Positions 1 to 37,802 of a stretch of DNA of 37,802 nucleotides are shown piece after piece. The stretch lies in contig DVMB01000057.1 of assembly GCA_018715225.1 (NCBI GenBank), forward strand, positions 1-37,802, written 5' to 3'. Numbering within the stretch: position 1 is the stretch's first letter; each line of letters starts with the position of its first letter. This DNA comes from Candidatus Onthoplasma faecigallinarum. Its GTDB lineage: Bacteria; Bacillota; Clostridia; Christensenellales; UBA1242. The position numbers and the translations under genes were made by a program. Below the pieces are notes generated by a model, which did not search any database, was not told the origin of the DNA, and worked only from the letters and a program-made list of their open reading frames with translations.

Positions 1-1852
<1,852 letters not shown>

Positions 1853-2053
1853 TCTTTTTTCCTTCGATTAATGTTCTTTGGCAAATTACAAATTTGAAAT
1901 TGAAAAATAATATTGATGCTATTACTCTTCGTATTTGTATTTTAAATATGCAGTTGTCATTGTTCTATATCTATATAAGGAAGTGAAGAAATCCACTATT
2001 ATATAGGCATCTTTGTAAGTTTATTTACGTAAACTCACGCTGAATGCATGATA

Positions 2054-2082
2054 AAGATACCACACTTTCAAACTTTTGTCAA
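2054..2082 (-). promoter_or_regulatory. candidate sigma-A promoter (proximal) for the 23S rRNA gene
   Basis: Minus strand reads TTGACA (2082-2077), a 17-nt spacer, then TATCTT (2059-2054). It lies ~195 nt upstream of the inferred mature 23S 5' end. Confidence 0.4.
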
Positions 2083-2190
2083 CGGTTTTTTAAAACTTTT
2101 TTCTAAAATTTTAAAAATTTTTTAACCAAAATTTTGACTTTGTATCGGTTGTAGTAATCTTTTGTGTCTCATTTGATTTGAGACTTTGTT

Positions 2191-2219
2191 AGAATAGCAC
2201 AAAAAAACATTATTGGCAA
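2191..2219 (-). promoter_or_regulatory. candidate sigma-A promoter (distal) for the 23S rRNA gene
   Basis: Minus strand reads TTGCCA (2219-2214), a 17-nt spacer, then TATTCT (2196-2191). An A/T-rich UP-like tract lies just upstream (2220-2280). Confidence 0.35.
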
Positions 2220-2313
2220 GCATTTTCTACAAAAAAATATAAAATTTTACAAATTTTTATAAACTTTTCTATTTTAGCATCTTACCTCAGTCATAAAAAG
2301 ACGCTTTTAGTAT

Positions 2314-2342
2314 AAAAAAACTACTTCGAAAAGTAGTTTTTT
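2314..2342. terminator. bidirectional intrinsic terminator
   Basis: Sequence is AAAAAAA-CTACTT-cgaa-AAGTAG-TTTTTT. On the minus strand it follows the 2440-2871 gene and insulates it from the rRNA promoter region. Confidence 0.7.
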
Positions 2343-2439
2343 GTCTTTTGTGTTTAATCACACTATAAAATTAATTTTATACTTCTGGATATTGTATCTA
2401 TACATTATAAAAGTTTATTAATAACTTACTAATAATCTT

Positions 2440-2871
2440 TTAATAATCTTTTTTATCAAACACTCCAGCCAATATCATTGCTTTTAATTCTGGAGACAAC
2501 CCGTCGAACTGCTCTTTTATAGTTTTGTCCTGTTCTCTACTCTTCTTCGCTGCAAATCTTGCTCGATAAGAGTTGTAGTCTTCTATATCAAAATTTTCCT
2601 TAGATTCGTTCTCCACTCGCTTTGGCTGAGTGATGCGTTTGTGCTTTTCGGTCAAATAACCTTTGAAATCGTCCTCTGTAAATTCTATTGGAGAGGTTGA
2701 CTCTTTTTTCGGCTCGACTTCAACTTTTGCGGGCTCTTGTTGCGGGGGGTTAGTTTCAATCTTTGCGGGTTCTTTCTTGCGAGCCTTTATCTTTTTAGGC
2801 AAAATTATGACCAATGCGACAATTGGAATCAAGCACACCAACACTATTGCTACAATCTCTATTGTTGTCAT
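2440..2871 (-). CDS. N-terminally membrane-anchored charged protein (143 aa), last gene of the nfeD-floA cluster
   Basis: AAGGAG RBS 5 nt upstream of the ATG. One N-terminal TM helix (IVAIVLVCLIPIVALVIIL) is followed by a KKIKARKKEP stretch and a charged tail. Its position after floA resembles the third gene (yqfB) of the B. subtilis yqeZ-yqfA(floA)-yqfB operon as I recall it; homology not verified. Confidence 0.65.
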   Translation of the reverse strand: MTTIEIVAIVLVCLIPIVALVIILPKKIKARKKEPAKIETNPPQQEPAKVEVEPKKESTSPIEFTEDDFKGYLTEKHKRITQPKRVENESKENFDIEDYNSYRARFAAKKSREQDKTIKEQFDGLSPELKAMILAGVFDKKDY

Positions 2872-2892
2872 ACTTTCTCCTTAAATTTTGAA

Positions 2893-3921
2893 CTATCTTT
2901 CTTCGTTCCCGCCACGACCAGTGCTGTTTTTGTTCTTCTCGTTGCTGTTGCCTATAGAATTTCTCATATTGGTATCCGCTACCATATTTTGCAACTTGTA
3001 GTAATCTATCACTCCAAATTTGCCATTTTTCAAAGCCTGAGCCATTGCTTTGTGGACTTCACTCTCAGCAGCAAGCACAATCGCTTTCATCTCTTGCGTC
3101 TTCGCTTTCATTTCTTGTTCAAGTGCTATTGCTTGTGCTTTCCTTTCCTCTGCTGCGGCTTGACCAATTTTCTTTTTCGCTTCCGCATCGTCTATCTTTA
3201 ATCTAGCACCGATGTTTGAACCTATATCAATATCGCAAACATCAATAGATAGAATTTCGTATGATGTTTGTCTGTCAAGATGGTCTTCCAAAATTGTTTT
3301 AGAAATAATAGATGGGTCCGCCATGATTTCTGTATGCGTCTTCGCCTTACCTACAGCAGTAACTATTCCTTCGCCAACACGTGCCAAAATCGTCTCTACG
3401 TCGGCTGTCCCGATCTGCCTATCCAGTCTAGCACGCACGGTTACTTGTGCTATCGCCTTGACCTGTATTCCATTGCCTGCGACTGCTTCTATCCAATTTG
3501 TTTTAATTACTTTTGGAGTAACGCTAGTCTTTACCGCTTCTACGACATCTCTTCCAGCCAAGTCGATCGCCTTCGCTTGTTCTAAGGTCAAATCCATTTT
3601 CGCACTATGTGCTGCTATCAGGGCATCTACAACTTTTTCTATATCCCCACCCGCCATCAAGTGAGTTTCCAACTCGCCAATAGGGACATTTAGACCTGCC
3701 TTTTGTGAAACTATATAAATGTTTACCAATTTTTTATAGTCTACTTTTCGCATCTTCATCCCAATCAATCTAAACATTGAGACATGTGCTCCAGACGCCA
3801 ATGCCCTAAACCAAATATTGATAGGCACAATTATAAGTAGCGCCACGATAATCGCCACTACGCAACCTAATACAATAGTCAATGTAGCCCATAACGGAAA
3901 TAATAACATTGAATTATACAT
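2893..3921 (-). CDS. floA: flotillin-like protein FloA
   Basis: 342 aa. It aligns along its length with remembered B. subtilis FloA/YqfA (e.g. AIDLAGRDVVEAV, VTVRA, ARVGEGIV, EILSIDV.DIDIG.NIGA, AEERKA.A.A.EQEM.A). AAGGAG RBS present. Confidence 0.93.
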   Translation of the reverse strand: MYNSMLLFPLWATLTIVLGCVVAIIVALLIIVPINIWFRALASGAHVSMFRLIGMKMRKVDYKKLVNIYIVSQKAGLNVPIGELETHLMAGGDIEKVVDALIAAHSAKMDLTLEQAKAIDLAGRDVVEAVKTSVTPKVIKTNWIEAVAGNGIQVKAIAQVTVRARLDRQIGTADVETILARVGEGIVTAVGKAKTHTEIMADPSIISKTILEDHLDRQTSYEILSIDVCDIDIGSNIGARLKIDDAEAKKKIGQAAAEERKAQAIALEQEMKAKTQEMKAIVLAAESEVHKAMAQALKNGKFGVIDYYKLQNMVADTNMRNSIGNSNEKNKNSTGRGGNEER

Positions 3922-3944
3922 ACTTTCTCCTTTTATCCTTTCGT

Positions 3945-4460
3945 TTATTCAAACCATTTTCTTACAATGATGGTGTTGTCTTTTATGTCGACCACCTTGA
4001 TATGTGCACCAGACTCAATATATGAATTCATAGACAGCACATCATATACTTTGCCGTTGATCTTTGCTTTTCCGCCCAGATTCAAAACTCCCAATGCACG
4101 GCCAGATTTGCCTATCAATTTTCTAAGTTCTTTATCCGTTTTGTTGTAATCTTGCGATAACGTTGATTTGTTTTCAAATAGTCCTGTCCTTCCCAAAATT
4201 CCATGTTGAGCACTATAAACCATATACATAGCACACACAACAAAGAAGCCTAACACCATAAGAATCAATATTATAGATTGTGTCAAATTCAGCCCCTCGC
4301 AGATTCGCACAATGATGCCCGCCACAATCAGCAGGCTACCAGTGATACCAAAGAAGCCAAACCCTGGTACAAAAACTTCTACCACAATAAACACCAAGCC
4401 TACACACAATAATAATGCAGGTATCCAACCCATATTTGAAAATATTTCTACAAATTCCAT
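3945..4460 (-). CDS. NfeD-family membrane protein (short form: TM helices + C-terminal OB-like domain)
   Basis: 171 aa. Three to four N-terminal TM helices, then a C-terminal GKAKINGKVYDVLS...IKVVDI...IIV beta-rich domain typical of NfeD. It sits directly upstream of floA, the canonical pairing. AAGGAG RBS present. Confidence 0.82.
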   Translation of the reverse strand: MEFVEIFSNMGWIPALLLCVGLVFIVVEVFVPGFGFFGITGSLLIVAGIIVRICEGLNLTQSIILILMVLGFFVVCAMYMVYSAQHGILGRTGLFENKSTLSQDYNKTDKELRKLIGKSGRALGVLNLGGKAKINGKVYDVLSMNSYIESGAHIKVVDIKDNTIIVRKWFE

Positions 4461-4563
4461 ATTTTCTCCTTATATTTGGATTATACAACCAAAACGCCCA
4501 CTCGTCAATACCCTTTCCAAAAAATCTAAAGTAGGGACGAGCGACAAAAAAATAGGTCAAAGC

Positions 4564-4917
4564 CTATTCTTTTGATTGTTTATTAAATTTTTTTGTCACA
4601 GAATTTTTCGCTATCCAAAGCGAAAAGAAGACCACATACCATACAATACTAATAATAATCAATGTCAGTTGCACATTCCCAGACGTAAAAAATGTAGCCA
4701 ACAGAAATCCTACCCCTAAGATAAAAGTAATTGCCATAAATATCTTTATCAATTTGATAGTTTTATTAAATTTTTCTTCCCTTGCCTTCGCCCTGTCCAA
4801 ATCTTCCTGCATCAGCAGGTCCTCTCTAGGCTTGGTATAATCTCTTAGTGGAGCACCACAATTTGAACAGAATTTTCTATCGTTTCGATTCTCTTCGCCA
4901 CATTGACTACAATACAT
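4564..4917 (-). CDS. zinc-ribbon membrane protein
   Basis: MYCSQCG...CSNCGAP is a CxxC...CxxC zinc ribbon; two C-terminal TM helices follow. I moved the start to the ATG at 4917 because the track's TTG start lies inside the GGAGAAGG RBS. Confidence 0.7.
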   Translation of the reverse strand: MYCSQCGEENRNDRKFCSNCGAPLRDYTKPREDLLMQEDLDRAKAREEKFNKTIKLIKIFMAITFILGVGFLLATFFTSGNVQLTLIIISIVWYVVFFSLWIAKNSVTKKFNKQSKE

Positions 4918-5158
4918 ATCCTTCTCCAATTAATACTATTAATAATATAATAATTCTTTTAGTCTAAATTGTCAAATCAATATATCTAATTTAATCATTG
5001 AGCCATATTCACTGACATCCTATTTTATTTATGCGGTATTTTGGTCAGTCTATCAAGTCTTTCAAATCGTGTTGGCTAGTCAAGATATGTCATATTGTAT
5101 GGAAGATAAAGATATGTCAACACGACTTTCATTCTCTTTCCTTTATTTTAGTTTATTC

Positions 5159-5992
5159 TCATTTTATTTTGTTGTCCCGAAAATAGTAGAAAAAATATTG
5201 TTGAGCGTATCCCGACAGATTCTTGTACCTATCTGTCAACTCTCTTGTAATCTTTTTCCTATCCAAGGATACAGTATTGGTCAATTTATTGTAGACTTTG
5301 TTTATCCATGTATCCACAGGAAAAACGTCTTTTACCCCTAGCCCGAACAGCATTATGCAGTTGGCGACCTTTTCCCCTACACCTTTTAGACTCAACAGGA
5401 ATTTTTGTTGTTCGTCTTTGTCCATCAATCTTAATTTGGCGATATCCTCGTCTGTCAATCTCTGCACGGTGTCGTACATCTGCTCTGCCCTATATCCTAG
5501 CCCTGCCGATCTAAAATCATCTATTGACGCCCGCTTTAGTTCCCGCAAGGTAGGAAAAGCAAAATATTCTCCCATATTTTTACCGAAATGCGAGCACAGA
5601 TATTCTATAGATTTCTTTATGCGACCTATGTTGTTGTTGGCAGAGATAATAAAACTGATTAGCATTTCATATACATCATTTTTTATGATCCTTATGCCAT
5701 ACCCATAGTCGACTGCCAATCTCAAAAATTCGTCTTTTCTTAATTCATTTTTTATATATGTATAATCGGTATCTAGATCAAAAAAATTATAAAAATAATC
5801 TATGTCATCACTTTGAATTGTGATTGTTCTTTCATCAAAATTGACCTTTGCTCGTTTGTCTAGCGAATATACTATAGCGGTCTGCCCGTCTATCACGTAC
5901 CTAAAAATTTGACCACAATTAAGCGTCTGTATCACATTGAAATCATCTGGGTCTTTTATCTCAATCTTATCTTTACTTTTAATTATTTTCAT
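5159..5992 (-). CDS. ogg: 8-oxoguanine DNA glycosylase / DNA lyase (Ogg-type HhH-GPD enzyme)
   Basis: 277 aa. HhH-GPD segment LLSLKGVGEKVANCIMLFGLG...FPVDTW includes the Ogg-type lysine (GEK). The N-terminal domain has the size of OGG_N. Confidence 0.82.
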   Translation of the reverse strand: MKIIKSKDKIEIKDPDDFNVIQTLNCGQIFRYVIDGQTAIVYSLDKRAKVNFDERTITIQSDDIDYFYNFFDLDTDYTYIKNELRKDEFLRLAVDYGYGIRIIKNDVYEMLISFIISANNNIGRIKKSIEYLCSHFGKNMGEYFAFPTLRELKRASIDDFRSAGLGYRAEQMYDTVQRLTDEDIAKLRLMDKDEQQKFLLSLKGVGEKVANCIMLFGLGVKDVFPVDTWINKVYNKLTNTVSLDRKKITRELTDRYKNLSGYAQQYFFYYFRDNKIK

Positions 5993-6036
5993 CTGTTACC
6001 TACGAAATTATAATACGACATTTCATAAATAAAAGC

Positions 6037-6064
6037 AAATAAAAAACGAACCCCTCGGTTCGTT
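6037..6064 (-). terminator. intrinsic terminator after the 68-aa ORF
   Basis: Minus strand reads AACGAACC-gagg-GGTTCGTT followed by a T-run. It overlaps the stop codon. Confidence 0.7.
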
Positions 6065-6269
6065 ATTCTTTCATATTTTGCTGGTCATCTTTATTGTTTG
6101 CTTTCTCAACATCAGTGGGCTCTTGAATATTGGCTTGGTTCTTTTCAACAAACTCTTTGATGATCTGTCTATCTTTTTTATCCATCATGACAAATGTAAC
6201 AATCAATGCTACGATTGCCACTGCCAAAACTGCTAAAACAATATACCAACTAGAATATACAAAAAACAT
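6063..6269 (-). CDS. small membrane-anchored protein (68 aa), N-terminal paralogue of the next gene
   Basis: AGGAGAAG RBS. A TM helix is followed by MDKKDRQIIKEFVEKN, which parallels LDRKDKKILADFQEKV in the 313-aa neighbour. Confidence 0.6.
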   Translation of the reverse strand: MFFVYSSWYIVLAVLAVAIVALIVTFVMMDKKDRQIIKEFVEKNQANIQEPTDVEKANNKDDQQNMKE

Positions 6270-6329
6270 ATTCTTCTCCTAAATTTAGTTATATATTATC
6301 AAATTTTTTTGCCATTGTCTAGCAAAATT

Positions 6330-6355
6330 AAAAAAAAAGTCCGTAGCGGACTTTT
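6330..6355 (-). terminator. intrinsic terminator after the 313-aa gene
   Basis: Minus strand reads AAAAGTCCG-cta-CGGACTTTT followed by a T-run. Confidence 0.7.
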
Positions 6356-7295
6356 ATTTTTTTGTAGTCTTCTTTGCCGTTGTCTTTGCTTTTGTAGCAG
6401 TTGTAGACTTTGTAGTAGCGGCTTTGGTTGTGGCAGATTTTGTTGTTGATTTCGTTGTTATTGCCTCAGCTGGTTTTGTAGTTTTTGGTTCAGCTGTTGC
6501 TTTTTTCGTCGTTGTAGATGTTGTCTTTGCACTAGCTGATTTTGTAGTTGAAGAAACTGGTTTTGTGCTTGCAACCTTTGCTGTTTTGCTTGTAGCAGGT
6601 TTTGCTGTCGCTGTTTTAGTCGTTGCTTTGCTTGTAGCAGGTTTTGCTGGAGTTTCTTTTGCTTCTACTTTTGTTTCTGCTGGAGCAGTTTGTTTTTTCG
6701 TTGTAGTCGTTTTCTTTGGCTCTACTTTTGTTGTAGACTTTGCTGTCTTTGTAGCGTCTGCCTTTTTCGTTTCATTATTAGTTGTAGCCGTTTTAGCGTC
6801 TGTTGCCTTTGCTTTTGTTGAAGTTGTTGACTTCACACTAGCGTTCTTTGTTGAAGATTTTGTTGTAGACTTTGTAGTTTTTGCTTCAGCCGGTTTTGTT
6901 GCTTTTGGTTTTTCGTCAACTGCGACAGAAATAGTAGGTTCACTAGCCACAACTGCCTCACTCGCCTTTACTGATTTAGCAGGTGTCTTGCTAGTCTTTG
7001 TGCTTGTTTTAGCACCAGCAGTTTTTGTAGATTTCTTTGTCGTAACTGTAGATGCTGCAACATTGCTTACAGTAGCATCAGCCTCAACTTTCGCTGTTTC
7101 AGCAGAAACCTCTTGCATAGGTGGAACAATATTTTCTTCCATCTGCTCGCTATCTACTGACAAAACTTTTTCTTGGAAATCTGCAAGAATTTTCTTATCC
7201 TTTCTATCCAATAAAACTAATACCACTACCAATGCGATAATAATGGCAACTATGATTAAAACCAACCACCACCAATTATTTGCGATCCAATCCAT
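6354..7295 (-). CDS. membrane-anchored protein with Lys/Thr/Ala-rich low-complexity tail (313 aa)
   Basis: GGGGAG RBS. N-terminal TM helix (WWWLVLIIVAIIIALVVVLVLL) followed by DRKDKK. The rest is repetitive (T/S)TK(S/T)xxK and KPAEA.TTKSTTKS units. Confidence 0.75.
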   Translation of the reverse strand: MDWIANNWWWLVLIIVAIIIALVVVLVLLDRKDKKILADFQEKVLSVDSEQMEENIVPPMQEVSAETAKVEADATVSNVAASTVTTKKSTKTAGAKTSTKTSKTPAKSVKASEAVVASEPTISVAVDEKPKATKPAEAKTTKSTTKSSTKNASVKSTTSTKAKATDAKTATTNNETKKADATKTAKSTTKVEPKKTTTTKKQTAPAETKVEAKETPAKPATSKATTKTATAKPATSKTAKVASTKPVSSTTKSASAKTTSTTTKKATAEPKTTKPAEAITTKSTTKSATTKAATTKSTTATKAKTTAKKTTKK

Positions 7296-7410
7296 AATTT
7301 TCTCCCCTTTTTTTACATATTAATTTTAGCATGAAAAAATTTTTTATACAAATGATTTTAATATATTTTTCTACAAAAAATAACTTTTATCACACTTTTA
7401 TGCCAAAAAA

Positions 7411-7444
7411 GATAAAAAAGAAAAGGCAACTTCGGTTGCCTTTT
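7411..7444 (-). terminator. intrinsic terminator after spoIVA
   Basis: Minus strand reads AAGGCAAC-cgaa-GTTGCCTT followed by TTCTTTTTT. Confidence 0.75.
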
Positions 7445-8921
7445 ACAACAGGATACATAGGATTCCGCCCTTACCCTCGTTGACAATTCGTGTCAGCGTC
7501 CTCCTAAGTTTGTTTTGCAAGTTTTCTGGCATGGATGTAAGTTTTGTGTTCAGTCCATCATTCACCAGACTCTCCAACGATTTTCCAAACATATTCGTCT
7601 GCCAAATACCTTGTGGATTGTTCTCAAATTCTTTCAATAAAAATTTCACCAATTCTTCGCTCTGCTCGTACCCACCCATGATTGGACTAACTTCGGTCTC
7701 GACATTGACTTTCATAATATGTAGCGAAGGTGCTTCTGCTTTTAACTTCACGCCACAGCGTCCGCCCTGTCGAACTATCTCTGGTTCTTTTAGTTCCATC
7801 TCGTCAATACTAGGCATGACGATACCATAACCTGTTTCGTTCACTTGCTCTAGTGCTTTACTCAATTTGTCATATTTCCTTTTTGCTAAGGTTAAATCTT
7901 TTAGGCTATTTATCAATTCATAATCATCTTTTATTTCTGTACCACACTGCTCGCTAAGAACCCTATAGAACAAGCCCTCTTTTGGCATAATTTCAAAAGT
8001 TACGGCACCGGATCCCATCTCTATGTTGCTGTTCAATATTGGTTCAAAACATTGAGAATCTTCAAACAAAATTTTGTTGGTGTCATACTCTCCAATGCGT
8101 CCTGCTTCGCCAATCGCTGAACTGACAGTATCCAATATCTCTTTGATTGTAGGATTTTCTATCGGCAATGGTTTCAGCCATTTTGGGATTCTTATATTCA
8201 CCACTTCTAGTGGAAATTCTTTTAAAATTTCTGTCATAATACTATCTACATTTTCCTTTTTTAATTCATTTACATTCATAGGGAGAACTGGAATATTATA
8301 TTCGTTTTGCAATTTATTTTTTAGTTCAATCACTTTTTCATCTTCTGGGTTTACCGTATTTAGCACGAGGACAAATGGTTTACCTGTAGATTGCAACTGC
8401 TTTATCGTACGCCTCTCAGCCTCTACAAAATTCTCCCTTGGTATCTCGCCAAAACTTCCGTCAGTAGTTACCGCCACCGCAATTGTGGAATGTTCGTTGA
8501 TTACCTTTTCCGTACCTATCACAGCTGCCTGCACGAATGGTATCGCCTCATCGCTCCATGGAGTTTTGACGAGTCTTGGTTTGTCATTATCGTATGCCCC
8601 TGTCGCACCGTCTACCATAAACCCCACAGAGTCAATCAATCTAACTGACATTGTCGTATTGTTGATCTTTATCTTCACTGCCTCATTGGGAACAAACTGT
8701 GGCTTCGTTGTCATGACCATGCTCCCCGCACTCGCCTGTGGCAGTTCGTCGTTGGCACGTGCCCTGTCGTGCTTGTTGGTTATATTATCTAGCACAAAAT
8801 TTTGAATAAACTTTTGAATAAAAGTCGATTTACCACATCTAACCGGACCTACGACTCCAATATAAACATCTCCATTCGTCCTTTTTGCAATGTCCGTGTA
8901 GATGCTAGAATTTTTATCCAT
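7443..8921 (-). CDS. spoIVA: stage IV sporulation protein A (spore-coat basement-layer ATPase)
   Basis: MDKNSSIYTDIAKRTNGDVYIGVVGPVRCGKSTFIQKF is the SpoIVA N-terminus with its Walker A motif. From the ATG at 8921 (GGAGG RBS 5 nt upstream) the product is 492 aa, the length I recall for B. subtilis SpoIVA. The track's longer N-terminal extension is rejected. Confidence 0.93.
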   Translation of the reverse strand: MDKNSSIYTDIAKRTNGDVYIGVVGPVRCGKSTFIQKFIQNFVLDNITNKHDRARANDELPQASAGSMVMTTKPQFVPNEAVKIKINNTTMSVRLIDSVGFMVDGATGAYDNDKPRLVKTPWSDEAIPFVQAAVIGTEKVINEHSTIAVAVTTDGSFGEIPRENFVEAERRTIKQLQSTGKPFVLVLNTVNPEDEKVIELKNKLQNEYNIPVLPMNVNELKKENVDSIMTEILKEFPLEVVNIRIPKWLKPLPIENPTIKEILDTVSSAIGEAGRIGEYDTNKILFEDSQCFEPILNSNIEMGSGAVTFEIMPKEGLFYRVLSEQCGTEIKDDYELINSLKDLTLAKRKYDKLSKALEQVNETGYGIVMPSIDEMELKEPEIVRQGGRCGVKLKAEAPSLHIMKVNVETEVSPIMGGYEQSEELVKFLLKEFENNPQGIWQTNMFGKSLESLVNDGLNTKLTSMPENLQNKLRRTLTRIVNEGKGGILCILL

Positions 8922-8941
8922 CTTTTCCTCCAATCTAAGAT

Positions 8942-8970
8942 AACTTATGAGCGGAACAAAGAAAATATGA
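8942..8970 (-). promoter_or_regulatory. sigma-E-type (mother-cell) promoter candidate for spoIVA
   Basis: Minus strand reads TCATATT (8970-8964), a 14-nt spacer, then CATAAGTT (8949-8942). The remembered B. subtilis sigma-E consensus is (T/G)(A/C)ATA(A/T)(A/T) - 14 nt - CATACA(A/C)T. The -35 matches fully and the -10 matches 5 of 8. Confidence 0.4.
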
Positions 8971-9035
8971 CAACTAAGAACGAATTGGTCCAATACTGAG
9001 ATGCTTTTTATGACAAGCAAAATAATTTATAAAAT

Positions 9036-9062
9036 AAAAAAAAGGATATATTTAATATATCC
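9036..9062 (-). terminator. intrinsic terminator after the lgt operon
   Basis: Minus strand reads GGATATAT-taa-ATATATCC followed by TTTTTTTT. Confidence 0.6.
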
Positions 9063-9193
9063 ATTATTTATTCTAACTTTCAATATCTATTACAATATCT
9101 AATTGCAATATCTATTATATATGTGTTTGTCTAATTATTATGTTGAATTAGAAATTGGCACAGCTTTTCATTTTAGTCTATATATTATATATC

Positions 9194-9814
9194 CTATTCA
9201 ACTGGCTTTTCTCCGTTGGGTTTATTCCCAAGATTAAACACCTTCATTATCTCTTCTAGTTCCATAGTTGGGTGCAGGGCCTCATTAAAATCAAATCCGC
9301 TGGATGAGACATTGTTTATCAATTCGTCAGTAGGTCCGCCCCTCTTCACATCTCCGCCCACCTTCTTGGAATCAAAACAATCAATTATGTTGTGTAGCAG
9401 TTTTTTGATTGGGTCATCTACAACCGGCTTCTTTATGTCAAAATTGATGGAATTGTTATTTTTATCATTGAACTCATTGTACACCATGGACCTAAACTTA
9501 TCGCTAATATCCTTTATTTTCGTATCCTTTTTTAGCTCTGGATAGCGGGCATACAATTCATTTATAATTTGCTCCATCCTCAAATACATAAGCCTACTTC
9601 GTTGAATGTCTAGCAAATACAATTTCTTTCTACTGGCTTCCAATTGATTGGCATGCTCCATGCTCGCTATAATGGCGCTAGAAATAGATTGCTCTTTTTT
9701 CTTGTATTCTTCTATAATTGCTTTTAGGCGTGAAATAGTATTCCTCTGTTCAGCGATTGTCGCTTCTAATGAAGTGATTTTATTGAGCAAATCGTTATCT
9801 TTTTTGTCCATCAT
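9194..9814 (-). CDS. coiled-coil protein, DivIVA-like central segment (tentative)
   Basis: Start set at the ATG at 9814, which overlaps the upstream gene's TGA (ATGA coupling) and has an AGGAG RBS. The product has a long heptad-like N-terminal half (LLNKITSLEATIAEQRNTISRLKAIIEEYKKKEQSISSAII.SMEHANQLE). It lacks a clear DivIVA N-terminal lipid-binding domain. Confidence 0.55.
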   Translation of the reverse strand: MMDKKDNDLLNKITSLEATIAEQRNTISRLKAIIEEYKKKEQSISSAIIASMEHANQLEASRKKLYLLDIQRSRLMYLRMEQIINELYARYPELKKDTKIKDISDKFRSMVYNEFNDKNNNSINFDIKKPVVDDPIKKLLHNIIDCFDSKKVGGDVKRGGPTDELINNVSSSGFDFNEALHPTMELEEIMKVFNLGNKPNGEKPVE

Positions 9815-10308
9815 TTTCTCCTTTTTTTGAACATTATAATATTTACCACAAAATATATAACAAACCAACCAATCAACAAGCCAATCATCCACCATAGATT
9901 AATTAAATCTTGGACAAATAATAACGTAATTAAACCAAAACCCAAAAATAATATAAAAAGTTTTATCTGCAATTTGTCCTTGAAGTATATTGCTGTAACA
10001 AGGCTAGCCAAAGCGACAGCAAATAGGTAATATGGCCAAAATTGATTGATGTCTAGATTGAATTGAGTCTGTCCAAAGTATAACACAAAATTCAAAATAC
10101 CGCAAATAAATAATGTTATACCTATGAACATACTGCTGTCTATTTTTAAAGAAAACGCACGAACAACGAGCAAAATGCCAATCAAAATCAACGAGACGGC
10201 AAAACTGATTCTAAAGAATGGAAAATTGATTGGTAACAAATCTAGTATAAAACATACGACATTTACCAACAACACTGAATAATAGAGAATCTTCGATTTT
10301 TTACCCAT
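9811..10308 (-). CDS. polytopic membrane protein (165 aa, ~5 TM)
   Basis: Hydrophobic throughout. It overlaps the lgt stop by 8 nt and the next gene's start by 4 nt, which suggests an lgt operon. Confidence 0.72.
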   Translation of the reverse strand: MGKKSKILYYSVLLVNVVCFILDLLPINFPFFRISFAVSLILIGILLVVRAFSLKIDSSMFIGITLFICGILNFVLYFGQTQFNLDINQFWPYYLFAVALASLVTAIYFKDKLQIKLFILFLGFGLITLLFVQDLINLWWMIGLLIGWFVIYFVVNIIMFKKRRK

Positions 10309-11149
10309 TGACTTTACCTGATTTCTTTTTGTACGTATTTATTAGCAATACGACCACCCCAGCGATGACCATTAGCATGCTCAACAATTGGGATACACGT
10401 ATACCACTCGAGCCTATGTACAGAGAGTCCGTTCGTAGCCCTTCAATAAACGCACGTCCTATTCCATACCAAATCAAATATGTGGCAGTGGTAGTCCCTG
10501 TAACCTTTGATTTGTAGTACACCCAAATCAGTATACCTACGCCAATAAAATTCCAAATACTCTCATAGAAGAATGTAGCCTGGAACCATGCGTTTTCACT
10601 CTCTATCCAAACAGCATACGGAAACCACTGCAAGTCTGGGTTGGTAACCATGTTCCCGTACGCTTCCTGATTGAAAAAATTGCCCCATCTACCCAATGAC
10701 TGTCCCAACAGCAAGCATGGAACGCATACATCGCAAATCACTCCTAAAATCTTGATGTTTTTTTTGATTAGGCAAAAGATAATTATGCCAATCAATCCAC
10801 CTATTACGCCACCATAAATTGCAAGCCCACCTTGACGTAAATTAAATAATTCCCAAAAAGAATAATCGTATTCATAAAAAAAACAATAATACAATCGTGC
10901 ACCAACCACCGCACATGGCAAGATTATGAGGGCAAGTAAAATGATGTCATCACTCTTTATTCCACGCTTTTTTGCAAGGAAGCACGCAAGAATAATGCCT
11001 ATCAACATAGCGACAGACATAATCAATCCATAAAATTTGATTTCAAACGAGCCAATATAAAAGCCATCAGGTGGAATATAGTACAAATTCATACTATCAT
11101 TATAGAAATAGCAAGCCAAAAAATCAAACAAATTTTTGATGTTTGTCAA
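10301..11149 (-). CDS. lgt: prolipoprotein diacylglyceryl transferase
   Basis: Lgt signatures QGGLAIYGGVIGG and LGRWGNFFNQEAYG in a polytopic membrane protein. The start is uncertain: TTG at 11149 or ATG at 11092, neither with a clear SD. Confidence 0.88.
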   Translation of the reverse strand: MTNIKNLFDFLACYFYNDSMNLYYIPPDGFYIGSFEIKFYGLIMSVAMLIGIILACFLAKKRGIKSDDIILLALIILPCAVVGARLYYCFFYEYDYSFWELFNLRQGGLAIYGGVIGGLIGIIIFCLIKKNIKILGVICDVCVPCLLLGQSLGRWGNFFNQEAYGNMVTNPDLQWFPYAVWIESENAWFQATFFYESIWNFIGVGILIWVYYKSKVTGTTTATYLIWYGIGRAFIEGLRTDSLYIGSSGIRVSQLLSMLMVIAGVVVLLINTYKKKSGKVNG

Positions 11150-11395
11150 TTAATTTAAAATCACATAAAAACTGCAAACATAAGACAATTTCCGCAACTT
11201 TTTGATAGAAATTTCAACGATTGAATACTATCAAAACAAGCATCATAGCTTAAAAAGTAGAAGCCAATAATGTAAATTAAGTATGTGTATGTGAAAATAT
11301 GTATAATACAAAATAGATATAAATAGATGTGAGAAATATAAATATAATATAATACTAAATTAACCTAATCAAATTAAAAAACATAAGTATATATT

Positions 11396-12661
11396 ATGAA
11401 ATATTTTGGAACGGACGGCATACGTGGTGTTGTGGATAAGACAATAGATAAAAAACTCATCAAGAAGATTTGTAATGCCATATTGATGTTTTATAAAAAA
11501 CACAAGTTAAACAATGTTCTGTTGGTTGGAAACGACTCTAGAATATCAAGTGATTACATATTATCCAATATAGAATCTAGTTTGCTAAACCACGGCATAC
11601 AGGTCGACAATATCGGCATATGCTCCAGCCCTTGCCTAGCGTATCTATGCAAAAAATACAAATACCCGCTAGCCATGATGATAAGTGCATCGCATAATAG
11701 TTGGGAATACAACGGCATAAAATTTTTCAATTCGAAAGGCGAAAAATTGAGCGAAAAATACGAGCAAGAATTTGAATCATTTATGGACTTACCCGCACGA
11801 AGACACAAAGTCAAATATGCACTGAGAAAAAATGTGGAAAACTTCAAGTACGACTACATTTCCATGCTGAAGAGATTAAAACGCTTTGACTTTCCGTGCA
11901 TAATTGACTGTGCATGTGGAGGTGCTAGCGAAATTGTCAAATCTGTTTTCAAAAGGCAATTCGTCATCAACTCGAACTTCAACGGATACAACATCAACGA
12001 AAATTCGGGCTGTACGAATATTGATCTATTAAAATTTATGTGCGTCAAAAATCATCTGTGTGGATTCGCAATTGATGGCGACGGCGACAGATTGAACATC
12101 GTCGATGAAAAAGGAAATATAATTTCGGGAGACAAAATACTCTTCATCCTCTCAAAATTTTTTCAAAAATCAAATGATATTTTAGTGGGAACAAAATATA
12201 CAAATTTGGGATTGGAAAACGCCCTTAACAAGCGAAATATAAAATTGCTTCGTGCGGACGTTGGAGACAAAAAGGTATATCACATGATGAAAGAATATTC
12301 GTCCACCCTGGGAGGCGAAAATTCTGGACACATAATAATAAAACACCACACGAGTACGGGAGACGGAATCCTTACGGCAATCATAATATGTAACATCATA
12401 GAAATCACAAATCTCACTTTTGATGAATTGCTATCTGGCTATCACGAATATCATCAAGAATTTCTAAATCTAAAATTGGACACAACTTTTAGCCTGAATG
12501 AAGATATGAAATGTCTTATCAACAAATACGAAACGGACGGAGCACGAATCGTCATTCGCCCAAGTGGAACTGAACCAGTTCTACGCATCATGGTTGAACA
12601 TAAAGATGAAAAAAGTGCAAAAAATATCATAAATCACATAAAAAACTTGATAAAAACTTAA
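11396..12661 (+). CDS. glmM: alpha-D-phosphohexomutase, phosphoglucosamine-mutase-like
   Basis: MKYFGTDGIRG N-terminus, phosphoserine loop ISASHNSWEYNGIKFF, metal loop FAIDGDGDR, sugar loop GGENSGH. The phosphoserine loop deviates from the canonical SHNP..DNG (see findings). Confidence 0.72.
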   Translation: MKYFGTDGIRGVVDKTIDKKLIKKICNAILMFYKKHKLNNVLLVGNDSRISSDYILSNIESSLLNHGIQVDNIGICSSPCLAYLCKKYKYPLAMMISASHNSWEYNGIKFFNSKGEKLSEKYEQEFESFMDLPARRHKVKYALRKNVENFKYDYISMLKRLKRFDFPCIIDCACGGASEIVKSVFKRQFVINSNFNGYNINENSGCTNIDLLKFMCVKNHLCGFAIDGDGDRLNIVDEKGNIISGDKILFILSKFFQKSNDILVGTKYTNLGLENALNKRNIKLLRADVGDKKVYHMMKEYSSTLGGENSGHIIIKHHTSTGDGILTAIIICNIIEITNLTFDELLSGYHEYHQEFLNLKLDTTFSLNEDMKCLINKYETDGARIVIRPSGTEPVLRIMVEHKDEKSAKNIINHIKNLIKT

Positions 12662-12744
12662 AAATTTTCGACTTTTTAAATAATTTTTAAAATTTTTCGT
12701 GAGTTTTAAATTTGCCTAGAAATAATTTAAACTTTCATATTTAA

Positions 12745-12773
12745 TTGCAAAACAAAAACAAATTTGCTATCAT
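12745..12773 (+). promoter_or_regulatory. sigma-A promoter for ung, predicting a leaderless mRNA
   Basis: TTGCAA (12745-12750), a 17-nt spacer, then TGc-TATCAT (12765-12773). The ung ATG starts 7 nt after the -10 and there is no SD. Confidence 0.5.
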
Positions 12774-12779
12774 ATCTAT

Positions 12780-13445
12780 ATGAAATATGTATTAAACAGC
12801 GATTGGAGCGAAGCGTTAAAAAATCGTTTTAAAATCGAATACAAAAGAGAACTTTTTTCTTGGTTGGAGAATGAATACGCACACAAAAACATATTCCCGC
12901 CAAAAGAAAAAATTTTTAATGCACTCAATCTTGTACCTATAAAAGATGTCAAAGTGGTCATAATTGGGCAAGACCCCTACCATACTCGTGGACAGGCAGA
13001 TGGGTTGGCTTTCAGTTGCCACAATGGTACCACACAGCCTAGTCTAAAGAATATCTTCAAAGAGATCTCTAGTGACTTAAACATCAGCATGTCAAATAGT
13101 ACAGACTTGACCCCGTGGGCAAAACAAGGTGTGTTGCTACTGAACACAAGTCTCACTGTAATTGAGCACCAGCCAGCCTCGCATTCTAATGAATTGTGGC
13201 ACACTTTCACTCGTGAAATAGTGAAGATTCTAAACGAATTGGATCAGCCAATAGTCTTTATGTTATGGGGAAATCATGCCAAATCATTTATCCCATTGCT
13301 GACTAATCCACATCATCTAATCTTGACCGCCGCCCACCCTAGCCCATTTTCTGCACATTCTGGCTTCTTTGGATGCCGTCATTTTAGCAAATGTAACGAG
13401 TTTTTATCTGCTCACAACCTCAACCCAATTGATTGGAAAATTTAA
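12780..13445 (+). CDS. ung: uracil-DNA glycosylase, family 1
   Basis: GQDPYH water-activating loop and HPSPFSA His loop; 221 aa. Confidence 0.93.
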   Translation: MKYVLNSDWSEALKNRFKIEYKRELFSWLENEYAHKNIFPPKEKIFNALNLVPIKDVKVVIIGQDPYHTRGQADGLAFSCHNGTTQPSLKNIFKEISSDLNISMSNSTDLTPWAKQGVLLLNTSLTVIEHQPASHSNELWHTFTREIVKILNELDQPIVFMLWGNHAKSFIPLLTNPHHLILTAAHPSPFSAHSGFFGCRHFSKCNEFLSAHNLNPIDWKI

Positions 13446-13626
13446 AACAACTTAAAAATTTGTTTGTTTGTATTATTTGACTATAAGCACCTCTAAAGCA
13501 TTTTTTATATTTATATACCTTTTGTTATCTTATTGTTATCTTATCTTGTTTTATTATACTTTATATAGTGCAGATATCATCTTGATACTTAATATTGATA
13601 AAAATCAAATCTACATAATTAAATGA

Positions 13627-13655
13627 TTGACTTTTGTATAGATAGATGCTAATAT
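13627..13655 (+). promoter_or_regulatory. sigma-A promoter of the ileS-upstream mini-transcription unit
   Basis: TTGACT (13627-13632), a 17-nt spacer, then TAATAT (13650-13655). The ATG of the mini-ORF begins 7 nt after the -10. Confidence 0.5.
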
Positions 13656-13661
13656 AAACTT

Positions 13662-13715
13662 ATGAGTTTTAGTACAATAATTATCGGCAAAATTATTATA
13701 TCATCAAAGTTTTGA
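13662..13715 (+). CDS. 17-codon Ile-rich mini-ORF (MSFSTIIIGKIIISSKF), possible leader peptide
   Basis: ATG AGT TTT AGT ACA ATA ATT ATC GGC AAA ATT ATT ATA TCA TCA AAG TTT TGA. Six of 17 codons are Ile, in two triplets. The stop lies 2 nt before the terminator stem. No SD, consistent with a leaderless start. Too short for the ORF track. Confidence 0.3.
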   Translation: MSFSTIIIGKIIISSKF

Positions 13716-13717
13716 TG

Positions 13718-13766
13718 AGCGTTTTGCTGTGAATATTGTGAATGTCAGCAAACGCTGGCATTTTTT
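13718..13766 (+). terminator. intrinsic terminator / attenuator upstream of ileS
   Basis: AGCGTTTTGCTG - 16-nt loop - CAGCAAACGCT gives an 11-bp stem with one bulged T, followed by ggcaTTTTTT. The U-tract starts 4 nt after the stem. Confidence 0.55.
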
Positions 13767-13776
13767 AAAAATCATT

Positions 13777-13804
13777 TTGAAAAGAAATTTCTATTTGATA
13801 TAAT
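13777..13804 (+). promoter_or_regulatory. sigma-A promoter proximal to ileS
   Basis: TTGAAA (13777-13782), a 16-nt spacer, then TGa-TATAAT (13796-13804). An AAGGAG RBS precedes the ATG at 13828. Confidence 0.55.
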
Positions 13805-13827
13805 CAATAAGAATTTAAGGAGACTTT

Positions 13828-16800
13828 ATGAAAAAAGAAAACGCCAATCTAAACTATGTTGCCATGGAAGAAGAAATCTTAAAATTTTGGCAAGATAACG
13901 ACATCTTCGAAAAAATGAAAGCCAAGAACAAAAAAACAGGCAAATACTTTTCAACCCTGGACGGACCTATTACCGCCAATTACGACATGGGGCTTCATCA
14001 CGCATATGCGAGGACCTTCAAGGACGCTATGATAAAATTTGCCGCCATGTGTGGAAATGATGAGCATTATCAAAACGGATTTGATGCCCATGGCTTACCG
14101 GTAGAAAAAAAGGTCGAGGAAGCGCTCGGTCTAGACAGCAAAAAAGACATAGAAAAATATGGTATAGACAAATTCGTCAAGGCTTGTATGGACTCTGTTC
14201 AAAAATATTCTGCTTCGCAAACTAAATCTTCTATCCGTTTAGGTCAATGGATGAATTGGGACGACAGTTATTACACAAACAGCGATGACAACATCACTGC
14301 AATTTGGTATTTCTTGAAAAAATGTCATGAAAAGAATTGGATACAATTATCCCACCGCCCTATGCCATGGTGTACCAGATGTGGAACAAGTATCGCCGAA
14401 AACGATATGTCGGGCGATGATGTATATCGTGATGACACTTGCCAAGCAATATTCTTTAAATGTCCTATAAAGGACAGCAACAACGACATCTTGGTTTGGA
14501 CCACTACTCCATGGACGTTGTGTGCCAATGTGGCGGTGGCGGTCAACCCTGAATTTGATTATTCCATCGTGAAGATCAAGTCCAGTAAAAGAAACCTTAT
14601 AGTTATGTCGAGTTTGATTAAAGTCCTAAAAGACGATGTAGTAGAAGTCGTAAAGACCATTAAAGGTAGCGAACTCGTAGGGCTAACTTATGAGACTTGC
14701 TTCCCTGAACTAGACGAGCAACAATTTGAACACAAAATCGTTGCTTGGGATCTCGTCGACGCTACAGAAGGCGCTGGTGCTGTCCATATTGCTCCAGGGT
14801 GTGGTGAAAGTGATTACGAATTAGGAAAAACGATTGGCTTAAAAAATATTGTCCCTATAGATGAGGCAGGCATATTTTACCCTAACTTTGGCGTTTTGGC
14901 AGGTAAAAATGCGAATGCTGACGAGACTAGAGATTTCATCTTCGACATACTAAAACAGCGTGGAAAAGTGTATTACACTCACAAATATACGCACCGCTAT
15001 CCGCATTGTCATAGATGCAAACGCCCATTAGTCTATAGACTTATCTCACAATGGGTAATAAAGATGGACGAAATACGACCAGATTTAATCAACGCCATAG
15101 AGGACGTTGAGTTCCAGCCAGATTTTATGAAAAAACGTATGCTGGACTGGCTAAACAATATGGGAGATTGGTCTATCAGTCGAAATAGATACTATGGACT
15201 ACCTTTGCCATTCTATCCTTGCAAAAAATGTGGAAAATTGACTGTCGTAGGCTCTTTAGATGAGTTAAGGACATTGTCTAGCAAAGAAGAAGTGGACGCT
15301 CTACCTCATATACATCGACCTTATATTGACAAAATTAAAATTCGTTGTCCACATTGTGGAGAATTAGTCGAAAGGATCAAAGAAGTTGGAGATGCCTGGT
15401 TGGACGCAGGTATCACACCATTTAGCACAAACAAATATTTTACTGACAAGAAGTTTTTTGAAAAGAATTTTCCTGCAGAATGTGTCATAGAGGGTAAAGA
15501 ACAGATTAGGTTATGGTTCTACTCTCTTCTAGTCATGAGTATTGTCATGGTGGGCAAGGCTCCATACAAAAAGATTGCCACCACCCCTATGCTACTCGCT
15601 CAGGATGGTAAAAAATTATCAAAATCTAGTCCAAACAACATTCCGCTAAACGAAGCATTCAAAGACATCGGTGCGGATATTATTAGATACAATTTTGTCG
15701 CTACCCCACTCAACAACGACGTCAAATTCGGTAGAGATACTTGCGATGAAGTGAAAAGAAAACTTTTAGGTCTATGGAACGCATACATCTTCTTGAACAC
15801 ATATGCCTATATTGACAAGCCTGATTTGACGAATTATAAACCAAACGAAAACGACCTAAGTTTCATAGACAAATGGCTGATAAACCGTGTCAACGAATTT
15901 AGCACAAACTCGTATGAAGGATATTCTCATCAAAATTTTGGTGCGGTTGCAAAAGATTTTGAAAATCTTGTAGACGAATTGACCAACTGGTATATAAGAA
16001 ACAATAGGCGAAGATTTTACAAGAGTGAAAACAATCTAGACACTCAAAACGCATATTTCTGCCTACATTATGCCATCAAAAATATTTGTATGGTAATGTT
16101 CCCAATTATTCCATTCATCAGCGAGTACTTGTGGCAAAATGCGGTAAGAGCACTAGACAAAAACGCACCTGAAAGTGTGTCTATAAATGGCTACATGCTA
16201 AATGAATATGCGGTAAAGGACACGGGTCTCACACACAAAACCGACATTGTACGAAACATCTTCACTCTCACTAGCAAATTGAGAAACGAAAATCAAATAA
16301 AAGTAAAACAACCCCTGAAAACTCTTTATATCAATGGAAATAAAGATGTTGCCGAGGCTGTAAAAATTTACAAAGACATCATAGAAAACGAATTGAATAT
16401 TAAAAATATAGTCATGGAGCATGACAATTCAAAATTCAATATTGAATACTTGTCTCTAGATTTCCGTAAAGCAGGAGCGGTGCTGAAAGGAGATGTACAA
16501 AAGGTCAAAAATTACTTATCTCAAGCAGATGAACTAGAAATGCAGAAAATGGTTGATGAGTATAAGCACGGAAGCGTCAATGTGAGAGAATTCAAAAACT
16601 TATCTAGTGAATTATTCATAATATCTACTAAACCAAAACAAGAATACGTCATAGCAAACGATGGCGACATTACAGTCGTTTTGGATATAACGATAGATAG
16701 AGAATTGATGCTAGAGGGCTTGTCTCGTGAATTGATACGTTCTGCCCAAGTGTTGAGAAAAGAGGCAAAATTCAACGTTGATGATAGAATATATATCGAA

Positions 16801-16965
16801 TTCGTTACAACGAGCAAGGACCTAAACGAAATCATCAGCAAATATCAAAACAAGATTAAAAACGAATTATTGGCTCTAGACATTACGAAAATAGATTCTC
16901 CAGAAATTGAGCAAGAATGTGAAATAGCGGACGAAAAGATCACTATAAAGATGAGAAGAAAATAA
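13828..16965 (+). CDS. ileS: isoleucine--tRNA ligase (long, type-2-like, 1045 aa)
   Basis: Class I synthetase. The HIGH region reads GLHHAYAR and KMSKS reads KLSKS. There are zinc-ribbon CxxC pairs (CTRCG; CHRCK; CKKCG; CPHCG) and an IleS-typical WTTTPWTL editing-domain motif. Confidence 0.93.
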   Translation: MKKENANLNYVAMEEEILKFWQDNDIFEKMKAKNKKTGKYFSTLDGPITANYDMGLHHAYARTFKDAMIKFAAMCGNDEHYQNGFDAHGLPVEKKVEEALGLDSKKDIEKYGIDKFVKACMDSVQKYSASQTKSSIRLGQWMNWDDSYYTNSDDNITAIWYFLKKCHEKNWIQLSHRPMPWCTRCGTSIAENDMSGDDVYRDDTCQAIFFKCPIKDSNNDILVWTTTPWTLCANVAVAVNPEFDYSIVKIKSSKRNLIVMSSLIKVLKDDVVEVVKTIKGSELVGLTYETCFPELDEQQFEHKIVAWDLVDATEGAGAVHIAPGCGESDYELGKTIGLKNIVPIDEAGIFYPNFGVLAGKNANADETRDFIFDILKQRGKVYYTHKYTHRYPHCHRCKRPLVYRLISQWVIKMDEIRPDLINAIEDVEFQPDFMKKRMLDWLNNMGDWSISRNRYYGLPLPFYPCKKCGKLTVVGSLDELRTLSSKEEVDALPHIHRPYIDKIKIRCPHCGELVERIKEVGDAWLDAGITPFSTNKYFTDKKFFEKNFPAECVIEGKEQIRLWFYSLLVMSIVMVGKAPYKKIATTPMLLAQDGKKLSKSSPNNIPLNEAFKDIGADIIRYNFVATPLNNDVKFGRDTCDEVKRKLLGLWNAYIFLNTYAYIDKPDLTNYKPNENDLSFIDKWLINRVNEFSTNSYEGYSHQNFGAVAKDFENLVDELTNWYIRNNRRRFYKSENNLDTQNAYFCLHYAIKNICMVMFPIIPFISEYLWQNAVRALDKNAPESVSINGYMLNEYAVKDTGLTHKTDIVRNIFTLTSKLRNENQIKVKQPLKTLYINGNKDVAEAVKIYKDIIENELNIKNIVMEHDNSKFNIEYLSLDFRKAGAVLKGDVQKVKNYLSQADELEMQKMVDEYKHGSVNVREFKNLSSELFIISTKPKQEYVIANDGDITVVLDITIDRELMLEGLSRELIRSAQVLRKEAKFNVDDRIYIEFVTTSKDLNEIISKYQNKIKNELLALDITKIDSPEIEQECEIADEKITIKMRRK

Positions 16966-17018
16966 AACGCTAAAAGAAAACAATTTTCTTACGAAATTAT
17001 GTTTTGTTGCTAACACAA

Positions 17019-17050
17019 TAAAAAAGACCGAAATTTATCGGTCTTTTTTT
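17019..17050. terminator. bidirectional intrinsic terminator between ileS and the convergent 141-aa gene
   Basis: AAAAA-GACCGA-aattta-TCGGTC-TTTTTTT. Confidence 0.8.
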
Positions 17051-17474
17051 ATCCTTGCAATAACCCGTCAGCACTATGTTGAGACTCTGTGTCATGAAGA
17101 GCATTCCCATCGTGCGACAATTTCTTCATAAGTTTTCTTTTTTGATTCAACTCTTTTACAAATCTTCTATGCATCGCCCAAAAGCCTACTATATCTTTTT
17201 GTGTGAAATGTTTAGATGTTCCATTTTTTATTTTTTCGATTTGATAGTCGAAATAAATTTTTGCATAATTGTCCATCACAATGCCATTTTCTTCAGTGAA
17301 GAAATCGTCTGGAAGGTCATAGAAAAATTCAAAACCTCTCTTGTAATTTATATGATATTTCAAAAAGTCATTAAAAGCGTTGATGATCGCCCGCCTCAAC
17401 TGCTCTTGATTAAGTGTCTGGTCTTCAATCTTTAACGAAACTTTCTTTTGGTCTTTTGTAATAATCTTTTTCAT
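17049..17474 (-). CDS. hypothetical protein (141 aa)
   Basis: GGAGAG RBS. No motif I recognise. Stop-start spacing of 18 nt to acpS upstream. Confidence 0.65.
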   Translation of the reverse strand: MKKIITKDQKKVSLKIEDQTLNQEQLRRAIINAFNDFLKYHINYKRGFEFFYDLPDDFFTEENGIVMDNYAKIYFDYQIEKIKNGTSKHFTQKDIVGFWAMHRRFVKELNQKRKLMKKLSHDGNALHDTESQHSADGLLQG

Positions 17475-17492
17475 ACTTCTCTCCTCTGTATC

Positions 17493-17837
17493 CTATTCAA
17501 CCAACACAACAGCGACTGCATAGTCCTTACAATGTGAAATACTGACTTCAATCTTGTTGGCGAAATGATCACGTATAATCTCATTGATATATGGAGTGCG
17601 ATTGATGTATGGCTTCCCATTTTCATTGTGCAAGATTTCCACTTTTGAAAAGATAATCCTATCATCGTCCAATGCTTTCACAAACGCTTCTTTGACGCAA
17701 TAAAATCCACAAAATCTCTCTAGATAATTTTCGTACGAACGAGCATATGCGATTTCATTATTTGTAAATATGCGTTTGTATCCCTCGTCTGTCCAATGTT
17801 CAAAGCGGTTAATCTTCTCAATATCTATGCCTATCAT
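17493..17837 (-). CDS. acpS: holo-[acyl-carrier-protein] synthase
   Basis: MIGIDIEKINRF... and ...ISHCKDYAVAVVLVE are typical AcpS termini. Start set at 17837 (114 aa) because an extended -10 lies exactly 7 nt upstream. Confidence 0.82.
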   Translation of the reverse strand: MIGIDIEKINRFEHWTDEGYKRIFTNNEIAYARSYENYLERFCGFYCVKEAFVKALDDDRIIFSKVEILHNENGKPYINRTPYINEIIRDHFANKIEVSISHCKDYAVAVVLVE

Positions 17838-17843
17838 ATTTTC

Positions 17844-17872
17844 ATTATAACACATTATTTTATTTTTGCTAA
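17844..17872 (-). promoter_or_regulatory. extended -10 promoter for acpS, predicting a leaderless mRNA
   Basis: Minus strand reads TTAGCA (17872-17867), a 17-nt spacer, then TGt-TATAAT (17852-17844), gaaaat, ATG. No SD. Confidence 0.45.
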
Positions 17873-17894
17873 ACATTTTTGTAAATTTTTGAAA

Positions 17895-18491
17895 TTAATT
17901 CGAGATTAAATCTACCATAACATTTTTAATCGTCTCCCACATAAACCCTTGGCTGTACAAATGCCTATTTAACTTATCCATCACGGCTTCGTCAATAGGT
18001 TTTGATTTCAAAAATTTTCTTCCACTATTTAGGCACGCTTCGTATTCGTCCACCTCACTTAACAACTCATCAATAGTTGAACTATTGACACCAAATGAAA
18101 TCAACTTTTGCTTCAACTTCATCTTGCTGAAATTCGGGTTACTGCGTATATACATGGTGGCAAAATTTTTATCGTCAATGATGTTGTAATCTTTCAATTT
18201 GTTGATTGTTAAATCAATGACTACGTCTTCAAAATTTTTCTTTTTTAAATAGTCCCTAACCTGCCTCATAGTCTTTATGGAAGCATTCAAATATTTTACA
18301 CATAAATTGAATGCTATTATCTGCGAACTATCCAAAGTGGCTTCAACAAATTTTTCGTCATCATACTGTCCCTTGGCTATCGAAAATTTCACGATCGAGT
18401 CGCTATGCAAAGTATATTCTCCCCCGTCTGTCTTCACAAGAAAAACGTTTGGGTTATTTTTTGATTTTAGAGTTATTTCCAATATTTCCAT
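17895..18491 (-). CDS. recX: recombination regulator RecX
   Basis: 198 aa of helical repeats. MRQVRDYLKKKNFEDVVIDLTINKLKDYNIIDDKNFATMYIRS matches the RecX repeat pattern (...L..KG....I...I..L...G.lnD..fA..y...). Confidence 0.75.
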   Translation of the reverse strand: MEILEITLKSKNNPNVFLVKTDGGEYTLHSDSIVKFSIAKGQYDDEKFVEATLDSSQIIAFNLCVKYLNASIKTMRQVRDYLKKKNFEDVVIDLTINKLKDYNIIDDKNFATMYIRSNPNFSKMKLKQKLISFGVNSSTIDELLSEVDEYEACLNSGRKFLKSKPIDEAVMDKLNRHLYSQGFMWETIKNVMVDLISN

Positions 18492-18497
18492 AAATAT

Positions 18498-18506
18498 ATT
18501 ATATCA
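18498..18506 (-). promoter_or_regulatory. extended -10 element for recX, predicting a leaderless mRNA
   Basis: Minus strand reads TGa-TATAAT (18506-18498), atattt, ATG (18491). No SD and no good -35. Confidence 0.4.
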
Positions 18507-18814
18507 AATTTGAAAACTAAAGGATAATATTTTATATAAAAAATTGAGATTTTAAATTTATATATATTCTTTATATTAAAAAAATAGATTTTTATAATTT
18601 TATGTAAAAAAATTTTTTATTCTTTTAATTTTTTATATTAAATTCCTATTTTTTATATGCAAAAACGTGCATATTTCAATAAATTTTTCAATTTTTTAAA
18701 AAATTATATAAAAAATCAACGTATTTTATATGTGCAGAAATAATTTTTGAATTTTTTGATTTTCCTTAAATGTTATAAAAAATAATATTTTTCATTTGTT
18801 TTAAATAAAAAAAG

Positions 18815-18823
18815 TGTTATAAT
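18815..18823 (+). promoter_or_regulatory. extended -10 element upstream of eno
   Basis: TGt-TATAAT, followed by an AAAGGGG RBS and the ATG at 18842. Confidence 0.45.
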
Positions 18824-18841
18824 TTAACAAAGGGGTGTAAT

Positions 18842-20098
18842 ATGAAAATAAAAAAAATAAATGCATATGAAGTGATAGACAGCAGAGGTAATCCTACTGT
18901 TGAATGTGAAGTTGTTTTAGAGAACGGAATACGTGCTCACGCCATGGTTCCAAGTGGAGCATCTACTGGTGAACGTGAGGCACTAGAACTTCGTGATAAT
19001 GAAAAAAGATTTCACGGAAAAGGCGTTCAAAAAGCGGTCAGCAATACCAACAACATTATTGCAAAACATTTGATAGGAAAAGATGTTTCAAAGCAGGAAG
19101 ACATAGACAATCTCATGCTTAAATTGGACGGTACAGAATTCAAAACAAATCTAGGTGCTAACGCAATCCTTGCAGTCAGTTTGGCCGTTGCTAGAGCCAA
19201 CGCAGAATCAAAGCACAAACCTCTATACAAGACACTAGGTAAAGGCACTACTCTACCTATGCCTATGATGAATGTCATAAACGGCGGAGCACACGCTGAT
19301 TCTAACGTTGATTTCCAAGAATATATGATCGTCCCTGTAGGTGCTAAAACTTTTGCAGAGGCTATGCAATTTGCCAGCGAGACTTTTGTCGAACTAAAAA
19401 AAATTATTAAATCACTAGGTTATTCTACAGGCGTTGGCGATGAAGGCGGATTCGCTCCTAATTTTAAAGACAACGAACAACCTTTACAAATCATTGTCCA
19501 AGCCATAACAAACGCTGGCTATAGACCAAAACAAGATATTGCCATTGCCCTAGATGTAGCAGCAAGCGAATTCTACAATAAGGACACAAAATTATACGAA
19601 TTGAACAAGAGCAAAGCAGGCAAATTTTCTACCGACGAGATGATCGCTTGGTACACGCAACTGATTGATAAATATCCTATTATATCTATAGAAGACCCAC
19701 TGAGCGAAAACGATTGGAAAGGTTGGGCAAAGATCACAAAAAAATTGGGCAAAAAGATACAACTTGTTGGCGACGACGTCTTTGTAACCAACCCTAAGAT
19801 TTTGAAAGAAGGTATTGAAAAAGGAGTCGCCAATGCAATCTTAATTAAACTAAATCAAATTGGCACTTTGACTGAAACTTTGCAGACTATCAAACTAGCA
19901 AAAGGCAATGGATACAATACTATTATATCCCACCGAAGTGGAGAGACTGAAGATACCTTCATCGCAGACTTGGCAGTAGCCGTAGATGCAGGACAAATCA
20001 AGGCTGGCTCAATTTCTAGAACCGATCGTGTAGCGAAATACAATCAGTTGATCCGTATTGAAAGAGACTTAAAGAAAAAGGCAAAATTTAACATATGA
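18842..20098 (+). CDS. eno: enolase (phosphopyruvate hydratase)
   Basis: The N-terminus [16 protein letters not shown] and the [19 protein letters not shown] motif are present; 418 aa. Confidence 0.95.
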
Positions 20099-20751
20099 TA
20101 ATTACCATTGATGGACCTGCTGGCAGTGGAAAATCTAGCGTGGCAGAACAGTTGTCAAAAAGATTGAATTTTTTGCATTTCAATTCTGGTTCGCTTTATA
20201 GAGCGGTCACTGCTTTCCTACTCGAAAATAAATTTGATATAGACAGTATGGACTCCTCTTCTCCCATCCCTAAAATATCGTTTCAGGTAAAGTATGAAAA
20301 CGGAGTCCAAAGAGTATTTGTCAACCAAAAGGAATACACTCATAAACTTAGAGACAACACCATCAGCGTATTGACGCCAAAAGTGAGCAGTAATAAAAAT
20401 ATAAGAAAAGCCGTTGACGATTTTCAAAAAAAATTCACATCAAAACACGATTGCGTGATAGATGGTCGAGATATTGGCAGTTTCGTATTCCCTAATGCTG
20501 ATTACAAATTTTATCTAGATTGCGATATTGATGAACGCACGAAACGTAGATTGAGCGAAGAAAGGATAAAAAATCCTAATATTACATTCGATGAAATAAA
20601 AAAACAGATAATAAAACGTGATGAATTTGATAAAAATAAAAAAATTGCTCCGCTAGTTGTTCCTAAAAATGCAATCGTAATAGACTCCACCGCTCTTTCG
20701 ATAGATCAAGTCGTAAATAAAATGCTCCAATATATAAATGTAAAGCCGTAA
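20095..20751 (+). CDS. cmk: cytidylate kinase
   Basis: [16 protein letters not shown]-loop and GRDIG motif. The ATGA overlap with the eno stop suggests translational coupling. Confidence 0.9.
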
Positions 20752-20772
20752 ATAATCATTTGCGGTTTTTTT
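20745..20772 (+). terminator. intrinsic terminator after cmk
   Basis: GCCGTAAAT-aatc-ATTTGCGGT gives 9 bp including 2 G.U pairs, followed by TTTTTT. It overlaps the stop codon. Confidence 0.55.
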
Positions 20773-20957
20773 GTTGACTAATAGATATTCACGCATCAAC
20801 ATGGCATGTATCAAAAAGGCATAAAAAGCAAAATTTGTTGACCACAATTTCTATAGACTATATCTCAAAAATTTCTAAAAAATTAAATAATAACCTCTTC
20901 TTTCGCATATTTGTAGTATATAGTTAAACAAATTTTATTAAAATTCAAAAATCACTA

Positions 20958-20986
20958 TTGACAAAAATGCCTGTACGTATTATACT
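20958..20986 (+). promoter_or_regulatory. sigma-A promoter for the 742-aa gene
   Basis: TTGACA, a 17-nt spacer, then TATACT. A GGGAGGGG RBS precedes the ATG at 21024. Confidence 0.55.
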
Positions 20987-21023
20987 TTAGGCATAAAGAA
21001 ACCAGTTTTCTTGGGAGGGGAAT

Positions 21024-23252
21024 ATGGCAGATACCACTACAATTAAAAAATTAATGGGAATATTTAATAATTATATAGCGGATAGTACTGCTACTAATTT
21101 TTCAACTTATTGCACGGCTCATTCTTATACCACAACAGATGGCAATCTAAATACAACGGACATCAATAGTCTAGCTGATGCAGAACATTTGACCTTTGCT
21201 GGTGCTAGCGATGCTACTATCTCTAGCAAATTGGAAGAGATTATTCGTTTTGTATATGATCACAATAGTCAAATTGCATCTCCAGCCCAAGATATGAATA
21301 TGTTTTTGAGAGAGATTGTAACTTATCTAAATGCCAACGGCAAACATTTAGCACTTTCAAATGAAGAAGCCAATAAAATCATCGACGCTATACCTACCTC
21401 AATCTCGATCAATGATATCACTGTTCCTAAGACCAAACGTAGATCAGCGTGGCTTGCTAAAAAGGTCGGTATCCCTACCCTTATCACAGCAGGCGTATGC
21501 GGAGCTGTTGCCGCTTTGATCGGCGCATCGGGTGCCGTAGTTGGTGCACTTCCTTTCTTGACAGATAGTTTAATTTTGAATATCGCCACTTTGGGAACCT
21601 TGGGCGTAGTGGCGGGTGCGATAGTTACACCGATAGTAATCGTTGCCAAGAACGCTATCACTCGTGCATATTACAAAAACAAATATGGTAGAAAGTCCGA
21701 TAGTTTAAAAATGTTACTAGAAAGTGGGGCTTTAACTCACGAAGACCTCAAAAGTCTCAACCTTGACATCGTCAAACTTATGGATCTAATCAAAGAGACT
21801 GATGACAAACTAATTAGATACAAAACTGAAGATGCTAATCCAATCAAAAAAGGATGGAGAAAGTTTAAATCCTACTTTATGAGGAAAACCAACAGAAACA
21901 GAATGCACGAATTGGTTGCCTTTACAAAAATGTTGGAGGGTAAAGCAGATTCAGCAGAAACCGAAAGCGAGCGAAAAAAATATAAACTTCTCTATGATTA
22001 TATAGATAATTTCTGGGGAAATAATATAGTAGATAATTATTCGAAACTTCGTAAACACGCTGCAGATAAAGGCAAAGCAGACAAAAAAATTAAAGTACAA
22101 AATCTTGACATAATTACAAAAGCCAGCATGAAAAAAGCTGATAAAAAACGTACGTCTTTATTGCTAAATAGAGCCAAAAATTTGGTACAACGTGCTATTC
22201 TTAGAAATTTATTGACAGGAAATGCTGGCGTATTAAATCACGATTTTAGATTAAGTGATAGTTATGCTCCTGCACCAGCCGCTCCAGTGGCTACTCCTGT
22301 AACTCCAGCGGCTACGCCTATTACTCCTAGTACTCCTGCAACTCCAGTGGCTACTCCTGTAACTCATGAGCCTTCATATGAAACTGGTGGCGATACAAGC
22401 GATACTGGTGGCGATACAAGCGAGACTTGGAAAGACTCATGGCTTCGCTTGATTACCGGTAAAAGACTAAGCGAGGATGAATCTTTTAGTGGAGATACTG
22501 AAGATGCAGCTGCAGCAGATGCCCCTTCAGCTGAAGAAACATCTGTAGCAGATGACCCAGATCTACTAGATATAGCTAAAGCCGTAGAAGAGGGAGGAGA
22601 TGCAGCACGTGATAGTTTAATTGGAGATATGGTTGGTCGTACTCATGACGCTGAAGATTCACATTTAAGAGGAGATGCTGAACCAGCAGAAACTGATGAA
22701 GCAACTCATGATGGTTATACACCTAGAGAAATCGATCCTATCTTTGAAGATACCGATCCTGAATGGTTTGAAGACACATTTGATGAAGACACATTTGGTA
22801 GCTTCATATTTGACGAAAAAACTCCTGCTGAAGATAGAGCTCCTACAGAAGACAAAGATAAAGCAGAAGAACCTGCCCCTGCTGGCGATACTGCCGAAGA
22901 TAGCGATAAAAAAGACAAAGCTCCTACGGAAAAACTCCCACCACTTATTGCTGACAGAAAGGCACTATTGGATATGGAAGCTATCATGCTAAATACATTG
23001 GAAAAAACTAACATGGATGTATTGACTACAGCAACAGGTTGTGATGAAAAAACATTGGAAAAGTTCAAAAAAGCATTAGAAAAATCTCAAGATACTAGAC
23101 AACCATTAGCAAAGAAATTGAGACGTATGAAAAGCCTTGGAGAAAATAGTGAAGAATTATACCAAACAATATCTGCTTTGGCTAAAGATAAAGCAATTGA
23201 ATCTAAAGCTGATGCACTATATGCAATGGTAGAAGCTTCTCTTAGACACTAA
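21024..23252 (+). CDS. orphan membrane protein with Pro/Thr linker, tandem repeats and a hyper-acidic region (742 aa)
   Basis: Strong RBS and its own promoter and terminator. Gly/Ala-rich TM hairpin at GVCGAVAALIGASGAVVGALPF...LGVVAGAIVTPIVIVA. This is followed by a basic helical region, the APAPAAPVATPVTPAATPITPSTPATPVATPVT linker, a D/E-rich ~200 aa stretch, and a C-terminal helical domain. Confidence 0.85.
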   Translation: MADTTTIKKLMGIFNNYIADSTATNFSTYCTAHSYTTTDGNLNTTDINSLADAEHLTFAGASDATISSKLEEIIRFVYDHNSQIASPAQDMNMFLREIVTYLNANGKHLALSNEEANKIIDAIPTSISINDITVPKTKRRSAWLAKKVGIPTLITAGVCGAVAALIGASGAVVGALPFLTDSLILNIATLGTLGVVAGAIVTPIVIVAKNAITRAYYKNKYGRKSDSLKMLLESGALTHEDLKSLNLDIVKLMDLIKETDDKLIRYKTEDANPIKKGWRKFKSYFMRKTNRNRMHELVAFTKMLEGKADSAETESERKKYKLLYDYIDNFWGNNIVDNYSKLRKHAADKGKADKKIKVQNLDIITKASMKKADKKRTSLLLNRAKNLVQRAILRNLLTGNAGVLNHDFRLSDSYAPAPAAPVATPVTPAATPITPSTPATPVATPVTHEPSYETGGDTSDTGGDTSETWKDSWLRLITGKRLSEDESFSGDTEDAAAADAPSAEETSVADDPDLLDIAKAVEEGGDAARDSLIGDMVGRTHDAEDSHLRGDAEPAETDEATHDGYTPREIDPIFEDTDPEWFEDTFDEDTFGSFIFDEKTPAEDRAPTEDKDKAEEPAPAGDTAEDSDKKDKAPTEKLPPLIADRKALLDMEAIMLNTLEKTNMDVLTTATGCDEKTLEKFKKALEKSQDTRQPLAKKLRRMKSLGENSEELYQTISALAKDKAIESKADALYAMVEASLRH
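22282..22365 (+). repeat. 24-nt direct repeat pair, 60-nt period, inside the 742-aa gene
   Basis: CTCCAGTGGCTACTCCTGTAACTC occurs at 22282-22305 and again at 22342-22365, encoding PVATPVT twice. Confidence 0.9.
22383..22424 (+). repeat. 21-nt tandem duplication inside the 742-aa gene
   Basis: ACTGGTGGCGATACAAGCGAT is followed by ACTGGTGGCGATACAAGCGAG (20 of 21 identical), encoding TGGDTSD/TGGDTSE. Confidence 0.9.
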
Positions 23253-23293
23253 TTCTTAAGAATTGACTAAATATGTATATTTTGCAAATTATT

Positions 23294-23326
23294 AAAAACT
23301 CTCTGGAGAAATCTAGAGAGTTTTTT
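23294..23326 (+). terminator. intrinsic terminator after the 742-aa gene
   Basis: AAAAA-CTCTCTGGA-gaaa-TCTAGAGAG-TTTTTT. Confidence 0.75.
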
Positions 23327-23353
23327 CATTTTGTTATCTATATAAATTCTAAA

Positions 23354-23381
23354 GAAAAAAGACCGAATGGTCGGTCTTTTT
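23354..23381. terminator. bidirectional intrinsic terminator (serves rubrerythrin on the minus strand)
   Basis: AAAAAA-GACCGA-atgg-TCGGTC-TTTTT. Confidence 0.75.
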
Positions 23382-23919
23382 AATAATTTTGACAATCAAC
23401 TTCAAAATAACTTTGTGGGTGGCTACATACTGGGCAAACTTTAGGTGCTGTCTTGCCAACATGTTTGTGTCCACAATTACGGCATACCCATACTGTAACT
23501 TCTTTCTTAACAAAGCATTTTTTCTTAGTAACGTTTTCTAGAAGAGCGTTGTATCTTGCTTCATGTTCTGCTTCAATCTTCGCTACCCCTTCAAACATTT
23601 TAGCAATCGCCAAGAAACCTTCTTTCTTCGCTGTAGCGGCAAAATTCTTGTACATATCTGTCCATTCATAATTTTCGCCAGCAGCTGCATCTTTTAGGTT
23701 GGTCATTGTATCTGGAATAGCTCCATCATGCAACAATTTGAACCACATCTTTGCGTGCTCTTTTTCATTGTTAGCAGTAAGTTCAAAAATGGCAGCTATC
23801 TGTTCGTAGCCGTCTTTCTTCGCTTGGCTAGCATAGTAAGTATATTTATTCCTTGCTTGGCTTTCTCCAGCGAATGCTGTCCACAAGTTTTTCTCTGTTT
23901 GAGAACCTCTTAATTCCAT
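23380..23919 (-). CDS. rbr: rubrerythrin
   Basis: Ferritin-like diiron helices ([18 protein letters not shown]) plus a C-terminal rubredoxin-like CRNCG...CPVCS. Start set at [12 protein letters not shown] (AGGAGG RBS); 179 aa. Confidence 0.9.
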
Positions 23920-24011
23920 AATTCCTCCTATAAATCTAGACATATTATACGACATTCAAAAAATATTGGCAAATGATTTTCTTCAATTTTTAACAAATTA
24001 TTTGTGTCAAA

Positions 24012-25295
24012 TCACTTATTTCTGGTCTTTTTCCTGATAAGTCCACGCTCTCTACCATTGTTGCTAGGCTTATAATAGATCCTATCCTTTAACTTGTCTG
24101 GCAAATATTGTTGTTTTACATATCCGCCGTAATCGTGCGGATACTTATATTCAGGCGGATTATCTACATCGTAATGGTAATTTTTTAGATGTTCAGGTAT
24201 ATTGTCGTCAGGGTTGAATTCTGCATCATATTTGGCAGCATTCAATGCCTCTACTACACTATTTGATTTTTCTGCCTCGCATACATAGATGATAGCGTGT
24301 GCTAACGGAATATTTCCCTCTGGCATGCCTAAATTTTTGACTGCATTCATTGCAACCATAGCGAGAAGTGCCGCATTGCTATCTGCCATACCGACATCTT
24401 CACTAGCATGGGCGATCAATCTTCTGCAGATGAGCAGTGGGTCGCATCCCGCTTTTATCAATCTTTCCGCATAATATAATGCGGCGTCAGTGTCGCTCCC
24501 ACGCAAGCTTTTGCAAAAGGCACTCAGCATATCATAATACAAATTTTCATCTATAGAGATGACTGGCTGCTGGATACACTGACTAGCCACAAGTTTATCT
24601 ATATGTATAGAATTGTCCTTGCTGAGCGGTGTGGTAGTAACCGCCAATTCCAAGGCGTTGTATGCCGAACGCAAATCTCCATTGCTAAACATTGCAATAT
24701 GATTGATAGCGTCCATATCCGCTTTGATATTCAGTCTACCATAGCCACGTGCTTTATCTTTTATGGCACGAATGAGTGCATCTTTTATATCGTCGACAGC
24801 GAGAGGTAGGAATTTGAATATCCTACATCTGCTCACGATAGCGGGTGTCATACTGATATGCGGGTTTTCTGTCGTGGTGCCAATAAAAGTGATATATCCT
24901 CGCTCCACTGCCTCTAGGACGGAATCGCTCTGGGCTTTGTTCCATCTATGACATTCGTCCAGGATAAGGACAGTTGATTTGCCCGTCAATTCAAAATTCG
25001 ACCTCGCCTGCTCTATGACTTTTTTGGCGTCAGCCACTCCGCTAGATACCGCATTCAACTTTTTGTATTCAAGGTCTAGTGATTTCGCTATTATAAACGC
25101 TAGGGTCGTTTTCCCCACTCCAGGTGGACCATAAAAAATACAACTGCCAAGTCGGTTGACCTTCAGCGCTCGTCTAATTAAACTATCCTTTCCTACTATA
25201 TGTTTTTGCCCCACAAATTCTTCTAGGGTTTGTGCCCGCATACGCTCTGCTAAGGGGGTATTGTTCACATTCAATTCTTCACTAATTGTACTCAT
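24012..25295 (-). CDS. rarA: replication-associated recombination protein A (AAA+ ATPase)
   Basis: Walker A GPPGVGKTT, Walker B VLILDECHRWNK, and MgsA-type C-terminal domain (AERLIKAGCDPLLICRRL...SEDVG.AD). Confidence 0.92.
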   Translation of the reverse strand: MSTISEELNVNNTPLAERMRAQTLEEFVGQKHIVGKDSLIRRALKVNRLGSCIFYGPPGVGKTTLAFIIAKSLDLEYKKLNAVSSGVADAKKVIEQARSNFELTGKSTVLILDECHRWNKAQSDSVLEAVERGYITFIGTTTENPHISMTPAIVSRCRIFKFLPLAVDDIKDALIRAIKDKARGYGRLNIKADMDAINHIAMFSNGDLRSAYNALELAVTTTPLSKDNSIHIDKLVASQCIQQPVISIDENLYYDMLSAFCKSLRGSDTDAALYYAERLIKAGCDPLLICRRLIAHASEDVGMADSNAALLAMVAMNAVKNLGMPEGNIPLAHAIIYVCEAEKSNSVVEALNAAKYDAEFNPDDNIPEHLKNYHYDVDNPPEYKYPHDYGGYVKQQYLPDKLKDRIYYKPSNNGRERGLIRKKTRNK

Positions 25296-25301
25296 ATAAT
25301 C

Positions 25302-25329
25302 ATTATATCAAAATTGGTGCAAATTTCAA
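25302..25329 (-). promoter_or_regulatory. extended -10 promoter for rarA, predicting a leaderless mRNA
   Basis: Minus strand reads TTGAAA (25329-25324), a 16-nt spacer, then TGa-TATAAT (25310-25302), gattat, ATG (25295). No SD. Confidence 0.45.
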
Positions 25330-25904
25330 AATGTTTCGTTTACATTAATCTTTTTTATGTGATTGTTTATCCTATAAATAAGGATAAACGAGATATTGTA
25401 TTTGTTCTTTCTCACAATGACATTTTTATCGTTTATTGAGATGTTTAATATTCTATGCACTATGTTTAGAAAACTAATCAAACTCTTGCATTCATTCAAA
25501 CAAAACAAATTGTCCAACATATCGTGCATTGTTCGGTTTTTTATTTCGTTAAAATCAAATTCGGTAGATTTGATCAAAATATTGAAATATTTGTAAAAAG
25601 ATTTGCAATTAAAAATTATTTTTACCTCTCCTAACGCCCGAAAATATAAATATTCTCCCCTTTGAAATACTCTATCTATGTTTTTTATAACGACCGTTTT
25701 CTTGTTTCGTTTTAGATATATTGTATTTTTTAATATCAATAGTTTTGCTTCTCCCACTTTTATCCTGTGTCTCTTCTTTGAATGAAATACTAGCCCATAT
25801 CTTGTCATGCTTAATCTAGGTATCGGCTTAATGATAAATTTAACTTTATATAGTAGAATGAAGACTATCGTCAATATCAAAAAGTATATTATCACGATGT
25901 ACAT
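25326..25904 (-). CDS. hypothetical membrane-anchored protein (192 aa)
   Basis: N-terminal TM helix (YIVIIYFLILTIVFILLY). Very AT-rich and Lys/Asn/Ile-rich, with no motif I recognise. No SD; a TAAAAT hexamer sits 7 nt before the ATG. Confidence 0.6.
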   Translation of the reverse strand: MYIVIIYFLILTIVFILLYKVKFIIKPIPRLSMTRYGLVFHSKKRHRIKVGEAKLLILKNTIYLKRNKKTVVIKNIDRVFQRGEYLYFRALGEVKIIFNCKSFYKYFNILIKSTEFDFNEIKNRTMHDMLDNLFCLNECKSLISFLNIVHRILNISINDKNVIVRKNKYNISFILIYRINNHIKKINVNETF

Positions 25905-25943
25905 GTATGAATTTTATCCATTGGGTAAAAATTTAAAATATAT

Positions 25944-25972
25944 TTGACAAATTCATGTACCTTTACTAAAAT
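25944..25972 (+). promoter_or_regulatory. sigma-A promoter for gap
   Basis: TTGACA, a 17-nt spacer, then TAAAAT. An AAGGGGG RBS follows. Confidence 0.55.
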
Positions 25973-25974
25973 AA

Positions 25975-27012
<1,038 letters not shown>

Positions 27013-27059
27013 ATAAACCAATAAATAAAATTATCGAATAATAAATGTTAAATAAAAAA

Positions 27060-27080
27060 GCATGAAATTCATGTTTTTTT
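27060..27080 (+). terminator. weak intrinsic terminator after gap
   Basis: GCATGA-aat-TCATGT followed by TTTTTT. The stem is short and AT-rich. Confidence 0.4.
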
Positions 27081-27147
27081 ATTTTCTTTATTAAATAATT
27101 TTACTTTATCAAAATAATTGTATAATATAATTAAAATTAGAGGAAAA

Positions 27148-27669
27148 ATGAAAAAAATTAAAAATTTAAGTGATTTTTTAGACAAATTAGAATTATTTTT
27201 AATTATTTTAATAATTTTTCTCATTTCTATTCACATCATTCTTATAGATTTGCTGCGTGAATATAACGACATCATTTCATTGATTCTTGGTATTATTACT
27301 GTGGTTTCTGCGATCATCACCATAATAATAGAAAATATAAAAGATAAAAAACAAAAATTAAAAAGAGAAAAAACTATCAAAGACTACAAACCAAATGAAT
27401 TTGTTCCAATGACAATATTGATTTTATTGGTTTGTTTATATATATCTTTTATCATCATGACATATGCGAACACTTATAATGTAGATATAAATAAGTGGGA
27501 CTTGACTTCTGTCAACATCGGTTTGTATTCGCTGATATTTGTGGTGTTTACGTTTATCCTACCAACATATAAAAAAGAAATAAAAAAAATAGAATATAAA
27601 ATTGATAATAAAATAAATAAATTTAAGTCCAATCAAAATATCAAAGATACCGCTTTTTATCAAAGCTAA
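27148..27669 (+). CDS. small polytopic membrane protein (173 aa, ~4 TM)
   Basis: Start moved to the ATG at 27148 behind an AGAGGA RBS. A TATAAT lies at 27120-27125. Extremely AT-rich; no recognisable motif. Confidence 0.6.
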   Translation: MKKIKNLSDFLDKLELFLIILIIFLISIHIILIDLLREYNDIISLILGIITVVSAIITIIIENIKDKKQKLKREKTIKDYKPNEFVPMTILILLVCLYISFIIMTYANTYNVDINKWDLTSVNIGLYSLIFVVFTFILPTYKKEIKKIEYKIDNKINKFKSNQNIKDTAFYQS

Positions 27670-27678
27670 ATCTATTAT

Positions 27679-27945
27679 TTGAAAATAAAATTCAATAAAT
27701 TAACTCAAAATATGATTATAAATAGTTTTATTTTCGTTCTATCAATTATTTCAACATTTTTTTCATTCTTTGAGCGTGTATCTTTCCTATCAATATGTTC
27801 TATATTATTTTGTGTATATAACGTCATAAACATTTTGTTTGAAGTAAAACGCTTATATAATTTTGACCTAAAATATTATGAAGAGAAAGCGGAAAATCAA
27901 CTAAGGCAAATCAAAGATAATGAAACAGATCATGAACAAAAATAA
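27679..27945 (+). CDS. small membrane protein (88 aa from TTG, or 77 aa from ATG 27712)
   Basis: Two TM helices then a charged tail. No clear RBS, and the start is uncertain. Confidence 0.4.
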   Translation: MKIKFNKLTQNMIINSFIFVLSIISTFFSFFERVSFLSICSILFCVYNVINILFEVKRLYNFDLKYYEEKAENQLRQIKDNETDHEQK

Positions 27946-28484
27946 TTTTTCAAAAGTCCTGTATATATTATTTTTTTGTTTTCCAATTTCATGAAGTCTA
28001 TAGGTTTAATAATCTTTGGTAAATTTCTAGAATTGTCTATATCAAAATACGCCAGACACGCCCTAACAAATTGCGAACAATAGAATCTCTTTTTCGGCTC
28101 TAGATTTTTCTTGAAACATGCCATGAATATGCCCCAATAGTTATAATGAAATTGAAGTCGATTTTTCTGTAGATATTCTATAAAAAATTTGATTTTATAA
28201 TACTCCTCTTCGGTTATATATAGTTCGATTACCATTGCTTTGGTGTTATAAAACCTTTTGAATGTACCTGTGTTTTTCCCTTCTTTCACAAACCCACCTT
28301 TGAAAGGGTTATATGGATTGAGTCTTCCAAAGGAATACATTTCGTCCAATGTTGGACTTAGAGAAATGGAGGCATGATTGTATTCTGCTTTCGTAAAAAA
28401 TTTCAATGCTCTTGAAAACATTGTCCCAGTTTGGCTCAAGATGATATATATTTTCTTTTTCATTTTACATGAACATTGTATCAT
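27930..28484 (-). CDS. permuted papain-like (YiiX/YaeF, C92-type) hydrolase candidate
   Basis: His-before-Cys order: AEYNHASISL, later FYCSQFVRACL. The size and pattern match the permuted NlpC/P60-like family as I remember it. The start is uncertain (ATG 28484 or 28463). The 3' end overlaps the convergent 88-aa ORF by 16 nt. Confidence 0.5.
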   Translation of the reverse strand: MIQCSCKMKKKIYIILSQTGTMFSRALKFFTKAEYNHASISLSPTLDEMYSFGRLNPYNPFKGGFVKEGKNTGTFKRFYNTKAMVIELYITEEEYYKIKFFIEYLQKNRLQFHYNYWGIFMACFKKNLEPKKRFYCSQFVRACLAYFDIDNSRNLPKIIKPIDFMKLENKKIIYTGLLKNYFCS

Positions 28485-28508
28485 AATACGTATATTTAAT
28501 CAAACCTT

Positions 28509-28536
28509 TTGATATAAATATAAACTATGTTATAAT
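28509..28536 (+). promoter_or_regulatory. extended -10 promoter for the UDG-superfamily gene, predicting a leaderless mRNA
   Basis: TTGATA (28509-28514), a 16-nt spacer, then TGt-TATAAT (28528-28536), atactt, ATG (28543). No SD. Confidence 0.5.
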
Positions 28537-28542
28537 ATACTT

Positions 28543-29025
28543 ATGAACGCAACAAAAGTAATTCACCCTTTTGCTCCAATATTCGACCAAAATAGCAAAA
28601 TCCTTATCTTAGGCAGTATGCCAAGTCCAAAATCTAGAGAGGTGGGTATGTATTATGCTCATCCCAAAAATAGATTTTGGAAAATTTTATCTATAGTTTT
28701 AAACGACTCATTCCCAGTTACAAATGACGACAAAAGAGCTTTCTTATTAAAGCACAATATCGCCGTATGGGACGTGATTGAATCATGTGAGATTGTGGGA
28801 GCGAGCGACTCTAGCATAAAAAATCCAAGGGTCAATTACTTCAATTCTATTTTAGACAACAGCAAAATTTCTGCCATCTTTACCCTAGGAAAAACTGCAA
28901 CAAAAATCTACAGATCCATGACGGGAAGAGACAGTATATATCTACCATCTACAAGCCCAGCAAATTGTGCAATGAAAGATGAAGAATTGATAAAAAGTTT
29001 TGAAATTATACTAAAATATTTGTAA
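28543..29025 (+). CDS. UDG-superfamily glycosylase, DNA-deoxyinosine (hypoxanthine) glycosylase-like
   Basis: ILILGSMPSPKSREVGMYYAHPKNRFWKIL and ...LPSTSPAN match the small (~160 aa) UDG-family enzymes annotated as DNA-deoxyinosine glycosylase. Confidence 0.8.
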   Translation: MNATKVIHPFAPIFDQNSKILILGSMPSPKSREVGMYYAHPKNRFWKILSIVLNDSFPVTNDDKRAFLLKHNIAVWDVIESCEIVGASDSSIKNPRVNYFNSILDNSKISAIFTLGKTATKIYRSMTGRDSIYLPSTSPANCAMKDEELIKSFEIILKYL

Positions 29026-29034
29026 ATTTTAGAT

Positions 29035-31035
29035 TTACAACAACACTCTATCATTCTCAAAAGAAGTGTCTGCCAAATTTAGTCGAGGATATATTCTATA
29101 AATAATTGGAATATATCTTTTTTTCGTAGATTTAGCCATCTCTTTTGCTCGTTCTGCATTGATTTTCCTTTCGTCTATATACACGATTGGGAGGTTGTAT
29201 TTTGAGGCGATTTCTATATCGGTTTTTGTAATTGTTGTCTTGCACAATACATAATCTGCCTTGAAAATTTTTTGTCCGTTTTTATTTATAGTATTTGGTG
29301 TTGCTTTGATCTTGATTTCATTATAACCATATGTCAAAGACATAAAACTATCTACATCAATATATGTAGGCATATATTGTGTTACCGCATGGGCAAAACT
29401 ATATTTCTCCACTTTGCCTCTATTGGAATATAACGTAAAACTATCTCTATTCAAGGCGTGAATTACCGCACCGTCGTCTACTTTTGAGTATCCTAAAATA
29501 ACTTCCCCATCATACGTCTCCAACTTATTTCGCCCGAGAAGGCTCATGCTGATATTGATGTTGTGCTCTCCATTAGGAATAGGAGTAAACAATTCCTTCC
29601 CTTCATTAGGTACCCTTTCCGCATGCACTAAACAATGAAAATTTGTGTCCGTGATATCGTATACTTTCACTCCATTAGGTAAAATCTTTGTCGCTGTGCC
29701 AGCTGGTTTATATAGTGTTTCGTTGATATGTCGATTGAAAAATTCTCGTGATTTTTTAAATAAAGCCGCAAAATTTTCAGCCAAACTTATTTTTTCATCA
29801 TTTGTCCATAAATTTTGTAATTTTACGCACATATTTTTTAAATTTTTAACATCTTCAAGCGAAGCGATATTATTTAGTGAATTCATACCCTCCGCCTCAT
29901 TCGGTTTGCTTTTTAACTCATATTGCAGTTCGTCCACTAAAACCTGTATTATTTCATGTCCACGTTTCGTGAGAATTCCATCAAAACTTGGCAGTGTATT
30001 CATGGTGTCATATATGACACTCGCCATTAAGAATGTATCATGCGGACTTGCCGCAAAATATCTATCAAAGACAATCTGCTTCACTCTGTTTAGATCATAA
30101 TTATCTTGGTTTATTTTATTGGACAAAAATGCTTGAATTATTCTATCATATTCTTGATTTCTGTATTTTTGAATAAAGCTAATAACATCTTTATTCTTTA
30201 CGCCTAAATGCAGTGCAATTTTTCTAAACCTTTCTATAGGATATACTGATATTGCTTCATTTATAAATAATTGATCTAAATAAATGCTACTAGGCAAAGT
30301 AAATTCATAGCCATTTTCTATTAACTTGAATAAATTGTCTATGTCATCTTTGTCAAAATTTGAAAAACTTTTCTTACTATATATAAAAGTTAGGTTTTCT
30401 GGTGCTAATGATGACAGTAATTTGAAATTTTTGAAATAAATGCTAAAAATTTTTTCATTCGCTAAAAGTTGGTTTATATCTTTGATCGCTATAGCATTTG
30501 CAGAATAATCCCTTTCATATTCTAGCACGTATTCCTCAGGATATAATGCGTCCTGTACTATTGCAAGCACATCGTAAGAGTGCTGATTTTTTTCTAGACA
30601 ATGACATAAGATTTTGAACCTCGTTTGGTAATCAATATTTGTCCTGGCCCATCCCATAAAAGTTTCAGTGAACTGCACATTCTCTATCAAATAATGATAG
30701 AAATATGGTTTGTTTACTAGGCTCTTTTTCACATCGTCGTTTAGCCAAACCGCAATATATGTTAACTTTTTCTCCACTTCTGGACATTCACTAAAAAACG
30801 TTACAAAAAATTCGTCATCAAATAAATCGTCAACTGTCTTAAGAGTCAGTTGTTGCATGATATTGCCCCATTTTGAGCGTGGCAAAGTTTTGATGATATA
30901 TTCTCTAAACGAACTATCTTTCAATAGCTTTGAAAATTGACTCTTGTCCTCCAAAGATAGTCTAGAGACAAATTCAGGCAAATCATCTAAATATTTGGTC
31001 CAATCTGTATAATTTATTTGAGACATAATTTCCAT
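29035..31035 (-). CDS. large orphan protein (666 aa), function unknown
   Basis: Long uninterrupted ORF in an AT-rich background, a monocistronic unit with a terminator upstream at 31145-31171. No TM helix, no P-loop, no motif I can assign with confidence (see findings). Confidence 0.8.
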   Translation of the reverse strand: MEIMSQINYTDWTKYLDDLPEFVSRLSLEDKSQFSKLLKDSSFREYIIKTLPRSKWGNIMQQLTLKTVDDLFDDEFFVTFFSECPEVEKKLTYIAVWLNDDVKKSLVNKPYFYHYLIENVQFTETFMGWARTNIDYQTRFKILCHCLEKNQHSYDVLAIVQDALYPEEYVLEYERDYSANAIAIKDINQLLANEKIFSIYFKNFKLLSSLAPENLTFIYSKKSFSNFDKDDIDNLFKLIENGYEFTLPSSIYLDQLFINEAISVYPIERFRKIALHLGVKNKDVISFIQKYRNQEYDRIIQAFLSNKINQDNYDLNRVKQIVFDRYFAASPHDTFLMASVIYDTMNTLPSFDGILTKRGHEIIQVLVDELQYELKSKPNEAEGMNSLNNIASLEDVKNLKNMCVKLQNLWTNDEKISLAENFAALFKKSREFFNRHINETLYKPAGTATKILPNGVKVYDITDTNFHCLVHAERVPNEGKELFTPIPNGEHNINISMSLLGRNKLETYDGEVILGYSKVDDGAVIHALNRDSFTLYSNRGKVEKYSFAHAVTQYMPTYIDVDSFMSLTYGYNEIKIKATPNTINKNGQKIFKADYVLCKTTITKTDIEIASKYNLPIVYIDERKINAERAKEMAKSTKKRYIPIIYRIYPRLNLADTSFENDRVLL

Positions 31036-31144
31036 CTGCGCATACCCTAAAATCTATAAAATCTAATTAAAAATTAAAAATTTTATGTTATTATCACTAT
31101 TATACATAAAATTTTATAAAATTCAAACTAAAATATAAATTTTT

Positions 31145-31171
31145 AAAAAACACAGCCATCAATATGCTGTG
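31145..31171 (-). terminator. intrinsic terminator after the ferritin-like gene
   Basis: Minus strand reads CACAGC-atattgatg-GCTGTG followed by TTTTTT. Confidence 0.65.
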
Positions 31172-31196
31172 CTTTATTTTTTACTTATTTTAGTAA

Positions 31197-32453
31197 TTAT
31201 GAATTTTTTAGATTTTTTCGACCCAAATTGATGTTGTCGTTCTTCCTATCTCTCAATTCTTTTACAGGATTTTCCTTGTCTTCAAACCGATAGTCCTTGC
31301 CAAATTTTTTGATCGCTTTCATTATGACAGCATGACTAGGAACTCTCTCTTCATCTTTTATAAACTCATTTTGATACATGAAGAAATCTGCATTATTTTT
31401 CAATTGCATGACATTGATATATTTTTCTCTATCTCCAGTCAGCAAAACCGTCCTCTCCAAGACCTCTCTCACATACTTTTTGTTAGTACCCAGTGTCAAC
31501 AATTTTGGAAATTTTCCATTGCCAATTACCCCAGTGTATGATTTCTTTTCATATTTATTCAACAACTCGCACGCTGTCTTCAAGTGTGCACATTCCATTT
31601 CAAAATATTGCAACCATATGCTCTTTATATATTCATCGGTCTCTTCTTGGTATGCACTATAATACAAATACGCTTCTGTATACTCATGCAGTACCCACAT
31701 CTCCAACCACGAACAAGTTGGATCTTTTAGACTCTCATACTGTGTTACATGCTCTTCTTCGACTAAACCAATCTTTGCGTATAGTTTTCTACCTAACTCA
31801 TTTTTGTACCATTGACTGATGTTCATATAATAATTCATCGTTTGCTGTTCTGCTGCCGTGATAATGTTTGCTACTAATTTGCTATACAAATCACTTTTGC
31901 TCGCCTTCATCGGTATTTTCACATTGTCTTTTGGATATCTATGATGTGCTATTGTCGGTCTCCCTGGTGTAATCTCAGTAAATTCGCCCACCAATGCTTT
32001 TGGATCGGCATCCTTTACATCTAATAGCATCAAATTGCTAAATCTATATAAATGATCAAAATCTTCTAGAAGTGCGAAATTAAGCGCTTCCACATTTGCC
32101 TTATCTTTATCATTTTGTGCCAAAGTGGCAGTCAAATCAATGGCTAACTGCTCGTATGATATTGTGGTCTCTAAAATACTTTCATTTATTGGCTTTAGAC
32201 ATGCGATCTGTTTTTGTTGTTGCTGTTCTTGTTGACGCACAACTGCCAACATATTCTTTATCTCAGCATTATCGCAATGTCTAGCGAACTGATGAAGAAA
32301 CCACACGCTCTCATATTCTGTACCATTCATCAAAATTACCCTAGTTTTAGTATAGGGAGATGTTGTATCCTTTTTGTAAGGTTTTGGATACAATTCATTC
32401 AAACTGATAAAATATTTATCTATATCTTTTGTCTTATATTCCAATGGATTCAT
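31197..32453 (-). CDS. ferritin-like / diiron four-helix-bundle protein candidate (418 aa)
   Basis: Start moved to MNPLEYK (GGAGGG RBS 5 nt upstream). The track's N-terminal extension has no RBS. Candidate carboxylate/His ligand helices are GTEYESVWFLHQFARH, ALLEDFDHLYRF, AAEQQTMNYY, LVEEEHVTQYE and FEMECAHLK. The functional call is tentative. Confidence 0.6.
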   Translation of the reverse strand: MNPLEYKTKDIDKYFISLNELYPKPYKKDTTSPYTKTRVILMNGTEYESVWFLHQFARHCDNAEIKNMLAVVRQQEQQQQKQIACLKPINESILETTISYEQLAIDLTATLAQNDKDKANVEALNFALLEDFDHLYRFSNLMLLDVKDADPKALVGEFTEITPGRPTIAHHRYPKDNVKIPMKASKSDLYSKLVANIITAAEQQTMNYYMNISQWYKNELGRKLYAKIGLVEEEHVTQYESLKDPTCSWLEMWVLHEYTEAYLYYSAYQEETDEYIKSIWLQYFEMECAHLKTACELLNKYEKKSYTGVIGNGKFPKLLTLGTNKKYVREVLERTVLLTGDREKYINVMQLKNNADFFMYQNEFIKDEERVPSHAVIMKAIKKFGKDYRFEDKENPVKELRDRKNDNINLGRKNLKNS

Positions 32454-32681
32454 ATTGCCCTCCATCAAAATGATAACCAAGGACACCATGAATATACATA
32501 GAATAATCAATTTTAGATTAATTTTAAGATCGATTTTAAACAAGGCATTATGATAGCAAATTTTTACTTTTGCGTTTAAAACCGACTGGTATTTTAAAAA
32601 TCATACCATGCAATAATCTACATTTATGAATCAATTAAATTGTTATAAAAATAAAAAATATTAATATTTAATTATCATTAT

Positions 32682-32712
32682 TTGACAAATTGATGGCAAT
32701 GTGTGATATAAT
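32682..32712 (+). promoter_or_regulatory. promoter for the lipoprotein gene
   Basis: TTGACA at 32682-32687 and TGa-TATAAT at 32704-32712. The 19-nt spacer is long, so the extended -10 probably dominates. Confidence 0.4.
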
Positions 32713-32734
32713 TATTTATATGAGGAGAAGTTAT

Positions 32735-33856
32735 ATGAAAAAATTTATGATGACTATCTGTCTTTGTGCAGTTTTTCTAGTCAGCGGAATAATGCTTGCC
32801 GCATGTGGAGATAAACAACTGCCTACGACCTACACAATAACTTTGCCGACTTCAACAGACTACACTATTGAAAGTGATAGAGAAAATGCTGAAGCTGGTC
32901 AAGAAATCACTTTGATGATAACCATTTTAAACAACAAGTTAGTGCTCGAAAATGTTTTTGCAAACAATATTGCTTGTGAAGAAAATTATAATGGCACTTT
33001 CTCTTTTACAATGCCAGCTGAAAATGTAACAATATCTGTGCAAACGAGCCAAATACAAGAAGTCCTTTCAACAAACTTTGTATGGTTTGACGACGACAAT
33101 CTCTACACTATTACAGAAGATGGAGATGGAACATACGATTGGTACACAAGAGATTTGAACATTACCTTCGCCGATAAACAAGGTATGATTATTGTCAATG
33201 AAACTATCTCGTCGTCTAACCAAGGGGTCATTCCAGATACAGCTATTACATTTGATCCAGTAACCGACAGCGATCTACATGGCGCAAGTGGTTCAAATGA
33301 AATTGTTAAGGGAGTTATTAAAATAGATCCATTCAATATTCATTCTGGCACAACCTATTTAACAATGGAATTTGTTAATGGAAACTATTCTTATGGAGAT
33401 TCAAACAGAGGAACTCTTGTAGTTAGAATTACAGTCGTTCCATATGGAGAATTGACGCTTGAAACAGTGAAAGAGACATTAGTTATTGACCTATTTAGTG
33501 AATTACAATATTCAACGGGCGATACCTTTTGTCTAAGGATTGGAGACAGCGACCATATTGATGGCACGTCAAATCCAAGTTTTGTCGACTATGTTTTAAC
33601 AATGGAATCTGGTCGCAGACTGATAGTAGAATTTGATTATATTTTAGGACACAAATATTGGATACGACTTGTAGAAGGCGACACTCAACCAAACATTCCT
33701 GTAGGTTATGTTGAAGAGTTCGTTTTTGACAATTCAATAGAATCTGGCGATGAAGAAAGTGAATACACAGGCTATTACAACGGCAGTTTAATGTATATGG
33801 AAGCAAATGACAGAGTGACGATTGATGCAGAAAGAAATCCCGCCCTCGAAGATTAA
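32735..33856 (+). CDS. lipoprotein (373 aa), beta-rich extracytoplasmic protein
   Basis: Start set at MKKFMMTICLCAVFLVSGIMLAAC (GAGGAG RBS). LAAC is a lipobox with Cys at +1. The mature part is Thr/Asn/Asp-rich with no recognisable enzyme motif. Confidence 0.8.
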   Translation: MKKFMMTICLCAVFLVSGIMLAACGDKQLPTTYTITLPTSTDYTIESDRENAEAGQEITLMITILNNKLVLENVFANNIACEENYNGTFSFTMPAENVTISVQTSQIQEVLSTNFVWFDDDNLYTITEDGDGTYDWYTRDLNITFADKQGMIIVNETISSSNQGVIPDTAITFDPVTDSDLHGASGSNEIVKGVIKIDPFNIHSGTTYLTMEFVNGNYSYGDSNRGTLVVRITVVPYGELTLETVKETLVIDLFSELQYSTGDTFCLRIGDSDHIDGTSNPSFVDYVLTMESGRRLIVEFDYILGHKYWIRLVEGDTQPNIPVGYVEEFVFDNSIESGDEESEYTGYYNGSLMYMEANDRVTIDAERNPALED

Positions 33857-33865
33857 TTTAAAAAT

Positions 33866-33898
33866 AAGGATTAGACTAAACCTAATCCTTATTTTTTT
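33866..33898 (+). terminator. intrinsic terminator after the lipoprotein gene
   Basis: AAGGATTAG-actaaac-CTAATCCTT followed by ATTTTTTT. Confidence 0.8.
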
Positions 33899-34434
33899 AC
33901 TTTTCATATACATCAAAGCCCCAATTAGCCTTTACCCTTTACTCAAATGCACCATAACAAATTTTCTCAAAAACCTTTTGAAAAAGCGAAATAGAAATAT
34001 TTTTAATCTACATCTGTGCACAAAAAAACTCTCAATACTTTAAATACAAATCTGCTTTATGAAAACGTGCTGATTTGATAACTCCACAAACATTAAAATA
34101 ACTAATCTTAAACTGGAAATTGACGATCTTGGAAATAAAGCATAATTGAGAATAATACAAATTTCAAATTGACCAAAAAGATGGTTTTAATTATTTATAC
34201 AATACATTATATTTTGAATCACACCCGTCGATAAATTGTTCAATCAACCCACTTTAAGACATCAAAAAGTACCTTTATTTAGTATTCCAACAACTTTAAA
34301 AAAGGCATAAAATATAACTTAAAACCAAAACCTATAAACTACCACAAATCAATCAAAACAAACAAAGCATCAAATAGAGAAATTTATGAAAATGCATATA
34401 CTATTTTATAATATAAACTATATAAAAATAGTAC

Positions 34435-35427
34435 TTAATCGATTTTTTTCTTAAATAAATTAATTTCATCACGTAATTTGATACCCTTTGAAGTTAAATA
34501 ATAATATAAACCTTTTCCCTCAATCCATTTAGTATCCATTAATTTTAATGCAATAAATTGGTTGCAAATCCTTTTTGAAACATTTTTATCGACTAAGCAA
34601 TTAAAATTATCGGCTCCTATAGATTTTGCTATGTAATCACGAACCGCATTCTCTGCAACACTTACATTTATCATATTTATTGAAACATATCCAAATATTT
34701 CTTTTAAAGTAATTTCTTTATTGTGATGCAGCGTAACATATCGACCGCCTCTATAGTTTGTAGATGTGAATTCTATATTAATTTTATTATCATCAAATTC
34801 CAGTTCACCATCAAAAGAAGAATACTCCTCTAGTGATTTTTTTAAAGAAGAAATTTCTTCTACTAACTTTTTATTTTCATCTTGTAACGTAGTAATTTTT
34901 TTTAAGTTTTCTGTTAAATCATAATCAATTCCTCGTATCCAACCAGACCTAATATTTTCTTCTTTCGCTTTCATAATAGATATTGCCAATTTGCCGGATA
35001 AATCACCTAAATCTTTCCAAATGCTAGCTAATCTATTCGTCATAGCTTTTTCTCTAAATTTTTTTAATTTGAATAAAATTTCAATATCTTTATCTCTTTT
35101 ATCATCACTTAATTTAACAGATTCATCAATAGCAAAAACTAAAACGGGAACTCCCTGCGATACTGCATAGTCATATTCCATTTCAGTATAACTCAAACCT
35201 GTAGTTTTGTTAATACTCCCATATTTACCACCGATAATCAACACGTAATAATCACACAAATCAATTACCTTTTTTATTACTTCAAATTGTTCGTCATTGG
35301 CCGCAACAAACACTTCCATTCCCGCTGGAATACAGTCAGCCATTAATAAAATTTCTTGAGCTTTTTTGCGTTCTTCAATTAAATCTTTATAAGTTGAACT
35401 AATAAAAACTTGATATTTTTTCTCCAT
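34435..35427 (-). CDS. DUF4062 (TIR / nucleoside 2-deoxyribosyltransferase-like) domain protein with coiled coil and wHTH-like C-terminus (330 aa)
   Basis: Start set at MEKKYQVFISS (AAGGAG RBS 6 nt upstream; the track's TTG start lies inside the promoter/RBS). The VFISSTYKDLIEER, CDYYVLIIGGKYGS and SYTEMEYDYAVSQGVPVLVF motifs match the DUF4062 pattern as I remember it. Confidence 0.78.
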   Translation of the reverse strand: MEKKYQVFISSTYKDLIEERKKAQEILLMADCIPAGMEVFVAANDEQFEVIKKVIDLCDYYVLIIGGKYGSINKTTGLSYTEMEYDYAVSQGVPVLVFAIDESVKLSDDKRDKDIEILFKLKKFREKAMTNRLASIWKDLGDLSGKLAISIMKAKEENIRSGWIRGIDYDLTENLKKITTLQDENKKLVEEISSLKKSLEEYSSFDGELEFDDNKINIEFTSTNYRGGRYVTLHHNKEITLKEIFGYVSINMINVSVAENAVRDYIAKSIGADNFNCLVDKNVSKRICNQFIALKLMDTKWIEGKGLYYYLTSKGIKLRDEINLFKKKID

Positions 35428-35447
35428 CGACTTCTCCTTTGTCAAGT

Positions 35448-35456
35448 ATTATAACA
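35448..35456 (-). promoter_or_regulatory. extended -10 promoter directly upstream of the DUF4062 gene
   Basis: Minus strand reads TGt-TATAAT (35456-35448). A ~14-nt leader containing AAGGAG follows. Confidence 0.5.
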
Positions 35457-35524
35457 CATTTTGCAAATTAATAAAAGACCCTTAACATAAAAAGAATAAG
35501 CTTTTCAACTTCTTTTTAGTTGTT

Positions 35525-35764
35525 TTATTGATTGTTTTGCAAATGGGTATAAACTGCATTTGCTGATAGGTTTGAAAAGTTACCATTTGTTTCGGCAAAG
35601 GCTTTTAAATCATGAGCAAGAAGAAAAGATATTTTCTCTATCTGCTTTGAGTTTAAATTGACTTTACCTAATTTTAGTTCGTGTGAATTAAAATCAAAAA
35701 CGGCAGTGTTTTCATCTATATCTTTACAATCAATAAAGCATTGATTGTTATTCGTTTTTATCAT
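35525..35764 (-). CDS. small hypothetical protein (79 aa) upstream of the DUF4062 gene
   Basis: Open frame on the same strand, 97 nt upstream of the DUF4062 start. No SD and no recognisable motif. Coding status unproven. Confidence 0.45.
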   Translation of the reverse strand: MIKTNNNQCFIDCKDIDENTAVFDFNSHELKLGKVNLNSKQIEKISFLLAHDLKAFAETNGNFSNLSANAVYTHLQNNQ

Positions 35765-35802
35765 AATTACTTACTAAAAAGCGAATAACACCAAAGAACA
35801 CT

Positions 35803-35820
35803 TGGACTATTTAAAGTCCA
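35803..35820. promoter_or_regulatory. palindromic operator candidate TGGACT-N6-AGTCCA
   Basis: Perfect 6-bp inverted arms (35803-35808 and 35815-35820). They lie immediately downstream of the -10 at 35826-35831 and so span the predicted transcription start of the 79-aa ORF. Confidence 0.45.
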
Positions 35821-35825
35821 TAATT

Positions 35826-35834
35826 ATTATAACA
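35826..35834 (-). promoter_or_regulatory. extended -10 promoter for the 79-aa ORF
   Basis: Minus strand reads TGt-TATAAT (35834-35826). Confidence 0.45.
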
Positions 35835-35864
35835 TTTTTCTTTTCAATTTTCTACATTTTCGAC

Positions 35865-35892
35865 AAAAAAAGACAAGTGGGTATCCCACTTG
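35865..35892 (-). terminator. intrinsic terminator ending the C-R transcript
   Basis: Minus strand reads CAAGTGGG-ata-CCCACTTG followed by TCTTTTTTT. Confidence 0.72.
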
Positions 35893-36038
35893 GTCTAATA
35901 AGGGGAAATGACTCAAAATTGAAACTTTGACTTTTTAGGGGTGAATCATCAGAAAGACTTATAATATAAGGCTTCTTTACACTTAAAAAACGATTTTGAG
36001 TCTATTTCCTTATCCTGCTTCTAATAAATATATAATTT

Positions 36039-36647
36039 TTAATCAAGAAAAGGTTTTAATTTTTCATTAAAATGCTTTAAAAGATCTTCTCCAGATTGTC
36101 CTGGTCTCCACATAAAATAATTATCCTGATATTTATCATACCAAAACATAATTTCTCTAACTCTTTTAGGATCTCTTGTAATGTCGCCTTGAAAAACCAC
36201 CCAAAAAGGGAGTATTCTTTCATCTGTTATGTTACTAACTTTTCTATATGCTTTTATTAATCCTGGAGTAAATAATTTACATGATCTTTCATTTGCATTA
36301 CCTCGTCCAGCACTAGGATTTTTGCCTTCAACCCAACCATCTTGTCTTTTTATTTCCCCAAATAATATTTTATGAGTTTCACAATTTTCTATTGCGAAAT
36401 CGGGGGATACTCCCCATTTGGTATCTTCTAATTTTATATTAGGATTATAAATAACTGATTTTACAGAATCAGGTATTTCAACTGTGGCATATAAATTTTT
36501 CAAATGCTTTGGTTGTCTATATAGTTTATATTTGGTACCTTTAAATGCATTTTCAAAAACTTCATATAAATTTTGTTCTGCATTGCTAGCAAGCATTCCA
36601 GCATCTTTTTCCCAATTTGATCTTCCACTTAATGCGATTTTTCCCAT
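36039..36647 (-). CDS. type II restriction endonuclease, EcoRI/MunI-like PD-(D/E)xK fold (202 aa)
   Basis: Start set at MGKIALSG, where the AAGGAG RBS overlaps the C-gene stop. SPDFAI...FGEIKRQ is a PD...ExK catalytic motif. GRGNANERSCK resembles the EcoRI recognition/catalysis segment AAGNAIERSHK. Confidence 0.72.
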   Translation of the reverse strand: MGKIALSGRSNWEKDAGMLASNAEQNLYEVFENAFKGTKYKLYRQPKHLKNLYATVEIPDSVKSVIYNPNIKLEDTKWGVSPDFAIENCETHKILFGEIKRQDGWVEGKNPSAGRGNANERSCKLFTPGLIKAYRKVSNITDERILPFWVVFQGDITRDPKRVREIMFWYDKYQDNYFMWRPGQSGEDLLKHFNEKLKPFLD

Positions 36648-36657
36648 AATATACTCC

Positions 36658-36876
36658 TTATTCGTTTTCAATATTTTCAAATAATTCCGATAACGTTATT
36701 TTTAAACCCTTTGCAATTTTTTCAATATTTATTAAAGAGACGTTTCTATTACCATTTTCTATTGAAGAATAATAGGTCCTATCCATCCCTATCAAATATG
36801 CAAAGTTTTCTTGACTTAGATCTGTTTTTTCTTTTCGTAATTTTTTTATTCGTTTACCAAATTTTTCTTTAATCAT
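36658..36876 (-). CDS. controller (C) protein, XRE-family HTH regulator of the R-M module (72 aa)
   Basis: LSQENFAYLIGMDRTYYSSIENGNRNVSL is a classic XRE HTH. The small size and position immediately upstream of the endonuclease gene, coupled to it, are typical of C proteins. Confidence 0.8.
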   Translation of the reverse strand: MIKEKFGKRIKKLRKEKTDLSQENFAYLIGMDRTYYSSIENGNRNVSLINIEKIAKGLKITLSELFENIENE

Positions 36877-36950
36877 AAAAACCTCTATTAATTATAGTTA
36901 ATTGTAGCATATTTGTTTTTTATAAACAACGGACTATAAGCAACAATTTA

Positions 36951-36979
36951 TTGACAAAAGTTTTTGTTTGTGATATTAT
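36951..36979 (+). promoter_or_regulatory. sigma-A promoter for the methyltransferase gene
   Basis: TTGACA, a 17-nt spacer, then TATTAT. An AAGGAG RBS precedes the ATG at 36999. It is divergent from the C-R operon. Confidence 0.55.
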
Positions 36980-36998
36980 ATAAAATAAGGAGTTCAGT

Positions 36999-37697
36999 AT
37001 GAGTGAAGACGTTACAGCATATTCAATATATAGTAAAAAAGCTAGAAATAATACAAAAATAAATCCCTTAAAAGATTTGTTTCCAGAATTACCTGATAAA
37101 AAATATCAAGTTATATATGCCGATCCTCCATGGGATTATGGTGGGAAGTTACAATATGACAAATCTACAATAAAAGGTGAAAATATCGGTTTTAAGAAAG
37201 ATATTTTTATAAGCTCTGCCTCTTTTAAATATCCTACTCTAAAATTAAAAGAATTAATGATGTTAGATGTTGATAAAATTGCAGATAAAGATTGCATATT
37301 GTTTATGTGGACTACAGGACCTCAAATGTCTAACTCAATTAAATTGGGAGAATCTTGGGGCTTTGAATATAAAACGGTTGCATTTGTGTGGGATAAAATG
37401 GTTCATAACCCTGGCAGATATACTCTATCACAAACTGAATTTGTTTTGGCATTTAAAAAGGGAAAATTTCCTTTGCCAAGAGGAGCACGTAACATAAAAC
37501 AGCTTATAAGCATACATCGTGGGAAACATAGTGAAAAACCAATAGAAGTAATTGAAGGCATTACAAAAATGTTTCCTAGTCAAGATAAGATTGAATTGTT
37601 TGCAAGGAAAAACTACAATAATTGGGATAATTGGGGATTGGAAATTCCCGATTCTAAAATAACTATTCCTACTATCAATGATTTAAAAGATAATTAA
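36999..37697 (+). CDS. MT-A70-family DNA N6-adenine methyltransferase
   Basis: IYADPPWDYGG (DPPW catalytic motif) and the C-terminal ELFARKNYNNWDNWGLE are typical of MT-A70-like enzymes. Confidence 0.87.
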   Translation: MSEDVTAYSIYSKKARNNTKINPLKDLFPELPDKKYQVIYADPPWDYGGKLQYDKSTIKGENIGFKKDIFISSASFKYPTLKLKELMMLDVDKIADKDCILFMWTTGPQMSNSIKLGESWGFEYKTVAFVWDKMVHNPGRYTLSQTEFVLAFKKGKFPLPRGARNIKQLISIHRGKHSEKPIEVIEGITKMFPSQDKIELFARKNYNNWDNWGLEIPDSKITIPTINDLKDN

Positions 37698-37759
37698 ATT
37701 ATAATAAATTTTTTTTAATTTTTATATCTTATGTTTCTAAAAATCAAAAGGAGTAATTC

Positions 37760-37802
37760 ATGAACAAAGCTGTTATATATGCAAGATATTCAAGTGATAG
37801 TC
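37760..37802 (+). CDS. serine recombinase, N-terminal 14 codons only (truncated by window end)
   Basis: AAAGGAG RBS, then MNKAVIYARYSSDS. The A.IY.R.S(S/T) pattern is the resolvase/invertase catalytic-serine N-terminus. Confidence 0.55.
   Translation, partial: MNKAVIYARYSSDS

Follow-up and report, generated by a model that had tools for sequence, protein, structure and literature searches.

Genes and features of the locus

The DNA analysed here, referred to as the window, is a stretch of 37,802 nucleotides from Candidatus Onthoplasma faecigallinarum (contig DVMB01000057.1). Towards its far end lie a gene for a protein of 330 amino acids (aa), a second ORF of 79 aa, a restriction-modification (R-M) module and the beginning of a recombinase gene, with the following features:

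34435-35427, minus strand: Swarozyc-like gene, 330 aa (ORF 35427 to 34435, ATG at 35425-35427)
35427-34933, minus strand: DUF4062/NIR TIR-like domain, predicted NADase, about residues 1-165
Residues 171-203, minus strand: helical stalk of the 330-aa protein (AF2)
34815-34438, minus strand: AUX of the 330-aa protein, beta-hairpin and winged helix, residues 205-330
35176-35178, minus strand: codon of E84, the predicted catalytic Glu (second Glu of TEMEY), by alignment
35434-35456, minus strand: expression signals of the 330-aa gene, extended -10 TGTTATAAT at 35448-35456 and RBS AAGGAG at 35434-35439 (sequence reading)
35487-36031, minus strand: 545-bp module with sharp boundaries (>20 contigs, most copies 90-95% identical, unrelated flanks on both sides)
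35525-35764, minus strand: 79-aa ORF, a small island-backbone gene (35764 to 35525), 97 nt upstream of the 330-aa ORF
35803-35854, minus strand: promoter of the 79-aa ORF (TAGAAA-17-TATAAT with TG, 35854-35826) and inverted repeat TGGACT-N6-AGTCCA (35820-35803) at the predicted transcript start (promoter/terminator scan)
35874-35892, minus strand: intrinsic terminator hairpin CAAGTGGGATACCCACTTG with T-run, ending the upstream R-M operon or the module RNA (promoter/terminator scan)
35902-36012, minus strand: invariant long-range inverted repeat GGaAATrGACTCAAAAT ... TTTTGAGTCATTyCC round a variable inner hairpin
36039-36876, minus strand: upstream-slot cargo, C-protein (36658-36876) and MunI-like type II restriction endonuclease (36039-36680); Pfam RestrictionMunI E=4e-59 and HTH_3, PADLOC REase_II E=3e-108 and Control_protein E=3e-31
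36999-37697, plus strand: MT-A70-family type II methyltransferase of the same R-M module; Pfam MT-A70 E=1e-18, PADLOC MTase_II E=1.5e-67
37760-37802, plus strand: large serine recombinase, first 14 codons MNKAVIYARYSSDS at 37760-37801, running off the window (N-terminus match)

All the sequence features that a preliminary description of this DNA had reported for the two ORFs are present at their coordinates, quoted peptides included. These comprise an extended -10 promoter and an RBS belonging to the 330-aa gene itself, the RBS lying 6 nt 5' of the ATG on the minus strand. A TTG at 35445 was considered as an alternative start and dropped; the RBS and the homologues agree with the ATG. In contig L012, which carries a relative 83% identical to the 330-aa protein, TGTTATAAT is kept as TGCTATAAT and AAGGAG is kept too, and comparison of the two genes gave a dN/dS of 0.078. 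Both signals lie outside the conserved 545-bp module and thus travel with the 330-aa gene as cargo.

The extended -10 promoter (TG-TATAAT) proposed for the 79-aa ORF was recovered by the scan, and no Shine-Dalgarno sequence is present for this ORF. What had been described as a perfect palindrome over its start site is indeed an inverted repeat, but one whose 6-bp arms surround a non-palindromic 6-nt spacer. Promoter and repeat are kept in closely related copies of the module and differ in the diverged copies of L106a, L110 and L012. Of the two neighbours named earlier, the C-controlled R-M system is there, with a MunI-like endonuclease, but just 14 codons of the serine recombinase fall inside the window; MNKAVIYARYSSDS is identical to the N-termini of 509- and 523-aa recombinases in L112 and L092, which have Resolvase, Recombinase and Zn_ribbon_recom domains.

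Architecture of the 330-aa protein

The assignment of the 330-aa protein to DUF4062, with a TIR/NDT-like fold, held when it was followed up by profile and structure searches. Pfam placed PF13271 at residues 6-88 (E=1.9e-27, above the gathering score), and Foldseek matched the AF2 model to SPARTA, SARM1, STING-TIR, SpbK, a CMP N-glycosidase and DNPH1, which represent TIR and NDT folds. The model (pLDDT 84) has an alternating beta/alpha core with five strands, and its C-terminal part consists of a helix (171-203), a beta-hairpin (215-240), three helices, a wing (297-311) and a C-terminal helix.

Among PDB sequences, the sole match with E<1 was KpSwz (PDB 10wc/11cq/11cv), which aligned colinearly and end to end (query 2-326, chain 3-323, E=9.9e-46) and with 34% identity over 323 aa by BLASTP (E=7e-51). 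This match came from the sequence search; KpSwz is absent from the Foldseek PDB matches, which drew on a PDB copy ending on 8 April 2026. The AF2 secondary structure agrees with the published description of KpSwz, and the coiled coil, a single helix in the model, aligns with the KpSwz stalk region. For the winged-helix tail, Pfam returned HTH_45 below threshold only (E=0.002), and support comes from the AF2 model and from homology to the KpSwz AUX: a profile of AUX by itself had residues 227-324 of the KpSwz chain as its top match among 177,635 PDB sequences, with a weak score (E=5.9e-4, 23 bits). Model and alignment together bear out what had been read from the sequence, a three-part build in which an enzyme is followed by a coiled-coil stalk and then a winged-helix tail.

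A short DUF4062 followed by a stalk and an HTH/winged AUX is, moreover, the Swarozyc architecture published in May 2026, and the end-to-end alignment contradicts the earlier suggestion of an undescribed system. Judged by its sequence, the 330-aa protein is a full-length Swarozyc relative, of an already described type. A protein search with it as query gave 2,804 matches at E<=0.001, the best 120 of which are 318-345 aa long with query coverage of at least 98%. The ORF had no match in NCBIfam or in PADLOC, and PADLOC v2 (2023) predates the family, so its silence is uninformative. In PHROGs, phrog_15411 matched over the full length (E=1e-76) and is annotated as of unknown function, while phage GenBank records yielded only a weak half-length match, in an Acinetobacter phage.

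The Glu of TEMEY had been put forward as the catalytic candidate. The motif proved right, but it contains two Glu residues, both invariant, and alignment points to E84 as catalytic rather than E82: E84 aligns with E87 of the E87-Y88 motif of Eva01 and, in the KpSwz E97A chain, with the substituted Ala, and is invariant across 32 homologues. Residues defined by mutagenesis in homologues are kept, namely F8 (Eva01 F11), E84-Y85 (Eva01 E87-Y88, KpSwz E97) and W163 (Eva01 W162). The Q/W/E motif reads Q47-F48-E49, with F in place of W, and the catalytic-pocket motifs are all invariant in the homologue alignment. KpSwz is anchored to the portal by its hairpin tip, W238-Y239, for which the 330-aa protein has a partial counterpart (…NYRGGRY…) in a region that is hypervariable and richer in indels than the rest of the family alignment.

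Defence island and 545-bp module

The 330-aa gene lies in an island with two variable cargo slots separated by the 545-bp module, with R-M upstream and a defence system downstream. The island has a GC content of 26-29%, compared with 41-42% for housekeeping genes close by. In related contigs the island is integrated at tRNA-Ser, and its right arm of ~55 nt closes with a copy of the 3' end of tRNA-Ser; neither right arm nor tRNA was found in the window, which indicates that this copy of the island is rearranged. Elsewhere the downstream slot holds CBASS, Pycsar, Hachiman, DRT, AriA/GajA-like (Gabija-like), Helicase-DUF2290 and PDC-S25/S45/S49/M59, and across ~25 contigs the slot that the module marks is occupied by no fewer than 12 different systems, known or candidate. 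The defence-island setting proposed earlier is thus upheld by the adjoining R-M system and by the contents of the same slot in related islands, and the 330-aa gene is exchangeable cargo in the downstream slot of a mobile serine-recombinase defence island. The 117 flanking proteins that were scanned at 33 loci of 330-aa homologues include at least 10 HsdS (type I subunits); HsdS is not among the families listed for 89 more distant genes at homologue loci. A shallow search of the literature on defence hotspots did not find this island family.

The module runs, in order, through an inverted-repeat element, terminator, promoter, inverted repeat, 79-aa ORF and 38 nt. Its terminator hairpin shows one compensatory GC->AU change in L106. 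The stem of the long inverted repeat is invariant, almost without covariation in RNAalifold, so that an RNA and a DNA role are indistinguishable. Rfam gave no match across 33800-37802, and the module had none in phage GenBank records or IMG/VR. With its 79-aa protein, repeat-covered promoter and long inverted repeat, the module could conceivably serve as an island-level controller or docking site governing expression or exchange of the downstream cassette, a speculation to which we give a small chance. If true, the 330-aa gene would share its control with many other cargos, all interchangeable, and the unannotated cargos of the same slot (a 666-aa HATPase_c_3 protein and proteins of 480, 271 and 366 aa) would be new defence systems.

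Proposed mode of action and alternatives

Three 2026 preprints, on Swarozyc, Evangelion and NIR, report that DUF4062 proteins are TIR-like NADases causing abortive infection (10.64898/2026.05.01.722283; 10.64898/2026.06.25.731849; 10.64898/2026.09.04.749371). KpSwz, from Klebsiella pneumoniae, protects E. coli, depletes NAD+ and needs both E97 and AUX; it is activated in vitro by the phage portal, and AUX binds the portal protein (Osinski et al., bioRxiv 10.64898/2026.05.01.722283). NAD+ is also depleted by Eva01 (Ibarra-Chavez et al., bioRxiv 10.64898/2026.06.25.731849) and by PsAvs2, Vulcan and Vesta (Le Mouellic et al., bioRxiv 10.64898/2026.09.04.749371). The role in abortive infection or NAD+ depletion suggested for the 330-aa protein agrees with these experiments on homologues. 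The present analysis itself supplies homology, conserved motifs, a predicted architecture and a genomic setting, and from the homologue KpSwz we infer NADase activity, abortive infection and oligomeric autoinhibition. Our preferred reading, with a probability of about 0.8, is that the 330-aa ORF by itself makes up an abortive-infection system of Swarozyc type.

By this reading, the N-terminal DUF4062 (NIR) TIR-like NADase, with E84 as its catalytic Glu, would be joined via the helical stalk to a C-terminal AUX sensor made of a long beta-hairpin and then a winged-helix core. At rest the protein may form an autoinhibited oligomer held via TIR-like heads and stalks, by analogy with KpSwz. During infection, AUX domains would bind a phage component, as they do the portal dodecamer in KpSwz, and this binding might re-align the stalks and free the active sites. 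The identity of the trigger is the least certain part. It may be the phage portal, which we regard as possible but somewhat doubtful: the AUX is weakly similar to that of KpSwz, and the trigger may therefore differ; the hairpin-tip residues also differ, so that the portal may not be what is bound.

The earlier suggestion that the tail senses nucleic acid is at odds with the homologous KpSwz AUX, which binds a protein, and this bears on whether the 330-aa protein could instead work in the manner of Evangelion (Eva01), with the same NADase core and a winged-helix tail that senses DNA intermediates of phage replication or recombination in place of a virion protein. Over 183 aligned positions, which take in the DUF4062 core and the beginning of the stalk, identity to an Eva01-type protein is 40%, with all Eva01 motif residues kept; recombination-like DNA is a ligand of Eva01, and the phage escapers have their mutations in RecA/UvsX-like genes (10.64898/2026.06.25.731849); and nucleic-acid binding is frequent among winged-helix folds, with weak, non-significant PadR-like matches for AUX. 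The BLASTP similarity nevertheless ends at residue 182, with none over the last 140 aa, and the two AUX regions share no sequence relationship, whereas that of the 330-aa protein is homologous to the AUX of KpSwz. The Staphylococcus plasmid matches listed (of 201 Staphylococcus records) all span only residues 4-182. An Eva01-type sensor is therefore unlikely.

The chemistry might also depart from plain NAD+ depletion, with the TIR-like domain making a signalling nucleotide (a cADPR isomer, as in Thoeris) or degrading another nucleotide (as a CMP/dNMP N-glycosidase). Foldseek does match the CMP N-glycosidase BcmB, DNPH1 and NDT folds, the DUF4062 of Avs2 was first annotated as a CMP hydrolase by Gao et al., and metabolomics of Eva01 found wider adenine-nucleotide changes (10.64898/2026.06.25.731849). 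Set against this, KpSwz and TEP1 yield ADP-ribose and nicotinamide only, with no other ADPR derivatives (10.64898/2026.05.01.722283), PsAvs2 defence is impaired by the NARP1 NAD+ reconstitution pathway, and no downstream effector gene adjoins the 330-aa gene. We judge such chemistry very unlikely.

The preliminary description had cast the 79-aa product as a partner, inhibitor or regulator, which would make the locus a two-gene system with a dedicated, perhaps antitoxin-like, second component. The two genes are neighbours on one strand, 97 nt apart, and in L012 the 79-aa ORF likewise precedes the homologue that is 83% identical. It is a real gene, since its dN/dS against L012 is 0.25 (at dS~1), indicating purifying selection, and it has 207 homologues, mostly of 79 aa (the best 120 listed are 72-96% identical); a chance ORF is excluded on the same grounds. 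Pfam, NCBIfam, PHROGs and PADLOC gave it no match, its AF2 model is poor (pLDDT 64) and Foldseek returned nothing below E=6. Its distribution, however, is not that of a partner. Beside an identical 330-aa gene it is a pseudogene with at least 5 in-frame stops in six of eight fetched contigs, the other two ending before the ORF; among 80 homologue loci of the 330-aa protein it is missing from all but the closest; and at least 11 other, unrelated defence systems have a copy ~95% identical upstream of them. The 79-aa ORF is set apart from the 330-aa gene by a terminator-like hairpin and a separate promoter, and KpSwz and Eva01 function as single genes. The 79-aa ORF is thus dispensable in nature and is an island backbone gene outside the Swarozyc-like system, which renders a two-gene system highly improbable. 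A role outside defence, in housekeeping nucleotide salvage or as a DNA-binding regulator with a degenerate enzyme domain, is hardly credible: the protein has a winged-helix tail, but its catalytic-pocket motifs are invariant, its gene is flanked by an R-M system and other variable DNA within a mobile island of low GC content, in a slot that known defence systems occupy elsewhere, and its homologues lie inside type I R-M operons and form a family that is patchy in distribution and enriched near defence genes.

Significance

As a Swarozyc-type protein, the 330-aa protein takes the family beyond the Enterobacteriaceae proteins that were tested, into a large clade of gut Clostridia and other Bacillota. 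The sensor domain in this clade is strongly diverged, and the clade offers material on the retargeting of one NADase scaffold to new phage cues. The island is the more useful by-product; its module marks a slot so varied in content that the 545-bp sequence is usable as bait for new defence genes from uncultured gut bacteria.

Comparison with known systems

The closest known system is Swarozyc KpSwz. At 330 aa against a chain of 326 aa, the two proteins share the order of DUF4062 TIR-like NADase, helical stalk and HTH/winged AUX with a beta-hairpin, have the catalytic Glu in the same motif and are encoded by single genes in defence islands. They differ in that identity is much lower in AUX than overall, in the Q-F-E reading of the Q/W/E motif and in host, an uncultured low-GC gut Clostridia-like bacterium as opposed to Enterobacteriaceae.

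Evangelion type 1 (Eva01) resembles the 330-aa protein in its core, with equivalents of F11, E87-Y88 and W162 kept, and is likewise a single gene on mobile DNA with a serine recombinase adjoining. Unlike the 330-aa gene, it is borne on S. aureus pMW2-type plasmids and linked to resistance genes, with escapers in recombination genes (10.64898/2026.06.25.731849). In the tree of the Evangelion authors, the Swarozyc lineage is separate from Eva01-04 (10.64898/2026.06.25.731849).

With PsAvs2, Vulcan, Vesta and human TEP1, the 330-aa protein would share an NADase effector domain, a catalytic Glu and NAD+ depletion as output, and it is set apart from them by its sensor. Avs2 senses through a STAND NTPase and TPR, whereas the 330-aa protein is without an NTPase domain or C-terminal repeats; Vulcan uses HEAT repeats, in contrast to a C-terminus of 125 aa with hairpin and winged helix and no repeats; the TROVE/NACHT/WD40 sensor of TEP1 has no counterpart. 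Vesta combines a small ligand-binding domain with an alkaline phosphatase partner (VstB), and there is no phosphatase among the neighbours of the 330-aa gene. As for Thoeris, PADLOC found no ThsA or ThsB match for either ORF or the neighbours.

The island as a whole is comparable to mobile-island hotspots such as P4-like satellites, SXT ICE hotspot 5, pipolins (PMC11551731) and recombinase-linked defence (PMC13552941), in which a conserved backbone flanks hypervariable defence cargo; it also shares a recombinase at one end beside a tRNA gene (PMC11551731, PMC13552941). It differs from them in its backbone, made up of the large serine recombinase, the 545-bp module with the 79-aa ORF and the short right arm, and in having two cargo slots, one of which always holds R-M.

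A DUF4062 gene beside a restriction-modification module

Both ORFs of the preliminary description were recovered on the reverse strand, 97 nt apart, and its restriction-modification (R-M) module and serine recombinase were borne out. Pfam and PADLOC identified a MunI-like endonuclease, a C-protein and an MT-A70-type methyltransferase as neighbours of the ORF pair, and MNKAVIYARYSSDS, encoded by the window's final 43 bases, is the same as the N-termini of large serine recombinases in two module-bearing contigs (509 aa in L112; 523 aa in L092). The larger ORF begins at an ATG with the RBS AAGGAG 6 nt 5' of it, as read from the sequence. A TTG start, giving 336 aa, was rejected, since it misfits the RBS and the homologues all start M-x-(x)-KKYQVF.

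Features of the locus
35427 to 34435, (-): 330-aa ORF with DUF4062 (ORF call)
35448-35456, (-): extended -10 of the 330-aa gene, TGTTATAAT (read from sequence)
35764 to 35525, (-): 79-aa ORF, 97 nt upstream of the 330-aa ORF
35820-35803, (-): inverted repeat TGGACT-N6-AGTCCA (consensus scan)
35854-35826, (-): TG-TATAAT promoter of the 79-aa ORF (consensus scan)
35892-35874, (-): strong terminator hairpin (consensus scan)
~35993-36012 and 35902-35919, (-): arms of an invariant long-range inverted repeat, GGaAATrGACTCAAAAT / TTTTGAGTCATTyCC
35487-36031, (-): conserved 545-bp module holding the 79-aa ORF, promoter, inverted repeat and terminator

Between the 330-aa gene and housekeeping genes, window positions 29035-33856 hold three large ORFs (666 aa, 448 aa and 388 aa) with no significant Pfam, NCBIfam, PHROG or PADLOC match. 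The 388-aa ORF has a hydrophobic, signal-peptide-like N-terminus, and the 448-aa ORF has a DNA match of ~68% identity near the island of L093 (10493-11731).

Homology, architecture and predicted catalytic residue

DUF4062 has been characterised in three 2026 preprints (Osinski et al., 10.64898/2026.05.01.722283; Ibarra-Chavez et al., 10.64898/2026.06.25.731849; Le Mouellic et al., 10.64898/2026.09.04.749371), the first of which gives the name Swarozyc to short proteins that join DUF4062 to a C-terminal sensor domain, AUX. In the 330-aa protein, Pfam placed DUF4062 at residues 6-88 (E=1.9e-27) and a sub-threshold winged helix at 279-328. When all PDB chains were searched by sequence, the Klebsiella pneumoniae Swarozyc KpSwz (10wc, 11cq, 11cv) was the sole match below E=1, in a colinear alignment of residues 2-326 with chain 3-323 (E=9.9e-46); in pairwise BLASTP, 34% of 323 aligned positions were identical (E=7e-51). 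To ask whether the C-terminal domain is homologous by itself, we ran a profile of AUX only (residues 205-330 from 22 homologues) against 177,635 PDB sequences. The top match was the AUX of KpSwz (chain 227-324; E=5.9e-4), followed only by PadR-type winged-helix regulators, all non-significant.

The AF2 model (pLDDT 84) has an N-terminal core of alternating beta/alpha elements with five strands. From there the chain runs through one long helix at 171-203, an extended beta-hairpin at 215-240, three helices, a wing of two strands at 297-311 and a last helix. With the N-terminal domain, Foldseek retrieved SPARTA TIR-APAZ, SARM1, TIR-STING, SpbK, CMP N-glycosidase and DNPH1, and deoxyribosyltransferase-like proteins among viral models. 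The TIR/nucleoside deoxyribosyltransferase-like fold claimed earlier thus agrees with both Pfam and Foldseek, and the structural reading as a whole held up well against Pfam, AF2 and the KpSwz alignment.

As reference for the motifs of Evangelion (Eva01), defined by mutagenesis as F11, E87-Y88, Q/W/E and W162 (Ibarra-Chavez et al., 10.64898/2026.06.25.731849), we used a 324-aa protein from a pMW2-like plasmid, with F11 and E87-Y88 at their published positions. The window's SYTEMEY aligns with SYTEMEY of Eva01 and SFTEKAF of KpSwz, whose Ala reflects the E97A mutation carried by the deposited construct. Because of these alignments to E87-Y88 and to the E97A position, the predicted catalytic residue is E84, the second Glu of TEMEY, with a Tyr next to it that completes the 'E-Y' motif; the earlier proposal of a Glu in TEMEY is thereby narrowed to one residue. 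E82 is likewise invariant among the homologues. The remaining Eva01 motifs have counterparts in F8, Q47-F48-E49 and W163, with Phe replacing the Trp of Q/W/E across the whole clade of the 330-aa protein.

The 79-aa ORF does not belong with the DUF4062 gene

Sequence comparison shows the 79-aa ORF to be a real gene, with 207 homologues, most of which have a length of exactly 79 aa, and a dN/dS of 0.25 (dS ~1) against the 67%-identical copy in L012, a homologue locus. It has no family match in Pfam, NCBIfam, PHROGs or PADLOC, no Foldseek match for its AF2 model, and no Shine-Dalgarno sequence.

Its product had been proposed as a partner of the 330-aa protein. We fetched eight metagenome contigs whose 330-aa protein is identical to the window's (L001-L008); in their DUF4062 gene and its promoter they hardly differ from the window. 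Two (L005 and L007) end before the 79-aa ORF. In the other six, the 79-aa region is ~75% identical to the window and carries at least five in-frame stops, tyrS or its remnant lies upstream (full-length in L001), and the R-M module is absent. Identity rises from ~75% in the ORF region to ~100% starting ~130 nt 5' of the DUF4062 gene (e.g. L001 1702-2092), which indicates that a recombination junction lies close to where the 79-aa ORF ends. Among 80 homologue genome loci the 79-aa ORF is intact solely in L012; in L013 just its final 18 codons remain. A terminator-like hairpin, far clearer in L012, separates the two genes, and copies ~95% identical to the 79-aa ORF precede quite different genes. 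Because the ORF decays beside an identical gene, is rare among homologue loci, is set apart by a hairpin and by the DUF4062 gene's own promoter and occurs before other genes, it is no dedicated companion of the DUF4062 gene, and the proposed partnership was rejected.

A conserved module within a defence hotspot

The 545-bp module recurs in more than 20 contigs (L092-L117), most copies being 90-95% identical, with sharp ends and flanks unrelated between contigs on both sides. Metagenome contigs often break inside it, as at repeats. Within its first ~165 nt lies the 14-16-bp long inverted repeat, its arms ~76 variable nt apart; the spacer keeps an inner hairpin and the terminator comes next (element 35868-36025, (-)). 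This element had no match in Rfam, and its scarce covariation fits an RNA element or a protein-binding DNA site.

Some genomes carry several module copies: L106 and L112 belong to one 229-kb contig with three copies together, two of them in tandem in L106 (89-602 and 7739-8251), and L096 has a second 79-aa ORF (6001-6240 and 8137-8376). In tandem islands, the recombinase of one comes after the cargo of the preceding one.

The slot upstream of the module holds a variable R-M module every time: MunI-like in the window, and AlwI, DpnII/D12 or C5+N4 methylase with HNH elsewhere. The downstream slot varies as follows.

Cargo of the downstream slot
Window and L012: Swarozyc-like gene
Other contigs: AriA/GajA-like OLD ATPase
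Other contigs: UG30/Drt6-like reverse transcriptase
Other contigs: CBASS cyclase and NucC
Other contigs: Pycsar PycC and PycTM
Other contigs: Helicase and DUF2290
Other contigs: Hachiman HamA/HamB
Other contigs: PDC-S25, PDC-S45, PDC-S49, PDC-M59A/B
L095:389-2389(-), also L100, L102, L113: 666-aa HATPase_c_3 protein, no PADLOC match
L098:1477-2919; L103:2240-3055; L115:356-1456: 480-, 271- and 366-aa proteins, no PADLOC match
L094:1956-2534: 192-aa protein beside a DRT reverse transcriptase, no PADLOC match

Because of their position in the defence slot, the several proteins without a PADLOC match are candidate new defence genes.

In related contigs the island has inserted at tRNA-Ser genes: past the R-M module lies a large serine recombinase, its 3' end overlapping a tRNA-Ser gene (L092 18-108 and 53-1624; L104 2006-2096; L105 155-244; L112 1254-1342; L012 2927-3016). 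On the 3' side of the cargo is a conserved right arm ~55 nt long (e.g. L012 10991-11095). Its end, CTTCCCGCCA, repeats the final 10 nt of the tRNA-Ser and is a putative att core; beyond the arm come a variable terminator and chromosomal genes. In L012 and L013 the arm directly follows the Swarozyc-like stop codon. Since neither arm nor tRNA is detectable in the window and its close relatives, the right end of the window's copy has been rearranged, and its left end falls outside the window. The GC content of the island is 26-29%, versus 41-42% in nearby glycolysis genes.

The locus is thus a defence hotspot in a mobile island. This setting speaks for a defence function of the window gene quite apart from homology, and it matches the variable, non-housekeeping setting anticipated earlier. 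Its architecture and conserved module are a more interesting by-product than the gene itself, within an already known class, defence hotspots in mobile elements.

Homologue neighbourhoods

We scanned two genes per side of 33 homologues with PADLOC (117 proteins) and compared them with 89 genes more than six genes away. The flanking proteins matched 429 families and the distant genes 82. Type I specificity subunits (HsdS) made up at least 10 of the 117, with no HsdS family among those listed for the distant genes; the comparison is coarse because PADLOC counts refer to families rather than to single proteins. Homologues that share 50-54% identity with the window protein (L021, L022, L023, L027, L029 and L032, about 6.8-15.2 kb) seem to lie within type I R-M operons, with gene lengths that fit hsdM-hsdS-Swz-x-hsdR.

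Proposed mechanism

We consider it probable (roughly 0.8) that the 330-aa ORF is a Swarozyc-type NADase abortive-infection gene, on the direct basis of its homologues, its conserved motifs and predicted architecture, together with purifying selection and the island setting. KpSwz protects E. coli and depletes NAD+, requiring both E97 and AUX. Its autoinhibited form is a 'bouquet' in which TIR-like heads sit atop helical stalks; the Bas14 portal activates it in vitro, and up to 13 of its HTH/winged AUX domains gather round the portal via a hairpin anchor (Osinski et al., 10.64898/2026.05.01.722283). PsAvs2, Vulcan and Vesta, whose DUF4062 domain is renamed NIR, also deplete NAD+ (Le Mouellic et al., 10.64898/2026.09.04.749371). 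The original guess of abortive infection or nucleotide depletion agrees with these later experiments on homologues.

By analogy with KpSwz and other NIR systems, the 330-aa protein would rest as an autoinhibited oligomer until a trigger switched it on; the active form would then hydrolyse NAD+ to ADPR plus nicotinamide, with abortive infection as the outcome. A phage portal is a default guess for the trigger, and a doubtful one. AUX is weakly conserved, its hairpin tip being the most variable and most indel-rich stretch of the family alignment.

Comparison with known systems

Swarozyc has been placed in a lineage apart from Evangelion (Eva01), which was described on staphylococcal plasmids (Ibarra-Chavez et al., 10.64898/2026.06.25.731849). 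By BLASTP, likeness of the 330-aa protein to Eva01 goes no further than residue 182, and their AUX regions are unrelated; all listed Staphylococcus plasmid matches, from 201 Staphylococcus records, are confined to residues 4-182.

The Eva01-type gene (L009 1483-2333 versus L011 1483-2457) encodes 324 aa on pC195_1 and is split into 205-aa and 71-aa ORFs on S. aureus p18809-P04, probably an inactivated copy. An Fst toxin gene precedes it on both plasmids, and a small serine recombinase gene lies 3' of it on p18809-P04. The sole full-length plasmid homologue in PLSDB (36% identity; L010 5001-6038) is on Acinetobacter junii pAJ_068-3 (NZ_CP078044.1). It has an in-frame stop ahead of the winged-helix part, and is annotated as 285 aa. 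A reverse transcriptase gene lies on one side of it; on the other is an ISNCY transposase, past which lies an MspI R-M system.

The 330-aa protein lacks the HEAT repeats of Vulcan and the STAND NTPase of Avs; no phosphatase partner, as in Vesta, lies beside its gene, and no ThsA, as in Thoeris, is at the window locus. All Swarozyc features checkable in silico are present. From these and the features not shared with Eva01, Vulcan, Vesta, Avs and Thoeris, we place the protein, as judged from sequence, as a distant member of the Swarozyc lineage. The idea of an undescribed system has been overtaken, as the Swarozyc architecture is now published and the 330-aa protein aligns end to end with KpSwz. 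Under the broad definition of Evangelion, it is a single-gene 'DUF4062 core plus diversified AUX' system.
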